This document shows positions 1-64,000 of a stretch of DNA of 64,000 nt, in pieces. The notes under the pieces are model-generated. The model made no database searches and was not told the DNA's origin. It saw nothing but the letters and a program-made list of their open reading frames with translations. Source of the stretch: Shigella phage CT01; the sequence record OK018184; one strand, written 5' to 3'. Both the position numbers and the translations under genes were made by a program. How positions within the stretch are numbered: position 1 is the first letter of the stretch; the number at the start of each line of letters is the position of its first letter.

Positions 1-1426
1 CTTTTTCACCTTGACTAAATGAAGCATAACTAAAATCTTCACGACCACGGGATTTAATTGTTTCATTAAATTCTTCATCTAATGTAAACACATAATCCGC
101 TTCCATTATTTTAAGATAATGGTTAATTTGCTTATTAAATAATGGAATGTACTTTTTAATAATAGCACCTTTAATACCAGAATCTTTGAGCATGTCAGTC
201 AAAATTCCTCTGTGGTATTTTTCCATTACTAAATTAGTTTTTGTCTTAACAATTTTATCAAGTTCTTCTTGAAGCAGTGCTATTTCATCAGCATGGTCAA
301 TAAACTCAGATGATGCTTTTTCTATAGCCGCTTTAACTTTTTTAGCTTTATCTACCGTCGTGATTAAGGATTGCTTTTTATTGCGAATATCATTTGCCAA
401 CGTCTGCTGGGTTTTAATATTATCTCGGTATTCATCAACAAGAACTTTTAAATTATCACGATGTGTTGAAAGCTGTTCAAACGAATGCGTGCATTCAGAA
501 ACTTTATCTTTAATTTTAGAAACAACTTTATCACCGGAACTTAATTGTGACAAACAGGTTGGACATAATCCACCTTCGTGATACATATTAATGACTTTAT
601 TATACGAGTCAATTTTTGATTTAATTAAAAATGCTTCTTGACCGATTTTATTAAATGCATCAGTCGGGTCTTCATCCAAAACAATATTAACTAATCTTTC
701 ATTAGCTTCTTCTATTTCCGATTTTAACGTTCTAGCTTCTTTTGCCAAATCATCATACATGTTCTGCAGACGAGTAAGGTTATCACCAGTTAATTTTTTC
801 TGGCGTTCAACGTTATCATTATATATTTTAATTTGTTGGATAATACTATCTTTTTTAACATCAAGCACTTGGTTTTGTGAATTTAATTCACGTATTAGTG
901 CTTTATTAAGCTTATCCATTTCAGCTAATGTTCCTACCTCGAGCAGGTCTTCCACAAGCTTTCTTCGCGCAGGGGTCGACAAACCCATGAAAGGGGTATA
1001 CCCTGCTGTACCAAGGACAACAATCTGCTTGAAACTGGCATATGACATTCCGATAAGCTGTTCAAATTCTGCTTGGAAATCTTTACTGCTGGCAGATTCA
1101 TTAAGACGTGTACCGTTAACGGTGATTTCGAAAACGTTTGGTTTTTGTCCTCTTTTGATATAGTACTTTTTCTCATCATATTCCATCCACAGTTCAACTA
1201 AAAGTTCTTTCTTATTTGTGCTGTTTATTAATTGGCCTTTCTTTACATCACGAAATGGCTTGCCAAAAAGCCCAAATGTGATGGCTTCTAACATAGTAGA
1301 CTTACCGCCGCCATTTCGCCCAGTAATAAGAGTTTTTTGAACCTTATCTAGTTGAATGTCAATAGGATTTCCACCTACTGACATTATATTTTGATACCTA
1401 ACTCGGTTTAGTTTAAAATTCTTCAC
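1..1426 (-). CDS. 46: gp46 recombination endonuclease subunit (Rad50/SbcC-like ATPase); C-terminal part lies beyond the window start
   Basis: Uninterrupted minus-strand frame from the window edge; N-terminus VKNFKLNRVRYQNIMSVGGNPIDIQLDKVQKTLITGRNGGGKST carries a Walker A motif; GTG at 1426 preceded by AGGAA, alternative ATG at 1385; adjacent to gp47 as in T-even phages. Confidence 0.8.
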   Translation of the reverse strand, partial: MKNFKLNRVRYQNIMSVGGNPIDIQLDKVQKTLITGRNGGGKSTMLEAITFGLFGKPFRDVKKGQLINSTNKKELLVELWMEYDEKKYYIKRGQKPNVFEITVNGTRLNESASSKDFQAEFEQLIGMSYASFKQIVVLGTAGYTPFMGLSTPARRKLVEDLLEVGTLAEMDKLNKALIRELNSQNQVLDVKKDSIIQQIKIYNDNVERQKKLTGDNLTRLQNMYDDLAKEARTLKSEIEEANERLVNIVLDEDPTDAFNKIGQEAFLIKSKIDSYNKVINMYHEGGLCPTCLSQLSSGDKVVSKIKDKVSECTHSFEQLSTHRDNLKVLVDEYRDNIKTQQTLANDIRNKKQSLITTVDKAKKVKAAIEKASSEFIDHADEIALLQEELDKIVKTKTNLVMEKYHRGILTDMLKDSGIKGAIIKKYIPLFNKQINHYLKIMEADYVFTLDEEFNETIKSRGREDFSYASFSQGEK

Positions 1427-1686
1427 AAAAGATTCCTTTTAATGTATCTTTTAGACCATTCTATCATATCATCATAATCTAAAAAGTATTCATCAAATTC
1501 AGCCATGCAAACAACACCTTGTGCTGCTTTTGATGTGATATAAATTATTCCAACATATCTAGAATCTTCTTCGGTGTAATCAATATTTGCTATGAATTCA
1601 TCATTAATGTCAAATGTCGAAAACTTCACAGTATGCATCCTTAATACAAGATACAGCCATATCTTGTAATGATTTAGGTGTGTCAT
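1423..1686 (-). CDS. hypothetical protein; probably the downstream half of a frameshifted ORF
   Basis: 87-aa track ORF that overlaps 1610..1873 in another frame; the two frames rejoin if 7 nt at a GACATT-T-GACATT repeat are removed. Confidence 0.3.
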   Translation of the reverse strand: MTHLNHYKIWLYLVLRMHTVKFSTFDINDEFIANIDYTEEDSRYVGIIYITSKAAQGVVCMAEFDEYFLDYDDMIEWSKRYIKRNLL

Positions 1687-1873
1687 TATCTAAAATGTTG
1701 AAGTTAAAAGATACAGCCCAGTCAGTGCAGACCGTGACCTTTTTAATACAATTATCTTCAACCTCTAACGGTTCAAACCAGTATTCAATAATTTCTTTAT
1801 GCCCAATATCATCTTTTACTTCGCATTCAAAATGCTGACACATCATAACATTTTTAAATTCATCAAAAGTCAT
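1610..1873 (-). CDS. hypothetical protein; probably the upstream half of a frameshifted ORF
   Basis: 87-aa ORF whose ATG overlaps the gp47 stop (ATGA); it ends at a TGA created within the GACATT repeat. Confidence 0.4.
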   Translation of the reverse strand: MTFDEFKNVMMCQHFECEVKDDIGHKEIIEYWFEPLEVEDNCIKKVTVCTDWAVSFNFNILDNDTPKSLQDMAVSCIKDAYCEVFDI

Positions 1874-2889
1874 TGTGTTGCCTCTACATATAACTGATTT
1901 GCATATTGAATAAGTGCTTCACGGTCAGAATCAGTGATGTCTGGAATTGCATTAATGTATTCTTCCATCAATGTCTGAAGAGATTGAACTTCAACTTCTT
2001 CACTATCATCTGACTCGACAGAGTTATCAATCTTTGACACAACTCGTAATGAATGCACAACTTTTTCTAGTTCAGATTCGAACTTCGTTAGATTTTTGTC
2101 TACCTCAGTTACTATAACACGTACTGATAGATTTGTAAAATCTTTATAGTCAATTTTTCCCTTAAATGGATATTGAATTCGACGATGCCAGGTAGTGTTG
2201 TTTGGAATAAATTCCATTCGTTCTGTTTCTGTATCAAACATCCAGAACCCGCGAGGGTCATTCTCGTCACCTGCAGTTAGTGTCCATGGTGTCCCAATAT
2301 ATCTGACGTTAGCAGCCTCAGAGATAGTATGGAAGTGACCAGACCACACTTCCTTATAAGTCTTAAGGAAATCAGGTTCAAGGCCATGAGATTTCATTCC
2401 TTTATAAAAATAAAATCCATTCAGCTCCCAGTGACCGACACAGAAGGAAGCAGATGAAGTTTTGATGTGTTCAAGAATTTCACCAGTATTTTCTTCACAC
2501 ATCCAAGGAATTAAATCAATCAAACATCCGTCAAAATCTACTGTAGTAGGCTTATCATATACTTTAACATTAGGATATTTAGCCAAAAGCTCAGTAGAAG
2601 CATTTGGAGTTAAAGTATTTTTAAAGTGCATATCATGGTTTCCTACAACAGTATGTAGGGTAATACCAGCATCATCAAGCATTTGAACTATTTCACGTGC
2701 GAACTCCATAGTTTTATGCGTGATTGCTTTTCGCACATCAAAAATATCACCGTATTGAATCCATGTAGTAATTCCATTTTTCTTAGAATATTCTATTGCT
2801 TGTTTAATTCCATCCAACTGAATGGATTGAATCCACTCATCATCGGCTTTAACACCTAAATGCCAATCACCTAAATTTAAAATTTTCAT
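1870..2889 (-). CDS. 47: gp47 recombination endonuclease subunit (Mre11/SbcD-like phosphoesterase)
   Basis: 339 aa with calcineurin-like phosphoesterase motifs GDWHLG, GDIFD, GNHD, GHFH; position between gp46 and a-gt. Confidence 0.9.
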   Translation of the reverse strand: MKILNLGDWHLGVKADDEWIQSIQLDGIKQAIEYSKKNGITTWIQYGDIFDVRKAITHKTMEFAREIVQMLDDAGITLHTVVGNHDMHFKNTLTPNASTELLAKYPNVKVYDKPTTVDFDGCLIDLIPWMCEENTGEILEHIKTSSASFCVGHWELNGFYFYKGMKSHGLEPDFLKTYKEVWSGHFHTISEAANVRYIGTPWTLTAGDENDPRGFWMFDTETERMEFIPNNTTWHRRIQYPFKGKIDYKDFTNLSVRVIVTEVDKNLTKFESELEKVVHSLRVVSKIDNSVESDDSEEVEVQSLQTLMEEYINAIPDITDSDREALIQYANQLYVEATQ

Positions 2890-3044
2890 ATATCAAGAAC
2901 CGTCATTGAAATGCAAAATAAAATTATTGAAATAAATCCATCTGGAGTGCTAAAGAACCCAATCCAACACGCTCTAGTGAATAGATAAAACGCTAGAAAA
3001 AGTATCACATATCCAAGAAATATCATTATATCAAACTCCGTATA

Positions 3045-3068
3045 AAGCTAAAGGGCCGAAGCCCTTTA
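3045..3068 (-). terminator. hairpin terminator downstream of a-gt
   Basis: AGGGC-CGAA-GCCCT stem-loop at the a-gt stop codon, followed on the minus strand by a U-rich run. Confidence 0.45.
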
Positions 3069-4268
3069 TTTTGTAATAATGTCAAACTGTTCTTTAAAGC
3101 AGAAGCTTGAATCTTGATGCTGATACAAAAATTCATAAGCTTTTTCGCGTTCACGGTCATAAAGAGCTCGGTCAGATGACAGTTCTTTAATACGCCCAAA
3201 TGTTGATTCCATGTCATTTTCATCAAACCAAACGATACCGCTATCATGAGAAATTAACGGAGTATTATCAACACGGAATTTTAAATTTTCACCAGTAGAT
3301 TTCCAAAATACTGGAATTGTTCCGCATGCACCAAGCTCGAGATGAGTGTATTCTAAAGAACGTTGTAGATATTTTTTATCTAATTTACTCAGCTGATAAC
3401 CAAATCCGGATTTACTCATACGTTCAAGCATTTCGCTATTTACATAACGGTCGAGAATTTGCGTTGGCAAATTAGGAGCAATTTTAATTTGGTCTACCTG
3501 ATGAAGACGATAATACTCGTATGGAATTCCTTTTTCTTTAATAGGAATGAATGCTGGAGAACGTTCCAGACCTTCCATAATAGTACTTAGTCCTGCAGGT
3601 TTAAGATGTTTTTCATGAAAATCAAACATCTGATAAAAGCCTTTCCATGTAGTAGTACGACCAATCCAACGGTTGATATTCATGTTAATTTCAGAAACAT
3701 CTTTCCAGTAGGTTGATCGAACCTTCGCAATATCCATAGGAGGCTGAAAGTTGTATACGGTCGGTGCTTCTTCAATATCATCAAACAGAGAAACTGTTTC
3801 TGGATACCATTCTTTCATCAGAACTTTATTAAAGTCACCATTATCAGAATGGCTAAAAATAACATCAGCTCGACGAACAGTTTCTTCTAATCCCAAATTT
3901 CGGCGTAAAGAAAGAGAAGAATGGTCATGCTGGTAAACTACAACACGAACCGAAGGTTTAATGTTATCAATAATTTTTTTATAGTTATTAATGGTGTCTT
4001 CTTCTACTGAAGTAGCAGGAACTGAATTGATAATTAGAATATCACAATCATTTACCAGCTTAAGGGTTTTATCGTATTCTTTTGCCAATAAAACTGGAAT
4101 TGAAAATGATTTATAATCATGCGCGCAATTACGAGTAAATGATTTATCTTTAGCATAAACCAAAGTTACTTCATGACCATTTTTAATAAACCAATCACGT
4201 TGCTCAAGAGAAAATTTAGTTACGCCACAACCTTCAAGACCTCGAGCCATAAAAATGCATACTTTCAT
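3066..4268 (-). CDS. a-gt: DNA alpha-glucosyltransferase (glucosylation of hydroxymethylcytosine)
   Basis: 400-aa ORF starting MKVCIFMARGLEGCGVTKFSLEQRDWFIKNGHEVTLVYAKD, matching T4 alpha-glucosyltransferase in length and sequence as recalled. Confidence 0.8.
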   Translation of the reverse strand: MKVCIFMARGLEGCGVTKFSLEQRDWFIKNGHEVTLVYAKDKSFTRNCAHDYKSFSIPVLLAKEYDKTLKLVNDCDILIINSVPATSVEEDTINNYKKIIDNIKPSVRVVVYQHDHSSLSLRRNLGLEETVRRADVIFSHSDNGDFNKVLMKEWYPETVSLFDDIEEAPTVYNFQPPMDIAKVRSTYWKDVSEINMNINRWIGRTTTWKGFYQMFDFHEKHLKPAGLSTIMEGLERSPAFIPIKEKGIPYEYYRLHQVDQIKIAPNLPTQILDRYVNSEMLERMSKSGFGYQLSKLDKKYLQRSLEYTHLELGACGTIPVFWKSTGENLKFRVDNTPLISHDSGIVWFDENDMESTFGRIKELSSDRALYDREREKAYEFLYQHQDSSFCFKEQFDIITK

Positions 4269-4304
4269 TTAATATCCTCATTGTTTTGGTTTATTTTACC
4301 AAAA

Positions 4305-4336
4305 ATTTATAAAGCAATATAGGAGCCGAAGCTCCT
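4305..4336 (-). terminator. hairpin terminator
   Basis: GGAGC-CGAA-GCTCC stem-loop followed on the minus strand by a U-rich tract. Confidence 0.45.
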
Positions 4337-4508
4337 ATCCGCATAATACACCATACAGAGGCTCATTAGAGCTTCTAAATTTTATACGTTTATGTGTTAT
4401 AGTTCCTTCTGCTTTAGCTTTATCATGAGACTCTTTAAAGCGTCTCATCATTTCTACTTTAGAGGAACGAATTTTATTATAATCTATTTCACAAGTCTGG
4501 GCGTTCAT
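4335..4508 (-). CDS. small hypothetical protein (57 aa), not in the ORF track
   Basis: ATG at 4508, hand-translated MNAQTCEIDYNKIRSSKVEMMRRFKESHDKAKAEGTITHKRIKFRSSNEPLYGVLCG, ending at the terminator hairpin; no strong RBS. Confidence 0.3.
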   Translation of the reverse strand: MNAQTCEIDYNKIRSSKVEMMRRFKESHDKAKAEGTITHKRIKFRSSNEPLYGVLCG

Positions 4509-4511
4509 CTT

Positions 4512-4718
4512 TCACAGTTGCCACCATTTTTTGACTTGATAAGAATCAACCCACACTTTCATATTAGGGTCTGCTCTTACAATAGGAGGATTAACTTCTT
4601 TAATTGAACTATCATGGTATTCTTTTTCAGAAATTTTCACACAAAGATGACCATTCAAAGATTCAGTAAATCCTGCATTAATTTTAAGACGCTTGAATTT
4701 TACGTGTGTAAGCATCAA
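4512..4718 (-). CDS. hypothetical protein
   Basis: 68-aa track ORF overlapping its upstream neighbour by 35 nt; weak. Confidence 0.25.
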   Translation of the reverse strand: MMLTHVKFKRLKINAGFTESLNGHLCVKISEKEYHDSSIKEVNPPIVRADPNMKVWVDSYQVKKWWQL

Positions 4719-5001
4719 TCATATCCTCAATCTGCGATCTAGTAGTCTTCCAAAGAATACTAATGAGTTCATCGTTATATGGCTGTTTTAGAATATCCCG
4801 ACTTTTCTTGATAGCATATTCGTATTGAGCAAAATTATTGTTTTCAGCTGCAATCTGAGCGTGTTTATAAAGACGGTTCAGTTCGCGTTTATTTTTAGAC
4901 AATAACTTATTTGCTTTTCTTTCTGCTTCAAGACGGTTCTTTTCTTCAATAGAAGAAATAAGCTTTTCCACTTCATCATTAATTTCGGGTTTATCAGTCA
5001 T
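4684..5001 (-). CDS. hypothetical early protein
   Basis: 105-aa ORF in the early-gene orientation between a-gt and gp55. Confidence 0.5.
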   Translation of the reverse strand: MTDKPEINDEVEKLISSIEEKNRLEAERKANKLLSKNKRELNRLYKHAQIAAENNNFAQYEYAIKKSRDILKQPYNDELISILWKTTRSQIEDMIDAYTRKIQAS

Positions 5002-5002
5002 A

Positions 5003-5221
5003 TTATTTCTCTAATATAAAATAAAAATCATCATCTGTTAAATGATACCGATAGTTTAATTCTACACCATTAGATTTAAAAGCGGTATCATACGGATTTT
5101 CTGGATCAATATCAATGTCAAGAGCTAAAACTTCCCTGAGATACATTTTAAGTAAATAGGGAATAGCTTCAACTTCAGGTATTTCTTCCAAGAATCCGGA
5201 GAGGTTAATCGTTAGCCTCAT
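5003..5221 (-). CDS. hypothetical early protein
   Basis: 72-aa ORF immediately downstream of gp55. Confidence 0.45.
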
Positions 5222-5762
5222 ATAAAAAATCCAAACTAGGAGAATCGTCTACAACACTTTTCTTTTCAGCCCCCGGTGTTCTATAGGTTGATTCTTCGTA
5301 ATGCGTCATTTTATCGTAGATGTCTTGAATAAAAGTTTCATCTACTAACGCAACCATATCGTCGTCACGACTGTCATAGACATTGTGAACGAAGTAACTA
5401 TATTTCTTTGCAACTTCCTTACGTTCTTTTTTAATACGTTGGACGAATGCATTAAAACAAGCTTGAGTTATATATGCATGCGGGTTTTTATATTTCGTTT
5501 CATCAAAATTATGAAGCCCCTTAATAGAAGCTTCTATACCATCTGCAATCATTTCTTGTTTCCAAGATTGGGTGTATCCTGAAAAGTTGAAACGTTTAGA
5601 TAAGCCTTCTGCAATAAGCATAATGGCTAATCCGATAGTATCATTCTGACGAACTACTTTATTTGGGTCTTTATTATTTGCTAATTCTGTTTTCCAATCA
5701 ATAATAGCTTGTAAAAGCTCTTTATTGTTTACGTAATTATATTTAGGCTTAGTTTCTGACAT
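5205..5762 (-). CDS. 55: gp55 sigma factor for late transcription
   Basis: Protein [33 protein letters not shown]... of 185 aa from the ATG at 5762 (track ORF extends to a GTG at 5768); matches T4 gp55 as recalled. Confidence 0.85.
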
Positions 5763-5840
5763 TTTCACCTCTTAGCTCAATTCATAGATCTATTATATCA
5801 TAATATTTGAAGATCTATCTTAAAGCATAGAGGATATCAG

Positions 5841-6110
5841 TTATCTAAGTAAGCAGTATGCTTGGAATACTTTCTCCATCATCTTTTTAAATTCATGAAT
5901 ATCTATGTAATGACTAGTTAAATCAGCATGATATAAAAAGTCTAAAAACTTTTCATGTGTGCTAACATATTCGCTTTCATTTAATTCAGAAACATGGCTT
6001 TCCCAATATCCAACACCAGTCTTATTTGGGAAAAATGAAATTTTCATGTATTGGTCAACATAGAAAATTCCATAATTTTCAATAGTAATAGAAATATTAA
6101 TAAATTTCAT
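5841..6110 (-). CDS. hypothetical protein
   Basis: 89-aa ORF, last of three translationally coupled small ORFs. Confidence 0.45.
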   Translation of the reverse strand: MKFINISITIENYGIFYVDQYMKISFFPNKTGVGYWESHVSELNESEYVSTHEKFLDFLYHADLTSHYIDIHEFKKMMEKVFQAYCLLR

Positions 6111-6328
6111 GCATTCATCAACTTAGCCGCTTCAAGAGCTGCATCTAGTGAATCAAATTGATCGACATATTCAATCAGTTTGCCGTAATTAGCGTATAAC
6201 CACCATTGGCTAAATTCATACTCAAGGATGAATCCATTTCCTTCAATTTGAGTTAAACCAATGCCATTTGTATTTACTTCATATCCGGCAAGACGTAAAT
6301 CGTTAATAAGAGCTTCGTTCATATTCAT
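6107..6328 (-). CDS. hypothetical protein
   Basis: 73-aa ORF with 4-nt overlaps to both neighbours. Confidence 0.45.
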   Translation of the reverse strand: MNMNEALINDLRLAGYEVNTNGIGLTQIEGNGFILEYEFSQWWLYANYGKLIEYVDQFDSLDAALEAAKLMNA

Positions 6329-6651
6329 ACCTTAGCAATTTTCAGGTCAGCAAATTTTTTCTTGCGTTGATTTTTCATACGACGAATAGTTTTATCGGAA
6401 ATTTCATGTTTTTGATAAGCTTTAGATTCTACACCAAAAGCTTTAACATCAAATTCTGACAAGATATATTGAACCAACAATTCACGGACAGTATTTCGTC
6501 CAATCTTCTGATCATTCTGTTTCATCATCTGATGAAGCTCTTTTTCCCATTTATCCAAAATTTGAGGAGTTACAATATCGCCTTTTTCTAGCAAAGAAAC
6601 TACTTTATCATATGCGTAAGAATTGATGGCGTTTTTAATTTGAATAGTCAT
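6325..6651 (-). CDS. hypothetical protein
   Basis: 108-aa ORF with a basic C-terminus. Confidence 0.5.
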   Translation of the reverse strand: MTIQIKNAINSYAYDKVVSLLEKGDIVTPQILDKWEKELHQMMKQNDQKIGRNTVRELLVQYILSEFDVKAFGVESKAYQKHEISDKTIRRMKNQRKKKFADLKIAKV

Positions 6652-6685
6652 ACATTATCCTCAATTACATTAAAATTTTATTATC

Positions 6686-6706
6686 CAAAAAGGGCCGAAG
6701 CCCTTA
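6686..6706 (-). terminator. hairpin terminator
   Basis: AAGGGC-CGAA-GCCCTT stem-loop followed on the minus strand by UUUUGG and an AU-rich run. Confidence 0.55.
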
Positions 6707-6904
6707 GCTAAACTTTTTGGCACCCTTCCAGCCTTCGTACATCATTGCGGCTGATATTAATATTGCCCCTGAACAGCTTGAATATTTGTGATTCCAAAAC
6801 CAGTTCAGAAAAACTTCGTCATCAATACCTTGAGCTATCATATTTTCAAAGAACTGGCGACGAGCTTCAGCAATTCGTTGCGATAATTTAGATTCAGGAT
6901 TCAT
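6704..6904 (-). CDS. hypothetical protein
   Basis: 66-aa track ORF. Confidence 0.4.
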   Translation of the reverse strand: MNPESKLSQRIAEARRQFFENMIAQGIDDEVFLNWFWNHKYSSCSGAILISAAMMYEGWKGAKKFS

Positions 6905-7036
6905 TTAAATTTTCCAGTTACCGTTTTCATCAATGAATTTAATCCAGTCATTTACTGACCACTTGGTCGTATCGCCTTTTGGAGCAACATTTAAAGTGTA
7001 TAATCCTTGTTTAAAAAGCATGCGTTTGATATTCAT
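6905..7036 (-). CDS. small hypothetical protein (43 aa)
   Basis: ATG at 7036 preceded by GAGGAAAA; the track ORF 6905..7120 is a TTG-extended version. Confidence 0.35.
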   Translation of the reverse strand: MNIKRMLFKQGLYTLNVAPKGDTTKWSVNDWIKFIDENGNWKI

Positions 7037-7043
7037 ATTTTCC

Positions 7044-7337
7044 TCAGCTGTAACGATAGCACTCGTTTGATTTACGCTTAGCAACTCGTTGAGAAGTATT
7101 ATAATCAAAATCATCGTCAATGTAAACTGATTTTTTCAACTTTCTTACTTCACTACGCAATTGACGATTTAGCTCATCTTTAACTTCTGAATCAATGCCT
7201 TTCATTCTACGCCATTTATCAGAGCGAAAAATGTTTTCAACCATATCTTTATGACTTACACCATCAGGAGCTTTACGCTTTCCGAAATAGTCATAATCAC
7301 GTACTTTTAAATCTTTACGACGATACGTTTTACCCAT
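7044..7337 (-). CDS. hypothetical basic protein
   Basis: ATG at 7337 preceded by AAGGAA; lysine/arginine-rich product; the track ORF extends to a GTG at 7382. Confidence 0.4.
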   Translation of the reverse strand: MGKTYRRKDLKVRDYDYFGKRKAPDGVSHKDMVENIFRSDKWRRMKGIDSEVKDELNRQLRSEVRKLKKSVYIDDDFDYNTSQRVAKRKSNECYRYS

Positions 7338-7534
7338 GGAGTTTAATTTCCTTAGCAACTGAACTAAATACAGCACGGTCACAAATCATGTGTTTGTTCC
7401 ATTTAAGTACAGTATAATGAACATCTAGATCATCTACTGCTGTAACAATAACAATATGTCCGTTAACACGATAATACTGATCCCTTTTAATCTCTTTATC
7501 AACCATATCAAATCCTCAAAGGCAATTCATATGT

Positions 7535-7568
7535 TAATAATACCACAGTTTGAACTTCTTGTAAACAA
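7535..7568 (-). promoter_or_regulatory. T4 early-type promoter candidate
   Basis: Minus strand reads GTTTAC, an 18-nt spacer, then TATTAT. Confidence 0.4.
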
Positions 7569-7640
7569 CTTTGTGAAAATTATTTTAGGGAATGATAAGA
7601 AGCGAATGATAGTTAGAATGGTAATATACAGAATGTGAGA

Positions 7641-7664
7641 AAGAAAGGCCCAGAGGGCCCGTCT
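7641..7664 (-). terminator. hairpin terminator downstream of nrdH
   Basis: GGCCC/GGGCC stem-loop followed on the minus strand by a U-rich tract. Confidence 0.45.
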
Positions 7665-7987
7665 TAGTCTTCTATGATATCTCTATCATATCCAAGTGAA
7701 ATGAGAGTTTCTTTGAAGTGTTTAATGTTCTTTTGTCTAGAATCATTGATGAAAATGACTGGATAACGAATGTTAAGAGATGTAAATCCAGCGCGTTTAG
7801 CAAGAGATACAATCAGTGGACGATCATACTCAATCTTACCATTATTTGTAAGAACTTTATAGAAAGTAAAAGGAGCATTGAGCTCCTTTAGAAGTTTTGT
7901 AACTGATTGACATCCAGGACAACGACCTACTTCTTCGGGGATGCCATAGATTTCAATCTTATTCTTTAAGTTCGAGTTTTGTTCCAC
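7664..7987 (-). CDS. nrdH: glutaredoxin-like protein NrdH
   Basis: 107 aa with a CPGC redox motif; sits upstream of nrdG and nrdD. Confidence 0.6.
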   Translation of the reverse strand: MEQNSNLKNKIEIYGIPEEVGRCPGCQSVTKLLKELNAPFTFYKVLTNNGKIEYDRPLIVSLAKRAGFTSLNIRYPVIFINDSRQKNIKHFKETLISLGYDRDIIED

Positions 7988-8246
7988 GAGAAATAATTCC
8001 TTGATAAGCCCAGTATGGCGGGTTAACAGAATTCAGTTTGTTAGTAATTTTATCCAGACGCTCATTGAATTCGCTAGAAGATAAGCCTTTTTCTGGAGAA
8101 ATTAAGCTAATCACGAAAAATATAGCAATAAAAGGAATAAGGAAAATAGCTCCAACTGCCATAAACAAAAAGAACGTTACAGTTGTAAGAAAATCAGCTA
8201 AACCTTTACGAAATTTATACATATTTACCCTTAATTGATTAACCAA
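7959..8246 (-). CDS. hypothetical membrane protein
   Basis: 95 aa with a hydrophobic segment FLTTVTFFLFMAVGAIFLIPFIAIFFVISLI. Confidence 0.4.
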   Translation of the reverse strand: MVNQLRVNMYKFRKGLADFLTTVTFFLFMAVGAIFLIPFIAIFFVISLISPEKGLSSSEFNERLDKITNKLNSVNPPYWAYQGIISRGTKLELKE

Positions 8247-8336
8247 GCATTGATAAGTACTAAACTATACTGCGAATAAAATTCTGGACCAAAATGAAAA
8301 ATCATATCATTTATAGTATCAATAATATAATTCAAT

Positions 8337-8807
8337 TTAATCATGTTTCCACACCCCATCGGTATTTGACCAAAGTCGCTGATTATCTGAACCTCGCCAC
8401 AGCTTTTTGGTCGGAAGATTTTTCTCATACTTCCCATCAATAATAACATCAACATATTTAAGCATTTCTAGTTGTTTAATATCTTCAAACTTGTATCCTG
8501 TCCACAACCAAATGCTTTTATTGGGATAAAGATTTTTTACTGTTTGAACGATGCAATGAATAACATCTCGGTTATCAGGATAGAGAGGGTCTCCTCCAGT
8601 TATAGTTAATCCTTCTATATAATCATTATTCAAACATTCAATTAATTGCTCTAGTGTTTCACCGGTGAATGGAACGCCATTTCTAGCATTCCATGTTGAT
8701 TTATTATAACATCCTTCACATTTATGCAAACACCCCGTAACGAAAAGAACGACCCTGCATCCAGGGCCATTCACAAAATCACAGGGATAAAATCTATCGT
8801 AATTCAT
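8337..8807 (-). CDS. nrdG: anaerobic ribonucleotide reductase activating protein (radical SAM)
   Basis: 156 aa with the radical-SAM cysteine triad CLHKCEGC; 4-nt overlap with the nrdD stop. Confidence 0.85.
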   Translation of the reverse strand: MNYDRFYPCDFVNGPGCRVVLFVTGCLHKCEGCYNKSTWNARNGVPFTGETLEQLIECLNNDYIEGLTITGGDPLYPDNRDVIHCIVQTVKNLYPNKSIWLWTGYKFEDIKQLEMLKYVDVIIDGKYEKNLPTKKLWRGSDNQRLWSNTDGVWKHD

Positions 8808-10621
8808 TGGTGTTTAACCCTATGCATGATTTCTTTATTTTTGCCGAGATTAAATCCGCGTTCATTCGGATTTCCCAAATAACCACAAGTTCTTCTTATT
8901 GTGTTCATCTTTTTAGGATCAGTTTCTCCACAAATAGAACAAACAAATCCGTTTTCAGTAGGAGTCATTTCATGGGTACTTCCACACGTAAAACATTTAT
9001 CTACTGGCATGTTAACACCAAAATAATCTAAATGTTGTGCAGCATAATCCCATACAGCCTCAAGACCTTTTAGGTTATTTTTCATATCAGGAAGTTCAAC
9101 ATAAGAAATGTGACCGCCTGTCGCAATGAAATGATATGGGGCTTCGCGAGAAATCTTTTCAAACGGAGTAATATTTTCTTCTACTGAAACGTGGAAACTG
9201 TTAGTGTACCAGCCTTTATCAGTAACATCCTTTACACTTCCATATTTTTCGGTATCGAGTTTACAGAAGCGATAACACAGGTTTTCAGCAGGTGTAGAAT
9301 ACAAGCTAAAAGCAAAACCAGTTCTTTCAGTCCACTGCTTAAGATGTGCATTCATTTTAGTTAAAATTTCCTGTCCAATATCACGACCGACAAGAATATT
9401 CAATTCGTGAATACCAATGTATCCTAGGGATACTGAACTTCTACCGTTTTTAAATAACTCAATTATATCATCATCGGGTTTAAGACGAACCCCGAATGCA
9501 CCTTCTTGGTAAAGAATAGGAGCAACAGTAGCTTTAACTCCTTTTAATGAACTAATTCTACACATCAATGCTTCAAAACACAAATCCATTCGTTCATTGA
9601 ACAATTCGGCAAATTTCTGTTCATTGAACTGTGTTCCAATATAAGAATCTAATGCAATACGAGGAAGATTCAGTGTTACAACGCCAAGATTATTACGTCC
9701 ATCAAGAATTTCATTACCAGTCGAATCTTTCCATACACTTAAGAAACTGCGGCAACCCATTGGAGAAACAGGAACAGATGAACCGGTGATAGCTTTATTG
9801 TTCTTAGCCGAAATGATGTCAGGATACATTCTTTTACTTGCACACTCTAGAGCAAGCTGCTTAATATCATAGTTCGGATCGTCTTTATAAAGATTAACAC
9901 CTTCTTCAACGAACATAACAAGTTTAGGAAAAATAGGAGTTATCCCATCGCGGCCAAGACCTTTAATGCGATTTTTCAGAATTGCTTTCTGAATCATTCG
10001 TTCAGTCCAGTCAGTTCCCGTACCAAATGTAATTGTTACAAAAGGAGTTTGTCCGTTTGAACTAAAGAGAGTATTTACTTCATATTCATAAGCTTGGAAT
10101 GCATCGTATACGTCTTTTTCTGTTTTAGATTGGGCATAATTCAACGCGTCAGCGATTTGCCATTTTTCTGCGTCCTCAATATGTTTTGCATAGGTGCGTT
10201 TAACATAAGGAGAAAGTACTTTATCTACATTCGCAAAAGTCGTTCCGCCATATTGATGAGAAGCAACCTGCGCAGTAATTTGTGCCATAATTGCAGTAGC
10301 AACACCGATTGATTTAGGAGTTTCAATCTGTGCATTACCGAGCTTAAATCCATTCTCAAGCATTCCTTTTAAATCTACTAAACAGCAATTAGTAAATGGA
10401 AGAGCAGGGGAATAATCAATATCATGGAAATGGATAATTCCGCTTTCATGCGCTTTCATAATAAAAGACGGGACCATATTTTTGGCAATGTGTTTAGACA
10501 CAATACCAGCCATAAGGTCCCGTTGAGTTGGAAAAACACGAGAATCTTTATTAGCATTCTCGTTTAAAAGGTCTTTATTAGTTTTATGAATTAATCCTTC
10601 AATTTCTTTTTCAATCGTCAT
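8804..10621 (-). CDS. nrdD: anaerobic ribonucleoside-triphosphate reductase
   Basis: 605 aa with the C-terminal glycyl-radical motif RRTCGY and a C-terminal zinc ribbon; one continuous ORF. Confidence 0.9.
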   Translation of the reverse strand: MTIEKEIEGLIHKTNKDLLNENANKDSRVFPTQRDLMAGIVSKHIAKNMVPSFIMKAHESGIIHFHDIDYSPALPFTNCCLVDLKGMLENGFKLGNAQIETPKSIGVATAIMAQITAQVASHQYGGTTFANVDKVLSPYVKRTYAKHIEDAEKWQIADALNYAQSKTEKDVYDAFQAYEYEVNTLFSSNGQTPFVTITFGTGTDWTERMIQKAILKNRIKGLGRDGITPIFPKLVMFVEEGVNLYKDDPNYDIKQLALECASKRMYPDIISAKNNKAITGSSVPVSPMGCRSFLSVWKDSTGNEILDGRNNLGVVTLNLPRIALDSYIGTQFNEQKFAELFNERMDLCFEALMCRISSLKGVKATVAPILYQEGAFGVRLKPDDDIIELFKNGRSSVSLGYIGIHELNILVGRDIGQEILTKMNAHLKQWTERTGFAFSLYSTPAENLCYRFCKLDTEKYGSVKDVTDKGWYTNSFHVSVEENITPFEKISREAPYHFIATGGHISYVELPDMKNNLKGLEAVWDYAAQHLDYFGVNMPVDKCFTCGSTHEMTPTENGFVCSICGETDPKKMNTIRRTCGYLGNPNERGFNLGKNKEIMHRVKHQ

Positions 10622-11091
10622 TTTAAACTCTTTCTAAGCTGCTTCTTAAATGAAGCTATTAATTGTGTTTTAGTGTCAGATTCATTATATTCAAATCCTC
10701 TTTGAAGCATCTCAGCCATCATTTCCTCTTTTCCTAAACGAGAAAATTCCTTTGATTTATCTCCAACGAAGTTAGGGTGAATATTATTTTGGGTGTAATC
10801 GGATTTTAAATAAGTAAGTAAATTTTCTAACCATTCAAGATAATCAACACCTTGTCCCTTTAAGCCAGAACGATTAAATTTATGTTTCATTTGACCTTCT
10901 GCAGCATTGCAGAGATTACATAGCAACCCACGTACCTTTCCTGCTTTTGGTCCATTTAATTCATGGTCATGGTCAAGGTGATTAGCTTGAACATCAGGAT
11001 TTAGTTCTCGTTGGCAAATTAAGCATTTACCGTTTTGTGCATTATAAAATTTTTGTTTTTCTTCTTTGTACAATTTGCCAGTCAATAACAT
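10618..11091 (-). CDS. 49: endonuclease VII (Holliday-junction resolvase)
   Basis: 157 aa with zinc-binding CLICQ and CNLCN pairs; matches T4 gp49 as recalled. Confidence 0.8.
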   Translation of the reverse strand: MLLTGKLYKEEKQKFYNAQNGKCLICQRELNPDVQANHLDHDHELNGPKAGKVRGLLCNLCNAAEGQMKHKFNRSGLKGQGVDYLEWLENLLTYLKSDYTQNNIHPNFVGDKSKEFSRLGKEEMMAEMLQRGFEYNESDTKTQLIASFKKQLRKSLK

Positions 11092-11356
11092 AATAAACCC
11101 TTACCTTAAATAGATAAGGGTATTTATTATTTTCAAGTATTAAAATGCTCGTTCAGAAAAAGAAATTTGAGTTTCAAGAAGTTCTCGTTGGCAAATTAAG
11201 CATTTACCGTTTTGTGCATTATAAAATTTTTGTTTTTCTTCTTTGTACAATTTGCCAGTCAATAACATAATAAACCCTTACCTTAAATAGATAAGGGTAT
11301 TTATTATTTTCAAGTATTAAAATGCTCGTTCAGAAAAAGAAATTTGAGTTTCAAGC
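11003..11356. repeat. perfect tandem duplication, two units of 177 bp
   Basis: 11003-11178 is identical to 11180-11355; the unit holds the last codons of the upstream ORF, the intergenic region and the first 29 codons of gene 49. Confidence 0.9.
11140..11268 (-). pseudogene. duplication-derived chimeric ORF (gene 49 codons 1-29 fused to the last 13 codons of the upstream gene)
   Basis: Hand translation across the junction gives MLLTGKLYKEEKQKFYNAQNGKCLICQRELLETQISFSERAF. Confidence 0.4.
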
Positions 11357-11781
11357 CATTCAATATATTCTGCTGCAGCTTGCATCAAATTTCCTTCATA
11401 GCCATCGTTATTTTCTTGTGCAGCTAATTTAGCTAATGCATATGAAATACGTTCACCCTGAAAAGCGGCTTTAGGTTTATGAATAGCTTGATCAACTCGT
11501 TCTACAACTTCTTCAATTTCGCCATTTTCTACTGATTCAGTATTCCACAAGCACCAATACGTAATTGGCTTATCATAGATGTTAATAACCTTTCCGTCAG
11601 AAAGTTCAATTTCAATAATTCCAGTATCAGGTTCTATATCATCTTCACATTCTTTTGCAAGTTCACGAACTTTAAAGACAGTACCTGCACTAAGTTCCGG
11701 CCAGTAATTACACAACCCTTTATCAGCACGATTAATTCTAAACCACTTATCTACTGTAATCATGTCCCATCTCCATATCAA
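11317..11781 (-). CDS. hypothetical protein (by position possibly the pin protease-inhibitor homolog)
   Basis: 154-aa ORF directly upstream of gene 49; assignment is by synteny only. Confidence 0.4.
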   Translation of the reverse strand: MIWRWDMITVDKWFRINRADKGLCNYWPELSAGTVFKVRELAKECEDDIEPDTGIIEIELSDGKVINIYDKPITYWCLWNTESVENGEIEEVVERVDQAIHKPKAAFQGERISYALAKLAAQENNDGYEGNLMQAAAEYIEWLETQISFSERAF

Positions 11782-11886
11782 TTATGTCATTTATTGTAGG
11801 TTCATTATATACTGTTTCTTCATCAGTGTAAACCGGTTCTTCCGGCTCTGGCTCTACTGTTTCCCATCTAGCCGCCCACCAAGGTT

Positions 11887-12207
11887 TTATAGCGTAATCC
11901 ATTCTCGTATTGTCTGAGTTACTACACGTTCACGGGGCTCGACTAGTTCAACAGTCGGAACTGCATAATACCAGTCAGAATGGTAAGAACCTGAGCGAGA
12001 TTCATTTACAGACACATGTACATTATGTTTTGGACTAAAATAAACACACTGACGATATTGACATTTGCCATCTTGCACCCAGTCTTCTATTTCGACAGGT
12101 TTAAGATAATCCGAAAAATCGAAATCATAGTTTTCTGAAAATGCATCATGGTCTTCGATGATTTCGCTCAGAACTGCATCAACATCTAATTTATTTTCAA
12201 TAGTCAT
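11887..12207 (-). CDS. hypothetical protein
   Basis: 106-aa acidic ORF. Confidence 0.45.
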   Translation of the reverse strand: MTIENKLDVDAVLSEIIEDHDAFSENYDFDFSDYLKPVEIEDWVQDGKCQYRQCVYFSPKHNVHVSVNESRSGSYHSDWYYAVPTVELVEPRERVVTQTIREWITL

Positions 12208-12217
12208 TTGTCACCAC

Positions 12218-12427
12218 TTAATTTCGCAATTTATTAAGTTCTTCATAATCAATCCAGGATTCTAATCCTGATGGCAAATCAGATTCAATTTCCCAAAGAA
12301 GCTCTTCAATTTTCTGAAGACGATCTAATTCTTCAGCTGGAATAGTAACCATTGACGGAGTTCTTGATACACTAATATCGTAAATCATATTTACCCCAGT
12401 TTGACCATACAATCGCCGTATTTCCAT
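12218..12427 (-). CDS. hypothetical protein
   Basis: 69-aa ORF. Confidence 0.4.
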   Translation of the reverse strand: MEIRRLYGQTGVNMIYDISVSRTPSMVTIPAEELDRLQKIEELLWEIESDLPSGLESWIDYEELNKLRN

Positions 12428-12606
12428 TTAGAAATAGACTTTTCACCATTAGAATAATAAACTTCTAGTTTAGCGCGGCCATTTTTAATTTGAATAACCT
12501 TTGCTGTCATTAAAGTTCCATACCCATAATAAACTGCAACCTCATCCCCCACATATACCGCGCTTCCGCGGTAGTCATGGATATAATCAGTTCCTTCAAG
12601 CATCAT
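12391..12606 (-). CDS. hypothetical protein
   Basis: 71-aa ORF overlapping the nrdC stop by 4 nt. Confidence 0.4.
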   Translation of the reverse strand: MMLEGTDYIHDYRGSAVYVGDEVAVYYGYGTLMTAKVIQIKNGRAKLEVYYSNGEKSISKWKYGDCMVKLG

Positions 12607-12866
12607 TTAAAGTATTCCCGCAATTGGTCAAATCCACCAATATGACTTCCATCAGGAGCAAATACCTGAGGCATCGTCAATCCGATTTGAGTATCACGAC
12701 CTAGTTTAGTCAGAAGCTCAGCAATTTTCTCATCATCAAAAACACCTTTTTCCGGCATAATATTGATAAATTCAAACGGCTGTTTCTTCACAGTCAAAAG
12801 ACGTTTTGCATTATCGCAATACACACATTTATGGATGTTGCTATCATAACCATATACTTTAAACAT
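12603..12866 (-). CDS. nrdC: glutaredoxin/thioredoxin NrdC
   Basis: 87 aa with a CVYC active-site motif; matches T4 NrdC as recalled. Confidence 0.75.
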   Translation of the reverse strand: MFKVYGYDSNIHKCVYCDNAKRLLTVKKQPFEFINIMPEKGVFDDEKIAELLTKLGRDTQIGLTMPQVFAPDGSHIGGFDQLREYFK

Positions 12867-12867
12867 A

Positions 12868-13110
12868 TTATTCCTTAATTCCTAGTACTTGTTTAAAAGT
12901 CTCGTCGTAATCAAGACTTTGACCTGTTTGTTCTTTATGTTTGTATATAATATCACTTACTTCTGATAGCATATTTTTATATGAACGAGTTAAAGCAGAT
13001 TTAAGCACACTATATCTATCAGGAAATTTACCATGTTCATTATAATAAGCTATTGCTAATTCACGGACTGCCTTTTCAGCAGTCTCCATATATTCTTTAC
13101 GCTTTGTCAT
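12868..13110 (-). CDS. hypothetical protein
   Basis: 80-aa ORF. Confidence 0.45.
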
Positions 13111-13414
13111 TTTCTTCTCGGTTAAATCGGTGTTTACAATGACGACATTTATAACGAAGAATACTAGTTTGCCAATGAATCAATTGAACCTGTTCAGTAC
13201 CACATTTTGGGCAGTTCGGAACATTCTTAGAAGCCCTTTCGCGGCGTTCAACCATAACCATAATGGCATCCCAAGCAGGAGGTTTAAAGTCTAGATCGTC
13301 ATCGCCATGAATCTTTCCACGCATTTCTAGATCGTCTTCTTCACCAGCCATAATAATTTTAATTAGACTGGAATTACTTGAAGCTGCAATATCTTCTAAT
13401 AAGCGCTTTTTCAT
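13097..13414 (-). CDS. zinc-ribbon protein
   Basis: 105 aa with CPKCG...CRHCKH cysteine pairs. Confidence 0.5.
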
Positions 13415-14340
13415 TTCAGTACCTCAATAGCATCACGTAAACCATTTGCTTTTGCATTAAGAGCTTTTAACAATTTGGTATGTTCGGCAATCTGAGCTTC
13501 AACTTCAATCAAACGAGCATTGAGATATTCACGTTCTTCGCTCAGGTTATCAACCTTTTCTACTTTAGATTCTTTTACAACTGGCTTATATGTATTAGGG
13601 TTCTTCAGTTTAATTAGAATGCGTGAACTGTATAACATTGAACCATTATCTTCGGTTTCATCATACATTTCCACTACGTCCATCATCTCCACCATCGTGC
13701 AGAGTTTATAAGACAGCGAACGAATAGTTTTGTTATGCTTATTAATTTCTCTAGCTGTCATGGTGCCGAGATTACGTGAGTAATAATAAGGAACCTGGAT
13801 ATTAATTAATACTGATGAACCACCTGGCTTGTGTGTTACTTCATCAGCAATAACCCAATCCTTAACATGAACTGTATTTGTACGGTCATCGCCTGCGGTA
13901 AATAGTTTGCGAGCATGCTTAAAAAGCATATTCACTTGGTCATTGAATTGACAAGCAAATTTATCAGCAAATTTAGTTTCAGGAATGGTAGATAACCAAT
14001 CAGCCAAATGGGTCTTTTTAACATCGTTAACAATAGTAAATTCAACCAAATCAGTTATAGATGTCTCAGATTTAATAAAGCTCGGCTTCATAAAGTTTTT
14101 AATGTTATCACGAGCTATCACAGAAGATAGTAATCGGGAACGTTTGAACCACTCTAGCAAAGAACCAAGAGAATGTGAATACGCATTTTGTGTATCTTTA
14201 CAAATATGGTTTTCCCATCCAATATAGTCTAAAAAATCACGAAGAATATTATTGATTACTGCTCTATGTCCTATCTGATAATTACGATGTTTAGTAATAA
14301 GACTATCAAAATAATCAATATAATGTTTACGAGTTTTCAT
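13411..14340 (-). CDS. hypothetical protein, member 1 of a four-gene paralog array
   Basis: 309 aa; N-terminal motif RSRLLSSVIARDNIKNF; C-terminal heptad-like coiled coil. Confidence 0.55.
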   Translation of the reverse strand: MKTRKHYIDYFDSLITKHRNYQIGHRAVINNILRDFLDYIGWENHICKDTQNAYSHSLGSLLEWFKRSRLLSSVIARDNIKNFMKPSFIKSETSITDLVEFTIVNDVKKTHLADWLSTIPETKFADKFACQFNDQVNMLFKHARKLFTAGDDRTNTVHVKDWVIADEVTHKPGGSSVLINIQVPYYYSRNLGTMTAREINKHNKTIRSLSYKLCTMVEMMDVVEMYDETEDNGSMLYSSRILIKLKNPNTYKPVVKESKVEKVDNLSEEREYLNARLIEVEAQIAEHTKLLKALNAKANGLRDAIEVLK

Positions 14341-14392
14341 GTTCTTCTCACTTGGTTAATGATTTATACTCCGAGCCATCCTTGGCTTTAAA

Positions 14393-15394
14393 TTACTTAA
14401 TTAACTGTAAAGCTTGTTCAAGACGATCCAGACGATTAACAGATTCTTCCCAAATCCTTTTAGCCTGCTCATATTCTTTCTGCGCTTTATTAGAAATTTC
14501 TAGAACTTCTTTATAAGCCTTTTCTAGTGCAATAACTTCTGGACGAATTTCTACAGGTTCAGGCGAATCATCAAGATTATCCATTAGTTCCTCAAGTGTA
14601 ATTTCTTCTTTAGGAGTATTCACAATTTCATCACATTTTTGTTGGTAAATTTCTTTATCAGTCGGTGAGTACGCACATTTCACTTCACGAAGACTAACTA
14701 CAATTTTATATCCTTCCCAACCGCATATATTCTTAAAAGGATACGTATGAATATTTTCTACTGTTTCCATACAAAGTAATGCGGTTTCTAATTGACGAGT
14801 TATAGTGCTAGCAATTGAGAAAAATTTATTAATATTCCTTTGGTTAGTTTCTGGTGTAAAAAATCCATAATTCACAAAAATAGATACTTTATTTTTATCA
14901 AGTTCATATTCTTTTATGATAATCATATCAGAAGCCAAAGGATGAATTTGACGATAATCGCCATAACATAATTTAGAAGCTGATTTTAGAATCTGTCCTT
15001 TGAAAAGCCTGAAATTACTAATCCAACGACGAGTAAAAATATTCTCAGGGTCTTCTTTATTATTAAGATGATAAGAATTAACATCACCGAACCAATTATA
15101 TCCTACTACATCTTTGGTTCGTTTAATTTCTTTCCCAAAATTACCAAGAATATCCCGATTAACCAAATATGAAAGAAGACGAGACTCTTTAAAGGTTTTC
15201 TTGATAACATCTTTATCTACACGACTAGAAATTTTACGAATTTCATGAATAAATTTAGTAGAAGAAACAATACCTGCATCAACACTATTGAGCCATTGAT
15301 TGATAATAGAAATAACGCTATTTTGACCAAACATCGGTATAGCTTTATCATCAATAACACTATTGAATGATTTGATATATTCGTTACGAGTCAT
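14393..15394 (-). CDS. hypothetical protein, paralog array member 2
   Basis: ATG at 15394 preceded by GAGGAG; motif ESRLLSYLVNRDILGNF; C-terminal coiled coil. Confidence 0.5.
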   Translation of the reverse strand: MTRNEYIKSFNSVIDDKAIPMFGQNSVISIINQWLNSVDAGIVSSTKFIHEIRKISSRVDKDVIKKTFKESRLLSYLVNRDILGNFGKEIKRTKDVVGYNWFGDVNSYHLNNKEDPENIFTRRWISNFRLFKGQILKSASKLCYGDYRQIHPLASDMIIIKEYELDKNKVSIFVNYGFFTPETNQRNINKFFSIASTITRQLETALLCMETVENIHTYPFKNICGWEGYKIVVSLREVKCAYSPTDKEIYQQKCDEIVNTPKEEITLEELMDNLDDSPEPVEIRPEVIALEKAYKEVLEISNKAQKEYEQAKRIWEESVNRLDRLEQALQLIK

Positions 15395-15419
15395 ATTAAT
15401 CTCCTCAGTAGAAAGTAAG

Positions 15420-15455
15420 AACATTATACCACATCCTTGTGGCAAAGTAAACTAG
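15420..15455 (-). promoter_or_regulatory. T4 early-type promoter
   Basis: Minus strand reads GTTTAC, an 18-nt spacer, then TGGTATAAT. Confidence 0.5.
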
Positions 15456-16480
15456 TTCAGTGCATTTAGTGCATTGTTCAGTTTAGAACGTTGCTTTGTC
15501 AGATTTTGAACCCTTGACTGAGCTTGTTCTAACACCTTTTCAGCTTCTAGCACTTCATTGGTCGCTTTAACGAGTTCATCATCTACTGCCTTAAGAGACT
15601 TCTCAATCGCGTCAGCGTGCCATTTTTCTACAGGTTTAAAATTTGAATTTTCAGTAGGAAGAAAACTCACTTTATTAAGTTTACATGCATCTATATTGCT
15701 TGAGCTATACATCCAAAATTTAGGATCGTTTGATGAGTAATTGGATAAATTTAAATTTAAGTTATCTTGCACTTCTTGCTTTTTCTCTTGCGGGACTTCG
15801 TCCTTTCTCAAAAAATCGTATTTAAATGAAACGATCATATCAAGTTCATACGTTGTTGTGTCTAATTTAAATCGTTCAAAACGAGGTAAAATCTTAGATT
15901 GAACAGCAGCAACAACATCCATATACTTAAATGCTTCTGTCAACTGCGATTTAAGGCATTCGCAAATTGAAAGAGAATTTTTTGTATTAGGTTTAAAGCT
16001 AATTCGTGCAGTTCTGTTATTTTCTTTTAATGGTCTTACTTCCATCTGAAGAGTATAACCATCAAATTTCAGGTTCTTTAAGTTAATATCAGAACCTTTC
16101 AATCGACTCGCAGTTGATAAAATTTGCTTTAATTGTCTACGGAACAGAGCAATAAATCTCCATTCAATACGATAATGATTTGGATTGAAAAATCCAGATG
16201 ATAAATCGACCTTACTTTGACCAACGCCTTGAACAAATAGAGGATTTTTATAATCAATAGTTTTACAGAAATCGGTGAGTTGCTCACGAGCAGTCATTTG
16301 TGTAATATACCCCGCTTTACTAAAATTACGCATCCATTCACTGCTATTCGTATACTTAAAGTGATGAATAACACGATTAACTTTATCAGGGTCTAAATTA
16401 TTTTCACACAAAAATGTCATAACATCACGAGTATAGCTGGCATTACGAACCATATCTTCAATTTGAGAACGAGTTTTCAT
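15452..16480 (-). CDS. hypothetical protein, paralog array member 3
   Basis: 342 aa; starts MKTR like member 1; C-terminal coiled coil. Confidence 0.55.
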   Translation of the reverse strand: MKTRSQIEDMVRNASYTRDVMTFLCENNLDPDKVNRVIHHFKYTNSSEWMRNFSKAGYITQMTAREQLTDFCKTIDYKNPLFVQGVGQSKVDLSSGFFNPNHYRIEWRFIALFRRQLKQILSTASRLKGSDINLKNLKFDGYTLQMEVRPLKENNRTARISFKPNTKNSLSICECLKSQLTEAFKYMDVVAAVQSKILPRFERFKLDTTTYELDMIVSFKYDFLRKDEVPQEKKQEVQDNLNLNLSNYSSNDPKFWMYSSSNIDACKLNKVSFLPTENSNFKPVEKWHADAIEKSLKAVDDELVKATNEVLEAEKVLEQAQSRVQNLTKQRSKLNNALNALN

Positions 16481-16488
16481 GGTGTTCC

Positions 16489-17379
16489 TTAAGATTTAAG
16501 TAAATCAACAATTTTAATTAACTTTTCACGCTCAGATTTAGCTTTACTACTCAATCCAGATAGTCTAAAAATTTCATCATCATATTGTTGAATAGAAATA
16601 TTCAGCTCTTCAATCTGCTTATTAAAATAATCAATTTGTTCAGAATGTTTTTCGTTACTACGAACTGGTACAGGTTTTGTAGGCAATGTAGTTGAACTGG
16701 ATTCATCCGGGCGATAAATTAAAATACAACTTGAACCAATAGGGCATTTTGCACCAGATGAATATTCTAATGTTCCAGCTTCTTTTAAAACTTCAAAAGC
16801 TAAACAGAGATGATGTCCCATATTAACATAATCTGTAGAGTGAGCTCTGATGTAATAATCATCTCCACGAATACTAAATTTAAAGCATTTAAGGTCTTCT
16901 GTATTATTGGTCTTAAAAATCATTTGTTTATCTAGACCTTTAGCTAATCGAGCGCCCAATGCTAATAATCGTCGTTGATTTTCCCACAAATCCGCAATCA
17001 TTTGATCGAATGATAATTTCGGCATTAGTCGACCATAAAGGTCATATCCTTTATTATAATTACGAAGAATTTCACTCGCATTAATACGAGACAACGCTCC
17101 AATTTTATTAAGGGCTTTCATAATGCGATTAGATAAACTCATTCCAGACCCATTTGTTCGCTGTAAATGTTTTTCTAATCCAAAGCCAATATCAACTTTA
17201 AACTTATCTAAAATTTCGGCATGAACATCTCTGTCAATAACATTCAAATCCAAAGTTGGGTTAAATCTATGAAAAAATTTATCTGGCTCTCCACGACGAA
17301 ATACAGTCCATTCATTCATCATTTTTTTATTAACTAAAGATTTAATTACTGCATTGACATTATTAATTACCACTGACAT
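16489..17379 (-). CDS. hypothetical protein, paralog array member 4
   Basis: ATG at 17379 preceded by GAGGAAAAT; C-terminal coiled coil. Confidence 0.5.
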   Translation of the reverse strand: MSVVINNVNAVIKSLVNKKMMNEWTVFRRGEPDKFFHRFNPTLDLNVIDRDVHAEILDKFKVDIGFGLEKHLQRTNGSGMSLSNRIMKALNKIGALSRINASEILRNYNKGYDLYGRLMPKLSFDQMIADLWENQRRLLALGARLAKGLDKQMIFKTNNTEDLKCFKFSIRGDDYYIRAHSTDYVNMGHHLCLAFEVLKEAGTLEYSSGAKCPIGSSCILIYRPDESSSTTLPTKPVPVRSNEKHSEQIDYFNKQIEELNISIQQYDDEIFRLSGLSSKAKSEREKLIKIVDLLKS

Positions 17380-17386
17380 ATTTTCC

Positions 17387-17794
17387 TCACTCAATTTCAA
17401 TTTTACTAAATACACAGAATATGATTGAACAGACTACATAAGCACCACACACAGATTGAACTAATACCATCCCAAAGAACCAAACAATATTATCAAACAG
17501 TGTCTGTTTTACGTCGAAAGGACGTAAACTTACAGTAATATTATCACCTTTTTCTATTGAAGAATACATCTCTGGGGAAATATATTCACTAAATCTATAA
17601 CCGTCTTTGAGTTCATATACGGCAATAAACGATAAACTAGACCCTTTTCCTTGTGTTCCTGTAATGGTATTAACTACAGTAACATCATAATCTTTATAAT
17701 GCATATAATCATTAATTGCATAATAACCATATGCAACTACTACACATAAACAACATATCAATAAATTCAATCTTTTAATTATCAACTGTTTCAT
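17387..17794 (-). CDS. hypothetical membrane protein
   Basis: 135 aa with hydrophobic N- and C-terminal segments. Confidence 0.5.
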   Translation of the reverse strand: MKQLIIKRLNLLICCLCVVVAYGYYAINDYMHYKDYDVTVVNTITGTQGKGSSLSFIAVYELKDGYRFSEYISPEMYSSIEKGDNITVSLRPFDVKQTLFDNIVWFFGMVLVQSVCGAYVVCSIIFCVFSKIEIE

Positions 17795-17821
17795 AATAAT
17801 CTCAATTAAAAGGGCTTAGAA

Positions 17822-17850
17822 CCATTATACCATCCTTGGTATAAAGCGGT
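17822..17850 (-). promoter_or_regulatory. middle-type promoter candidate (MotA-box-like element plus -10)
   Basis: Minus strand reads CGCTTTA about 12 nt upstream of TGGTATAAT. Confidence 0.3.
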
Positions 17851-18377
17851 TATGCGAGTACCGTCTTTAACCGTTCTTCAAACTTCCGAAGAGTATTTTG
17901 GCGTTCAGCTCTTTGCTTTTTGTAAGTTTCAATACGCTCTGAAATGAGAGTGTATCGTTCATTTACTGATTCTTTCATAAAATCAGGAATTTCACGAGAA
18001 GCTTTAATCTCGTCAAATTTATCAATAACAGCTTGCTCTTCAGCAATTAAGTTATCATACATTAAAATATCTTTCTTGATAAACTCAATATCTTCTTGAG
18101 TTACACGAGATAACTTAGATGCTTTATCCTTTTTGTACTGTTCATTAGTATCACGAGACCAGTGTAATGTACGATTTTTATTCGTATTCTTGTAAATTTC
18201 TACAATACCAATCTCATCGATAATAACGATCCAATTCCAACGGGATTTGTAAATTTGTCCTCCATCAACTGTGATTTCACCTCCGATTGAGATGTCGTTA
18301 AAGAACTTGCTTTGTGCTTCAGATTTAAATTTACCATCGTTGTAATTTACCAAGTTGAAAATATCTTTAGCGTTCAT
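17850..18377 (-). CDS. hypothetical protein
   Basis: 175-aa ORF with a charged helical C-terminus. Confidence 0.5.
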   Translation of the reverse strand: MNAKDIFNLVNYNDGKFKSEAQSKFFNDISIGGEITVDGGQIYKSRWNWIVIIDEIGIVEIYKNTNKNRTLHWSRDTNEQYKKDKASKLSRVTQEDIEFIKKDILMYDNLIAEEQAVIDKFDEIKASREIPDFMKESVNERYTLISERIETYKKQRAERQNTLRKFEERLKTVLA

Positions 18378-18402
18378 TTTCTGTTCCTCCGTAGTTGATA
18401 GT

Positions 18403-18437
18403 TGTATAGTACCATAGAGGAACAGTCTTGTAAACCA
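18403..18437 (-). promoter_or_regulatory. T4 early-type promoter
   Basis: Minus strand reads GTTTAC, an 18-nt spacer, then TGGTACTAT. Confidence 0.45.
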
Positions 18438-18752
18438 CTAAAAGAAACTTCTTTCACAATTTTTTCCACTGAACCATGCGCTCACTGCTTTCTTAGTCTC
18501 AGGAGCAGTGTTATCCATAAACCATTCAAAGGCAGCCTTTTTATGATTCTGGAGGGCTTCTCGGGCTTTAATCTGCTCACGGTCTATTAACACTAACATA
18601 TGAGCCTTTCTTGTCACCATGGGCTTCTTATGATTTTTTGAATACTCCCAGTCATTTGTCCATCGCATTGTCGTTGCGAACTTAAATACTGCTTCTTTAA
18701 TTTTAGTTTCGTAAATTTCACGAGCCTTTGAGTATAACATCATTACCTCCAT
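18438..18752 (-). CDS. hypothetical protein
   Basis: 104-aa ORF. Confidence 0.45.
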   Translation of the reverse strand: MEVMMLYSKAREIYETKIKEAVFKFATTMRWTNDWEYSKNHKKPMVTRKAHMLVLIDREQIKAREALQNHKKAAFEWFMDNTAPETKKAVSAWFSGKNCERSFF

Positions 18753-18841
18753 TCACCAGTTTAATTCTAGTTATCTTTTTAATGGCAGTCCATATAATCT
18801 ATTTCTGAACTGCCTTTTTGTCATAGAAGTCCTCTTATGAA

Positions 18842-19810
18842 TTATTTCAGAAGAGTAACCTCAGCAATTTCTTCCCAACCGTTTTTGTCGGTCATAATAA
18901 AGTCAGCAAGATAAAGAGCAGTACGCAGTGAAACATTGCGTAAACGATTAACATTAACTTTCATCCATGATAATGCTTTATAAGTTTCTTCATCAGAAAG
19001 ACCGCGCTTTTGCATCATGTCAGTTGAAAGAATAACATCTTCAACCCTGACCATAATTTCTTCATTAGTGTGAACACCCAAATCCAAATAAACCGAGCGG
19101 GACACTAATGCTTGTAAATGTGGAGCAAGTTTAGTACCACGGTCTAATTCGCGGTCAATGTCAACGTTTGTGATAAAAACAATCGTTCCTTTAAATTCAA
19201 ACTCACGCTCAATGCCTTTTTCTTCTAAGTAAGAAGATGCGGTGCTCCAGCAGACTTTACGGGTCTCTCCAGTGTCCAGAGCAGCTTTCAGAAGATTAAG
19301 AATGTCCATATCAGAGAAAACATCCACATCATCAATCAAAAGGACAGAATTCTCTTCACGATTATTCCAAAGCTGTTCATAAAGACCGATACCAGAGATT
19401 TTACCATTAATGCTTTTATATTCAATGTATCCATTATCATTTGCTTTATTCAAAGCTTTATCTAAAGAATACGTTTTACCAATACCCGCCGCACCAGAGA
19501 TAATTAATGAACGAATATTTCCGTTAATAATACCATTCGTCATCATTCCCATAACATTAAATCTTTTATTAATGCGGGTTTTCATATCTTCATATGATTC
19601 TTTAACTTCTTCAACTTTTACACCATCATATGAAATGTCTGATTTGTAAACCCAAACACCGCGACGCTTACCGTCAATTTCAACAAAAACTTTACCATCT
19701 CCTTGTGCATCTACCGGAGCATTATCTGGGAACCATTCACCTAAGAGCTCAAAAGTTCCAGAGATTTCTTTACCGAAGTAGATACCCTTATTGATAGTTA
19801 CAGTTTTCAT
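18842..19810 (-). CDS. AAA+/P-loop ATPase
   Basis: Walker A GAAGIGKT and Walker B LLIDDVD; ATG at 19810 preceded by GGAGAATAAA. Confidence 0.6.
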   Translation of the reverse strand: MKTVTINKGIYFGKEISGTFELLGEWFPDNAPVDAQGDGKVFVEIDGKRRGVWVYKSDISYDGVKVEEVKESYEDMKTRINKRFNVMGMMTNGIINGNIRSLIISGAAGIGKTYSLDKALNKANDNGYIEYKSINGKISGIGLYEQLWNNREENSVLLIDDVDVFSDMDILNLLKAALDTGETRKVCWSTASSYLEEKGIEREFEFKGTIVFITNVDIDRELDRGTKLAPHLQALVSRSVYLDLGVHTNEEIMVRVEDVILSTDMMQKRGLSDEETYKALSWMKVNVNRLRNVSLRTALYLADFIMTDKNGWEEIAEVTLLK

Positions 19811-19844
19811 TTTATTCTCCAATTTTACATTTGTTTTGATAGGG

Positions 19845-19878
19845 TAATAGTATCACACTACTACCCTGCTGTAAACAA
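19845..19878 (-). promoter_or_regulatory. T4 early-type promoter
   Basis: Minus strand reads GTTTAC, an 18-nt spacer, then TGATACTAT. Confidence 0.45.
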
Positions 19879-19879
19879 T

Positions 19880-20143
19880 TTATTTTAATGTTTGCCAAAT
19901 TTTTACTGCTTCGCGACGAGATACTTCTACGGCGCCAAGTTCTATAGCTTTTTGGCGTCGCCGAGCGTGTAAGTCATAATGTTTAATGCGTTTATCTTGA
20001 AACCAAGAACGTTTCATTCCTATTGCTTCTGCCATTTCATGAAGCTCTTCAATATCTCCATCAGTGAACATATGACAATTTTTAGTTGGATGACCGCGAA
20101 GTTTCCATCCATGATTCATTAAAACATCTACGTAAACTGTCAT
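19880..20143 (-). CDS. hypothetical protein (87 aa)
   Basis: ORF MTVYVDVLMNHGWKLRGHPTKNCHMFTDGDIEELHEMAEAIGMKRSWF...; its start region is tandemly duplicated. Confidence 0.5.
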   Translation of the reverse strand: MTVYVDVLMNHGWKLRGHPTKNCHMFTDGDIEELHEMAEAIGMKRSWFQDKRIKHYDLHARRRQKAIELGAVEVSRREAVKIWQTLK

Positions 20144-20306
20144 TGATTCTTCTCCAAATACATTCCTATTGCTTCTGCCATTTCATGAAGCTCTTCAATA
20201 TCTCCATCAGTGAACATATGACAATTTTTAGTTGGATGACCGCGAAGTTTCCATCCATGATTCATTAAAACATCTACGTAAACTGTCATTGATTCTTCTC
20301 CAAATA
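20015..20306. repeat. perfect tandem duplication, two units of 146 bp
   Basis: 20015-20160 is identical to 20161-20306; the unit holds the RBS and first 43 codons of the 87-aa gene plus the last 17 nt of the upstream gene. Confidence 0.9.
20140..20289 (-). pseudogene. duplication-derived truncated copy of the 87-aa gene (43 codons plus YLEKNQ)
   Basis: Second ATG at 20289 with the same RBS; the frame ends at a TGA overlapping the intact gene's ATG. Confidence 0.4.
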
Positions 20307-20435
20307 AGTTTCGATAATTTTCTGAGCGAGATAAACTGCATTATCTTCAGTTGCATCTTCTAAGAAACTTTCAAAACACTCTGAAATTTCTTCTGTGTCA
20401 ATCAACTTTTTTACTTCAATTGGTGTAATTTTCAT
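20286..20435 (-). CDS. small hypothetical protein
   Basis: ATG at 20435 gives MKITPIEVKKLIDTEEISECFESFLEDATEDNAVYLAQKIIETYLEKNQ; the longer track ORF would overlap the promoter. Confidence 0.4.
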   Translation of the reverse strand: MKITPIEVKKLIDTEEISECFESFLEDATEDNAVYLAQKIIETYLEKNQ

Positions 20436-20471
20436 TTTGTTTTTCCGTTTAAGTGTTTGTTTTGATAGTTG

Positions 20472-20504
20472 TATAGTACCATAAAGCTTTATGCTTGTAA
20501 ACAA
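20472..20504 (-). promoter_or_regulatory. T4 early-type promoter
   Basis: Minus strand reads GTTTAC, a 17-nt spacer, then TGGTACTAT. Confidence 0.45.
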
Positions 20505-20526
20505 TTTTGTGAAAAATTTTTGAAAT

Positions 20527-20552
20527 AAAAAAGGGAGCCCGAAGGCTCCCTA
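20527..20552 (-). terminator. hairpin terminator
   Basis: GGGAGCC-UUCG-GGCUCCC stem-loop followed on the minus strand by UUUUUUAUUU. Confidence 0.6.
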
Positions 20553-21566
20553 TCATTTATAATAACTTCGGTGGTTTTCAAGATAAACCCTCTCAAGGAA
20601 GTCATCCCAAAAACCCATGTCTACTTTTTGCTGCATACCGTTCTTAGAAGCTTCAGTAGATGCTGCTTCTACTTGATCGACCACATCTTCCAAAAACTCT
20701 TGAACCGTTTTAAATGGATGTTTACCCAACTTCACGTCGAGAATAAATGGAGCATCTTGGAGTGGATAAACCAAGTCACCAGTTTTGTAAATTTCCAATA
20801 GTTGGAGTCCACCACGGCAAGCATGACTCAGAGCTTTCCAGTCAATACCTTCATTGGCTTCGGCCTTACGAGCACGTTCACCGTATTCAGCATCTAATTT
20901 GTTCAGTGACTGCTTAAGCTCAATAAGAGAAAGCGTTGTCTGATATTTACGACCCAACACTGTGTAGAACGTCTGTGGGCCTGTTTTCTCATGATTATGG
21001 AATACCCATTCGCAGAATTCGTTCTCTGGAAGACGATGCTTAATATCTTCAACTTTAGTACGACGTTGTCCTTGTGTTCCATCTTCTCGGTAATCAACCC
21101 ACTGATCGGGGATTTGATTAACTACTTTCAATACATCACGTAATGCAGCCAAACGAGAACCCTTAACACCATATTTAGAAGCTTGCTTGCGGACATATCC
21201 TAAATAGGATTTCATGTTAGTCGTATAAAAACGAGAACGATTGTCTTGAATAAACTTCCATACATCAGGCAAATCAGATTTAACCACTAGCTCAGGTGGA
21301 GTGTGAAGCATATCCAATGCTACAGTTTCACCATCTGCTGCTAATTTAAAGAAATACTTAAGACTGTATAGTTCATGGTCAATATCATCTTTAGTGTTTT
21401 TAGATGATGTGTTGTTAGTGTTTTTACTCATATGCTCTTTAACATTTCCGATAAGAATATCACGAGCAGGAGGAACAAAGATTTCTTTAAAATCTACATC
21501 AGATTCTGGAGTAGAAGTTCCATAAAGATGACTACCGAAATAGCTTTTCATTACTGTTTTCATCAT
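20553..21566 (-). CDS. Pol-beta-superfamily nucleotidyltransferase-like protein
   Basis: N-terminal GS-x10-DVD motif (GSHLYGTSTPESDVDF) typical of the nucleotidyltransferase fold; 337 aa. Confidence 0.55.
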   Translation of the reverse strand: MMKTVMKSYFGSHLYGTSTPESDVDFKEIFVPPARDILIGNVKEHMSKNTNNTSSKNTKDDIDHELYSLKYFFKLAADGETVALDMLHTPPELVVKSDLPDVWKFIQDNRSRFYTTNMKSYLGYVRKQASKYGVKGSRLAALRDVLKVVNQIPDQWVDYREDGTQGQRRTKVEDIKHRLPENEFCEWVFHNHEKTGPQTFYTVLGRKYQTTLSLIELKQSLNKLDAEYGERARKAEANEGIDWKALSHACRGGLQLLEIYKTGDLVYPLQDAPFILDVKLGKHPFKTVQEFLEDVVDQVEAASTEASKNGMQQKVDMGFWDDFLERVYLENHRSYYK

Positions 21567-22024
21567 TCAGCCTTATATTCAATAACAGGACATACTTTAG
21601 CTTTACGCGTTTTTAAAAATTCGACGATAATAGATTTCTTGGGTTGAATAGGAGGTAAACCTTTATACGCCCTATCAATATTTTCTACATGTAAAGCATA
21701 ATCCTTTTTCCATTTATAATCTTTATATTTTTCATGTAGTTGTGCAGGAATAACAAATGAACCGATAATAAGTAAAACAAGAAAAATGGCAAGTATAAAT
21801 GCTGATGGAATAAGAGTCCATAAACTACCAAAAATAAGCCATTTCTGCATGATTTCTGCGCAGATGATAGTTAGACCTGCGAGTATAGTACATCCGAAAA
21901 AAGAAACGAAAAATGTAGGAATAACAATAGACCAAAAATACGCGCACAGTGTCTTAGGTCGTTTCCATTCATCATTAAACATTTTGAATAATTTATAGTG
22001 CCAAGAGCTTTCATTAATAATCAT
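21563..22024 (-). CDS. hypothetical integral membrane protein
   Basis: 153 aa with several hydrophobic segments. Confidence 0.5.
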   Translation of the reverse strand: MIINESSWHYKLFKMFNDEWKRPKTLCAYFWSIVIPTFFVSFFGCTILAGLTIICAEIMQKWLIFGSLWTLIPSAFILAIFLVLLIIGSFVIPAQLHEKYKDYKWKKDYALHVENIDRAYKGLPPIQPKKSIIVEFLKTRKAKVCPVIEYKAE

Positions 22025-22026
22025 AA

Positions 22027-22548
22027 TTATCCTTTCATTGAAGGTGTAACAGTTGTTAAATACTTAATCATAGCCTCAGCTTCTGATTTTGATAATGAAA
22101 TTTCTCCATTGTTTTGACGAATAGAAATAAAATCAGGATGACGGTCACCACCAGCTTTTAAAACACACATATAAGTATCAGTTTCATCTTCAATATTTGA
22201 AATGATTGAAGCAGTTCCACATGAATGTGGTTTTTGATAAATCAATGCAGCTTTTCTTCCACCGTTTGACTGTTCATAAACTTTTAACACATCAAACAAA
22301 TCACTTCTTTTATCAATAGCTAAGATGTTATTTTCATCTTCAATGTTAAATCCTTCGGATACTTCATAAAGTGTCACCCATAAATCACCGATGTCAATAA
22401 CAGCATTTACTTTTCCATGACTTTCAAGAGCACGGCAAATTTTCTTGATTTCGTCATAACTCATTTTAATAATATCATCTCCTTGAATAAGGAAGATGTC
22501 ATTTTTAAATTCAACACGAATTAAACCACTTTCACTTGAAATAAACAT
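22027..22548 (-). CDS. hypothetical protein, paralog A
   Basis: 173 aa; C-terminus ISLSKSEAEAMIKYLTTVTPSMKG resembles that of the next ORF. Confidence 0.5.
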   Translation of the reverse strand: MFISSESGLIRVEFKNDIFLIQGDDIIKMSYDEIKKICRALESHGKVNAVIDIGDLWVTLYEVSEGFNIEDENNILAIDKRSDLFDVLKVYEQSNGGRKAALIYQKPHSCGTASIISNIEDETDTYMCVLKAGGDRHPDFISIRQNNGEISLSKSEAEAMIKYLTTVTPSMKG

Positions 22549-22554
22549 ATTTCC

Positions 22555-23121
22555 TCACTTTGAAATCATAGTTGGAATGACAGAATCAAGATAAGTCTTT
22601 AGCGCAATAGCTTCGTCTTTGGTAAATGTGACAATATGTGATCGAAAATCATCAATTTGACGAATAGTTAAGACATCTCCCTCTTCATAACATTTTGATA
22701 CATTTAAAAGAGTTTCATCATTCTGATCGCACTGATCGCAATCGTTAGTAATAATAGCATTGCAATTTTTGAGCCATTTTAAACTATGTTTTCTTTCATT
22801 AGAATAATAAAAATATTTAATCTTAGCTATAAAACTATCCCAATGAATAACTGATAAACACATTGACTCACTTTTAATATTAAATCCTGGGCATGAAGAA
22901 TAAAAATGAATTTTGTGCTCATCATTGATGCTTACTATTTTATCAGTATAAGGATATTCAATTTGGGTTAAATGAATGATTTCACTAGGCGTAAAATACA
23001 GCATATCGTCTTCTTGCGTCAAACGATACATGTTATTTACTTTTTCTATAGCCAATTCACCAAAAAGCGGACTAACTTCTAATACTAATCGTTTCATATT
23101 GATTCTCTTCGACTCACTCAC
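22555..23121 (-). CDS. hypothetical protein, paralog B
   Basis: 188 aa; C-terminus VTFTKDEAIALKTYLDSVIPTMISK. Confidence 0.5.
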   Translation of the reverse strand: MSESKRINMKRLVLEVSPLFGELAIEKVNNMYRLTQEDDMLYFTPSEIIHLTQIEYPYTDKIVSINDEHKIHFYSSCPGFNIKSESMCLSVIHWDSFIAKIKYFYYSNERKHSLKWLKNCNAIITNDCDQCDQNDETLLNVSKCYEEGDVLTIRQIDDFRSHIVTFTKDEAIALKTYLDSVIPTMISK

Positions 23122-23288
23122 AATTACATACTCCTTTGAATAATATCAATAATGTTGTTCACTAGATTATAAGTAAACATTGGGTAATTATATTGAATCA
23201 TCACATACACAACAAACAAAACTTTCATTCTCTTCTCCTTGGCAGTTGACAAGATTACTATATCATAACCTTGCCAACTTGTAAACCA

Positions 23289-23462
23289 TTAAATGACGTT
23301 TTCAATAAAATTCTGAAGCTTTGTGTGAGCATCAACCATGATTTTCATTTCTTCCTTTGCGAAAGCTGTACCTCTTTCTCGAGCAGAATACTCATAGTCA
23401 GAAACTGCATTAGCATATTCTTCAATTAGCTTCATTAAAAACATCTGCTTTTCAGTTTTCAT
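23289..23462 (-). CDS. small hypothetical protein (57 aa), not in the ORF track
   Basis: ATG at 23462; hand translation MKTEKQMFLMKLIEEYANAVSDYEYSAREGTAFAKEEMKIMVDAHTKLQNFIENVI (approximate). Confidence 0.35.
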   Translation of the reverse strand: MKTEKQMFLMKLIEEYANAVSDYEYSARERGTAFAKEEMKIMVDAHTKLQNFIENVI

Positions 23463-23646
23463 TATTCCACCTAATCATTTCAAGATATTGAACTAACTTA
23501 GCTTTGGATTTATCCAAATCCTTTTTAGCTGCTTCTATACCATCGTATGAATATCCTTCACAGTGCTCAACTGCTAATTGATATGAATCTATTTCAACAT
23601 CACGTGCTAATTTAATGATTTTTTCAAACTGTTCGTGTGTCAGCAT
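23452..23646 (-). CDS. small hypothetical protein
   Basis: 64-aa helical ORF. Confidence 0.4.
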   Translation of the reverse strand: MLTHEQFEKIIKLARDVEIDSYQLAVEHCEGYSYDGIEAAKKDLDKSKAKLVQYLEMIRWNNEN

Positions 23647-23648
23647 AC

Positions 23649-23852
23649 TTAAACTCTCGTATTATGATCGATAATTTCATCAAGAAACATATCTAAAGCT
23701 TCTACAGCATTATCAACTTTAGCTTCAAGTTCTTCAGCGCCTTTATTTGCAATGCCTGCCGAAAACCAAGCAAAGTCACTAAGTTCCTCGTCTGCTTTGC
23801 GAATTAAAGCTACCAATTCTTTAATTTTATCTGCTTGTTCGATACTAATCAT
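23649..23852 (-). CDS. small hypothetical protein
   Basis: 67-aa acidic helical ORF. Confidence 0.4.
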   Translation of the reverse strand: MISIEQADKIKELVALIRKADEELSDFAWFSAGIANKGAEELEAKVDNAVEALDMFLDEIIDHNTRV

Positions 23853-24040
23853 TATTCAACCACATATGAAAGAGAGAATATTGCACACGCCATATGAGTT
23901 GCAGCTTCATCACACATATCATAACGTTTCTTAAGAAGTTCTTCAAGTTCTTCACTAGTAACATCATCCATGTTGACGAAAAAATCACCATTAATGATGA
24001 CGTAGATATTTCCTTCTTGATTAAGTGCTTCAATTTTCAT
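23852..24040 (-). CDS. small hypothetical protein
   Basis: Internal ATG at 24040 placed just downstream of the promoter; the track ORF extends to 24187. Confidence 0.4.
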
Positions 24041-24066
24041 GATGTTCTCCTCTTTATCCGATGGTT

Positions 24067-24100
24067 GTATAGTATCACAGCTCAAATGGAAAGTAAACCA
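24067..24100 (-). promoter_or_regulatory. T4 early-type promoter
   Basis: Minus strand reads GTTTAC, an 18-nt spacer, then TGATACTAT. Confidence 0.45.
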
Positions 24101-24109
24101 GTAAAATGA

Positions 24110-24133
24110 AAAAGTCTCCCGAAGGAGACTAAT
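24110..24133 (-). terminator. hairpin terminator
   Basis: AGUCUCC-UUCG-GGAGACU stem-loop followed on the minus strand by UUUUCAUUUU. Confidence 0.6.
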
Positions 24134-24134
24134 G

Positions 24135-24521
24135 TTATTCGAGGGAAAGAAGATACTTACTCTGGTAAAACATTCCAGTAATATCATCTATCGTGCTTTG
24201 AATGGCTGGAGGCATTTCTTTGTAAATGCTGTTAGATTGGTCTAGTATACGATCAATCATTTTAATTGTGTCGGTAGGAAGTTTACTAGCATCTGGAATT
24301 GAAGGTGTGTATTTTCTACCAGAATACCCCAAATATTGCTCGCCAAATTTATCAATCAAATCTGGCAACTCGGAAAAAATAAAATCGTATGCTTTGTGTC
24401 TAGCATAACTTTTAGTTTCAAAATGCGCAGAATGAAAATAAGCTTGTGCAGCCATTAATAAACCTAAGTATTCATCTGCCTTTGAAGGTTTTCCACTTTG
24501 TGAAAAGTCGCTGAATTTCAT
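24135..24521 (-). CDS. hypothetical protein (rI.1 position)
   Basis: 128-aa ORF downstream of rI. Confidence 0.5.
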
Positions 24522-24811
24522 TCAGTCTCCAATTTAATGTTCATAATTCTAGCGTATGATTGTGCCATCTCCGCGCCTCGCTCTATACATTCAAAATCAG
24601 AAGAGCACGGGTCATTTTTATAGGTCGTTCTCATAAAACTATAGAATTGTTCAGACGATTCTACGCTTTTATTTTCAAAAAGTGTATAAACGTGCCTAAT
24701 ACCAGATTCCATAAATTTATCAAAATGAGGATCGACATTCGCTTCAATCGGCGGAGATAAAACAAACGCTAATCCTAGCATGGCGAATAGTGCCGTTGCT
24801 TTTAAGGCCAT
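24518..24811 (-). CDS. rI: lysis inhibition regulator rI
   Basis: 97 aa, MALKATALFAMLGLAFVLSPPIEANVDPHFDKF..., signal-anchor N-terminus; matches T4 RI as recalled. Confidence 0.7.
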   Translation of the reverse strand: MALKATALFAMLGLAFVLSPPIEANVDPHFDKFMESGIRHVYTLFENKSVESSEQFYSFMRTTYKNDPCSSDFECIERGAEMAQSYARIMNIKLETE

Positions 24812-24823
24812 AAAGGCCTCCTA

Positions 24824-25036
24824 TCATTTTTGTCCTGTATTTACTTTATGCCGGTGCACGGCCTTAACTTTATCAAGGTATTTTTCAAAATTTCGCAATC
24901 TAGTATAGTCTGCCGGAGATTGGTTGAGCGATACTTCTCGACGCAAAGCTGAAATGATATTTCCAACTTCCCTACGAATTTCATCTAATTGAAGCACAGT
25001 AAGATTGCGAAGTTGCTTTTCAGTTAATTGTAGCAT
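24824..25036 (-). CDS. hypothetical protein
   Basis: 70-aa ORF between tk and rI. Confidence 0.5.
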
Positions 25037-25078
25037 ATATACCCCTTTAGTTAGATAAACCTATTTATAACTTTTGCA

Positions 25079-25660
25079 CTAACCGAGCTTTTTAGTTAAT
25101 TCATTCCAATGTTTTCTACACAAAGAAACGTAAATTTCATCACCAATACAGATTTGATTACCTTCTTTAACTGGTGTTCCATCTTCCATTAATCGAGCTG
25201 TCATAATCGCTTTTTTACCGCAATGACAAACTGCTTTTAGTTCAATAAGTTTATCTGCAATCGCCAAAAGTTCTTTAGAACCTTCAAATAATTTTCCAGC
25301 GAAATCAGTCCTTAGTCCATAAGCCATAACAGGAACATTATATGTATCAACAATTCGGCTTAATTGATGTACCTGTTCAGTTTTTAAAAACTGTGCTTCA
25401 TCTACAAATACGCAATGAATATCTTTTTGTGCTTCAGCCCATTTATAGAACTCAAAAATATCCATATCATCCGTAATAATATTCGCTTCCTGCTTAATTC
25501 CAATGCGAGAAACGACTTCACAGACAGAATCGCGAGTATCAATAGCAGGTTTAAGAACTAATACACCCATTCCGCGTTCTTTATAATTATGCGCAGCAGT
25601 CAAAAGAGAAGCAGATTTTCCAGCATTCATTGCTGCATAAGTAAAAATTAAACTCGCCAT
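25079..25660 (-). CDS. tk: thymidine kinase
   Basis: 193 aa with P-loop AMNAGKSAS and a C-terminal zinc-binding CHCGKKA region. Confidence 0.85.
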   Translation of the reverse strand: MASLIFTYAAMNAGKSASLLTAAHNYKERGMGVLVLKPAIDTRDSVCEVVSRIGIKQEANIITDDMDIFEFYKWAEAQKDIHCVFVDEAQFLKTEQVHQLSRIVDTYNVPVMAYGLRTDFAGKLFEGSKELLAIADKLIELKAVCHCGKKAIMTARLMEDGTPVKEGNQICIGDEIYVSLCRKHWNELTKKLG

Positions 25661-25669
25661 ATCACCTTC

Positions 25670-25855
25670 TTAAAGCGTATTCACATAAGCTATTAATTCG
25701 TTTTCTTTCTTATCAAACCGATCAGCAAATTCTTCCTGCTGTTCGGGAGATAGCGGGCCGTATTCATCATAAAAGGTGTTTGCTTCTGTATGCTCATCTA
25801 GAAGTTCATGGATAAGCTCAAACAATTTATCTTTTTGTTCTTTGCTCAGACTCAT
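25670..25855 (-). CDS. small hypothetical protein
   Basis: 61-aa acidic ORF. Confidence 0.45.
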   Translation of the reverse strand: MSLSKEQKDKLFELIHELLDEHTEANTFYDEYGPLSPEQQEEFADRFDKKENELIAYVNTL

Positions 25856-26025
25856 ATATTAATTTCCAGAAGTTTTAAAATAATTCGCTTTTGCTTAAAT
25901 ATTTCCATAGTTAAATGATCAGTATCTTTTTGACCAATTCCAATGGCAAAACCTTTATTAACAGCGAGTTCAATTAAATTATCAAGTTCACGTAACACTT
26001 CATATTGTAACTCAAAACTATTCAT
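25854..26025 (-). CDS. small hypothetical protein (57 aa), not in the ORF track
   Basis: ATG at 26025 overlaps the upstream stop (ATGA) and its stop overlaps the next ATG; hand translation MNSFELQYEVLRELDNLIELAVNKGFAIGIGQKDTDHLTMEIFKQKRIILKLLEINI. Confidence 0.4.
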
Positions 26026-26228
26026 TTTGGTTTACCTTCTTTAACGAAATCAGGATAAGCAAAAATTCCTGAATAAAATCCTTCGCCTTTATGATTGATG
26101 CATCCTTTATTAGAGCAATAGCACCAATAATCGAAATCACAAGCCATTTCATCATTGCATAAAGCAAAAACAACTGGCCATTTACACTTTTCACAATGGG
26201 CATTTTTAAGAATACTAGTTTGGCTCAT
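26022..26228 (-). CDS. small cysteine-rich protein
   Basis: ATG at 26228 overlaps the upstream stop (ATGA); cysteine-rich product CEKCKW...CNDEMACDFDYWCYCSNKGC. Confidence 0.4.
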   Translation of the reverse strand: MSQTSILKNAHCEKCKWPVVFALCNDEMACDFDYWCYCSNKGCINHKGEGFYSGIFAYPDFVKEGKPK

Positions 26229-26437
26229 AACCATGTAACCTTTAAGCAATATTCTTCTACATGTTGTTTACGACCTTTCTTATCAATAAAGGTATATTCA
26301 ACGAATGTTCCAATATAGTCTTTATCTACATCATGTGGACTATTAATTGGGCATTTAGTACGGCAAATGCGTTCCCATTGACGAATAATTTCCGCTTTAT
26401 TTTTAGGGTCAAACGGATGCGGGTAATGTGCTTTCAT
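26225..26437 (-). CDS. small hypothetical protein
   Basis: 70-aa ORF. Confidence 0.4.
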   Translation of the reverse strand: MKAHYPHPFDPKNKAEIIRQWERICRTKCPINSPHDVDKDYIGTFVEYTFIDKKGRKQHVEEYCLKVTWL

Positions 26438-26888
26438 AATCCACCACTATTAAATCAATATCAGGAGTAAACATGTCGATTAATTTAGAAACCTTATCCC
26501 AATCGCCTCCAGCAATACCGCAACCTATGCGTGGAATATAAATTACTGGTTTAAACAAAAGGGTCTCTGCCTGTAGATTTAATTCTATCATGCAGTTTAC
26601 TAAAGCACCATAATCAAGATTAGGACCCGGTTCGTATTGTGTATACAGGTTATAGCATATACCAAATCCTGTAGGATTATGTTTAAAAACAATAGACATA
26701 TCGCCTAATTTATCACGAGAACCGTACTCGGTAGTGGTTTTATCTATTTCTAAAATTTTGGGATAGGCTCTTGCTAATTGACCCGCTACACCAGAGCCCA
26801 TTGTGTGGAAGCAGTTGCATCCGTGCGCAATAATATTACCTTGAAGAAATAGGGCGACAATATCGCCCTTGATATATTTTACAATCAT
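26409..26888 (-). CDS. macro-domain-like protein (putative ADP-ribose binding or hydrolase)
   Basis: 159 aa with glycine-rich motifs GNIIAHGCNC...MGSGVAGQLA and IPRIGCGIAGGD that resemble macro-domain ADP-ribose binding loops. Confidence 0.5.
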   Translation of the reverse strand: MIVKYIKGDIVALFLQGNIIAHGCNCFHTMGSGVAGQLARAYPKILEIDKTTTEYGSRDKLGDMSIVFKHNPTGFGICYNLYTQYEPGPNLDYGALVNCMIELNLQAETLLFKPVIYIPRIGCGIAGGDWDKVSKLIDMFTPDIDLIVVDYESTLPASV

Positions 26889-27226
26889 CTAGTACTCAAT
26901 CCTCGATTATAAGAATCTACCAAACGGTCAACCATTGAATGACAAGCGGCTTTATCTTTCTCCTCCGCAACTGAACATTCTAAGGTATTCCACTTTTTAG
27001 CATATCGTTTTAATAAAGTATCATTTTTGTATCTGCTTGATTTATCTCTTTCTCCGTCTTTATATGCATATATTAATTTCTGCGCAAATTCAGCTTGGCA
27101 TGCTTTATTTTTCCCACAATAATCCGCGGCAGTACGGTTTACATACTCTCTAATTTCAGTGTATGATGTATTTGCTAACGCAGAAAATGAAATTAATCCT
27201 ACACATAAAACCAAAATTTTAGTCAT
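26885..27226 (-). CDS. secreted/periplasmic hypothetical protein
   Basis: 113 aa with an N-terminal signal peptide MTKILVLCVGLISFSALA. Confidence 0.5.
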   Translation of the reverse strand: MTKILVLCVGLISFSALANTSYTEIREYVNRTAADYCGKNKACQAEFAQKLIYAYKDGERDKSSRYKNDTLLKRYAKKWNTLECSVAEEKDKAACHSMVDRLVDSYNRGLSTR

Positions 27227-27764
27227 TTACTATTTCCAGTAGTTTATTATTTTTAAGGTAGTTAGCCTTTTCTAGGACTTCAGAAGCATATTTAGAACCT
27301 GCTTTAACATTCCATCCCGAATTATAAGAGGATATTGCCTTTCTTATATCGCCCTTATGTATATTTAACCAATAAGAAAGTTCAATGTACGCCCAGGAAG
27401 CTGAATTGGACCGTTTATTCAACATTCTTTTTATTTCGGCATCGGTCATATTATAACCAAGTTCCTTAACTCTTGCTCGCATGGTCGGCAAATAATTTTG
27501 GAACATTCCATAGGCATGATGCTTTGGTTTAGATTTTAAATTAACTCCGGCAGAGCTTTCTTGCCATAAAATAGCAGCCATTATATGACCTAATCCACTC
27601 TTGTGGATATTTTTGTGTGTTTTATATTTTCCATCCTTAGAAAATTGTTCCCCGAATTGATATGCGTAACGCATGTTATCGAGTTGGACATTACTGAAAG
27701 TATGCTCGGAGCTATGTGCCATCATTGAAATGGCCAATAGACCAGCGAGTAGTGCTTTTCTCAT
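27219..27764 (-). CDS. lytic transglycosylase-like protein with signal peptide
   Basis: 181 aa with a signal peptide and an SLT-like ILWQESS motif. Confidence 0.55.
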   Translation of the reverse strand: MRKALLAGLLAISMMAHSSEHTFSNVQLDNMRYAYQFGEQFSKDGKYKTHKNIHKSGLGHIMAAILWQESSAGVNLKSKPKHHAYGMFQNYLPTMRARVKELGYNMTDAEIKRMLNKRSNSASWAYIELSYWLNIHKGDIRKAISSYNSGWNVKAGSKYASEVLEKANYLKNNKLLEIVND

Positions 27765-27771
27765 GCTTACC

Positions 27772-28233
27772 TCATTGAGTTTTAATTACTGCTTTAGAAG
27801 CCTTTCCTGGTAAACGACGACTGTTAATAATTGCCATCCTGCACTGAAGCGACGGGTCTTTGAACTTCGCATTAGGTTTACAAACTGTAAATCCAAGCCA
27901 AAGATTTCCATCTGTGATTTCTAAACGCCCAGGACGATATTCAACCCCATCAATAAAATCCTCGTCAATGTCAGGACGCGGAGGCATACTCAGGAATTCA
28001 TTAACTTCTAAAACATGGTCTTTTATTTTATGGAATAATTCAAAAACATATGTCTCATCAATCTCCCGTTGAATTGCACGATCAAGAAGATGCTGAGAAT
28101 ATTTTAGATGAAACGATGAGACCCCTGCTGCTTTTGATGCCTCACGAATCTCATTGTTAATTTGACGAAACTCCGACTCAAAGTGACGACGGAGTTTATT
28201 TCGACGGATAAAAACTTCTGTGTTGATAGTCAT
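27772..28233 (-). CDS. regB: RegB-like endoribonuclease
   Basis: 153-aa ORF at the regB position relative to tk and e; length matches T4 RegB as recalled. Confidence 0.55.
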   Translation of the reverse strand: MTINTEVFIRRNKLRRHFESEFRQINNEIREASKAAGVSSFHLKYSQHLLDRAIQREIDETYVFELFHKIKDHVLEVNEFLSMPPRPDIDEDFIDGVEYRPGRLEITDGNLWLGFTVCKPNAKFKDPSLQCRMAIINSRRLPGKASKAVIKTQ

Positions 28234-28258
28234 GTTATTCTCCTCTTAACTGATAGAA

Positions 28259-28292
28259 AAATTATACCACAGTCAAGAGGAAAAGTAAACAG
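28259..28292 (-). promoter_or_regulatory. T4 early-type promoter
   Basis: Minus strand reads GTTTAC, an 18-nt spacer, then TGGTATAAT. Confidence 0.5.
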
Positions 28293-28571
28293 TTATTCTT
28301 TAAATCTAATCAATTTATTCATAGACTTTGTAACTTCTGCACGAACCTCATGTAAGTTTTTAAGCTGTTCAAGACGCTGCTCATAGTAAGCAATTTCATC
28401 TTCTTCGAGACAGTCCTGTGAATCTTCTTTAAGATAACGTGCATAGTCCTGGAAAGCTTTACGGACTACTTCCTGGAAGTCATCAAGACTTTGAATTTTC
28501 TTAGGAGCAACAGATACACGACGAGGGGCAGTATAATACTCATAACCAAACCCTGCGCTTAATTGAGCCAT
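28293..28571 (-). CDS. hypothetical protein
   Basis: Internal ATG at 28571 overlapping the upstream stop; the track ORF extends to 28613. Confidence 0.4.
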
Positions 28572-28837
28572 TAATATTTTTCCTCTGGTTGAAACACAGC
28601 ACGACAAGCCCACATACTAGCTTCTTTGAGTTTCGTTTTAGCAATAGTTAACTGATCGATGCTTTCAGCATAATTCTTCGCGAATTCATAGTCTTCACAA
28701 TTATTTAGCACTTCCCAGAATTCGTCGTATAAAGCATCAAAGATAAGTCCTAAACGAACTTCAGCATCTTTGATAGCATTCACTTTACCGATTTTCTCTT
28801 CAGTATGTGGCTTATAACCCTTAATATCTTCAATCAT
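28571..28837 (-). CDS. hypothetical protein (positional candidate for a Vs.4/Acb2-like protein)
   Basis: 88-aa ORF, second gene downstream of regB; the assignment is by gene order only. Confidence 0.4.
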
Positions 28838-29051
28838 ATTTTACTTCCTCACCAGTACCTAAATCATATTCAACTAAACGAATAGGCTCATGAATGCCAT
28901 ATCCTTGAACAGAAATTTCTGTCGTAGGATAAATTCCATTAATATCACCCATGTTCCACGCTTCATTAAATTGCCGTTCGCCTGAATTACTAAACCACTC
29001 GGCGAAAGCATTTAGCACATCTTCAGAACCTTCAATAATTATCTTTGCCAT
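28830..29051 (-). CDS. hypothetical protein
   Basis: 73-aa acidic ORF. Confidence 0.45.
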   Translation of the reverse strand: MAKIIIEGSEDVLNAFAEWFSNSGERQFNEAWNMGDINGIYPTTEISVQGYGIHEPIRLVEYDLGTGEEVKYD

Positions 29052-29425
29052 TACAAACTCTCAGTAAAGGTACGAGCGATAACGTCGCGCTGCTGTTCCG
29101 GAGTCAGAGAGTTAAAACGAACTGCATAACCGGATACACGGATGGTCAACTGCGGATATTTTTCCGGATGCTTAACTGCATCTTCCAGAGTTTCACGACG
29201 CAGAACGTTAACGTTCAGGTGTTGACCACCCTCGATTTTAACTGTAGGTTGTGTTTCAATTTCAATTTCACGGGCATGCAAACCATAGAAAATTTCTGGG
29301 TCTACAAAAGAGTCCTCTTTAAAAGTTTTAGAGACAATAATTCGTGCTTGAATACCATCTTCAAAATAAATAGTACCTTTATGCGTGCCTTCAAGAATTT
29401 GATATGCTTTCATATAACCTCTCAA
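29051..29425 (-). CDS. autonomous glycyl-radical cofactor (GrcA/YfiD-like)
   Basis: 124 aa; C-terminal [60 protein letters not shown] carries the glycyl-radical motif RVSGYAV. Confidence 0.85.
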
Positions 29426-29751
29426 TTAGAAAATAAATTTATCCAAGATTGCTCTTTAATTAAAAATGGCTCAGAATCATATGCCATTAAACTTTGGGTG
29501 ATTAGTCCTTTAAAAGGTCCATCAATAAATTCCATGGCAAAATATGGAATTTTATTCATTAATCTTGCATTAGGAGCAGTGCACAAAACTCTGCATCCTT
29601 TGAATACGCCTTTTTGTAATTTGTATTGCTTAGGATAAAATTCGCTCAAGACGTTGTTATTTGCCAAAATTTCAAAATGATTCACCAATTTATTTTTAAT
29701 AGTTTTTGGCGAAAAATAAAGATATTCGAAAAGTTGCGTGTCTGTCATCAT
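29422..29751 (-). CDS. hypothetical protein
   Basis: ATG at 29751 overlapping the upstream stop (ATGA). Confidence 0.4.
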
Positions 29752-30335
29752 TGCATTCCGATTATGAAAAACTGTGGACGAGTAATACCACCAATGCAGC
29801 ATTTACTATTGCAACAGTGGTGCACAGTTTCAATATGAATATCGTAAATTTTATCCATATCAGGAGATTTAACAGGCTCATCGATTATATACAAAATCCG
29901 CGAAAGCGATAAACCTCTGAACTTGCTTCCTTTATTACCGATAAAACTACGGACAGAATCGGTAAATAAGCGGAATCGAATATCATCGCTAGAATAACGA
30001 GAAAACTCTTTTTTAATGTGGCCCGCAGAAATTTTAGCGTAAGCTGAAGTATTAGAAAGAACAATAACTGTTCCACCATCATACAGCCAATTAGCGGCAA
30101 AATTAGTTACTGCAGTTGATTTACCAGATTGACGTCCACCATCTAGTCGAAGTGTGCAATACTGTTTGAGTAAGTCTTCAAATGGTGGGATATAATCGTT
30201 TTTACAAATTTCTTCTACTCTAGCATCAGAATGGTGTGTAAAAGCATTCATCAGGGATAGATAAGGTCCAGTTAAAAATGTTCTCATTTTATTCTCTCTA
30301 AATTTGGGCCATTCCATGGCGCATGAATTGTCCAT
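29748..30335 (-). CDS. P-loop NTPase-like protein
   Basis: Walker A GGRQSGKST and Walker B-like LYIIDEP; true start is probably an internal Met. Confidence 0.45.
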   Translation of the reverse strand: MDNSCAMEWPKFRENKMRTFLTGPYLSLMNAFTHHSDARVEEICKNDYIPPFEDLLKQYCTLRLDGGRQSGKSTAVTNFAANWLYDGGTVIVLSNTSAYAKISAGHIKKEFSRYSSDDIRFRLFTDSVRSFIGNKGSKFRGLSLSRILYIIDEPVKSPDMDKIYDIHIETVHHCCNSKCCIGGITRPQFFIIGMQ

Positions 30336-30442
30336 TTCTGTATTTACCCATTACCGCACTTGGGCTCGACCTTATTACAGGTTGGCGGGAATCCCTCACA
30401 GAATCATGAGGTCCAGCTTGTTCCCATGTTATTTGAATGTAA

Positions 30443-30464
30443 ATAGGCCTAAGTATAGGCCTTA
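30443..30464 (-). terminator. hairpin downstream of ipIII
   Basis: AGGCCT...AGGCCT palindromic stem-loop right after the ipIII stop; weak U tract. Confidence 0.3.
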
Positions 30465-31046
30465 TTAATTACCACGGGCTGCATTAGCAACGGCATAAGC
30501 GTACTGAACATTAGCGTCCTTAAACGTACCTTTAGAGGTATCTATTTCTGCCTTAAAGCCGCCTTTAGCCATAACATCGGCAAATTCTTTACGGAAAGCC
30601 ATTGCATCAAGACCTTTCCATGATGATTTGTGCTTGGCGAATTCAAGACCAGCGTAGTTGACAGCCTTAGCTAATTTATTATCAATGACCCATTTACCGG
30701 CTTTAGGCACAAACTTCGGGCCTTTTTGTTTAGAGAACAGTTTTAAATTCCAGCGACGAAGATCACTGTCGGCTTTAACAAAAGCTGCATCTAAGTTACT
30801 AGCAACAACATCTTCAATATGAGCAAATTTAAGTCCATCAACTTCAATATTTAGATCGTTACGCCAGCGAAGTCCTTCCCAAGCGAAGGCTTTAAAATCA
30901 GAAGCTTTTGTGGCTAGATATCGTTCAAGTGGAGCAGTTTTAGGGTCAAAACCGTTTCCGCCACGATAAGTCCACTCATCTTTATTAATGCCTTTGGCCT
31001 TTACTACAGAAGCTTCAGCAATAAATTCTTGATACGTTTTGAACAT
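30465..31046 (-). CDS. ipIII: internal protein III
   Basis: ATG at 31046 gives a 193-aa protein beginning [12 protein letters not shown], the capsid-targeting leader with a prohead-protease-type cleavage site. Confidence 0.7.
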
Positions 31047-31172
31047 GTTTACGGACTGCACCAAATACGCGTGGTAATTCACGATACTCTGCCATAAGAT
31101 GTTGGTCGGTCAGTTCAGAAACAAGTGTTAAATTGATACGAGTCATAATTTCCTCCAAGTAGTTGATGAATG

Positions 31173-31204
31173 TATAGTATCAAAGTCCTTGGAGGAAGTA
31201 AACA

Positions 31205-31205
<1 letters not shown>
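31173..31205 (-). promoter_or_regulatory. T4 early-type promoter upstream of ipIII
   Basis: Minus strand reads GTTTAC, a 17-nt spacer, then TGATACTAT. Confidence 0.45.
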
Positions 31206-32007
<802 letters not shown>

Positions 32008-32463
32008 TTAAAAGAGGCTGTTCATTATTCGGTAAAGTGAAGGGCCCATCACATATTGCCACTGGGTATGAGGAATAAGAGCAAAAGCATCCATCTCTGG
32101 AATCATAACGCCATCTTTATTTTCAAAATAAGACTCGCAATGGCAATTTCTAAACATCTCATGCTCTACTGGAATCGTATAATAAAATAACTGTAAGTCT
32201 TTATTACTAGAATATTTAAATACACCTAGGTCTTCTAGAAGGTCTGGATTATAATTGCTAAAGCCAGTCTCTTCTAAACATTCTCTTCGTGCTGCATCTA
32301 GCGCGCTTAAATCAGAATTTTCTACACGGCCCTTTGGAATATCCCAGCGATGGGCCATCATTCCAGGCTTACGAGAACCAGTAACCCGTCCCATGAATAA
32401 ATCTTTATCTTCTGTCATAAAGATAATACCAGCTGATAGTGTTTTCATTTTAATTTCCTGCAT
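32008..32463 (-). CDS. nudE: Nudix hydrolase
   Basis: 151 aa with Nudix box GRVENSDLSALDAARRECLEETG. Confidence 0.8.
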   Translation of the reverse strand: MQEIKMKTLSAGIIFMTEDKDLFMGRVTGSRKPGMMAHRWDIPKGRVENSDLSALDAARRECLEETGFSNYNPDLLEDLGVFKYSSNKDLQLFYYTIPVEHEMFRNCHCESYFENKDGVMIPEMDAFALIPHTQWQYVMGPSLYRIMNSLF

Positions 32464-32933
32464 TCAGTGATAAAGTTATTTAAATTTTGAGTATATTTCT
32501 TTTCATCAAAAATCTTTTGTTGTCTGCGTAGCCGCCATGGCATTTCTATGAACGTGTACCATATCCCAGATAATATTGCTGCTGTAAAAATATTAACAAG
32601 TATGGTTAAAAGAATCCAATCTCCTATTCTGTCCATTGGATTTTTTATAAAAAAGTAAAATATGAATGATGTCACAGGAAGACTAATAATATACCACAGA
32701 ATCATAATTTTATCTGTGAACCAATCAGCGTTCGTTAACTTAGCGCGACCATTATAAATACACACGAATTTATCATCTGTTGCAGTAGATGGCTTAACTG
32801 GTTGATATCCCATTCTAAACTCCCTAATTAACAAATTTTTCATATCTTCGGAACAGCCATTCCAGTCAACTCTATCAACTGGAATGCCATCATCCCCATC
32901 ATCTAAATCATACCAGCGAGTTTTTAAAATCAT
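32445..32933 (-). CDS. hypothetical membrane protein, tail-motif family member
   Basis: 162 aa with two hydrophobic helices; C-terminal motif NNFITECRKLK. Confidence 0.5.
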   Translation of the reverse strand: MILKTRWYDLDDGDDGIPVDRVDWNGCSEDMKNLLIREFRMGYQPVKPSTATDDKFVCIYNGRAKLTNADWFTDKIMILWYIISLPVTSFIFYFFIKNPMDRIGDWILLTILVNIFTAAILSGIWYTFIEMPWRLRRQQKIFDEKKYTQNLNNFITECRKLK

Positions 32934-33292
32934 TTAATTTTCCTACAATCACTCACAAACTCTTCCATTGATTCTTTTTCAATATAAGACATGTAGTTAT
33001 TATATTCCTTTAATTGTATTTTGTAATCCTTTTTTCTTTGCCAATTTATTTTAAAATTATCATAATGAAAATATAGCATGGTGCCAAAGAATGAAAATAA
33101 TGAAATCGCTATAGTATAACGAAGTTCACTCCAAACTTCTATTATATTTACTGTGCCGTCAATGTTTAAAATAAGACAGTCAATTAACAATCCAAAAAGA
33201 CTACCCGCAAGAGCTGCAGCCAACGCCACAGCAAAAATTAAAAATGACTCAGGAAGCGAATATTTGACTTTATTTAGTTTTGGCTTTTGCAT
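32930..33292 (-). CDS. hypothetical membrane protein, tail-motif family member
   Basis: 120 aa with two hydrophobic helices; C-terminal motif EEFVSDCRKIK. Confidence 0.5.
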   Translation of the reverse strand: MQKPKLNKVKYSLPESFLIFAVALAAALAGSLFGLLIDCLILNIDGTVNIIEVWSELRYTIAISLFSFFGTMLYFHYDNFKINWQRKKDYKIQLKEYNNYMSYIEKESMEEFVSDCRKIK

Positions 33293-33687
33293 CGTGATTC
33301 CTTAACAAATTTCATAATTTCATCAAATTCATATGCAGCAAGTTTAAGCTGGTGTTCCTTTTTAATCTTTTTGCACTGTGCTTTCCAATCACGTACGCGT
33401 TTACGATAATGTCTTCCTTGATACCAGTATCCTACCCAATTTACAGGTACTAATAAAAATGGAACTACTAATGGAAGAATTAATACTGACAGAAATATTA
33501 CACCAGATTCAATATCAGTCATAACGTCTATAACCATTCCAATAATCAATAGAATTACAAATGATATAGCTGTCACAGGACCTATTAATACATCGGTAGA
33601 AATTATCTGGTGCTTTGGTTCATACTTCAAAGGTTTACTTGGAAGGTATAGTAATGGCTTTGACATATTCTCTACATTCCTTAACAA
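33274..33687 (-). CDS. hypothetical membrane protein, tail-motif family member
   Basis: 137 aa with two hydrophobic helices; C-terminal motif MKFVKESRCK. Confidence 0.5.
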   Translation of the reverse strand: MLRNVENMSKPLLYLPSKPLKYEPKHQIISTDVLIGPVTAISFVILLIIGMVIDVMTDIESGVIFLSVLILPLVVPFLLVPVNWVGYWYQGRHYRKRVRDWKAQCKKIKKEHQLKLAAYEFDEIMKFVKESRCKSQN

Positions 33688-34249
33688 ATTTTTCTAGTAA
33701 TAAATCGCTTTCAAAATTAGGATTTTCCACGAATTTATCAAAAAGATCATCAATAATAGTCAAGATATTCCTTTTATTAAGAATACGCTTATTTTCATAT
33801 TTTGTTTCAGAGTCAACTATAAGAGTAAAGAAATATTTCTTTCCCTGAAATTTTACCGTAGTATCAATATAAAATAAATTTGACTTTTGTAAATTACGTC
33901 TAAACCACGCGTCACTTAAACTATAAACGCCAAGATAATCATAATCGTCATTTAAATAACAAACTGTCCATTCAGGAGAAATGAAATCAGTAAATTCAAC
34001 ATCAAAATCACACGTCAATGAATGAATTGATTCAATACTGTTAATGAGTATTCCAGGACGTATTAAAGACTTTTTACCTCTAGAAAATCTTCCAGAAAGA
34101 CTTTCATCAGTTTCATATGAAGACCCCCAATAGTAATTACGTCCTTCTGCCATACGTTTAAGAGCATTTAGTAATTGGTCTGGAACATCAACCTGTCTTT
34201 GGAACTCTTCAAACATTGAATTGAAATCACTTTGCATTTTCATTTTCAT
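33635..34249 (-). CDS. hypothetical soluble protein sharing the C-terminal motif
   Basis: 204 aa; C-terminal EKFVKECREYVK. Confidence 0.5.
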   Translation of the reverse strand: MKMKMQSDFNSMFEEFQRQVDVPDQLLNALKRMAEGRNYYWGSSYETDESLSGRFSRGKKSLIRPGILINSIESIHSLTCDFDVEFTDFISPEWTVCYLNDDYDYLGVYSLSDAWFRRNLQKSNLFYIDTTVKFQGKKYFFTLIVDSETKYENKRILNKRNILTIIDDLFDKFVENPNFESDLLLEKFVKECREYVKAITIPSK

Positions 34250-34267
34250 TCCTATTTACTCCAAGTA

Positions 34268-34287
34268 TAAGGGGCCGAAGCCCCTTA
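34268..34287 (-). terminator. hairpin terminator
   Basis: AAGGGGC-CGAA-GCCCCTT stem-loop right after the stop at 34291. Confidence 0.4.
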
Positions 34288-34290
34288 TCA

Positions 34291-34884
34291 TTATTTCAGA
34301 GAATTAATGTATTCCTGAACATCGGCAGAGGTAGTTTCAACCCCGGAAATATTACCGTTAAAGGTTTCAACTCGAGCAAGAGTATCTTCAATATCAACCT
34401 TAGTTAGCGCTGCAATTTCAACTACATCATCGGCAGTACTAATTCCAAGGGCATTTGCCGCACGAGTTTCACGGATATATTCCAATTTAACCGCAAGTTC
34501 TTGGCGAGCATCATCTAACTCAACTACTTTCTTGGCGATTTCAATTCGCATTTCAGCATAACCATCAGCTTTAGTAGTCAACTGCTCAGCTGTTCGACGA
34601 TATAGTAAACCGAGCTTAGCATGCATTGTTACATCTTGACCTTCGGAAAGAAGTTTGCGAATTTCACACTCTTTTGATTCGGCTTGTCGATTCTTTTCGA
34701 TAACAAGTTCACGAATACGTTTTTCTTCATTAATAGATTTAACAGAAGCAGTTTTTAGGTCTTTAATTTTATCAAGAAGTTTTGCTGCTGCAGCAGTATA
34801 CTGTTCTTCAACAGATAGATTTTTAGCCATAGCAGAACCAAGTTTAGTGCGAATAAACTCAACAATTTTCTTCAGTGTGTTCAT
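34291..34884 (-). CDS. coiled-coil protein (possibly PspA/IM30-like)
   Basis: 197-aa all-helical protein with heptad repeats; the family assignment is tentative. Confidence 0.45.
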
Positions 34885-34927
34885 AGTATTTCCTTAGGTT
34901 GATTAAAAATTAAAATCTGTGGAAGAA

Positions 34928-35458
34928 TTATATCATGCTATTTAAGAGATGTAAACTATTTTTAATTTTACAAATTCGTTCAGCTTCTTCAACAGCGGCG
35001 GCGATAATGCTTTTAGCTATAGGAGTACTAATACTAGTAGCTTTTACACTTAACACGATTTCTTTATCTTTACCAGGCCAACCCCACGATTTTTCACCGT
35101 GAGTGCCTTTAATTACAGCAGACACCTCAAGTGAGCATCCATTATCATATGTTTTTACATTGACAACCCAAGGTTCACTTTTCTCAATCGGTTTCTCAAT
35201 CGGTTTATCCCAGTAAATATTAAGAATACGTGGGACATCAAATTTGGCAGGACAAATCTTAACTGTAAGACCTTCGCTTTCTAGCCAATTAATAAGAGGG
35301 CGTTCATACAGGCGACGATGTGGGCTTGGGATTCGACAAGCCTTATGTCCGTTGCTTGCGGCTTCACTAAGCTGTTCTAATACCTGCTTTTGCATTATTG
35401 ATAAGATACCATCAAAAGATTTTTCGGAAGTTTCATTCAGTTCGGTATAAAGAGACAT
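34928..35458 (-). CDS. hypothetical protein
   Basis: 176-aa ORF. Confidence 0.5.
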   Translation of the reverse strand: MSLYTELNETSEKSFDGILSIMQKQVLEQLSEAASNGHKACRIPSPHRRLYERPLINWLESEGLTVKICPAKFDVPRILNIYWDKPIEKPIEKSEPWVVNVKTYDNGCSLEVSAVIKGTHGEKSWGWPGKDKEIVLSVKATSISTPIAKSIIAAAVEEAERICKIKNSLHLLNSMI

Positions 35459-35481
35459 AACAGTTTCCTCAAATTATAGGC

Positions 35482-35515
35482 TCATAATATCTCAATCATG
35501 AGCCTATGTAAACTT
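35482..35515 (-). promoter_or_regulatory. T4 early-type promoter candidate
   Basis: Minus strand reads GTTTAC, an 18-nt spacer, then TATTAT; overlaps an inverted repeat AGGCTCAT/ATGAGCCT. Confidence 0.35.
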
Positions 35516-35777
35516 ATTTCATATTATTAAAATATTCTTCTGCGATTTCGTCGTTATCATGGTAAACTTTAGAAGACAGTTTAACATAACCTTCAGCAGT
35601 GAACATGTTAATCACAACCTTTACAGTATACCACTGACCATCTTCATTACCCATTACTGCGTAAGTTTCAAACATCGGATGGTCAGGACCGATAACTTTA
35701 ATATCATTCACTGTACGACCGAAATCTTCTGAAACGCATTTCATAAAGAAGTTGAACAGTTCGCCGTAATTATCCAT
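35514..35777 (-). CDS. hypothetical protein
   Basis: Internal ATG at 35777 (MDNYGELFNFF...) placed downstream of the promoter; the track ORF extends to 35831. Confidence 0.45.
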   Translation of the reverse strand: MDNYGELFNFFMKCVSEDFGRTVNDIKVIGPDHPMFETYAVMGNEDGQWYTVKVVINMFTAEGYVKLSSKVYHDNDEIAEEYFNNMK

Positions 35778-35819
35778 TTCATTCTCCAAGTTGTTTTTCT
35801 GTATCAGTAGTTGATAGTT

Positions 35820-35852
35820 GTATAGTACCATGGAAGAACGGGGATGTAAACC
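35820..35852 (-). promoter_or_regulatory. T4 early-type promoter
   Basis: Minus strand reads GTTTAC, a 17-nt spacer, then TGGTACTAT. Confidence 0.45.
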
Positions 35853-35984
35853 GTTTTGTGAAAAAATTTTTAAAAAGTTTTAGGGAATTCTAGGGCAGGG
35901 ATGGGCAATTAAAAGGTAGGATAATATATTATAAAGGGTATAAACTAAATGATGCCTAGAGAGGTCTGGAAAGGCCTAGATACC

Positions 35985-36006
35985 AAAAAGCCCTATCATT
36001 TAGATA
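35985..36006 (-). terminator. hairpin terminator
   Basis: CCCTATC-TAAAT-GATAGGG stem-loop followed on the minus strand by CUUUUUGG. Confidence 0.5.
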
Positions 36007-36017
36007 GGGATTTAAAA

Positions 36018-36506
36018 TTATTTACCTAGTTTAGTTATTATAGCTTCGGCAGCAGCTTTTAGCTTAGATGCAGTGTTAATACGATTTTTAATTTCAGTAT
36101 AAGCATCGCCAAGAACATCAAGGCTATCAGAATAAACACTTACACTATTGCGTTCGCTATTTGAAATAGAACCTTTAGTTTTACGATCAAAATCGGTATA
36201 CACGTCTTGAAGATCACGGGCTGCCTTCTTTGCATCATCCAATGCATCAAGAGCTTTATTCAAAGCATTGACATATTTTTTAGTGTCAAACATATTCTTA
36301 GAAATTTTGAAAAATGCTTTATTGAAATTATTTTCTTGACTCATCGTAAAAGAACTATTATCGATGTTATACATTTCAATAGCTTTAGCTTTCCACTTAA
36401 GAAAATCGCCCCGGTCTTTTGGGTCCAAGTGGAAGAATACTTTAGTAAGATCTGCTTCAGATGGTAATTTTGCTGCTTCGGTTAAAAATTCGGCATAAGT
36501 TTTCAT
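36018..36506 (-). CDS. internal-protein-like protein with capsid-targeting leader
   Basis: 162 aa beginning MKTYAEFLTEA, the same leader type as ipII and ipIII (Leu at P3, Glu at P1); lysine/alanine-rich. Confidence 0.55.
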   Translation of the reverse strand: MKTYAEFLTEAAKLPSEADLTKVFFHLDPKDRGDFLKWKAKAIEMYNIDNSSFTMSQENNFNKAFFKISKNMFDTKKYVNALNKALDALDDAKKAARDLQDVYTDFDRKTKGSISNSERNSVSVYSDSLDVLGDAYTEIKNRINTASKLKAAAEAIITKLGK

Positions 36507-36589
36507 TTAAAATCCTTGAAATAATTTATTGGTTATTAATTATTTATCACGTTGTTATCATCCATGTTAGCATTCTCTGAGTGATTCAA

Positions 36590-36620
36590 ACTAAAAAGCC
36601 CCAACCTTTCGGTCGGGGCT
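36590..36620 (-). terminator. intrinsic terminator downstream of the tRNA/RNA region
   Basis: AGCCCC...GGGGCT stem-loop followed on the minus strand by UUUUUAG. Confidence 0.55.
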
Positions 36621-36625
36621 AAGCC

Positions 36626-36930
36626 TTGCGGCAACCTTGTCGGGGTTCCACCTGCTAAGGCAAGTGTTTGTACGAAACGCCGGGATTCGAACCCGGTTAT
36701 TAAGTAGTTGACGCTACTCAATATTTTTAAAAGGCCATATCTCGACCATATCCGAACGTTCCGTCAAAAACGCTACTCGGCTTACGGCAAAGATATTTCC
36801 TCGAATCGATAATTCGGTGCGCCGTTTCTGCTGTGATAGTAAAGAATCAGAACACAGTAAAACTGTGGGAGAAACTATACTCCAGGGAACATCAGTCCGA
36901 CGACTTACCGGTAGCGACCCGGTTTCTTAG
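36626..36930 (-). ncRNA. candidate stable RNA with a tRNA-like T-arm (species 1/2-like)
   Basis: No credible ORF; minus strand contains CCGGGTTCGAATCCCGG preceded by an AGTAG/CTACT stem and ends at the terminator. Confidence 0.3.
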
Positions 36931-37277
36931 TATTCTTTTAAAGCATCAACCTGTCCACGACGTTTACGCCATAAATCAATTACTTCATACGCAGATTCAG
37001 CATTTCGAATTGGACGGCATTTATATAAAGACTTGTGATTTTGATATTGTGTAGATAATGGAATTTTATCTAAAAGGTCTTTACGTTCAAAGTATTCGTA
37101 ACCATCTAAACCAAATGAACGATTTTTGAGAAATTGCCAATGACCGTATTCGTTTTCGACATAAACATAATCTGCATGCTGATAAAGTAAATTAATTACA
37201 CGTTCAGAAATAACAGTGTCATTGTGATTAAAATAGAATGTTAAATCATGAACTACTAAATAAACATTACCTTTCAT
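36927..37277 (-). CDS. hypothetical protein
   Basis: 116-aa ORF between tRNA-Arg and the RNA-like region. Confidence 0.4.
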   Translation of the reverse strand: MKGNVYLVVHDLTFYFNHNDTVISERVINLLYQHADYVYVENEYGHWQFLKNRSFGLDGYEYFERKDLLDKIPLSTQYQNHKSLYKCRPIRNAESAYEVIDLWRKRRGQVDALKEY

Positions 37278-37293
37278 ATTTTCCTCACTTAAT

Positions 37294-37369
37294 TGGTCGA
37301 GGCAGTAGGGATCGAACCTACGACCTAGGACTTAGAAGGTCCTTGCTCTTCCTTCTGAGCTATGCCTCG
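37294..37369 (-). tRNA. tRNA-Arg (anticodon TCT)
   Basis: Hand-folded cloverleaf: acceptor CGAGGCA/TGCCTCG, anticodon loop CTTCTAA, T-loop TTCGATC, encoded CCA. Confidence 0.85.
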
Positions 37370-37373
37370 GATT

Positions 37374-37448
37374 TGGCGGACGTGATAGGATTCGAACCTA
37401 TAACCAATCGCTTAACAGGCGATCGCTCTGCCATTGAGCTACACATCC
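37374..37448 (-). tRNA. tRNA-Asn (anticodon GTT)
   Basis: Acceptor GGATGTG/CACGTCC, anticodon loop CTGTTAA, T-loop TTCGAAT, encoded CCA. Confidence 0.8.
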
Positions 37449-37452
37449 AAAT

Positions 37453-37539
37453 TGGTGGGGAGTGGTGGAGTCGAACCACCCGAGTCGCAATGACAATGGA
37501 TTTACAGTCCACACCGCTACCTCTACGGGATAACTCCCC
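37453..37539 (-). tRNA. tRNA-Tyr (anticodon GTA), class II
   Basis: Acceptor GGGGAGT/ACTCCCC, anticodon loop CTGTAAA, long variable arm, T-loop TTCGACT, encoded CCA. Confidence 0.8.
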
Positions 37540-37548
37540 AAATTAATT

Positions 37549-37623
37549 TGGTGGCCCTGGGTGGAATTGAACCACCATCTGGCGATTATGAGTCGCTTGC
37601 TTGAACCTTCCAGCTACAGGGCC
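37549..37623 (-). tRNA. tRNA with CAT anticodon (Ile if lysidine-modified, otherwise Met)
   Basis: Acceptor GGCCCTG/CAGGGCC, anticodon loop CTCATAA, encoded CCA; at the position of T4 tRNA-Ile. Confidence 0.75.
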
Positions 37624-37624
37624 T

Positions 37625-37700
37625 TGGTGCTGATTGACGGAATCGAACCGCCGACCTTCTCATTACAAGTGAGTTGCTCTACCTACTGAGCTAAATCAGC
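37625..37700 (-). tRNA. tRNA-Thr (anticodon TGT)
   Basis: Acceptor GCTGATT/AATCAGC, anticodon loop CTTGTAA, T-loop TTCGATT, encoded CCA. Confidence 0.85.
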
Positions 37701-37705
37701 AAAAC

Positions 37706-37795
37706 TGGCGGAGGCGATAGGATTTGAACCTATGAGTCGCCGGAGCGACTGCCGGTTTTCAAGACCGGTGCATTAAACCACTCTGCCACGCCTCC
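37706..37795 (-). tRNA. tRNA-Ser (anticodon TGA), class II
   Basis: Acceptor GGAGGCG/CGCCTCC, anticodon loop CTTGAAA, long variable arm, encoded CCA. Confidence 0.85.
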
Positions 37796-37797
37796 AG

Positions 37798-37871
37798 TCT
37801 CCATACAAGGATTTGAACCTTGGACCTCCTGATCCCAAATCAGGCGCTCTACCAAACTGAGCTACACGGAG
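37798..37871 (-). tRNA. tRNA-Pro (anticodon TGG), CCA not encoded
   Basis: Acceptor CTCCGTG/TATGGAG, anticodon loop TTTGGGA, T-loop TTCAAAT; abuts tRNA-Ser with a 2-nt spacer. Confidence 0.8.
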
Positions 37872-37881
37872 TAAATTAAAT

Positions 37882-37955
<74 letters not shown>

Positions 37956-37960
37956 AAATT

Positions 37961-38047
37961 TGGTGCGAGAAGTGGGACTCGAACCCACAAGGAAATCATT
38001 CCGCAGCATTTTAAGTGCTGTGCCTTTACCAATTTGACCATTCTCGC
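37961..38047 (-). tRNA. tRNA-Leu (anticodon TAA), class II
   Basis: Acceptor GCGAGAA/TTCTCGC, anticodon loop CTTAAAA, long variable arm, encoded CCA. Confidence 0.85.
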
Positions 38048-38048
38048 G

Positions 38049-38115
38049 CTGGGAATAAAGGACTCGAACCTTTGCATCCTGGAATCAAAATCCAGTGCCT
38101 TACCAATAACTCCCC
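38049..38115 (-). pseudogene. chimeric tRNA remnant: 3' 58 nt of tRNA-Gln joined to the first 10 nt of tRNA-Tyr
   Basis: Identical to the intact tRNA-Gln at 38625-38697 over its 3' part, but the 5' acceptor and D-arm are replaced by GGGGAGTTAT at the duplication junction. Confidence 0.7.
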
Positions 38116-38124
38116 AAATTAATT

Positions 38125-38199
38125 TGGTGGCCCTGGGTGGAATTGAACCACCATCTGGCGATTATGAGTCGCTTGCTTGAACCTTCCAGCTACAGGGCC
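38125..38199 (-). tRNA. tRNA with CAT anticodon, duplicate copy
   Basis: Identical to 37549-37623, shifted by 576 bp. Confidence 0.75.
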
Positions 38200-38200
38200 T

Positions 38201-38276
38201 TGGTGCTGATTGACGGAATCGAACCGCCGACCTTCTCATTACAAGTGAGTTGCTCTACCTACTGAGCTAAATCAGC
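38201..38276 (-). tRNA. tRNA-Thr (TGT), duplicate copy
   Basis: Identical to 37625-37700, shifted by 576 bp. Confidence 0.85.
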
Positions 38277-38281
38277 AAAAC

Positions 38282-38371
38282 TGGCGGAGGCGATAGGATT
38301 TGAACCTATGAGTCGCCGGAGCGACTGCCGGTTTTCAAGACCGGTGCATTAAACCACTCTGCCACGCCTCC
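38282..38371 (-). tRNA. tRNA-Ser (TGA), duplicate copy
   Basis: Identical to 37706-37795, shifted by 576 bp. Confidence 0.85.
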
Positions 38372-38373
38372 AG

Positions 38374-38447
38374 TCTCCATACAAGGATTTGAACCTTGGA
38401 CCTCCTGATCCCAAATCAGGCGCTCTACCAAACTGAGCTACACGGAG
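38374..38447 (-). tRNA. tRNA-Pro (TGG), duplicate copy
   Basis: Identical to 37798-37871, shifted by 576 bp. Confidence 0.8.
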
Positions 38448-38457
38448 TAAATTAAAT

Positions 38458-38531
<74 letters not shown>

Positions 38532-38536
38532 AAATT

Positions 38537-38623
38537 TGGTGCGAGAAGTGGGACTCGAACCCACAAGGAAATCATTCCGCAGCATTTTAAGTGCTGTGCC
38601 TTTACCAATTTGACCATTCTCGC
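38537..38623 (-). tRNA. tRNA-Leu (TAA), duplicate copy
   Basis: Identical to 37961-38047, shifted by 576 bp. Confidence 0.85.
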
Positions 38624-38624
38624 G

Positions 38625-38697
38625 CTGGGAATAAAGGACTCGAACCTTTGCATCCTGGAATCAAAATCCAGTGCCTTACCAACTTGGCTAATTCCCA
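38625..38697 (-). tRNA. tRNA-Gln (anticodon TTG), intact copy, CCA not encoded
   Basis: Acceptor TGGGAAT/ATTCCCA, anticodon loop TTTTGAT, T-loop TTCGAGT; abuts tRNA-Leu with a 1-nt spacer. Confidence 0.8.
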
Positions 38698-38794
38698 ATT
38701 ATTAACAAAGGCTCTCAAACAAGAACCCTTGATGATAGAGGGTATTAATCAGTGCGATATGAGTTAATAATAACAAATAATTCTTAAAGCATAT

Positions 38795-39082
38795 TTACCA
38801 TTTATGATAATACATATTTACGATGCATTCAAGACCCAAAGGATTCTTGAAAATATCATATTCAAGAGGACCTTTTTCCGTTTCAATAAAGAAATCAAAA
38901 TTTACTGTATTAAATTTACGGTCTTCCTTCACTAATTTAACTTGAGAAGATGAACGATCAATGTAAACCTTTTCAACTTCAAAACATGTTAAAATGCCAT
39001 AATCATCAATCAAGGCTTTAGCTGCTTCTTGATCATATTTATATCCATTTTCAATGGATGATACTTTCGCATAAAGAATCAT
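38795..39082 (-). CDS. hypothetical protein
   Basis: 95-aa ORF. Confidence 0.45.
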   Translation of the reverse strand: MILYAKVSSIENGYKYDQEAAKALIDDYGILTCFEVEKVYIDRSSSQVKLVKEDRKFNTVNFDFFIETEKGPLEYDIFKNPLGLECIVNMYYHKW

Positions 39083-39084
39083 TA

Positions 39085-39489
39085 TTAACCTTTATCAACA
39101 ATAGTATGTGTATGGGCATTTACGATTTGCCACCAGTCAAAACTATCGCCAAATCGTTTTGATTTATTGTCTTCAATAATTTGGCGTAATTCATCTTCTG
39201 TTTCAGCATACGCAATCAAATCATCATATCCACCGCAAGGATAGTAATTATCGCCTGCGAACAAAAGAAAATTTACTTTAGATGGGTCTACATAATAATG
39301 CTCTTTAGGATATTTAGTTCCTTTCCAATCAGTTACTTCAACATAACGATAAGAAAATCCATTTTTACTTTCAACCCAACTCCACGCTTCAAAAGGAGTA
39401 TTAAAAACTCTATCAGGTATTAAATTACCTTCAAAATGAGAAGGATTTGCATAATCCCCAGCATAAACATAATATTCGTTAATATTCAT
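39085..39489 (-). CDS. hypothetical protein
   Basis: 134-aa ORF rich in aromatic residues. Confidence 0.45.
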   Translation of the reverse strand: MNINEYYVYAGDYANPSHFEGNLIPDRVFNTPFEAWSWVESKNGFSYRYVEVTDWKGTKYPKEHYYVDPSKVNFLLFAGDNYYPCGGYDDLIAYAETEDELRQIIEDNKSKRFGDSFDWWQIVNAHTHTIVDKG

Positions 39490-39675
39490 TTATTCACCTT
39501 TAGAAATTTTATCCATAACAATAGCGATTAAACCAATTAAAAATGCTACTACAAGTGAAAAAACATTTTCTGCTGTAGTCAATAATCCACATATAAATCC
39601 AACAAACATTGAAAAACTAAAAGCAGAAGCAGAAATTGCAATAGCAACATTTCGAATTAATTCACAACGTTTCAT
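39490..39675 (-). CDS. small membrane protein
   Basis: 61 aa, almost entirely hydrophobic. Confidence 0.4.
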   Translation of the reverse strand: MKRCELIRNVAIAISASAFSFSMFVGFICGLLTTAENVFSLVVAFLIGLIAIVMDKISKGE

Positions 39676-39701
39676 TTTATTCTCCTCAGTAGTTGATAGG
39701 G

Positions 39702-39735
39702 TAATAGTATCACAACTAAAACCCTATGTAAACAA
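39702..39735 (-). promoter_or_regulatory. T4 early-type promoter
   Basis: Minus strand reads GTTTAC, an 18-nt spacer, then TGATACTAT. Confidence 0.45.
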
Positions 39736-39751
39736 CTTTGTGAAATATTTA

Positions 39752-40039
39752 TTACAAAAGATTTTTAGCAATAATCTTGAGATGTGCCGCAGAAATGTGT
39801 TTAGCTTTAAACAACGCAGTTTCTTCAGCAGGAGAGATAATGATTGTAGCACCATCCTTTTTAGCAGACCACCCATCACCTAGGTAAACAGTACCTTTGA
39901 TTTCTTCGCCATCAACCAAACTAATCATTGGTTTACCTTCTCGTCCTTTATTTGCTTTAATAACTTCAGAAGTAAGAGTAGCTTCAGTAATAGTAGAAAC
40001 CGGGGTAGTTGTAGAAGTAAATTCTTTGAAAGTTTTCAT
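39752..40039 (-). CDS. ipI: internal protein I-like protein
   Basis: 95 aa beginning MKTFKEF with a leader ending ITE-A; sits directly upstream of 57B as ipI does in T4. Confidence 0.55.
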   Translation of the reverse strand: MKTFKEFTSTTTPVSTITEATLTSEVIKANKGREGKPMISLVDGEEIKGTVYLGDGWSAKKDGATIIISPAEETALFKAKHISAAHLKIIAKNLL

Positions 40040-40067
40040 TTTATTTTCCTAATTAATTTTGATGAGA

Positions 40068-40101
40068 TAATAGTATCACTACCTCATCAACGTGTAAACA
40101 A
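40068..40101 (-). promoter_or_regulatory. T4 early-type promoter upstream of the ipI-like gene
   Basis: Minus strand reads GTTTAC, an 18-nt spacer, then TGATACTAT. Confidence 0.45.
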
Positions 40102-40111
40102 CTTTGTGAAA

Positions 40112-40808
<697 letters not shown>

Positions 40809-40809
<1 letters not shown>

Positions 40810-41522
40810 TATAGTACCTTTAGTGTATTTTTAATTTTAGAAAAAAGTTCTTCAAGAGAACCATCATTTGTAATTACTAAATCACCATCACGAATTGGCA
40901 ATCCAGCTTCTGTAATATGAGTATCATTGGATTTTTGACCAGGACGAACTACATGAATTACTGTAGCACCCATCGCCCTAGCCGCATCCATTTCATGATC
41001 TTGACGAGTATCAGGAACGATATAATAATCATAACCTGAATTAAATTTATCAAGATAATCTAAAGCAAATAATTTTACCCAATACATGCGGTCGAAGTTA
41101 TTAACAATCAAATCCGTACCTAGGGCTTGCATCAGACGACGGACTGACCATTGATCTTCAATATTATTTATAACGTCAGCAATCTTGTTAAATGCTACGA
41201 AATTAACTGCGTCATCAAAAACAAACACACCTTTAATTGGGCTTTTACTATTAAGATAGCAAAATGCTTGTTCCATAATCGTAATTACTTCTAATTTAGT
41301 CAGATTTAAATTAGTCTCACGATCATAGTCAATTCCTTCAAACTCTTTACGAGTTAAGCAAGGATAGTCAGTGTTTGCTGCAAATACACCCCATGCATAA
41401 GCCAATGCATCCTTAATAGGACCAGCAAGTTGATATTTAACTGCAGAATAATTATTCATAATAAAATCTGCAGTAGTATCTTTTCCACTACGCTTTACAC
41501 CACTTAAAAAGATTAGTTTCAT
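40809..41522 (-). CDS. 1: deoxynucleoside monophosphate kinase
   Basis: 237 aa with P-loop GVKRSGKDT; matches T4 gp1 as recalled. Confidence 0.85.
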
Positions 41523-41571
41523 ATGTTTCTCCTCAAATTTAGTTAAGATTATAACACATGAAACTGAAGCA

Positions 41572-42102
41572 TTAAACTTCTGCTATAATTTTGCCATCTT
41601 TTTCTACTTGAAAATACGTATAAGGAATCGTTGCTGTACATACTAAAGCTGGGTCTGAATCTTCCGTGTAGCTAAATTCTACTTCAGACAGGTCAGAAAC
41701 CCAAGGCTTATAAAAATTTATTGACATCACGATTTCAGTTTTACTGTTATCTAAAATGTAAAGCGTAATGTATTCAGGACCTGTTTTTTGGGCAGTATTT
41801 TCGCCTGTAAGATAGTTACTAGTTCCTAGCATCCATTCATACATTCCTATCCACGACTTAAGCTCTTCATCAACTATAAATCTCACAATGAGTGGGTCGT
41901 ACTCAAATGTAACTCCTGGACGCTGTGCTCGGCCTAGTCCAAACGGCCCAGTCACGGTATCAGTAACAGGTATCCTAATTCCCGGAATAGGAACTGACTG
42001 AGCATTTAAAGTAAAAGCAGATGTAGTATTACTATGTGGTATTGATACTACAAAGTTAGTTGTATTTGCTTGGTTAAAAATTTGTTGTAGTGCTTGCGAC
42101 AT
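41572..42102 (-). CDS. 3: gp3 tail completion / sheath stabilizer
   Basis: 176 aa from the ATG at 42102 preceded by GAGGAA; begins MSQALQQIFNQANTTNF; the track ORF is a 5' extension. Confidence 0.7.
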   Translation of the reverse strand: MSQALQQIFNQANTTNFVVSIPHSNTTSAFTLNAQSVPIPGIRIPVTDTVTGPFGLGRAQRPGVTFEYDPLIVRFIVDEELKSWIGMYEWMLGTSNYLTGENTAQKTGPEYITLYILDNSKTEIVMSINFYKPWVSDLSEVEFSYTEDSDPALVCTATIPYTYFQVEKDGKIIAEV

Positions 42103-42208
42103 ATATTCCTCATAATGCTTTATAAATGTTGGTGGTATAATGGGTCTAAGTCCCTTCCATTCAATTCCAATTAGAACAAACAATAGAAAAGAATGGAAGA
42201 TAATAGAA

Positions 42209-42382
42209 TTAATTTATTAGACTTCTTAAACGAGCAGAAGTCATAAATGGAAATTTTTCTAAAGTTGGCTTTCGCCAATATCTTGGATGACAAGTTGATT
42301 TAAAATCAAGAACAATTTTCTTTGCTTCATCAATAGTGCTAACCCTATCAATTAGTGAATTATAAATTTTTTCATAATTCAT
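42209..42382 (-). CDS. small hypothetical protein
   Basis: 57 codons from an ATG at 42382 that overlaps the gp2 stop (ATGA). Confidence 0.3.
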
Positions 42383-43206
42383 CGTACATTGCTCCAAACT
42401 TTGTTTGCAGAGAAACGTTTTCCTTTGGAGTAGAAGCTTTGGAGTGGCATTAACACAACGTTCGCCCAGTCTTTCGGGGCGATTTCAACAAGGCTACCCA
42501 TAATATTACCGGGTATATATGCCTTAATCATTTGGTCTGCACCCCTAAATCCTTTCACTTGACTCCAATCAATTTTTAATTTCGTTTTATTAGTAATAGT
42601 AGGTGTATTTGAATATTGCTTTAAAAGCTCTTCTAGAAATTGCTGACGAGCTTTAGGTGGAATATAGTGCAAGTTCAATCCGTACATTAAATTATGTTTA
42701 CCTAAACCAAGGTAAATTATCAAAGGAAATTTATCCCAATAAGGAAGAGTTTCTTTGTGTTTAGCGTCGTAAGCAAAAGCATATATTCGTCCCGGCTGCG
42801 GGCGAACAACTTTATGTCCTTTTACCTGTTTAATAGTTTCAGCAAACCACTTTCTGGTTTTATTATTAATTGCTGCGCCTTCATTACGAATTTTATCACG
42901 CAATGTTTGTCTGAATGAATTTATCATAAGCAGTTGTCTTTCTTGCTTATTGAGTTTATTCATTGGTTTTGATTCAAGCTTTTGAATCTTTTCAGCTGTT
43001 TTAATTCCTGAAGCATATTTTGACATTGCCGAAGTAAACGTAGAATATTTAATTCCTTTTTCTTCAGCAAATTGCTTTCCTGTCATTCCTTTTGCTTTGG
43101 CCTTTTTGTATTCAAGACCTATCTGAATCCATTTCTTTTCGTTTAATGATTGCTTAACCTTTGGAACTTGGGGAGTGCTTTCATTAATTATTTGAAAAAT
43201 AGCCAT
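42379..43206 (-). CDS. 2: gp2 DNA end protector
   Basis: 275-aa basic protein between genes 4 and 3 as in T4. Confidence 0.7.
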
Positions 43207-43658
43207 TATGCCCCCTTAAAGCCAAGAGCTCGTAATCCATCTTCTGTTAAAATTCTAAATTTTATTCCACGCTTTTCAGCTAAAGCTTGAGCTGCTTTCC
43301 ATTTGTCAGTATTAACTGAATATGTATAAATTTCATTCATAAATCTTTTCTTCGCTGCAGTTGTTAGATGTGCTGGTTTAATTGGTGGTTGTGTTTCTTT
43401 TTTAGGCTTTATTTCAATAAAAAATTCTTGTCCAGAAGAATCTTTCATCCAAATATCCATGAAGTATCTACGTTTTTTCCCTTCTGCATTACAAAAATAA
43501 GGAATTACTGCTGTTTCACTACCCCATGCAATAATTTCTGGATTTTTATCTAACCATTCAAAAAAGAATTTTTCCCAATTTGATCTATACGTAATTTTTT
43601 TAGGGTCACCTCTATATTTTGATATATTTTTAGGAACCCATTTTCCAGAATATGCCAT
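43206..43658 (-). CDS. 4: gp4 head completion protein
   Basis: 150 aa; adjacent to gp2 and divergent from gp53. Confidence 0.7.
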
Positions 43659-43669
43659 TGGATTCTCCT

Positions 43670-43677
43670 TATAAATA
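43670..43677 (+). promoter_or_regulatory. late promoter TATAAATA for gp53
   Basis: Exact TATAAATA about 29 nt upstream of the gp53 ATG. Confidence 0.55.
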
Positions 43678-43684
43678 GATAATA

Positions 43685-43692
43685 TATTTATA
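43685..43692 (-). promoter_or_regulatory. late promoter TATAAATA for gp4 (divergent)
   Basis: Exact TATAAATA on the minus strand about 27 nt upstream of the gp4 ATG. Confidence 0.5.
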
Positions 43693-43705
43693 AACAGGAG
43701 GGCCC

Positions 43706-44296
43706 ATGCTCTTTACATTTTTTGATCCGATTGAATATGCGGCCAAAACGGTGAATAAAAACGCGCCGACTATTCCTATGACAGATATTTTTAGAAACTA
43801 TAAAGACTATTTTAAACGCGCTCTTGCGGGATACCGTTTACGTACTTATTATATTAAAGGTTCACCACGCCCGGAAGAATTAGCAAATGCTATATATGGA
43901 AATCCACAGTTGTATTGGGTTTTATTGATGTGTAATGATAATTATGATCCGTATTATGGATGGATTACTTCGCAAGAAGCTGCTTATCAAGCATCTATAC
44001 AAAAATACAAAAATGTAGGTGGAGACCAAATAGTATATCATGTGAATGAGAATGGTGAAAAATTTTATAATTTAATATCATACGATGATAATCCATATGT
44101 TTGGTATGACAAAGGCGATAAAGCTAGAAAATATCCTCAATATGAAGGAGCACTTGCTGCGGTCGATACGTATGAAGCTGCTGTTCTTGAAAATGAAAAA
44201 CTTCGTCAAATAAAAATAATAGCAAAATCAGACATCAATTCATTTATGAACGACCTTATACGTATAATGGAGAAATCTTATGGAAATGATAAGTAA
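43706..44296 (+). CDS. 53: gp53 baseplate wedge protein
   Basis: 196 aa, first late gene upstream of gp5. Confidence 0.75.
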   Translation: MLFTFFDPIEYAAKTVNKNAPTIPMTDIFRNYKDYFKRALAGYRLRTYYIKGSPRPEELANAIYGNPQLYWVLLMCNDNYDPYYGWITSQEAAYQASIQKYKNVGGDQIVYHVNENGEKFYNLISYDDNPYVWYDKGDKARKYPQYEGALAAVDTYEAAVLENEKLRQIKIIAKSDINSFMNDLIRIMEKSYGNDK

Positions 44297-46007
44297 TAAC
44301 CTCAATTGGTTTGTTGGTGTTGTTGAAGATAGAATGGACCCATTAAAATTAGGTCGTGTTCGTGTTCGTGTGGTTGGTCTGCATCCACCTCAAAGAGCAC
44401 AAGGTGATGTAATGGGTATTCCAACCGATAAATTGCCATGGATGTCAGTTATTCAACCGATAACTTCTGCAGCAATGTCTGGAATTGGAGGCTCCGTTAC
44501 TGGTCCGGTAGAAGGAACTAGAGTTTATGGTCATTTTTTAGACAAATGGAAAACTAACGGAATTGTTCTTGGCACGTATGGTGGAATAGTTCGCGAAAAG
44601 CCTAATAGACTTGAAGGATTTTCTGACCCGACTGGACAGTATCCTAGACGTCTAGGAAATGATACTAACGTATTAAACCAAGGCGGAGAAGTAGGATATG
44701 ATTCGTCTTCTAATATTATCCAAGATAGTAATTTAGATACTGCGATAAATCCCGATGATAGACCACTATCAGAGATTCCAACTGATGATAATCCAAATAT
44801 GTCAATGGCTGAAATGCTTCGCCGTGATGAAGGATTAAGACTAAAAGTTTATTGGGATACTGAAGGATATCCGACAATTGGTATTGGTCATCTTATCATG
44901 AAGCAGCCAGTTCGTGATATGGCCCAAATTAATAAAGTTTTATCAAAACAGGTTGGTCGTGAAATTACCGGAAATCCAGGTTCTATTACAATGGAAGAAG
45001 CGGTAACTTTATTTGAACGTGATTTAGCTGATATGCAACGTGACATTAAATCACATTCTAAAGTTGGCCCAGTTTGGCAAGCAGTTAATCGTTCTCGTCA
45101 AATGGCATTAGAAAATATGGCATTTCAGATGGGTGTTGGCGGTGTAGCTAAATTTAACACAATGTTAACTGCTATGTTAGCCGGAGATTGGGAAAAAGCA
45201 TATAAAGCTGGTCGTGATTCATTGTGGTATCAACAAACAAAAGGCCGTGCATCTCGTGTTACCATGATTATTCTTACAGGGAATTTGGAATCATACGGTA
45301 TTGAAGTGAAAACACCAGCTAGGTCTTTGTCGGCAATGGCTGCTACTGTAGCAAAGTCTTCTGATCCGGCCGATCCTCCTATTCCGAATGATTCGAGAAT
45401 TTTATTTAAAGAACCTGTTTCTTCATATAAAGGTGAATATCCATATGTTCACACAATGGAAACTGAAAGCGGTCATATTCAGGAATTTGATGATACGCCT
45501 GGACAAGAACGATACAGATTAGTTCATCCGACTGGAACATATGAGGAAGTATCACCGTCAGGAAGAAGAACAAGAAAAACTGTTGATAATTTGTATGATA
45601 TAACAAATGCTGACGGTAATTTTTTGGTAGCCGGCGATAAAAAGACTAACGTCGGTGGATCAGAAATTTACTACAACATGGATAATCGTCTTCACCAAAT
45701 AGATGGAAGCAACACAATATTTGTCCGTGGCGATGAAACTAAGACAGTTGAAGGTAATGGAACTATCCTAGTTAAAGGTAATGTTACTATTGTAGTCGAA
45801 GGTAATGCTGACATTACAGTTAAAGGAGATGCTACCACTTTAGTTGAAGGAAATCAGACTAATACAGTAAATGGAAATCTTTCTTGGAAAGTTGCTGGGA
45901 CAGTTGATTGGGACGTTGGTGGTGATTGGACAGAAAAAATGGCATCTATGAGTTCTATTTCATCTGGTCAATACACAATTGATGGATCGAGGATTGACAT
46001 TGGCTAA
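44280..46007 (+). CDS. 5: gp5 baseplate hub / cell-puncturing protein with lysozyme domain
   Basis: 575 aa; N-terminus MEMISNNLNWFVGVVEDRMDP; internal lysozyme domain AEMLRRDEGLRLKVYWDTEGYPTIGIGHLI homologous to e; C-terminal VEGN repeats. Confidence 0.9.
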   Translation: MEMISNNLNWFVGVVEDRMDPLKLGRVRVRVVGLHPPQRAQGDVMGIPTDKLPWMSVIQPITSAAMSGIGGSVTGPVEGTRVYGHFLDKWKTNGIVLGTYGGIVREKPNRLEGFSDPTGQYPRRLGNDTNVLNQGGEVGYDSSSNIIQDSNLDTAINPDDRPLSEIPTDDNPNMSMAEMLRRDEGLRLKVYWDTEGYPTIGIGHLIMKQPVRDMAQINKVLSKQVGREITGNPGSITMEEAVTLFERDLADMQRDIKSHSKVGPVWQAVNRSRQMALENMAFQMGVGGVAKFNTMLTAMLAGDWEKAYKAGRDSLWYQQTKGRASRVTMIILTGNLESYGIEVKTPARSLSAMAATVAKSSDPADPPIPNDSRILFKEPVSSYKGEYPYVHTMETESGHIQEFDDTPGQERYRLVHPTGTYEEVSPSGRRTRKTVDNLYDITNADGNFLVAGDKKTNVGGSEIYYNMDNRLHQIDGSNTIFVRGDETKTVEGNGTILVKGNVTIVVEGNADITVKGDATTLVEGNQTNTVNGNLSWKVAGTVDWDVGGDWTEKMASMSSISSGQYTIDGSRIDIG

Positions 46008-46017
46008 TATACTTCCA

Positions 46018-46536
46018 ATGAGCGCTGATTTAGGAGAATCCATGGAAGGTTCTTCTATTGACGTCACCTTTACCGCTCAATTAGAAACAGGTGAAACGTT
46101 AGTATCTATAAATATAACTAGTTACGAAGAAACTCCTGGGGTTTTAGTAGAAGAAAATCGTTTATATGGAACGTATGAATCTGTGTTTGGATTTGGAAAT
46201 GACGCACTAAAATATCGTTTAGATAATGAATTTAAAACTGCTGCTTCATGGGAAGACCTTCCAACTGATTCTAATACTCAGTTATATCTATGGAAAGCTC
46301 CTCAAAACCTCCAGAAGACATTCACTTACGAAGTAACATTAATATATGACTATCAAGAACAAAGTGAATCTGGAGGTTCTGGTAGTAATTCTAGGTCATC
46401 TTCTGATACTACTGAACCAACGGATCCTCCTGCTCCAATAAGAAAAACTCTTGTTAAAAATTACACAAAAACTATAGTTGGAAATTGGAGTCGTTGGGCT
46501 AATAAATTAAGAAGCTACGTATATGAGAGGCAATAA
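46018..46536 (+). CDS. 5.1: gp5.1-like protein
   Basis: ORF after gp5; ATG at 46018 chosen over the overlapping track start. Confidence 0.5.
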
Positions 46537-46829
46537 TGTCAGGATTAAGTTATGATAAGTGTGTTACTGCTGGTCATGAAGCGTGGCCTCCAACAGTTGT
46601 GAATGCTACACAAAGTAAAGTATTCACTGGAGGAATTGCTGTTCTCGTGGCAGGTGATCCAATTACAGAACATACAGAAATTAAAAAGCCATATGAAACA
46701 CATGGCGGAGTGGCACAACCTAGAACTTCTAAGGTATATGTCACTGGAAAGAAAGCTGTTCAAATGGCTGATCCAATATCATGCGGTGATACTGTGGCTC
46801 AGGCATCATCTAAAGTATTCATTAAATAG
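46536..46829 (+). CDS. 5.4: gp5.4 PAAR-like spike tip protein
   Basis: 97 aa, glycine/valine-rich, between gp5.1 and gp6. Confidence 0.6.
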
Positions 46830-46837
46830 GATTTAAA

Positions 46838-48820
46838 ATGGCAAATACCCCTGTAAATTATCAATTAACAAGAACAGCAAATGCTATTCCCGAGATATTC
46901 GTCGGGGGTACATTTGCTGAAATAAAACAAAACCTCATTGAATGGCTTAATGGTCAAAATGAATTTTTGGATTATGATTTTGAAGGCTCAAGATTAAACG
47001 TTCTGTGTGACCTTTTAGCTTATAATACATTATATATTCAGCAGTTTGGTAATGCTGCCGTATATGAAAGCTTTATGCGTACTGCTAACTTACGTAGTTC
47101 AGTAGTTCAAGCGGCACAAGATAATGGATATTTACCTACTTCAAAATCAGCTGCTCAAACTGAAATTATGCTAACTTGCACAGACGCATTGAATAGAAAT
47201 TACATTACTATTCCTCGTGGTACTCGCTTTTTAGCATATGCAAAAGATACTTCCGTTAATCCTTATAACTTTGTATCTACTGAAGATGTTATTGCTATTC
47301 GCGATAAAAATAACCAATATTTTCCGCGTTTAAAATTAGCCCAAGGACGTATAGTAAGAACTGAAATCATTTATGATAAATTAACACCTATTATCATTTA
47401 TGACAAAAATATAGATAGAAACCAAGTTAAACTATACGTTGATGGAGCAGAATGGATTAACTGGACAAGAAAGTCAATGGTTCATGCTGGTTCTACATCA
47501 ACAATTTACTACATGCGTGAAACTATTGATGGAAATACTGAATTTTATTTTGGTGAAGGTGAGATTTCCGTTAATGCGGCAGAAGGAGCATTGACCGCTA
47601 ATTATATTGGAGGTCTTAAACCTACCCAGAACTCTACGATTGTTATTGAGTACATCAGTACTAACGGTGCAGATGCGAATGGCGCAGTCGGATTTTCATA
47701 TGCAGATACATTAACAAATATAACTGTCATCAATATTAATGAAAATCCAAACGACGACCCAGATTTCGTTGGAGCAGACGGCGGTGGTGACCCAGAAGAT
47801 ATTGAGCGTATTCGCGAATTGGGTACTATTAAACGCGAAACCCAACAACGCTGCGTAACTGCGACTGATTATGATACATTCGTTTCAGAGAGATTTGGTT
47901 CTATTATTCAAGCAGTTCAAACTTTCACTGATTCTACAAAACCCGGTTATGCATTTATTGCTGCTAAACCTAAATCAGGTCTGTATTTAACTACTGTACA
48001 GCGTGAAGATATTAAAAATTATCTCAAAGACTATAATTTAGCTCCTATTACACCATCAATTATTTCTCCTAATTACCTTTTTATTAAGACTAATTTAAAA
48101 GTCACATATGCTTTAAATAAGCTGCAAGAATCCGAACAGTGGCTCGAAGGTCAAATAATTGATAAAATTGATCGTTATTATACCGAAGATGTAGAAATTT
48201 TTAACTCATCTTTCGCTAAATCTAAGATGTTGACATATGTAGATGATGCAGATCATTCTATCATTGGCTCATCAGCGACAATTCAAATTGTTCGTGAAGT
48301 ACAAAACTTCTATAAAACGCCTGAAGCAGGTATTAAATACAATAATCAAATAAAAGACCGTTCTATGGAATCTAATACGTTTTCATTTAATTCTGGACGA
48401 AAGGTTGTAAATCCTGATACTGGTTTAGAAGAAGATGTATTATATGACGTTCGTATAGTATCAACAGACCGAGATTCTAAAGGAATTGGTAAAGTTATTA
48501 TTGGTCCATTTGCTTCGGGTGATGTTACAGAAAATAAAAACATTCGTCCATATACAGGCAACGATTTTAATAAATTAGCAAATTCTAGTGGACGCGACAA
48601 ATACTATGTTATCGGTGAAATAAATTATCCAGCTGATATGATTTATTGGAATATCGCTAAAATTAATTTAACATCCGATAAATTTGAGGTTCAGACTATT
48701 GAGCTATATTCTGATCCAATAGACGATGTTATTTTCACACGCGATGGTTCACTGATTGTATTTGAAAATGATTTACGTCCACAATACTTAACTATCGATT
48801 TGGAGCCTATATCACAATGA
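46838..48820 (+). CDS. 6: gp6 baseplate wedge protein
   Basis: 660 aa at the gp6 position. Confidence 0.8.
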   Translation: MANTPVNYQLTRTANAIPEIFVGGTFAEIKQNLIEWLNGQNEFLDYDFEGSRLNVLCDLLAYNTLYIQQFGNAAVYESFMRTANLRSSVVQAAQDNGYLPTSKSAAQTEIMLTCTDALNRNYITIPRGTRFLAYAKDTSVNPYNFVSTEDVIAIRDKNNQYFPRLKLAQGRIVRTEIIYDKLTPIIIYDKNIDRNQVKLYVDGAEWINWTRKSMVHAGSTSTIYYMRETIDGNTEFYFGEGEISVNAAEGALTANYIGGLKPTQNSTIVIEYISTNGADANGAVGFSYADTLTNITVININENPNDDPDFVGADGGGDPEDIERIRELGTIKRETQQRCVTATDYDTFVSERFGSIIQAVQTFTDSTKPGYAFIAAKPKSGLYLTTVQREDIKNYLKDYNLAPITPSIISPNYLFIKTNLKVTYALNKLQESEQWLEGQIIDKIDRYYTEDVEIFNSSFAKSKMLTYVDDADHSIIGSSATIQIVREVQNFYKTPEAGIKYNNQIKDRSMESNTFSFNSGRKVVNPDTGLEEDVLYDVRIVSTDRDSKGIGKVIIGPFASGDVTENKNIRPYTGNDFNKLANSSGRDKYYVIGEINYPADMIYWNIAKINLTSDKFEVQTIELYSDPIDDVIFTRDGSLIVFENDLRPQYLTIDLEPISQ

Positions 48821-51800
48821 CAGTAAAAGCACCTTCAGTCACTAGTCTCAGAATTTCCAAGTTATCCGCAAATCAGGTGCAAGTACGCTGGGATGACGTT
48901 GGTGCTAATTTCTACTATTTTGTAGAAATCGCTGAGACAAAAACAAACTCGGGGGAAAATCTCCCGAGCAATCAATACAGATGGATTAACTTAGGATATA
49001 CTGCAAATAACAGCTTCTTTTTTGATAATGCTGACCCATTGACATCATACGTTATTAGAGTAGCTACAGCTGCACAGGATTTTGAGCAGTCTGATTGGAT
49101 TTATACCGAAGAGTTTGAAACTTTTGCTACAAACGCTTATACATTTCAAAACATGATTGAAATGCAATTAGCTAATAAATTCATTCAGGAAAAATTTACT
49201 CTTAATAATTCTGACTATGTTAATTTTAATAATGACACTATAATGGCTGCATTGATGAATGAATCATTCCAGTTCAGCCCATCATATGCTGATGTTTCAT
49301 CAATAAGTAATTTTATTATTGGTGAAAATGAGTATCATGAAATACAAGGTTCTATTCAGCAAGTATGTAAGGATATTAATCGAGTTTATTTGATGGAATC
49401 AGAAGGGATTCTATATCTTTTTGAGCGTTATCAACCTGTAGTTAAAGTATCCAATGATAAAGGTCAAACCTGGAAAGCTGTAAAGCTCTTCAATGACCGT
49501 GTAGGATATCCTTTATCTAAGACTGTATATTACCAATCTGCGAGCACAACATACGTTCTAGGATACGACAAGATTTTCTATGGCCGCAAATCTACTGATG
49601 TTAGATGGTCAGCTGATGGTGTCAGATTTAGTTCGCAGGATATAACATTCGCTAAACTTGGTGATCAACTTCATTTGGGATTTGATGTTGAAATCTTTGG
49701 TACTTATGCTACATTACCTGCAAATGTGTATCGTATAGCTGAAGCTATTACTTGCACCGATGATTACATTTACGTTGTCGCCAGAGACAAAGTTAGATAC
49801 ATAAAAACGAGTAATGCACCTATAGATTCTGATCCATTATCTCCAACATATTCGGAAAGACTTTTTGAACCTGATACAATGACTATAACCGGAAATCCTA
49901 AAGCAGTATGCTATAAAATGGATTCTATCGGTGATAAAGTTTTTGCTCTTATTATTGGTGAAGTTGAAACATTAAATGCTAATCCTAGAACATCAAAAAT
50001 AATTGATTCTGATGATAAAGGAATATACGTTTTAAATCATGATACAAAAACGTGGAAAAGAGTTTTTGGCAACACTGAAGAAGAAAGAAGACGTATTCAA
50101 CCTGGATATGCGAATATGTCAACTGATGGTAAATTAGTTTCTCTGTCTTCGAGTAATTTTAAATTTTTAAGTGATAACATTGTTAATGACCCTGAAACTG
50201 CAGCGAAATATCAGTTAATCGGTGCTGTTAAATATGAATTTCCTCGCGAATGGTTAGCTGATAAGCATTATCATATGATGGCATTTATAGCAGATGAAAA
50301 ATCTGATTGGGAAACTTTTACGCCTCAACCGATGAAATATTATGCAGAACCATTCTTTAACTGGTCTAAAAAATCTAACACACGTTGTTGGATAAACAAC
50401 TCTGACAGAGCTGTAGTAGTTTATGCTGATTTAAAATACACTAAAGTTATAGAAAATATTCCGGAAACATCGCCAGATAGATTAGTTCATGAATACTGGG
50501 ATGATGGTGATTGCACGATAGTAATGCCAAATGTTAAATTCACGGGATTTAAAAAATATGCGTCTGGGATGCTTTTTTATAAATCTTCTGGTGAAATAAT
50601 TTCTTACTATGATTTTAACTATCGAGTGAGAGACACGGTTGAAATAATTTGGAAGCCAACTGGAATATTTTTAAAAGCATTTTTACAAAACCAAGAGCGT
50701 GAAACTCCTTGGTCACCAGAAGAAGAGCATGGATTAGCTGACCCTGATTTAAGACCATTGATTGGCACAATGATGCCTGATTCTTATTTACTACAAGATT
50801 CGAATTTTGAGGCATTTTGCGAAGCATATATTCAATATCTTTCTGATGGATATGGAACTCAGTATAACAATTTACGAAATTTAATTCGTAACAAATATCC
50901 ACGAGAAGAGCATGCATGGGAATATTTGTGGTCAGAGATATATAAAAGAAACATTTATTTAAATGCTGACAAACGTGATGCTGTTGCAAGATTTTTTGAA
51001 TCACGTAGCTATGATTTTTATTCTACTAAAGGAATTGAAGCATCATACAAATTTCTTTTTAAAGTTCTTTATAATGAAGAAGTTGAAATTGAAATTGAAT
51101 CTGGGGCTGGTACTGAATATGATATAATCATTCAATCTGATTCTTTGACTGAAGACTTAGTAGGACAAACGATTTATACAGCTACAGGAAGATGTAATGT
51201 TACTTATATAGAAAGAAGTTATTCTAACGGTAAATTGCAATGGACTGTAACTATTCATAATCTTTTGGGAAGATTAATTGCCGGTCAAGAAGTTAAAGCA
51301 GAAAGACTCCCTAGTTTTGAAGGCGAAATTATTCGCGGGGTTAAAGGAAAGGATTTGCTTCAAAATAATATAGACTATATTAATAGAAGTCGATCATATT
51401 ATGTAATGAAAATTAAATCCAATTTACCTTCTTCCCGCTGGAAATCTGACGTTATTCGTTTTGTTCATCCAGTAGGATTTGGATTTATAGCAATTACTCT
51501 TTTAACAATGTTTATTAATGTCGGTTTAACTCTTAAACATACAGAGACTATAATTAATAAATACAAAAACTACAAGTGGGATTCTGGATTGCCTACTGAA
51601 TATGCTGATAGAGTAGCTAAATTAACTCCAACTGGTGAAATTGAACATGATTCAGTAACAGGAGAAGCAATTTATGAACCTGGCCCAATGGCTGGTGTAA
51701 AATATCCTCTTCCTAATGACTATAATGCTGAAAATAATAATTCAATATTTCAAGGTCAATTGCCTTCTGAACGACGCAAGTTAATGAGTCCTCTATTTGA

Positions 51801-51915
51801 CGCATCTGGAACAACATTTGCACAGTTTAGGGATTTAGTTAATAAACGTCTAAAAGATAATATAGGAAATCCAAGAGACCCTGAAAATCCAACACAGGTT
51901 AAAATAGATGAATGA
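48817..51915 (+). CDS. 7: gp7 baseplate wedge protein
   Basis: 1032 aa; ATGA overlap with gp6. Confidence 0.8.
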   Translation: MTVKAPSVTSLRISKLSANQVQVRWDDVGANFYYFVEIAETKTNSGENLPSNQYRWINLGYTANNSFFFDNADPLTSYVIRVATAAQDFEQSDWIYTEEFETFATNAYTFQNMIEMQLANKFIQEKFTLNNSDYVNFNNDTIMAALMNESFQFSPSYADVSSISNFIIGENEYHEIQGSIQQVCKDINRVYLMESEGILYLFERYQPVVKVSNDKGQTWKAVKLFNDRVGYPLSKTVYYQSASTTYVLGYDKIFYGRKSTDVRWSADGVRFSSQDITFAKLGDQLHLGFDVEIFGTYATLPANVYRIAEAITCTDDYIYVVARDKVRYIKTSNAPIDSDPLSPTYSERLFEPDTMTITGNPKAVCYKMDSIGDKVFALIIGEVETLNANPRTSKIIDSDDKGIYVLNHDTKTWKRVFGNTEEERRRIQPGYANMSTDGKLVSLSSSNFKFLSDNIVNDPETAAKYQLIGAVKYEFPREWLADKHYHMMAFIADEKSDWETFTPQPMKYYAEPFFNWSKKSNTRCWINNSDRAVVVYADLKYTKVIENIPETSPDRLVHEYWDDGDCTIVMPNVKFTGFKKYASGMLFYKSSGEIISYYDFNYRVRDTVEIIWKPTGIFLKAFLQNQERETPWSPEEEHGLADPDLRPLIGTMMPDSYLLQDSNFEAFCEAYIQYLSDGYGTQYNNLRNLIRNKYPREEHAWEYLWSEIYKRNIYLNADKRDAVARFFESRSYDFYSTKGIEASYKFLFKVLYNEEVEIEIESGAGTEYDIIIQSDSLTEDLVGQTIYTATGRCNVTYIERSYSNGKLQWTVTIHNLLGRLIAGQEVKAERLPSFEGEIIRGVKGKDLLQNNIDYINRSRSYYVMKIKSNLPSSRWKSDVIRFVHPVGFGFIAITLLTMFINVGLTLKHTETIINKYKNYKWDSGLPTEYADRVAKLTPTGEIEHDSVTGEAIYEPGPMAGVKYPLPNDYNAENNNSIFQGQLPSERRKLMSPLFDASGTTFAQFRDLVNKRLKDNIGNPRDPENPTQVKIDE

Positions 51916-52912
51916 TTCAAGTGTTATCTATCGTGCGATAGTTACTTCAAAATTTAGAACAGAAAAAATGTTGAATTTTTATAATTCAATTGGAAGTGGT
52001 CCGGATAAAAACACTATCTTTATTACATTTGGAAGATCAGAACCGTGGTCATCAAACGAAAATGAGGTGGGATTTGCCCCACCTTATCCCACTGATTCTG
52101 TGTTAGGTGTAACTGACATGTGGACTCATATGATGGGAACCGTAAAGGTTCTTCCATCTATGCTTGATGCAGTTATTCCTCGTAGAGATTGGGGAGATAC
52201 TAGATATCCGGATCCATACACATTTAGAATTAACGATATTGTAGTGTGTAACTCAGCTCCTTACAATGCTACCGAATCAGGTGCAGGTTGGTTAGTATAT
52301 CGTTGTTTAGATGTTCCTGATACAGGAGTGTGCTCAATTGAGTCTTTAACTAATAAGGATGAATGCCTTAAGCTAGGTGGAAAATGGACTCCTTCTGTTA
52401 GGTCAATGACTCCTCCTGAAGGTCGAGGAGACGCGGAAGGAACAATCGAACCTGGAGACGGGTATGTATGGGAATATCTTTTTGAGATTCCGCCTGATGT
52501 ATCTATAAACAGATGCACAAATGAATATATCGTCGTTCCTTGGCCCGAGGAATTAAAAGAAGACCCGACTAGATGGGGGTATGAAGACAACCTCACTTGG
52601 CAGCAAGATGATTTTGGATTAATTTACCGGGTTAAGGCAAATACTATTCGTTTTAAAGCATACTTAGATTCAGTTTATTTTCCTGAAGCTGCATTGCCAG
52701 GAAATAAAGGATTTAGACAAATATCGATAATCACAAATCCTCTTGAAGCTAAAGTTCATCCAAATGACCCAAACGTTAAAGCTGAAAAGGATTACTATGA
52801 TCCGGAAGATTTAATGAGGCATTCGGGCGAAATGATTTATATGGAAAATAGGCCACCTATTATTATGGCAATGGATCAAACAGAAGAAATCAATATTCTG
52901 TTTACATTTTAA
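51908..52912 (+). CDS. 8: gp8 baseplate wedge protein
   Basis: 334 aa; 8-nt overlap with gp7. Confidence 0.8.
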   Translation: MNDSSVIYRAIVTSKFRTEKMLNFYNSIGSGPDKNTIFITFGRSEPWSSNENEVGFAPPYPTDSVLGVTDMWTHMMGTVKVLPSMLDAVIPRRDWGDTRYPDPYTFRINDIVVCNSAPYNATESGAGWLVYRCLDVPDTGVCSIESLTNKDECLKLGGKWTPSVRSMTPPEGRGDAEGTIEPGDGYVWEYLFEIPPDVSINRCTNEYIVVPWPEELKEDPTRWGYEDNLTWQQDDFGLIYRVKANTIRFKAYLDSVYFPEAALPGNKGFRQISIITNPLEAKVHPNDPNVKAEKDYYDPEDLMRHSGEMIYMENRPPIIMAMDQTEEINILFTF

Positions 52913-52917
52913 ATTAA

Positions 52918-52945
52918 GGGAGCCCATGGGCTCCCTTTTTCTTTA
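52918..52945 (+). terminator. intrinsic terminator after gp8
   Basis: GGGAGCCC/GGGCTCCC stem-loop followed by TTTTTCTTT. Confidence 0.65.
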
Positions 52946-52951
52946 TAAATA
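52944..52951 (+). promoter_or_regulatory. late promoter TATAAATA for gp9
   Basis: Exact TATAAATA about 25 nt upstream of the gp9 ATG. Confidence 0.55.
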
Positions 52952-52975
52952 CTATAAACTCATAAGGAAACCGCT

Positions 52976-53842
52976 ATGTTCATTCAAGAACCAAAGAAAT
53001 TGATTGATACCGGCGAAATTGGTAACGCTTCTACTGGTGATATCTTATTCGACGGTGGTAATAAAATTAATAGTGATTTTAACGCAATTTATAACGCGTT
53101 TGGCGATCAGCGTAAAATGGCAGTAGCAAATGGCACTGGTGCTAACGGCCAAATTATCCATGCTACTGGATATTATCAAAAGCATTCTATCGCAGAGTAC
53201 GCAACTCCGGTGAAAGTTGGTACTAGACATGATATTGATACCTCTACTGTTGGTGTTAAAGTTATCATTGAAAGAGGCGAACTTGGCGACTGCGTTGAAT
53301 TTATTAACTCAAATGGATCAATATCAGTTACTAATCCTTTAACGATTCAAGCTATTGATTCAATTAAAGGCGTTTCAGGTAATTTGGTAGTAACTAGCCC
53401 ATATAGTAAAGTTACTTTACGTTGTATTTCATCTGATAATTCTACGTCAGTTTGGAATTATTCTATTGAAAGTATGTTTGGCCAAAAGGAATCACCGGCC
53501 GAAGGTACATGGAATATTTCTACGTCTGGATCAGTTGACATTCCGCTATTTCATCGTACTGAATATAACATGGCTAAATTGTTAGTTACATGCCAATCAG
53601 TAGATGGAAGAAAAATTAAAACAGCAGAAATAAATATTCTTGTAGATACTGTTAATTCAGAGGTCATTTCTTCTGAATATGCTGTCATGCGAGTTGGGAA
53701 TGAAACCGAAGAAGACGAAATCGCTAATATTGCATTTAGTATTAAAACAAATTATGTAACAGCGACTATAAGTTCTTCAACTGTCGGTATGAGAGCAGCA
53801 GTTAAAGTTATCGCTACGCAGAAAATCGGGGTGGCTCAATAA
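52976..53842 (+). CDS. 9: gp9 baseplate protein (long tail fibre socket)
   Basis: 288 aa at the gp9 position. Confidence 0.8.
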   Translation: MFIQEPKKLIDTGEIGNASTGDILFDGGNKINSDFNAIYNAFGDQRKMAVANGTGANGQIIHATGYYQKHSIAEYATPVKVGTRHDIDTSTVGVKVIIERGELGDCVEFINSNGSISVTNPLTIQAIDSIKGVSGNLVVTSPYSKVTLRCISSDNSTSVWNYSIESMFGQKESPAEGTWNISTSGSVDIPLFHRTEYNMAKLLVTCQSVDGRKIKTAEINILVDTVNSEVISSEYAVMRVGNETEEDEIANIAFSIKTNYVTATISSSTVGMRAAVKVIATQKIGVAQ

Positions 53843-55647
53843 TGAAACAAAATATTAATATCGGTAATGTTGTTGATGATGGTACCGGTGACTACCTGCG
53901 TAAAGGTGGTATAAAAATAAATGAAAACTTTGATGAACTTTATTATGAACTTGGCGATGGAGATGTTCCATATTCAGCCGGTGCCTGGAAAACTTATAAT
54001 GCTTCATCTGGACAAACACTAACGGCAGAATGGGGAAAATCATACGCTATTAATACCTCTTCTGGAAGAGTAACTTTACAACTTCCTAAAGGAACTGTTA
54101 ATGATTATAATAAAGTAATTAGAGCTAGGGATGTATTTGCAACATGGAACATCAATCCAGTTACTTTAGTAGCTGCTTCTGGAGATACAATTAAAGGGTC
54201 GTCATCATCGGTTGAAATTAATACTCAATTTAGTGATTTAGAGCTCGTTTATTGCGCTCCAGGACGTTGGGAATATGTCAAAAACAAACAAATTGACAAA
54301 ATTGTTAGTTCAGATATTAGTAATGTAGCTCGCAAAGAATTTTTAGTTGAAGTTCAAGGACAAACTGACTTTTTAGATGTTTTCAATGGAACTAGTTATA
54401 ATGTCAATAACATCAGAGTAAAACATCGTGGTAACGAATTATATTACGGCGATGTATTTAGTGAAAACAGTGACTTTGGCTCTCCAGGGGAAAATGAAGG
54501 AGAACTAATTCCTCTCGATGGATTTAATATTAGGCTAAGACAGCCATGTAATATTGGTGACACCGTTCAAATTGAAACATTTATGGATGGTGTATCACAA
54601 TGGAGAAGTTCATATACTAGACGCCAAATAAAAGTACTAGATTCAAAACTAACATCAAAGACTTCTTTAGAAGGAAGCATTTATGTTACTGATTTATCGG
54701 CGATGAAATCAATTCCATTTTCTGCATTTGGATTAATTCCTGGTGAACCTATTAATCCTAATTCTCTTGAAGTTCGTTTTAATGGAATTTTACAGCAACA
54801 AGCTGGAACAGCTGGATATCCTCTGTTTTTGTGTGAAGGCGCTAGTTCAGATACACAAGAAGGTTGTATATCTCTTGGTGGTGAATGGAAAGAATCAAAC
54901 ACAGATTATTCTATAGAATATGAAGATGGAAAACCTACCAGTCTTTTATTTGATAGAAAATTTGAATCAGGTGATATAATCGTTATAACGTGGTTCAATA
55001 ATGATTTAGGAACTCTTTTAGAAAAAGATGACATCATTGAATTGACTGATGACCGTTATGTTAGTAAAGGATCATCTACCGAAGTTACTGGTGATGTAGC
55101 CTTAACGGATTTTGATAAAATCGGTTGGCCAAATGTTGAAAAAGTTGATTCTTATACTAGAACGTATAATTCAATATCATCTATTTTCGATAGCATTTAT
55201 CCTGTAGGTTCAATTTATGAAAATGCTATAAATCCAAATAATCCGGCGACTTATATGGGATTTGGTTCATGGAAATTATTTGGTAAAGGACGGGTTTTAG
55301 TAGGATGGAATGATGATGTTACGGATCCAAACTTTGCTTTAAACAATAATGATTTAGATTCTAGCGGAAATCCTTCACATACTGCCGGTGGTACAGTTGG
55401 AACAACATCAGTAACGCTTGAAAACGCAAATCTTCCTGCAACTAAAACCGACGAAAGAGTTTTAATTGAAGATGAAAATGGATCGGTTATTATTGGAGGT
55501 TGCCAATATGACCCAGATGAAACTGGTCCTATATATACAAAATATCGTGAAGACTACGCAACAACAAACTCTTCACATACTCCTCCTGCTAATATTAGTA
55601 ATATTCAACCGTCTATTACTGTATACCGTTGGATAAGGATTGCATAA
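53842..55647 (+). CDS. 10: gp10 baseplate wedge protein
   Basis: 601 aa; TAATG coupling to gp11. Confidence 0.8.
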
Positions 55648-56306
55648 TGAGTTTACTTAATAATAAAGCGGGAGTTATTTCCCGCTTAGCAGATTTTCTT
55701 GGTTTTAGAACTAAGAAAAATGATATTTCGGTTATGAATAATCAGCCAGTAGGTGCTGTAACAATTTCACAAATAGCAAAAGGTTTTTATGACCCAAATG
55801 TAGAATCTGCTATCAATGATGTTAGAAATATGGCAGAGCAACAGGTTGGAGCTGTATTAGTTAATATAAGCGGCGTATCTCCTACTGGTGTGCAGCAAAC
55901 AGACTATTGGTCATTTGAAGGAACTGTTACTGATACTTCAGCCAAACCAGGTGACCCAGTTATTGTTAACATGTTTGGTATTCCAGTTAAAGCTACTAAC
56001 GGAATGACTTCAATCGAATTTACCAGTGCCGTTAGAACAGCTCTACAGGAAATGGTTGCAAAATTTATTGCAATTGATTCATTTGAAGACCATCCTACAA
56101 TAGGAAATAAAATACAAGTTAAGTATTTAGATAACCAGGAACATATCTTAGAACAATACTCTGATAAAGGAATTACTTTCAAACAAGAAATAATTTCTCC
56201 TTCTAAACCTGGATACGGAACTTGGCAATTATTAGGTGCGCAAACTGTTACGCTAGATAGTCACACACAACCTACGGTATTTTATTATTTTGAGAGAATA
56301 GCATGA
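55647..56306 (+). CDS. 11: gp11 baseplate wedge protein (short tail fibre attachment)
   Basis: 219 aa from the ATG at 55647, [20 protein letters not shown]. Confidence 0.8.
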
Positions 56307-57853
56307 GTAACAATACATATCAGCACGTATCAAATGAATCAAAATATGTTAAATTCGATCCAGTAGGATCGAATTTTCCTGACACTGTCACGACAGTGCA
56401 GTCTGCATTATCAAAAATAAGTAATATCGGCGTAAATGGTATTCCTGATGCAACTATGGAAGTTAAAGGAATAGCAATGATTGCGTCAGAGCAAGAGGTT
56501 TTAGATGGAACTAATAATTCTAAAATCGTTACACCAGCTACATTAGCAACAAGATTATTGTATCCAAATGCTACTGAAACTAAGTATGGTTTAACGCGCT
56601 ATTCAACAAATGAAGAAACATTAGAAGGCTCAGATAATAATTCATCAATAACGCCGCAAAAACTGAAATACCATACTGACGATGTGTTCCAAAATAGATA
56701 TTCGTCTGAGTCATCAAACGGGGTTATTAAAATATCATCTACACCTGCAGCTTTAGCTGGAGTTGATGATACTACGGCAATGACTCCATTAAAAACACAA
56801 AAACTTGCAATAAAATTAATTTCACAAATAGCTCCTTCCGAAGATACTGCATCAGAATCTGTGAGAGGTGTAGTTCAATTATCTACTGTTGCGCAAACTC
56901 GTCAAGGAACTCTCCGCGAAGGATATGCAATTTCTCCGTATACCTTTATGAATTCTGTTGCAACACAAGAATATAAGGGTGTTATACGTTTAGGAACACA
57001 ATCGGAAATTAACAGTAATTTGGGAGATGTTGCAGTAACGGGTGAAACACTAAATGGTCGAGGAGCTACTGGTTCTATGCGTGGAGTAGTTAAATTAACG
57101 ACGCAAGCCGGTATTGCCCCTGAAGGTGATAGCTCTGGTGCATTAGCATGGAACGCAGATGTAATTAATACTCGTGGTGGACAAACTATTAATGGTTCTT
57201 TAAATTTAGACCATCTTACAGCAAACGGAATTTGGTCGCGTGGTGGAATGTGGAAAAATGGCGATCAGCCAGTTGCCACTGAAAGATATGCGTCCGAAAG
57301 AATTCCAGTTGGGACTATTATGATGTTTGCAGGTGATTCAGCACCTCCTGGTTGGCTTATGTGCCATGGTGGAACCGTGTCAGGTGACCAATTTCCTGAT
57401 TATAGAAACGTAGTTGGAGGAAGATTTGGTGGGGATTGGAATAATCCAGGGATTCCTGATATGCGAGGTCTTTTCGTCAGAGGAGCCGGCACAGGCGGTC
57501 ATATTTTAAATCAACGTGGACAAGATGGCTATGGAAAGGATAGACTGGGCGTAGGATGTGACGGAATGCATGTTGGTGGTGTTCAGGCACAACAAATGTC
57601 ATACCATAAACATGCTGGTGGTTGGGGTGAATATAACAGAAGTGAAGGCCCATTTGGCGCGTCAGTTTATCAAGGATATCTTGGAACTAGAAAATATTCC
57701 GACTGGGATAATGCTTCATACTTCACTAATGATGGATTTGAATTAGGTGGACCGAGAGATGCTCATGGTACACTTAATCGTGAAGGATTAATTGGTTATG
57801 AAACTAGACCATGGAATATATCATTAAACTATATTATTAAAGTTCATTACTAA
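56303..57853 (+). CDS. 12: gp12 short tail fibre
   Basis: 516 aa at the gp12 position between gp11 and wac. Confidence 0.8.
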
Positions 57854-57862
57854 GGATTACAA

Positions 57863-59320
57863 ATGATTGAATTAAAAGAGTTACCTTTTGTTGATAGCGT
57901 TCCTGACGAAGGTCAGGAACGCATTTCATGGATTAAAAATGGTGAAGAAATATTAGGAGCTAGTACTAAGTATGGAAATGATGGATCAATGAATAGACCA
58001 ATTGTTTCCGTGTTTAAAAACGTCGAAGTTCTTGATGAAAATGTGGGAATTCTTAAAACTGCCATTGAAACATCACAGAAAGATATTAAAACAATTCAAG
58101 GAGTTTTAGACGTATCAGGAGATATAGAAGCGCTATCGCAGATCAGTGTTAATAAAAATGACATATCAAATTTAAAGACACTTACTAGTGAACACACTGA
58201 TATATTAACTGGAACTAATAATACAGTTGACAAAATTATTGCTGATATAGGTCCATTTAATGATGAAGAAAACTCTGTTTATAGAACAATTAGAAATGAT
58301 TTACTGTGGATTAAACAGGAATTAGGACAATATTCTGGCCAAGACATTAATGGTCTTCCTGTTGTTGGTAATGCTAGCACAGGAATGAAACACAGAATAA
58401 TAACAAATAGCACATTATTATCTTCACAAGGCATTCGTTTAAGCGAATTAGAAAATAAATTTACTGAATCTGACGTAGGATCATTAACTGTTGAAGTTGG
58501 TAAATTACGTGATGAACTTGGTAATAAACCGGTAGATTTTGGACCAAATATTTATAATAGATTAAACGCTATAGATGATAAACAAACTTTAATAAATTCT
58601 GATATAGCAGAAATTAAATCTTCTATTGGATACCCAGAAAATGTTTCTATAATAACAGAAATTAATAATAACAAAAGTAGCATTGAAGCTATTAATAATG
58701 AATTAAATCAGAGTGAAGGTGTTAAACAGCGCTTAACGGCTATTGAAACTTCTATCGGTTCAGATGATATTCCTTCTAGTATTAAAGGAAAAATTAAAAA
58801 TCACACAAATTCTATTGAGTCTTTAAACGGAATTGTTGGTGAAAACACTTCGTCTGGTTTAAGAGCGAATGTTTCGTGGTTAAATCAAATTGTTGGAACT
58901 GACTCCAGTGGAGGACAACCGTCTCCTTCTGGATCTCTATTAAATAAAGTTTCAGTGCTTGAAGGAGAAGTTTCAGTTTTAAACAATAATGTTCAAAATA
59001 TACAAGTTGAAATAGGAAATAATAGAACAGGAATTAAAGGTCAAGTTATTGAACTTACTTCACTTATAAATGGAAATAATCCTGACGGATCAACTGTTGA
59101 AGAACGAGGATTAACTAATTCTGTAAAAACGAATGAAACCAACATTGCGGCAGTCACACATGAAGTAAATACAGCTAAAGACAATATATCCTCTTTACAG
59201 AGCAGCGTTCAAGCTCTACAAGAAGCAGGTTATATTCCTGAAGCTCCAAAAGATGGCCAAGCTTACGTTCGTAAAGACGGCGAATGGGTACTACTTTCTA
59301 CCTTTTTATCACCAGCATAA
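57863..59320 (+). CDS. wac: fibritin (whisker protein)
   Basis: 485-aa coiled-coil protein ending [27 protein letters not shown], the foldon trimerization motif. Confidence 0.85.
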
Positions 59321-59322
59321 CA

Positions 59323-59350
59323 TGGGGCCGCAAGGCCCCAAAGGATTTTT
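59323..59350 (+). terminator. terminator-like hairpin after wac
   Basis: TGGGGCC-GCAA-GGCCCCA stem-loop followed by AAGGATTTTT. Confidence 0.45.
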
Positions 59351-59352
59351 AA

Positions 59353-61054
<1,702 letters not shown>

Positions 61055-61095
61055 TAAATATTATAAACTAATTAAAGCCCAGATTAGGAGAAATC

Positions 61096-64000
<2,905 letters not shown>

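Follow-up and report, generated by a model that had tools for sequence, protein, structure and literature searches.

Why do four consecutive phage genes end in nearly the same short peptide, and what would such a shared tail be for? The question is raised by a block of minus-strand genes in OK018184. The window (the whole stretch of 64,000 nt that was analysed) is from a Tequatrovirus and is ~93% identical to T4. The e locus aligns along its full length with the annotated regions of AR1, PST, and T4, in which e.2–e.5 lie between e.6 and nudE/e in the same order and on the same strand. In the window, the minus strand carries e.5, e.4, e.3, and e.2, followed by nudE and the lysozyme gene e. The features of the locus, in the direction of transcription, are as follows.

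34927-34955, minus strand: strong sigma-70-type promoter-like site (TTTACA-17-TG-TATAAT, 11/12), just upstream of e.6
34291-34884, minus strand: e.6, highly conserved, upstream of e.5; predicted bundle of three long helices
34267-34288, minus strand: hairpin GGGGC-UUCG-GCCCC between e.6 and e.5, after which the coupled block starts
33635-34249, minus strand: e.5, soluble protein of 204 aa; tail ...LLLEKFVKECREYVKAITIPSK, with the motif at 33668-33688
33274-33666 (from ATG), minus strand: e.4, predicted membrane protein of 130 aa; tail ...EIMKFVKESRCKSQN
32930-33292, minus strand: e.3, predicted membrane protein of 120 aa; tail ...SMEEFVSDCRKIK
32445-32933, minus strand: e.2, protein of 162 aa; tail ...NLNNFITECRKLK
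32008-32448, minus strand: nudE (e.1), Nudix hydrolase; apparently the last gene translationally coupled to the array

The T4 annotation places the start of e.5 6 nt later, at 34243. The window e.2–e.5 proteins match phrog_2203, 2330, 2604, and 2607 with E-values of 1e-60 to 1e-110 (e.3 is phrog_2330), and near-identical database proteins carry the Pfam tags PF26896 (e.2), PF26873 (e.4, with 97 homologs found under this tag), and PF26876 (e.5). A local Pfam scan of the window proteins gives no match for the e.2–e.5 families, and when e.2 to e.6 and two relatives are scanned against Pfam and NCBIfam, nothing rises above sub-threshold noise. The e.5 gene is annotated as such in AR1, PST, and T4; its product is 93-100% identical to Tequatrovirus e.5 and 48% identical to Mosigvirus e.5, and a profile search of 1.84 billion representatives finds close relatives only. 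A sequence search of the PDB with e.6 gives no match. Caution is needed with the names that databases attach to these proteins ('sulfurtransferase', 'serine decarboxylase', 'host specificity protein'), which are unsupported by any result.

In T4 infection, e.2 to e.6 belong to the early RNA class, and the products of all five are detected, that of e.5 early in infection (PMC9697503 supplement). These genes are thus expressed in T4 infection, and they are kept across T4-like phages; a search of the literature under the gene names gave no account of their function. In a Kyte-Doolittle scan with a 19-residue window, e.4 presents two strong hydrophobic segments (31-49 and 55-73), as does e.2 (78-96 and 106-124, after an N-terminal soluble domain of 75 aa). 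The e.3 protein has one strong segment and a weaker second one under the 1.6 threshold, and e.5 has no hydrophobic segment. The e.2, e.3, and e.4 proteins may be two-pass inner-membrane hairpins of N-in/C-in topology.

An earlier note on this DNA had quoted four similar tails, and all four are found at the ends of e.5, e.4, e.3, and e.2. Besides the motif of e.5 given above, the positions are as follows.

33289-33309, minus strand: tail motif of e.4, F-V-K-E-S-R-C
32939-32959, minus strand: tail motif of e.3, F-V-S-D-C-R-K
32454-32474, minus strand: tail motif of e.2, F-I-T-E-C-R-K

The pattern F[IV]x[ED][CS]R[KCE] has 4 matches in the 230 six-frame ORFs of the window, all four of which are the e.5–e.2 tails, and 4 matches in the 564 ORFs of the complete T4 genome, again in e.5–e.2 only. 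Residue shuffles (n = 3000) yield a mean of 0.002 tail matches and a maximum of 1 against the 4 seen, which excludes the chance origin that the note had allowed for; although the motif was defined post hoc, it exceeds chance by a very wide margin, and the orthologs are independent evidence. The tail is the least variable window of e.4 (H=0.01, against a mean of 0.38, in 87 e.4 sequences) and is among the least variable windows of e.2.

The bodies of the proteins are a different matter. BLASTP aligns e.2 with e.3 and e.2 with e.4 in the tails alone, and its matches between e.4 and e.3 are weak (E 0.045 or worse) and fall within the C-terminal 45 residues. In hhalign comparisons, trimming of the tails raises the E-value from 1.4e-5 to 0.005 for e.4 and e.3, and from 1.5e-5 to 0.07 for e.3 and e.2. 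Likewise, T4-type e.5 matches Gapriver- and Dhakavirus e.5 at 7e-6 with the tail and at 0.33 without it. By these comparisons, the bodies without tails have no detectable homology, and the shared element is the tail.

The note had also named loss of the motif in orthologs as a possible refutation. Instead, the motif is kept in orthologs far beyond the T-even phages, with the consensus [LIV]-E-x-F-[IV]-K-E-C-R-[KR]: it is found in Mosig-, Gapriver-, Dhaka-, Jiaoda-, Moon-, Biquarta-, and Pseudotevenvirus and in an Enterobacter phage. In 35/37 e.6 loci of IMG/VR, the first gene after e.6 encodes F[IV]xxC[RK] within its last 45 residues, and over these loci the motif is present in 82/292 downstream ORFs versus 0/216 upstream control ORFs. 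The 2/37 exceptional loci look frameshifted. An exact IMG/VR scan for F-I-x-E-C-R-K-stop gives 25 matches, which lie at the ends of real ORFs on T4-type contigs only; the remaining exact matches are chance ones in short ORFs, with the exception of a 73-aa ORF (L026, ...FIEECSK, then ATGA).

The e.5 protein is the founder of a family that is always encoded after e.6, and FxxECREYxK is the sole invariant block common to window-type, Gapriver-, and Dhakavirus e.5. The bodies of Gapriver- and Dhakavirus e.5 have no significant similarity to T4 e.5, and replacement by an unrelated gene is one possible reading. However, weak similarity can be followed stepwise, from Gapriver/Dhakavirus e.5 to that of Jiaodavirus (E 0.003) and from there to that of the Enterobacter phage (E 6e-8); with the shared position, this suggests that e.5 is a single fast-evolving family.

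Codon usage was counted in 78 distinct tails. The motif F is encoded by TTT in 57 and TTC in 21, the C by TGT in 43 and TGC in 35, and the R by CGT (28), AGA (19), CGC (10), AGG (9), CGA (3), and CGG (1). A hydrophobic residue (L, I, V, F, or M) is found at −3 in 77 of the 78, though this position lies outside the search pattern. The motif of Aeromonas phage avDM7 is 12 codons ahead of the stop, which is followed by an 85-nt gap, and that of RB43 is ~30 codons ahead of the stop; neither overlaps a downstream start. Since synonymous codons vary freely and the motif persists without an overlapping start, selection acts on the protein, and on this codon evidence the tail peptide is under purifying selection. 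Concerted evolution was considered as the source of the conservation and rejected, since tails from one genome vary without restraint at their x positions.

The conserved positions fall on one face of a predicted helix, as a hydrophobic stripe spaced i, i+3, i+4, i+7. In the 78 tails, the hydrophobic position −3 is followed by F at 0, I or V at +1, and C at +4, and the hydrophobic moment of the window tails is 0.45-0.68, within the top 3-14% of the 11-mers of each protein. The AF2 model of e.5 is of modest confidence (pLDDT 61 overall) and contains the following element.

33656-33703, minus strand: predicted C-terminal helix of e.5, residues 183-198, containing F-V-K-E-C-R-E (AF2, pLDDT ~64)

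The Cys is invariant in the e.5 family only; V, M, I, or S can take its place in the membrane proteins. The +4 residue therefore behaves more like part of the hydrophobic side of the helix than like a Cys needed for its chemistry. The tail is a real protein motif of ancient origin and takes the form of a short amphipathic α-helix at the C-terminus, with hydrophobic residues at −3, 0, +1, and +4. We favour the reading that this is a docking helix, built into the coupling junctions between the genes and spread by recombination at those junctions, and we regard it as about evenly balanced between right and wrong.

Recombination has been at work at these junctions. The e.5/e.4 and e.4/e.3 junctions are homologous as DNA and share AAATTTGTTAAGGAAT...ATGnnAAAGCC; the e.3/e.2 and e.2/nudE junctions have TGYAGGAAAWTWAAATGA in common. 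The e.5 and e.4 tails share 16 identical nt. To some extent, the window tails are alike through recently shared DNA and not through independent conservation. Insertions and deletions are gene-precise, with joints inside the junction (e.2 in Tequatrovirus, e.4 in Dhakavirus). When the e.2 indel is aligned to T4, its two flanks overlap by 22 nt, and phages that lack e.2 have a hybrid e.3 tail, FV[IS]DCRK+LK, with the crossover within GA(T/A)TGYAGGAAA. Most Dhakavirus loci lack e.4, and three of them (L015, L016, L018) have a hybrid e.5 tail (...EYAKEVQN+GTA) joined within AAAGAGGTTCAAAATG. A natural in-frame e.4::e.2 fusion is joined at 'PVT', near the start of each first hydrophobic segment. 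We also considered T4_ev240 as a laboratory deletion of e.2; it is only ~96% identical to T4 here and is therefore a natural e.2-less lineage. Because neighbouring junctions are homologous, recombination between them results in the gain or loss of precisely one gene and in a hybrid tail. In part, then, the tails are copies that recombination has spread.

Similar cassettes are known from hyperplastic regions of T4-type genomes, where repeated PeSL (promoter-early stem-loop) junctions flank accessory ORFs and recombination at them causes indels and replacements, a modular form of shuffling (PMC2839356, PMC4122927). The whole-ORF indels of e.2 and e.4 likewise end in a repeated junction. However, PeSLs are non-coding promoter/terminator motifs between genes, whereas the repeat of the e junctions is coding (the tail) and contains the SD and start, without intergenic space, promoter, or significant RNA structure.

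These observations could also mean that one ancestral 3′ end was copied by out-of-register duplication and junction recombination, and that each copy would now serve as an ordinary structural helix without a shared partner, for example as the closing helix of a hairpin behind TM2 or packed into the core of e.5. The homology of the junction pairs speaks for this explanation, as does a second, internal copy in e.4.

33367-33387, minus strand: internal tail-like copy in e.4, W-K-A-Q-C-K-K(-I-K), resembling the e.3 ending F-V-S-D-C-R-K-I-K

A [DE]-W-[KE]-x-[QK]-C version of this copy is kept in Mosig-, Gapriver-, and Jiaodavirus e.4. The 'PVT' joint of the e.4::e.2 fusion hints at homologous hairpins. 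In addition, in Biquartavirus and RB43 the motif is on e.5 alone within the 3 kb inspected, and there it may be part of the e.5 fold or of self-association. However, the same residues are fixed on soluble and membrane bodies without detectable homology in many genera, while the x positions and the bodies drift, so that unrelated intramolecular roles are hard to credit. Moreover, tails of the same genome are not homogenised, which points to more than gene conversion. We consider this explanation unlikely, and it is the strongest of the rivals to a docking helix.

The tails could instead bind each other, forming a short heteromeric coiled coil, possibly with a metal-binding Cys layer, that would tether e.5 to the membrane, with translational coupling fixing the stoichiometry. 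The spacing −3, 0, +4, +7 is heptad-like, translational coupling favours equimolar synthesis, and one soluble protein is encoded beside several membrane proteins. However, a phage may have a single member or as many as 5 or more, and their identity varies too; many membrane members have another residue in place of the Cys, and the e.5 motif is kept where no other member is nearby. We think it quite improbable that tail-to-tail assembly is the explanation. The docking reading, for its part, has to reckon with natural losses: e.2 is frameshifted in T4 and absent from PST-type phages (it is intact in the window), e.4 is absent from most Dhakavirus loci, only a remnant of e.3 is present in p000v, and e.5 is frameshifted in two contigs. 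Since the tail-bearing genes are individually dispensable in nature, a fixed obligate complex of all four is unlikely.

The tail codons have a second use. Across the family, the K-E or R-K codons of the tail form the Shine-Dalgarno (SD) sequence of the next gene (AAGGAA, GAGGAA, AAGGAG, or AGGAAA), mostly followed by an ATGA start, and at most junctions the SD hexamer is 5-8 nt before the next ATG. In the window, AAGGAA, AGAGAA, or AGGAAA precedes the starts of e.4, e.3, e.2, and nudE inside the upstream ORF, and the genes overlap by 32 nt (e.5/e.4), 19 nt (e.4/e.3), and 4 nt (ATGA; e.3/e.2 and e.2/nudE). In particular, the start ATG of e.4 lies inside the Y-V codons of e.5. In the e.4 tail, AAGGAA (K-E) acts as the SD for e.3, whose start is contained in CG-ATG-C (R-C). 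In the e.3 tail, the R-K codons AGGAAA are the SD of e.2, with the ATGA overlap at 32930-32933, and in the e.2 tail AGGAAA is the SD of nudE, with the ATGA overlap at 32445-32448. The E-C codons GA-ATG-C of e.2 hold an upstream in-frame ATG, which is the nudE start (32463) in many records. As read from the nucleotide sequence, the tail is also a translational-coupling junction. Since the tail codons serve as SD and start region (AAGGAA, AGGAAA, and a final K-stop read as AAATGA), part of the similarity is doubly constrained.

Could coupling be the whole story, with tails alike only from the SD and the overlapping start, and a peptide without function? The K-E, E-E, or R-K codons that form the SD are consistent with this, and so is the choice of Arg codon, AGR when it falls within the SD and mostly CGY when it does not. 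An SD-like hexamer in the upstream ORF and a stop/start overlap are also what ordinary ATGA coupling shows. However, ordinary coupled junctions impose no conserved peptide, and elsewhere in the T4 genome such junctions do without the motif. The F, the I/V, the C, and the −3 residue lie outside the SD and start, yet they are 99-100% conserved with free synonymous variation; the SD falls on different motif positions in different genes; and the motif is kept without an overlapping gene not only in avDM7 and RB43 but also in MY742 e.5. The four junctions have no significant RNA structure (folding z −0.94 to +0.63), and inside the array no promoter consensus rises above shuffles. The codon data largely refute the explanation by coupling alone, which is very unlikely to be correct.

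Terminal targeting sequences on T-even accessory proteins have a precedent in the CTS of the internal proteins (IPI, IPII, IPIII, and the polymorphic IP locus; PMC3012670). As in the e proteins, a terminal peptide of ~10 residues is the sole common element of diverse, fast-evolving proteins, and CTS genes flank the e cluster in the window (31205-31486 and 36018-36506), with a small sequence resemblance, EF[IL]xE. However, the CTS is N-terminal (MKTYxEF[IL]xE), is removed by the prohead protease, is carried by late, packaged proteins, and has a known function, whereas the e tails are C-terminal, are carried by early proteins that include membrane proteins, have an additional C-R, and have only F[IV]xE in common with the CTS. 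A signal for processing, targeting, or turnover (for instance cleavage at an I/L-x-E site of the CTS or gp21 type, a degron, or modification of Cys or Arg, perhaps by ADP-ribosylation) draws on the likeness of F-I-x-E to the CTS core, the nearly invariant C-R, and the Nudix hydrolase coupled downstream, but it is the least probable explanation, given the C-terminal position, the early expression, the implausibility of membrane proteins as capsid cargo, the ~10 occurrences of F-I-x-E alone expected per genome by chance, and a distance to the C-terminus of 0 to 25 residues, which is against a strict C-terminal degron.

Short C-terminal tails that dock on a hub are known from T4 gp43, gp33, and gp55, which bind the gp45 sliding clamp, and from the C-terminal tip of SSB. 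The e tails resemble these in that proteins with nothing else in common end in a short conserved peptide. The e tails differ in sequence, several of their carriers are membrane proteins, and the hub is only a candidate here. The tag marks the soluble e.5 family, always encoded right after e.6, and a variable group of small proteins, soluble or of the inner membrane, whose genes follow e.5 in T4-like phages. Peptide selection, the SD/start role, and recombination meet in the same ~25 nt, and junction recombination carries the tag onto unrelated bodies. According to the docking-helix reading, the helix would dock the co-expressed early proteins on one common partner, or on each other, on the cytoplasmic side of the inner membrane.

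The earlier note had proposed that the tails point to a shared partner or signal. Since the tail is non-random, conserved in orthologs, and selected, a shared function of this kind is a reasonable inference, and the tail is moreover the most conserved part of these otherwise very divergent proteins. The peptide is indeed selected, but the likeness is owed in part to doubly constrained codons and in part to copies spread by recombination, which the note had missed, as it had the gain and loss of genes at the junctions and the variability of the Cys in the membrane proteins. The most economical candidate partner, on a speculative footing, is e.6, the conserved coiled-coil protein. Because gene order is generally conserved in T4-like phages, synteny with e.6 is weak evidence for this choice.

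The tag unites at least five families that are unrelated in sequence, carried by T4-like phages of Escherichia/Shigella, Klebsiella, Enterobacter, Citrobacter, and Aeromonas. It is a clean natural example of one short sequence in triple use, as protein motif, ribosome-binding junction, and recombination joint. In compact phage genomes, claims of a 'conserved tail' therefore need protein-level and nucleotide-level constraints to be separated. Being under protein-level selection, the tag offers a concrete experimental handle, as a pull-down peptide and through defined point mutants. In a bolder and quite improbable version, the F-I-x-x-C-R helix of T4-like phages would be a plug, with coiled-coil e.6 or a conserved host envelope protein as its socket. 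If so, e.5 and a constantly shifting repertoire of small accessory proteins, soluble or of the inner membrane, would dock via the tag, and a newly recombined gene would at once be translated and wired to the hub. Such an arrangement would give T4-like phages a built-in route to evolving host-interaction or defence-related functions.

In the window, the four consecutive minus-strand genes e.5, e.4, e.3, and e.2 (34249 down to 32445) encode proteins that share a C-terminal tail. The tail is real, non-random, and conserved across T4-like phages. The four endings quoted in the earlier note are all found exactly as stated. When the window is translated into its 230 six-frame ORFs, the pattern F[IV]x[ED][CS]R[KCE] has four matches, every one in these tails; a complete T4 genome also has four, in these genes only. 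Residue shuffles predict 0.002 tail hits versus the four in the window, ruling out a chance origin. The earlier note also described three two-helix membrane proteins and one soluble protein. By hydropathy, e.4 and e.2 indeed have two strong hydrophobic segments and e.5 has none, but the second segment of e.3 is weaker.

By sequence comparison, the element in common is the tail rather than the remainder of the proteins (the bodies). Pairwise BLASTP among the four proteins aligns little outside the tails. Profile–profile comparison of e.4 with e.3 gives E = 1.4e-5 with tails and 0.005 after trimming, and that of e.3 with e.2 gives 1.5e-5 and 0.07, respectively. Similarly, for T4-type e.5 compared with the Gapriver/Dhakavirus protein at the e.5 position, E is 7e-6 when the tail is included and 0.33 once it is removed. 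Tail-trimmed proteins of the e.5 position are connected by a weak chain only (Gapriver/Dhakavirus to Jiaodavirus, E 0.003; Jiaodavirus to Enterobacter phage, E 6e-8). In Tequatrovirus e.4, the tail is the lowest-variability window (H = 0.01 versus a mean of 0.38), and in e.2 it is among the lowest.

The soluble N-terminal domain of e.2 (residues 1-75; window 32445-32680) has a signature of its own, W-x-x-[LI]-D-D-G-[DN]-[DE]-G-I...V-D-W-x-x-C, which is common to Mosig-, Gapriver-, and Dhakavirus, the latter two with 31 additional N-terminal residues. No fold or family is found for this domain.

Orthologs keep the motif much more widely than could be known from the window.

Tails in other groups of T4-like phages
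Mosigvirus: e.5 FIMECRE, e.4 FVKEIRC, e.3 FIKECRK, e.2 FITECRN, and an additional 101-aa membrane protein ending in FIKECRGK
Gapriver- and Dhakavirus: e.5 position FI[KAT]ECREYAK, e.4 FIKEVRN, e.3 FIKECKS, e.2 FIEECRK
Jiaodavirus: FIKYCRE, FVKEVRRK, WIKEMK
Enterobacter phage: FVDQCRA, FIKNVRRK, FIKQCRR
Moonvirus: FINLCRD, FVMEMRK, FIENCKN
Biquartavirus (Aeromonas): FIDYCRR
RB43: FIHSCKK

When 26 tails representing eight groups are aligned, the consensus is [LIV]-E-x-F-[IV]-K-E-C-R-[KRE]. The cysteine never varies within the e.5 family; many membrane members have V, M, I, or S instead, and there the site behaves as a hydrophobic core position. Of 37 IMG/VR loci retrieved via e.6, the gene upstream of e.5, 35 have F[IV]xxC[RK] among the final 45 residues encoded by the first gene after e.6; the other two look frameshifted. 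By the same criterion, the motif occurs in 82 of 292 ORFs downstream of e.6 versus 0 of 216 upstream control ORFs. In two IMG/VR contigs (L005/L054:6636-7251; L081:3656-4179), e.5 is apparently frameshifted, through sequencing error or natural loss.

The window is assigned to Tequatrovirus by its sequence, and over a 2.1-kb stretch its identity to 505 matching phage records is 92–98.5%, with T4 at ~93%. The gene names are taken from the annotated relatives AR1, PST, and T4. The four genes are flanked by conserved e.6 (present in 1106 phage records) upstream and by nudE (e.1) and the lysozyme gene e downstream. The window sequence has a strong promoter-like site upstream of e.6 and the following element between e.6 and e.5:

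34267-34288, hairpin GGGGC-UUCG-GCCCC with a UUCG tetraloop, immediately after e.6, with 17 nt separating it from the e.5 start

By its appearance, the hairpin would be a terminator or RNA-end element of very high stability. After it, e.5, e.4, e.3, e.2, and nudE follow in series with overlaps of 32, 19, 4, and 4 nt. In T4, the e.2 to e.6 RNAs are classed as early, and mass spectrometry detected all five proteins (PMC9697503 supplement). T4 e.2 (L004:4317-4800) has a frameshift in an A-run, ATAAAAATCC versus ATAAAAAATCC in window 32445-32933; its annotated product is 102 aa, and TM2 and the tail fall in another frame. The truncated product is nonetheless detected by mass spectrometry (PMC9697503 supplement). 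In the window and most relatives, e.2 is intact (162 aa). More recent Pfam families cover e.2, e.4, and e.5, one family for each. Many NCBI records call e.4 'sulfurtransferase', and one protein of this stretch is named 'serine decarboxylase' in phage SF2-1; family searches on these proteins support neither name.

The tails are under both protein-level and nucleotide-level constraint, and the two are separable. The motif is selected at the protein level. Among 78 distinct tails, synonymous codons are mixed for F (TTT 57, TTC 21), C (TGT 43, TGC 35), and R (CGT 28, AGA 19, CGC 10, AGG 9, CGA 3, CGG 1), and the position three residues before the F is hydrophobic in 77, though it lies outside the search pattern. 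The e.5 motif of avDM7, RB43, and the Enterobacter phage is 12–30 codons ahead of the stop, with no downstream initiation region over it. RNA structure could not be detected at any of the four junctions.

Read as DNA, the motif codons also supply the initiation region for the gene that follows. The codons for K-E, E-E, or R-K are, at most junctions, AAGGAA, GAGGAA, AAGGAG, or AGGAAA, located 5–8 nt upstream of the next start, and a terminal lysine with its stop is AAATGA. With these elements combined, the canonical TTT ATT AAG GAA TGT AGA AAA TGA (FIKECRK and stop) would form a complete coupling junction. Arginine is AGR where it is part of the Shine-Dalgarno sequence (SD; Tequatrovirus e.3, e.2, and e.5) and mostly CGY where the SD lies elsewhere (Gapriver- and Dhakavirus). 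The R-C codons of the e.4 tail (CG-ATG-C) contain the e.3 start, which is probably why the e.4 cysteine is shifted by two residues.

Two in-frame ATGs are present for nudE (window 32445-32463). The upstream ATG (MQEIKMKT...), annotated in many records, falls in the codons for E-C in the e.2 tail and lacks an SD. The other is preceded by an ideally spaced AGGAAA and forms an ATGA stop/start overlap; it is therefore the likelier start, giving a product of 146 aa.

In the sequences compared, whole-gene-precise indels join inside these junctions, a route by which the tag would spread. The e.5/e.4 and e.4/e.3 junctions of the window are homologous DNA (AAATTTGTTAAGGAAT, a 5-nt indel, and ATGnnAAAGCC), with homology extending into the start of the downstream coding sequence (codons for M-S-K-P and M-Q-K-P). 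TGYAGGAAAWTWAAATGA is common to the e.3/e.2 and e.2/nudE junctions. An internal tail-like copy in e.4, WKAQCKKIK, resembles the e.3 ending FVSDCRKIK. PST, L005, and T4_ev240 lack e.2; their e.3 tail is a hybrid (FV[IS]DCRK+LK), and alignment to T4 shows a 22-nt overlap of the e.3 and nudE flanks. In Dhakavirus, e.4 is missing from most loci, and in L015, L016, and L018 e.5 ends in ...EYAKEVQN+GTA, with the joint within AAAGAGGTTCAAAATG. In p000v and phiE142, an internal e.3 deletion spares the last 95 nt, where the tail and the initiation region for the following gene are still present. In P0162, a protein of phage vB_EcoM-UFV05, e.4 residues 1-32 are naturally fused in frame to the part of e.2 that begins with its first hydrophobic segment. 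The joint, 'PVT', is near the start of that segment, and the fusion lacks the remaining e.4, the N-terminal domain of e.2, and e.3 in full. The x positions are not homogenised among the tails of one genome; therefore, gene conversion alone is insufficient to account for the conservation.

As far as could be found, the tail is an undescribed shared terminal tag, and no description of the motif is found in the searchable literature. C-terminal tails that dock on a hub, e.g. clamp-binding motifs, are known and are one of its three closest analogues, with the capsid targeting sequence (CTS) of T-even internal proteins and the promoter-early stem-loop (PeSL). The tail is C-terminal and early and does not belong to the CTS, although the CTS core EF[IL]xE is similar to the tail core F[IV]xE. 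CTS-bearing genes, with N-terminal M[FK]KTY[QSA]EF[IL]xE, flank the e cluster on either side:

30465-31082, minus strand, CTS-bearing internal-protein gene
31205-31486, minus strand, CTS-bearing internal-protein gene
36018-36506, minus strand, CTS-bearing internal-protein gene

T4-type genomes undergo modular shuffling mediated by PeSL junction repeats (PMC2839356, PMC4122927). The tail is coding, has no promoter or stem-loop, and is not a PeSL.

A second C-terminal tag family, W-[VIQY]-S-S-S-x-x-C or the variant W-x-x-S-S-C, occurs at the loci of the F-I-x-x-C-R genes in Mosig-, Gapriver-, Dhaka-, and Moonvirus and related contigs, and is absent from the window. Each phage has 3–6 such small soluble proteins (65–118 aa), interspersed with the F-I-x-x-C-R proteins:

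L003:4551-5345, second tag family
L046:5211-6290, second tag family
L047:5566-6335, second tag family
many of loci L067-L089, second tag family

A helical and amphipathic motif is supported, with less certainty, by hydrophobic residues at -3, 0, +1, and +4 relative to the F, a hydrophobic moment of 0.45–0.68, and an AF2 helix of modest confidence at e.5 residues 183-198. The mixed-charge polar face and narrow hydrophobic stripe would suit a helix that packs against protein better than one that binds membrane. Given this character, the most likely role of the tail helix would be docking: through it, the co-expressed early proteins would bind a shared partner or each other at the inner membrane, on its cytoplasmic side. 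Individual tail-bearing members are dispensable in nature, and e.5 retains the motif without another member nearby in Biquartavirus and RB43; a fixed four-protein complex is therefore unlikely, and the balance shifts somewhat towards a common third partner. The constant neighbour e.6 shows much stronger conservation than the tag carriers, and its predicted fold is an elongated three-helix bundle; it is therefore a candidate partner, and nothing more. As read from the DNA, one short sequence is at once a protein motif, a ribosome-binding junction, and a recombination joint, which is unusual.

Follow-up and report, generated by a model that had tools for sequence, protein, structure and literature searches.

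A putative head-packaged internal protein of T-even-type phages encoded at the rnaC–e.8 site

Main finding

A gene of 162 codons, whose product carries a predicted capsid-targeting leader, is located between two terminators on the minus strand of the analysed window, a stretch of 64,000 nucleotides of Shigella phage CT01 (record OK018184). The product is proposed to be a previously unnamed internal protein of T-even-type phages, packaged into the head and injected into the host; the mechanism proposed for it is, taken as a whole, rather likely. Packaging and processing, as judged from the sequence, are probable. For a counter-defence role of any kind, which is suggested by analogy, the chances are about even, and inhibition of a GmrSD-type enzyme in particular is, on the same analogy, doubtful. 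The family to which the protein belongs is filed as a putative new family among T4-type internal proteins, because it has the sequence-definable features of such proteins, occupies a third site and is unnamed in RB14. The features on which the description rests are as follows:

36018..36506, minus strand: internal-protein-like CDS with an ATG start, 162 codons, 162 aa; ortholog of RB14ncORF136c, PHROG 2280, here referred to as type A
36513..36517, minus strand: Shine–Dalgarno site AAGGA, 6 nt 5' of the ATG, kept in all orthologs
36477..36506, minus strand: predicted capsid-targeting sequence, codons 1–10 (MKTYAEFLTE), with gp21 cleavage predicted after Glu10
36541..36548, minus strand: putative late-promoter variant GATAAATA, with one mismatch (position -13) to the T4 late promoter TATAAATA

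Gene, family and conservation

The translation of 36018–36506(-) opens MKTYAEFLTEAAKLPSEADL, and the N-terminus of the product is MKTYAEFLTEAAKL. An earlier reading, made from the sequence only, had reported a 162-aa frame starting MKTYAEFLTEA in this place; it is present, on the minus strand, and is preceded by a Shine–Dalgarno site. This is a real gene, since the reading frame, the leader and the Shine–Dalgarno site are all present and dN/dS is ~0.07 at dS 0.73–0.94. The plus-strand ORFs 36207–36467 and 36364–36498, which overlap the gene, and a 61-aa ORF at 36536–36721, lying over rnaC, were dismissed as spurious.

The window belongs to a Tequatrovirus (T4-like phage), and its 14 kb between positions 28000 and 42000 share ~97% identity with EcNP1 and Nami, two phages of Escherichia. 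Type A was found by tblastn in 164 phage records, including Escherichia, Shigella, Yersinia, Citrobacter and Salmonella phages; among the matches listed it is annotated as hypothetical, as ‘phage protein’ or not at all (e.g., RB14ncORF136c and Shfl2p135). Frameshifted copies are present in G29, OE5505 and RB69. The gene is absent from T4, where no CDS is annotated at the site and the alignment of the e.8–rnaC gap contains no counterpart. Across orthologs, dN/dS values of 0.03–0.08 indicate strong purifying selection on the type A gene; in the comparison with the most diverged orthologs retrieved for this calculation, those of metagenomic contigs L007 and L008 (186 aa), dN/dS is 0.06–0.08. Four synonymous and no non-synonymous differences separate the window gene from that of RB14, the 162 residues that remain in the window copy being 100% identical.

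The protein matches PHROG 2280, a family of unassigned function, with E 1.5e-44 (residues 1–156 against profile positions 1–178). A word-index homology search with the 162-aa protein returned close orthologs only. The family comprising type A and its sister type B, described below, is narrow, because just 14 of 1.84 billion proteins were matched when the profile was searched exhaustively; the sequences retrieved from among these matches all belong to relatives of type A or B or to fusion fragments, with no Ip1–3 homologs among them. A full-text literature search with the locus tags of the family yielded no relevant mention, and the literature search found no paper describing the type A/B family.

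Capsid-targeting leader

The uncleaved N-terminus of the 162-aa product is MKTYAEFLTEAAK, and the sequence predicted to begin the protein after cleavage between Glu10 and Ala11 is AAKLPSEADLTK, with Ala11 as the predicted new N-terminus. Seven of the ten leader residues (M1, K2, T3, Y4, E6, F7 and E10) are identical to those of T4 IPII/IPIII; position 8 contains Leu for Ile, a conservative replacement, and the P1' Ala is common to both. A review of Black's work (PMC9026906) states that the first 10 residues of IPIII are sufficient for encapsidation, also of foreign proteins, that residues 4 and 7 are the main determinants of targeting and residues 8 and 10 those of processing, and that gp21 cuts after L/I-x-E. 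All of these determinants, namely, Tyr4 and Phe7 for targeting and Leu8 and Glu10 for cleavage, are kept in MKTYAEFLTE, and L8-T9-E10 is the sole L/I-x-E motif in the protein. The Leu at P3 and Glu at P1 described by the sequence-only reading are thus Leu8 and Glu10, and the close match that it claimed to the leaders of ‘ipII’ and ‘ipIII’ of the window is borne out to the extent that both ORFs cited begin with an N-terminus of the same type.

In an alignment of the 162-aa protein, its orthologs and the 157-aa sister family (alignment A3), residues M1, K2, Y4, F7 and E10 do not vary, and L8 is almost invariant; 5 of the 13 invariant columns fall within the first ten residues. The most distant relatives, which came from the exhaustive profile search, start with MLKFNEFLAE, MLEYSEFLKE and MKFKEFLIE, which is the same leader pattern. 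Among types A, B and the distant members P0024, P0026 and P0028, the targeting and cleavage positions 4, 7, 8 and 10 are kept and amino-acid variation within the leader is limited to positions 3, 5, 6 and 9; the nucleotide changes in the leader of Nami are synonymous (codon 3 ACT/ACC, codon 8 TTA/TTG). Judging by these substitutions, the leader is constrained as a peptide and is no relic of recombination, because its nucleotide differences are synonymous and its residues vary only at those four positions.

The motif M(x)KT[YF]xEF has four matches in the six-frame translation of the window. No match was found in 100 dinucleotide-matched simulated windows (mean 0.0 per window), so four leader motifs are far beyond chance expectation. 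The other ORFs with such leaders are the following:

39752..40039, minus strand: ipI, differing from T4 IPI by a single substitution
31205..31486, minus strand: ORF of 93 aa that comes right after e and opens with a capsid-targeting leader, the only part shared with T4 IPII
30465..31046, minus strand: ipIII ortholog with an aberrant MFKTY start

The label ‘ipII’ given to 31205–31486 in the sequence-only reading holds for the leader, which is of that type, but not for the rest of the protein, which sequence comparison showed to be unrelated to T4 IPII. The label ‘ipIII’ is appropriate in that the ORF is an ortholog, with the qualification that a deletion has joined the 5' end of denV and the leader of ipIII, which accounts for the odd MFKTY start.

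Cassette, insertion site and promoter

The gene lies within a unit bordered by two intrinsic terminators:

35985..36592, minus strand: whole cassette, 608 bp, missing from T4, with GGGCTTTTT at the junctions on both sides, as defined by the alignment of the T4 e.8–rnaC gap
36593..36620, minus strand: rnaC-homolog intrinsic terminator, AGCCCCGACCGAAAGGTTGGGGC and then T5; delimits the cassette on its upstream side
35985..36009, minus strand: intrinsic terminator belonging to the gene itself, CCCTATCTAAATGATAGGGC and then T5; delimits the cassette on its downstream side

Two stable RNAs of T4, rnaD and rnaC, have homologs upstream of the gene, and these end with the terminator AGCCCCGACCGAAAGGTTGGGGCTTTTT (36620–36593). 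The order that follows is terminator, GATAAATA late-promoter variant, Shine–Dalgarno site, gene and terminator. Downstream of the second terminator are the e.8 early promoter (35850–35822) and then the e.8 coding sequence. In T4, the rnaC terminator runs straight into the sequence that here comes after the second terminator; the 608 bp are therefore a discrete cassette, which is inserted exactly at the rnaC terminator. Two ip loci are recognized and at least 10 internal proteins have been reported (Silas et al. 2025, PMC12373910). The site between the rnaC terminator and the e.8 promoter is outside both of these classical loci: neither the ipI/57B locus nor the ipII/III/e/denV locus, which are the typical but not the defining location of such genes, hosts the type A gene.

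The last base of GATAAATA is 35 nt 5' of the ATG, and across orthologs GATAAATA or AATAAATA is found 35–40 nt upstream of the start codon: GATAAATA in the window gene and RB14, AATAAATA in Nami, VIPECOOM01 and the diverged L007. In the latter three the element is kept at the equivalent place although the flanks have diverged. The motif ATAAATA occurs 19 times on both strands of the 64-kb window, which corresponds to ~0.009 occurrences expected per 60-nt stretch. The G at -13 of the window promoter is a departure from the late consensus. In T4, A(-13) is present in 9 of 50 late promoters (Geiduschek and Kassavetis, PMC2988020), and position -13 is poorly conserved in T4-like phages (Nolan et al., PMC1524935). 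No convincing MotA-box middle promoter or sigma-70 early promoter was detected upstream of the gene. Each of T4 ipI, ipII and ipIII has a GTTTAC-type early promoter, while the type A gene has none. From this arrangement we infer late transcription from a dedicated promoter, which fits a head component.

Sister cassette at the same site

A second gene, type B, encodes a protein of 157 aa that opens MKSYAQFLNEAVLNEA and has the leader MKSYAQFLNEA (e.g., fD1 g140 and Nami QXV73376). It is present in 512 phage records, as against 164 for type A, including T4-like phages of Klebsiella and Enterobacter. Types A and B share the insertion site, the order of elements in the cassette (terminator, late promoter, gene, terminator), the type of leader and the PHROG (2280); type B contains the exact TATAAATA immediately after the terminator. 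Unlike type A, type B contains the cleavage motif twice, as FLNE and as VLNE. In many relatives, Nami, VIPECOOM01 and G29 among them, type B is located in tandem just upstream of type A and is flanked by a 33-nt repeat of terminator sequence.

BLASTP of the mature parts of A and B produced no alignment, the N-terminal mature domains being unrelated. With hhalign, a weak match of the C-terminal hairpins was obtained, which includes IK[ND]RIxxA (E 2e-4 to 3e-3, probability 10–47%). Type B is labelled a paralog because the leader, the C-terminal hairpin, the PHROG and the locus are common to both. All four states of the site were observed: empty (T4), A only (RB14 and the window), B only (fD1) and B with A (Nami). 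Types A and B, as alternative or tandem cassettes, are proposed to have been gained and lost at the rnaC terminator through recombination between the repeated terminators.

Yersinia phage fD1 carries only type B (g140, 157 aa). In LC-MS/MS of purified fD1 particles, g140 is among the particle-associated proteins and exceeds the strict threshold (PMC8309999, Table S3); the dataset contains 137 of the 277 gene products (49%), including DenV, lysozyme and NudE (PMC8309999). The detection of g140 is supportive and not specific, because the dataset covers many non-structural proteins and the observation concerns paralog B. No virion proteome of a type A phage was found in the literature, and the paper on the type A carriers fPS-65 and fPS-90 contains none.

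Mature protein

The predicted mature protein comprises 152 aa (17.1 kDa, pI 9.1). It contains 26 basic residues (21 Lys and 5 Arg) and 22 acidic ones (D+E), which gives a net charge of +4. Its size and charge are within the range of IPI–III and of RB14 Ip4 and Ip5, and the type A product is small, basic and polymorphic among T-even phages, as internal proteins are.

Searches with the protein gave sub-threshold results only in Pfam, no match in NCBIfam and, with a profile, no PDB sequence below E 0.1. The Pfam results (cytochrome b562, with E 0.0026 and 18.8 bits where the cut-off is 30) were rejected as a generic helical resemblance. Foldseek against PDB returned nothing at E ≤ 0.001 and yielded only generic coiled-coil or hairpin proteins. 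PHROG families of internal virion or head proteins were matched weakly and at the N-terminus (phrog_8765, residues 1–60, E 0.015; phrog_2667, residues 1–21, E 0.51). Accordingly, in Pfam, NCBIfam, PDB and profile searches the mature part has no detectable similarity to Ip1–3 or to any characterized protein.

AlphaFold2 models were of low confidence (pLDDT 57 for the 162-aa form and 56 for the 187-aa form, with a shallow family alignment) and were used for secondary structure only. The protein is predicted to be all-helical with two domains: in the model of the 187-aa form, an N-terminal helical part (residues 4–73) is followed by a non-helical segment (74–99) and a C-terminal hairpin (100–134 and 141–186).

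Linker-deletion allele of the window

The window copy alone is 162 aa long, whereas the listed homologs all have 186–188 aa. The difference is explained by an in-frame deletion of 75 nt, the junction of which is marked by a short repeat:

36295..36308, minus strand: AAAATTTCTAAGAA, remaining copy of a 14-nt direct repeat at the junction of the 75-nt in-frame deletion

The deletion is precise between two copies of AAAATTTCTAAGAA and removes 25 aa, KISKKLASGAQVPKSALATPERAPV, corresponding to residues 67–91; the deleted stretch overlaps the predicted non-helical linker (74–99) of the 187-aa form. Neither the 164 phage records nor the results of the homology search nor an exact-match index of ~15 billion proteins contain a protein identical to the 162-aa form. 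This naturally linker-deleted allele is a ready structure–function variant.

Discussion

According to the proposed mechanism, the gene would be transcribed late in infection from its own GATAAATA promoter variant, between two terminators, as sequence and conservation suggest. The leader MKTYAEFLTE, identical to the IPIII signal at positions 4 and 7, would steer the 162-aa precursor into the scaffolding core of the prohead. Cleavage by gp21 after Leu8-Thr9-Glu10 would then leave a 152-aa, 17-kDa helical two-domain protein in the DNA-filled head. The protein would be injected with the DNA and would be active before any phage gene is expressed, and its most likely activity would be neutralization of a DNA-targeting host defence, with a GmrSD/type IV variant as the leading candidate by analogy with Ip1, Ip2 and Ip3. 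The sequence-only reading had proposed an additional internal-protein-like gene with a capsid-targeting leader, and this proposal is supported by the leader determinants and their conservation among divergent family members, the selection on the gene, the promoter variant, the size and charge of the product and the listing of the sister protein as particle-associated in fD1.

The main alternatives concern the fate and the role of the product. Organization of DNA or assistance to its exit was long the assumed role of IPII and IPIII. A packaged type A protein could likewise act in a structural or physico-chemical way, as a lysine-rich helical polycation that neutralizes and organizes condensed DNA or aids its exit from the head, which we regard as improbable. 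The pI of 9.1 and 21 Lys among 152 residues, the strong purifying selection, and the long predicted helices with no enzyme-like fold in the models are all consistent with it, as is the finding by solid-state NMR that lysines of internal proteins touch DNA phosphates (PMC3012670). Nevertheless, the net charge is just +4, the gene is missing from T4 and many relatives and is a pseudogene in several, so that packaging cannot require it in general, and all three T4 internal proteins, once thought to be structural, proved to be specific restriction inhibitors (PMC12373910). Still less probable is an unpackaged cytoplasmic late protein, the leader of which would have been left as a relic when ip-type genes recombined. 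The protein detected with fD1 particles is type B, the locus of type A is outside the two classical ip loci, and the region is recombinationally active, with chimeric fusions in metagenomes. Such a relic is difficult to reconcile with a leader kept at the protein level through synonymous changes (codons 3 and 8 in Nami), with residue changes confined to the functionally tolerant positions, with the detection of paralog B with particles and with a putative dedicated late promoter, which suits a head component; moreover, the T4 10-residue signal by itself packages foreign proteins (PMC9026906). The least probable alternative by far is a non-essential accessory protein of the prohead core or scaffold that would affect head assembly and be degraded or expelled at maturation. 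It is true that gp21 also processes gp22, gp67 and gp68 of the core, but core proteins that are to be removed are cut into several fragments (PMC9026906), whereas the type A protein has a single L/I-x-E site, at residue 10; a coiled-coil-like helical prediction recalls scaffolding proteins, but the gene is dispensable in T4-type phages with identical heads.

A separate question is whether the window allele itself is functional. The 25-aa deletion could have inactivated it, so that a decaying copy with fused domains would be present in a family that is otherwise functional; this is unlikely. It would agree with the occurrence of the deletion in none of the 164 phage records, the absence of the exact protein from ~15 billion proteins, the frameshifted copies of other phages and the further local lesions of the same genome, in which denV is truncated and cassette B is missing. 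However, the deletion is in frame and removes for the most part a Pro/Ala/Ser/Gly-rich segment, predicted with low confidence to be non-helical; the rest of the allele agrees fully with that of RB14 apart from the four synonymous differences, and the linker of type B is also shorter at the equivalent place.

T-even internal proteins are a diverse set with the leader alone in common (PMC3012670). T4 IPII and IPIII share with type A a near-identical 10-residue leader, the gp21 motif, a small basic product, dispensability and polymorphism, as well as a position on the early-strand side of the e/tRNA hyperplastic region. Type A differs in its dissimilar mature part, in its location in the rnaC–e.8 gap and not beside e/denV, and in the late-type promoter and terminator that precede the gene, as opposed to the early promoter of IPII and IPIII. 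With IPI* (Ip1), which inhibits GmrSD of E. coli CT596, type A would have a common logic, namely, a protein made in advance that is carried in the head and enters the cell together with the DNA; in IPI, however, the leader comprises 19 residues and the alpha/beta fold 76, whereas the type A protein is twice as long and is predicted to be all-helical with two domains. Ip4–Ip10 (Repoila et al. 1994, cited in PMC12373910) are, like type A, known by the N-terminal signal only and polymorphic from phage to phage. The RB14 annotation names Ip4 and Ip5 and leaves RB14ncORF136c hypothetical, and we infer from locus and annotation, not from a sequence comparison, that type A is distinct from the named Ip4–Ip10. 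The cassette also resembles PeSL cassettes (PMC2839356, PMC4122927), in which an accessory gene with its own promoter is located between repeated GGGG...CCCC stem-loop terminators, and type A is likewise gained and lost exactly at repeated elements; however, the PeSL promoter is a sigma-70-like early promoter and that of type A is of the late (gp55) type, which places the cassette outside the PeSL definition.

A counter-defence role, which the sequence-only reading had also suggested, fits current knowledge of Ip1–3, with which type A is compared by analogy. Ip1, Ip2 and Ip3 are subtype-specific inhibitors, a different GmrSD type IV enzyme being blocked by each (Silas et al. 2025, PMC12373910), the targets of Ip2 and Ip3 being GmrSD of ECOR21 and ECOR17, respectively (PMC12373910). 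This reading is weakened by the dN/dS of 0.07, since such a value is not the usual signature of an arms race. It also does not hold in general that an internal protein is a GmrSD inhibitor, because ip4–10, assayed against 15 GmrSD groups, gave no reproducible inhibition (PMC12373910); for another five active GmrSD groups no inhibitor is known, nor is a target known for ip4–10 (PMC12373910). A bolder version, which we consider unlikely, is that the rnaC–e.8 gap is a third internal-protein locus, made up of late-promoter cassettes (types A and B) that are exchanged at repeated terminators, and that their two-domain helical products would be injected against a defence other than the GmrSD enzymes inhibited by Ip1–3. 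The target could then be a modification-dependent nuclease of another class, or a sensor of abortive infection active in the first seconds of infection.

The existence of such a family would not surprise a T4 specialist, but it is concrete and directly testable. Injected internal proteins are, to our knowledge, the only phage weapons already present when DNA enters the cell. Types A and B, which belong to a widespread and conserved family with the same loading signal, are two candidates against orphan defences. The rnaC–e.8 site would extend the map of injected-effector loci, and its organization suggests a search rule for further members: a terminator and a late promoter, followed by a leader of the form MK[TS][YF]x[EQ]F[LI]xE.

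Deletion between denV and ipIII

Comparison of the window with phage Nami concerns three features:

31015-31144, minus strand: denV remnant, truncated endonuclease V gene
30465-31046, minus strand: ipIII, start altered by the denV-ipIII deletion
Nami 3106-3360, minus strand: 84-aa ORF between denV and ipIII, leader-like N-terminus

Gene denV is truncated in the window; the first ~35 codons are followed by an out-of-frame passage into the ipIII leader and then by a stop codon. Relative to Nami, ~640 bp, from denV ...CATGTTCAAAACG to ipIII CATGAAAACG, are deleted, with the loss of most of denV and of one ORF, the counterpart of the 84-aa ORF of Nami. As a result of the deletion, ipIII in the window starts with MFKTYQEF, the ATG of which is taken from denV, and has neither its own promoter nor its own Shine-Dalgarno site. 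The N-terminus of the 84-aa ORF of Nami is leader-like but lacks the Lys-Thr residues; this ORF is possibly another, degenerate, internal-protein gene.

ORF with a leader beside gene e

31205-31486, minus strand: 93-aa ORF with a capsid-targeting leader, overlapping the stop codon of the lysozyme gene e

This ORF, annotated in Nami as 'putative internal head protein', resembles T4 IPII only in the leader; its product is near-neutral (pI 6.3), not basic, and contains four L/I-x-E motifs, the motif of the gp21 prohead protease, ending at residues 10, 15, 30 and 40.

Stable RNAs and the tRNA region

36650-36930, minus strand: homologs of rnaD and rnaC (T4 stable RNAs, species 2 and 1)
36927-37277, minus strand: 116-aa ORF between tRNA-Arg and rnaD, phrog_3355 in VIPECOOM01
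37530-38700, minus strand: tRNA cluster, containing a tandem duplication

Over the rnaD and rnaC homologs, ARAGORN made no call and no Rfam family was reported; in phage G29, part of this region carries the annotation of a 94-nt 'tRNA-Lys(ttt)'. A 61-aa ORF overlapping rnaC (36536-36721) was rejected as spurious. Since T4, in contrast to the window, has no gene between tRNA-Arg and rnaD, the 116-aa ORF is a further cassette-like insertion within the tRNA region.

The tRNA cluster contains an exact tandem duplication with a period of 576 bp, positions 38106-38405 being identical (100%) to 37530-37829. Accordingly, the window carries two copies of the tRNA block Met(CAT)/Ile-Thr-Ser-Pro-Gly-Leu (16 tRNA genes in total, duplicated block included), whereas the relatives examined, namely, Nami, RB14, G29 and T4, have a single block. 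A weak tRNA-like match lies at the junction (38049-38116).

Cassette variation in relatives

In the relative VIPECOOM01, the cassette terminator located 5' of the type A gene (162 aa in the window) has an inverted loop and inner stem, CCCCGACCTTTCGGTCGGGG versus CCCCGACCGAAAGGTTGGGG; the hairpin is kept, consistent with selection on structure. The metagenomic proteins P0012, P0022 and P0023 are encoded by chimeric ORFs, in which fragments of type A or of its 157-aa sister, type B, are fused with either NudE or the tRNA.3 protein. These chimeras provide evidence that large deletions have occurred naturally across this hyperplastic region.

Follow-up and report, generated by a model that had tools for sequence, protein, structure and literature searches.

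In the 64,000-nucleotide stretch of Shigella phage CT01 DNA analysed here (the window), the minus strand runs through a tRNA cluster and a 116-aa ORF into about 340 nt that end at a strong terminator, and the question raised by this locus is what, if not protein, the stretch encodes. An initial annotation had noticed a T-arm-like sequence there, had found no full cloverleaf around it and had supposed a correspondence to the small stable RNAs of the T4 tRNA region. From the analyses described below we conclude with high confidence that the locus is the 3′ end of the tRNA operon of a T4/T2-like (Tequatrovirus) phage, consisting of a T2-type rnaD, rnaC, a trailer and a terminator, and that its expression includes tRNA-like processing.

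Identity and layout of the locus

The description of the stretch as poor in ORFs was borne out by the ORF list and the terminator scan: between the 116-aa ORF and the terminator, only a 61-aa ORF with a TTG start and plus-strand ORFs of 34–73 aa can be drawn. A blastn search with 36560–36960 as the query against 50,697 phage records matched 809, nearly all from Tequatrovirus and its relatives, and 678 of these cover at least 80% of the query. The features annotated under the match in RB68, T4, X03016 and T2L (AJ880101) are the ncRNAs rnaD (“species II RNA”) and rnaC (“species 1 RNA”), and the supposed link to the T4 stable RNAs is correct in that the locus is homologous to the annotated rnaD and rnaC of T4, T2L and RB68. 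Alignment to the T4 species RNAs gave 138 identities over the 139 nt of rnaC (99.3%; KJ477684, X03016), and for rnaD identical ends around a different centre. The single substitution in rnaC is C for U at 36744, with otherwise nothing of substance to separate the two. In T4, too, rnaC closes the series of RNAs in the tRNA operon, with the terminator behind it, and its T arm is the same. Both rnaC and rnaD are thus already known genes, ordinary for a T4-like phage.

The minus-strand order is tRNA cluster, 116-aa ORF, rnaD, rnaC and terminator (Table 1), which matches T2L, where tRNAs Met-Tyr-Asn-Arg are followed by the trna.2 ORF, rnaD and rnaC. The 116-aa ORF is T2L trna.2, and primer #24 of an earlier study (PMC2330249) matches its start; it is a member of phrog_3355, a group with no assigned function, and no Pfam domain was found in it. 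Its stop codon overlaps the annotated start of rnaD. In contrast, T4 lacks the trna.2 ORF, and its rnaD abuts tRNA-Arg, whereas rnaD in the window follows trna.2.

Table 1. Positions of the RNA genes, their parts and neighbouring features in the window.
Feature	Position	Strand	Basis or description
tRNA cluster	37294..38697	minus	16 ARAGORN calls
trna.2 ORF, 116 aa	36927..37277	minus	between tRNA-Arg and rnaD
rnaD (species 2 RNA), T2-type allele, 116 nt	36815..36930	minus	RB68, T2L and X03016 annotations mapped via alignment and BLAST
AAUUA spacer between rnaD and rnaC, 5 nt	36810..36814	minus	putative RNase P leader of rnaC
rnaC (species 1 RNA), 139 nt per RB68 annotation	36671..36809	minus	T4 identity, annotations, covariance model
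rnaC long arm, ~70 nt, in the place of the D arm	36732..36801	minus	helices 2–5; apical loop UUGACG, 36762–36767
rnaC anticodon-like arm, 9 bp	36698..36723	minus	6-nt loop CGUCAA, 36708–36713
rnaC T arm, 3′ acceptor strand and discriminator U	36672..36696	minus	T arm 36680–36696, acceptor strand 36673–36679, U 36672
Conserved 3′ trailer	36621..36670	minus	hairpin CACUUGC-CUUA-GCAGGUG, then GGAACCCCGACAAGG, then a small hairpin
Intrinsic terminator of the tRNA operon	36592..36620	minus	AGCCCCGACC-GAAA-GGUUGGGGCU then UUUUU; terminator scan

Within the cluster, the tRNA block Leu-Gly-Pro-Ser-Thr-Met is present as a perfect 576-bp tandem duplication (37530–38682, minus strand), in which 38106–38682 is identical to 37530–38106. 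The duplication junction carries a chimeric 68-nt tRNA-like gene (38049–38116; 32.6 bits) that joins the first ~10 nt of tRNA-Tyr to tRNA-Gln. Because the two halves of this junction lie ~576 bp apart, unjoined, in the best 12 of 639 matching phage records, the duplication is either very recent or an assembly artefact.

At the other end of the locus, trailer and terminator together occupy 36590–36670 on the minus strand. The terminator hairpin (36597–36620) has a 10-bp stem with seven G-C pairs followed by a run of T, is present in a single copy in the window and bears the label “pot. terminator” in X03016. Several relatives carry a second copy of the hairpin (L001 3400–3433, L009 3011–3044, L012 1105–1138, L019 1115–1148 and L023 1937–1970) after the next ORF downstream, a phrog_2280 member homologous to the window ORF at 36018–36506. 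In those relatives the phrog_2280 ORF has a terminator copy on either side, which gives it the look of an inserted cassette; after its homologue, the window has a different terminator (35991–36009) instead of a second hairpin copy.

The trailer gave a fold z-score of −4.2, and the whole 346 nt (36590–36935) one of −5.1, against shuffled sequence. Dhakavirus IME08, Gaprivervirus VR26 and Yersinia phage P8 all keep the trailer, although one or both of the RNAs may be absent. IME08 (L006 1499–1700) has rnaD joined straight to the trailer, without rnaC, and in VR26 and P8 the trailer persists while most of both RNAs is missing. In VR26 (L008 879–1538), a T5orf172/MUG113 (GIY-YIG-like) nuclease ORF replaces rnaD, leaving only ACGGCGCACC and the trailer. 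This ORF reads through both, which raised the possibility that the trailer is a relic of a coding region; since the T5orf172/MUG113 family profile ends before the trailer, we regard the read-through as incidental and rejected that explanation. We likewise rejected a dedicated promoter for rnaC and rnaD: the promoter scan gave a sigma-70-like match (9/12) just upstream of rnaD, and a late-promoter-like TATAAATG (7/8) lies at 37025, but promoter-scan matches in the region are no more numerous than chance would give.

rnaC has a far wider distribution than rnaD. Searches started from divergent copies extended its range to Karamvirus, Moonvirus, Kanagawavirus, Gelderlandvirus, Carettavirus, Mosigvirus and Marfavirus. 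In these other genera it usually lies between two tRNA genes (e.g. tRNA-Trp, rnaC, tRNA-Gly) and is often unannotated or labelled as a tRNA or a small CDS; rnaD is found in Tequatrovirus, Mosigvirus, Dhakavirus, Carettavirus and close relatives (~734 records). The Marfavirus phages (L030–L033) keep rnaC beside a single tRNA-Met. Many GenBank records place “hypothetical protein” CDSs over rnaC and rnaD on either strand, and the 3′ 95 nt of rnaC are labelled “tRNA-Met” in Karamvirus PG7 and SonariX and “tRNA-Lys” in G4507. Neither RNA is represented by a family in Rfam 15, and Rfam searches of the window, T4 and four other genera at gathering and permissive thresholds returned nothing with E ≤1 over rnaC or rnaD. 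No similarity to either RNA was found in 5,426 E. coli genomes.

rnaC folds into a tRNA-shaped four-way junction

Analysis of 27 distinct rnaC sequences, from phages of at least eight genera, revealed a tRNA-shaped four-way junction that extends over the whole 139 nt and is supported by covariation. The RNAalifold consensus contains 39 pairs, and compensatory changes occur in 25 of these. In the structure described here, 98.5% of 1187 pair cells hold standard pairs, compared with 38–50% when the 3′ partners are slid by 1–3 columns, and 26 of the 44 pairs show compensatory changes on both sides. None of 500 shuffles reached any of the observed pairing measures, and rnaC (36671–36809) has a fold z-score of −4.6 against shuffled sequence. 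A covariance model built from the 27 homologues recovered rnaC, at 156.6 bits, as its sole hit in the window. Structural conservation across relatives, on which the suggestion of a stable RNA had been made to depend, is accordingly strongly positive for rnaC.

The fold accommodates the elements that had first been noticed at this locus. The T-arm-like CCGGGTTCGAATCCCGG occurs once in the window, on the minus strand at 36680–36696, with none expected by chance, but it is not the isolated tRNA fragment that it had seemed to be; it is part of a complete tRNA-shaped fold spanning all of rnaC. This T arm (CCGGG UUCGAAU CCCGG) has a canonical 5-bp stem and abuts the 3′ acceptor strand directly. The acceptor stem comprises 7 bp (C2–G8 with C131–G137), with tandem U·U mismatches (U5·U134 and U6·U133) that are invariant in the alignment and a third pair (4:135) that changes from A-U to G-C between genera (11 versus 16 sequences). 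An AGTAG/CTACT stem reported next to the T arm was also found and is the arm at 36698–36723, which follows a conserved U/A-rich linker and has compensatory changes in eight of its nine pairs. The long arm is interrupted, and in its helices 3–5 such changes affect 15 of 16 pairs. One homologue, that of MY742 (L024), has a non-canonical, degenerate T loop (UGCAUGC).

The earlier view that no full cloverleaf is present holds for a canonical tRNA, since ARAGORN called no tRNA or tmRNA in 36590–36930 and the Rfam tRNA family (RF00005) gave no hit even at E values up to 10, but it does not hold for the 139-nt rnaC, whose four-way junction is cloverleaf-like. Features that rnaC shares with canonical tRNAs are the 7-bp acceptor stem, the 5-bp T stem, the T loop UUCGAAU, the discriminator base, (A/C)CA at the position of CCA and the location inside tRNA clusters. 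Unlike a canonical tRNA, it has a 70-nt arm instead of a D arm, an anticodon-like loop of 6 rather than 7 nt that is complementary to another loop, a 10-nt linker before the anticodon-like arm and the tandem U·U in its acceptor stem. We also considered the 3′ 93 nt of rnaC as a tRNA closed by an internal 8-bp acceptor stem (ACGGAACG/CGUUUCGU), which accounts for the “tRNA-Met” label in PG7 and for a weak Rfam hit to tRNA-Sec (17 bits against a threshold of 47). This arrangement was rejected, as two of its pairs are broken in 14 and 10 of the 27 sequences and none shows a compensatory change.

Among other RNAs, YrlA (Y-RNA-like) and the tRNA-like domain of tmRNA resemble rnaC in that they are stable, do not code for protein and imitate the acceptor/T-arm half of tRNA. 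However, no tmRNA, Y-RNA-like or other Rfam family matches rnaC or rnaD and ARAGORN finds no tmRNA, and rnaC differs further in that its own termini form the acceptor stem and that it lacks the G3·U70 alanine identity pair.

The long arm is capped by an apical loop (UUGACG) that, in all 27 sequences, is a perfect complement of the loop in the anticodon-like arm (CGUCAA). The four Marfavirus sequences have UUGGCG and CGCCAA instead, both partners having changed so that A-U becomes G-C; elsewhere both loops are invariant, and the stems beneath them are extensively rewritten between genera. This pattern suggests that the loops could form a 6-bp kissing helix, which would hide the anticodon-like loop. 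Support for such a helix comes from the invariant complementarity and from the single compensatory change, probably one evolutionary event. The contact could be made within one rnaC molecule or between two, or each loop could instead bind something else independently. A repeated GAGTAGCGT element pointed out earlier is indeed present twice (36711–36719 and 36770–36778; 0.17 copies expected, with two copies in 1 of 100 shuffles), and its copies lie immediately 5′ of, and overlapping, the two complementary loops. As a defining element of the RNA it was rejected, as it is not conserved outside Tequatro-, Karam- and Moon-type sequences.

rnaD and the ends of the two RNAs

rnaD is 97.4% identical to the T2L allele, and, as in T4 and T2L, it lies directly upstream of rnaC with AAUUA between them. 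Over its 5′ 45 nt and 3′ 25 nt it does not differ from T4, and its central ~45 nt cannot be aligned with T4, so that rnaD lacks full-length homology to T4 species 2 RNA and is recognised by its ends and by its adjacency to rnaC; the T2L record itself describes the T2-type rnaD as “putative; predicted by 5′- and 3′-end homology”. Across phages, the centre (36836–36886) occurs as discrete, mutually unalignable alleles between invariant ends, with the T2 type in 147 phage records, the T4 type in 172, and further centres of RB68/L019 type and IME08 type.

The fold of rnaD consists of a 5′ hairpin (ACCGG-GUCGCUA-CCGGU) in which an A-U pair changes to G-C, an invariant closing helix and a long, variable central hairpin, the base of which co-varies and the upper part of which is made up of the discrete alleles. 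Because the 13 compared sequences are the same over most of rnaD, this fold is for the most part weakly tested. We infer that rnaD is a structured RNA in its own right, in which the ends are fixed and the central hairpin can be exchanged. Its 3′ end is an invariant ...ACGGCGCACCG except for the final bases, which are CACCG in the window and CACCA in T4. Other phages have CACCG, CACAG, CACCC or CACCU; the CCA-like end of T4 is therefore not conserved, and rnaD is not characterised by a 3′ end of tRNA type. The 5′ hairpin of rnaD (AACCGGGU-CGCUA-CCGG, 36906–36925) and the T arm of rnaC (AACCGGGUUCGAAUCCCGG, 36678–36700) have the 8-mer AACCGGGU in common and are similar in shape, which may be a trace of a common tRNA-like ancestor. 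In three lines of a T4-like phage evolved on E. coli ECOR34, a convergent SNP arose in rnaD (PMC12685909), which hints at a host-dependent role.

Previous studies of T4 described a single precursor of ~1.75 kb that contains eight tRNAs together with species I and II and ends after species I (PMC2330249). Both RNAs have been detected in T4 by northern blot and RNA-seq and were classed as late on account of a peak in abundance late in infection (PMC9697503); the probe sequence used there for the T4 northern blot begins TCGATTCGAGG.

Annotated boundaries of rnaC vary by 1–3 nt, from C2–U138 in X03016 (137 nt) through U1–A139 in RB68 (139 nt) to C2–A141 in T2L (140 nt). A gene of 137 nt with CCA added would be 140 nt, matching the length annotated in T2L, and mature rnaC is probably 36672–36808 plus CCA. 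In all genera a spacer of 4–6 nt, A/U-rich in most, separates rnaC from the preceding rnaD or the CCA end of the preceding tRNA. Position −1 is U in 21 of the 27 sequences, the 3′ flank is U-ACA-A in most genera and U-CCA-A in Marfavirus, and a CAA-type trailer follows rnaC in the other genera. Since the 12-bp stack of acceptor and T stems, the U at −1, the short leader and the 3′ flank all fit, we propose that rnaC matures like a tRNA without an encoded CCA.

On the basis of what is known of tRNA processing and of the T4 literature, rnaC and rnaD would be co-transcribed with the tRNAs and the trna.2 ORF. RNase P would recognise the acceptor/T-arm minihelix of rnaC and cut between U36809 and C36808, a cut that would at the same time free the 3′ end of rnaD. 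The 3′ trailer would then be trimmed back to the discriminator U36672 and CCA added. The most likely product of such excision by host tRNA-processing enzymes would be a non-decoding tRNA mimic. By analogy, MALAT1 mascRNA and the plant mitochondrial t-elements are comparable to rnaC as presumed here, in that a longer transcript ends in a tRNA-shaped module and the cut by which tRNA enzymes release this module also gives the upstream RNA its 3′ end. They differ from rnaC in being of unrelated sequence and from another domain of life, and in that rnaC has large conserved extra arms that would be superfluous for a mere processing signal.

Possible functions

We found no assigned function for rnaC or rnaD in the searchable literature, and the roles of RNAC and RNAD were stated to be unknown in 2010 (PMC3014915), in 2022 (PMC9697503) and in 2025 (PMC12685909). 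Of the functions considered, we rank a tRNA mimic first, followed by a cis role in processing or stabilisation, with base-pairing sRNAs less likely and a pseudogene or a coding gene close to excluded. Our leading proposal, itself a tentative one, is that rnaC is a stable RNA that mimics a tRNA without decoding and engages a protein, of host or phage, that binds tRNA, since it has a true acceptor/T-arm half and its anticodon loop would not be free.

It is also possible, though doubtful, that rnaC, rnaD and the trailer are only cut signals and 3′ stabilisers for the tRNA-operon transcript and the mRNAs embedded in it (trna.2; segB in T4), having no role in trans and resembling in this respect the t-elements and mascRNA. 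rnaC is always found inside or at the end of tRNA clusters, with exactly the elements that RNase P needs; cleavage at its 5′ side would produce the 3′ end of rnaD; phages that have lost the RNAs still have the trailer and terminator; and the tRNA region has been described as non-essential, being dispensable in the laboratory (PMC2330249). However, the acceptor/T-arm minihelix alone suffices as a cutting signal, whereas the 70-nt arm, the anticodon-like arm, the 6-nt loops, the tandem U·U and an AAAAU linker are all conserved in at least eight genera, with compensatory changes in the helices. The accumulation of the excised RNAs as stable species in T4 (PMC9697503) also argues against a role in cis only.

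A more specific form of the tRNA-mimic proposal, which we consider unlikely as it stands, is that rnaC acts as a tRNA decoy that, with its anticodon-like loop locked by the kissing helix within one molecule or between two, would titrate or redirect a tRNA-binding host factor, and that rnaD, with its invariant ends and cassette-like variable hairpin, is a host-specificity module. Candidate host factors for such a decoy would be defence nucleases or toxins that target tRNA, or enzymes of processing or modification. The convergent SNP that arose during host adaptation would fit such a role of rnaD (PMC12685909).

Somewhat less probable still is that the two are base-pairing sRNAs, with mRNAs of phage or host as targets that would be bound through conserved single-stranded parts or through the variable rnaD hairpin. 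The variable rnaD centre, with its discrete alleles between invariant ends, is consistent with this function, as is the convergent SNP on ECOR34 (PMC12685909). On the other hand, no significant complementarity to either RNA was detected in the rest of the 64-kb window, where the best match is 14 nt, almost all A and T, and the E. coli genomes searched hold nothing similar. The variable part of rnaD is moreover predicted to be mostly base-paired, and no trans-acting sRNA has been characterised in T4 (PMC3014915).

That the RNAs are decaying tRNA pseudogenes carried along in the cluster is very improbable. The T arm and acceptor stem do look tRNA-derived, some annotators have labelled parts of rnaC as “tRNA-Met” or “tRNA-Lys”, and the MY742 homologue has its degenerate T loop; decay is nevertheless contradicted by the covariation (98.5% of pair cells kept across genera, 26 compensatory pairs), by the invariant rnaC loops, by the retention of rnaC in phages with one tRNA only, such as Marfavirus, and by the lack of conservation of the internal 8-bp “acceptor” behind the tRNA labels. 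A small protein-coding gene, for which the window candidate would be the 61-aa TTG ORF (36536–36721), can be practically discounted: although ORFs can be drawn over the region and CDSs are annotated there in many records, these differ between phages in frame, strand and extent, no single frame is conserved across genera, the substitutions are compensatory pair changes rather than codon-like, and the window ORF has a TTG start and continues across the terminator.

As rnaC and rnaD are to be expected in any T4/T2-like phage, the main value of their recognition here is correct annotation, given that mis-annotation is widespread in GenBank and neither RNA has an Rfam model. New by-products of the analysis are the cross-genus, covariation-supported fold of rnaC, the candidate kissing loops, the invariant tandem U·U pairs and the wider spread of rnaC compared with rnaD, and the features of the rnaC fold provide concrete mutational targets for probing the roles of these RNAs. 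If the decoy proposal were true, a pair of RNAs that has been orphaned for 50 years would prove to be a phage counter-defence system.
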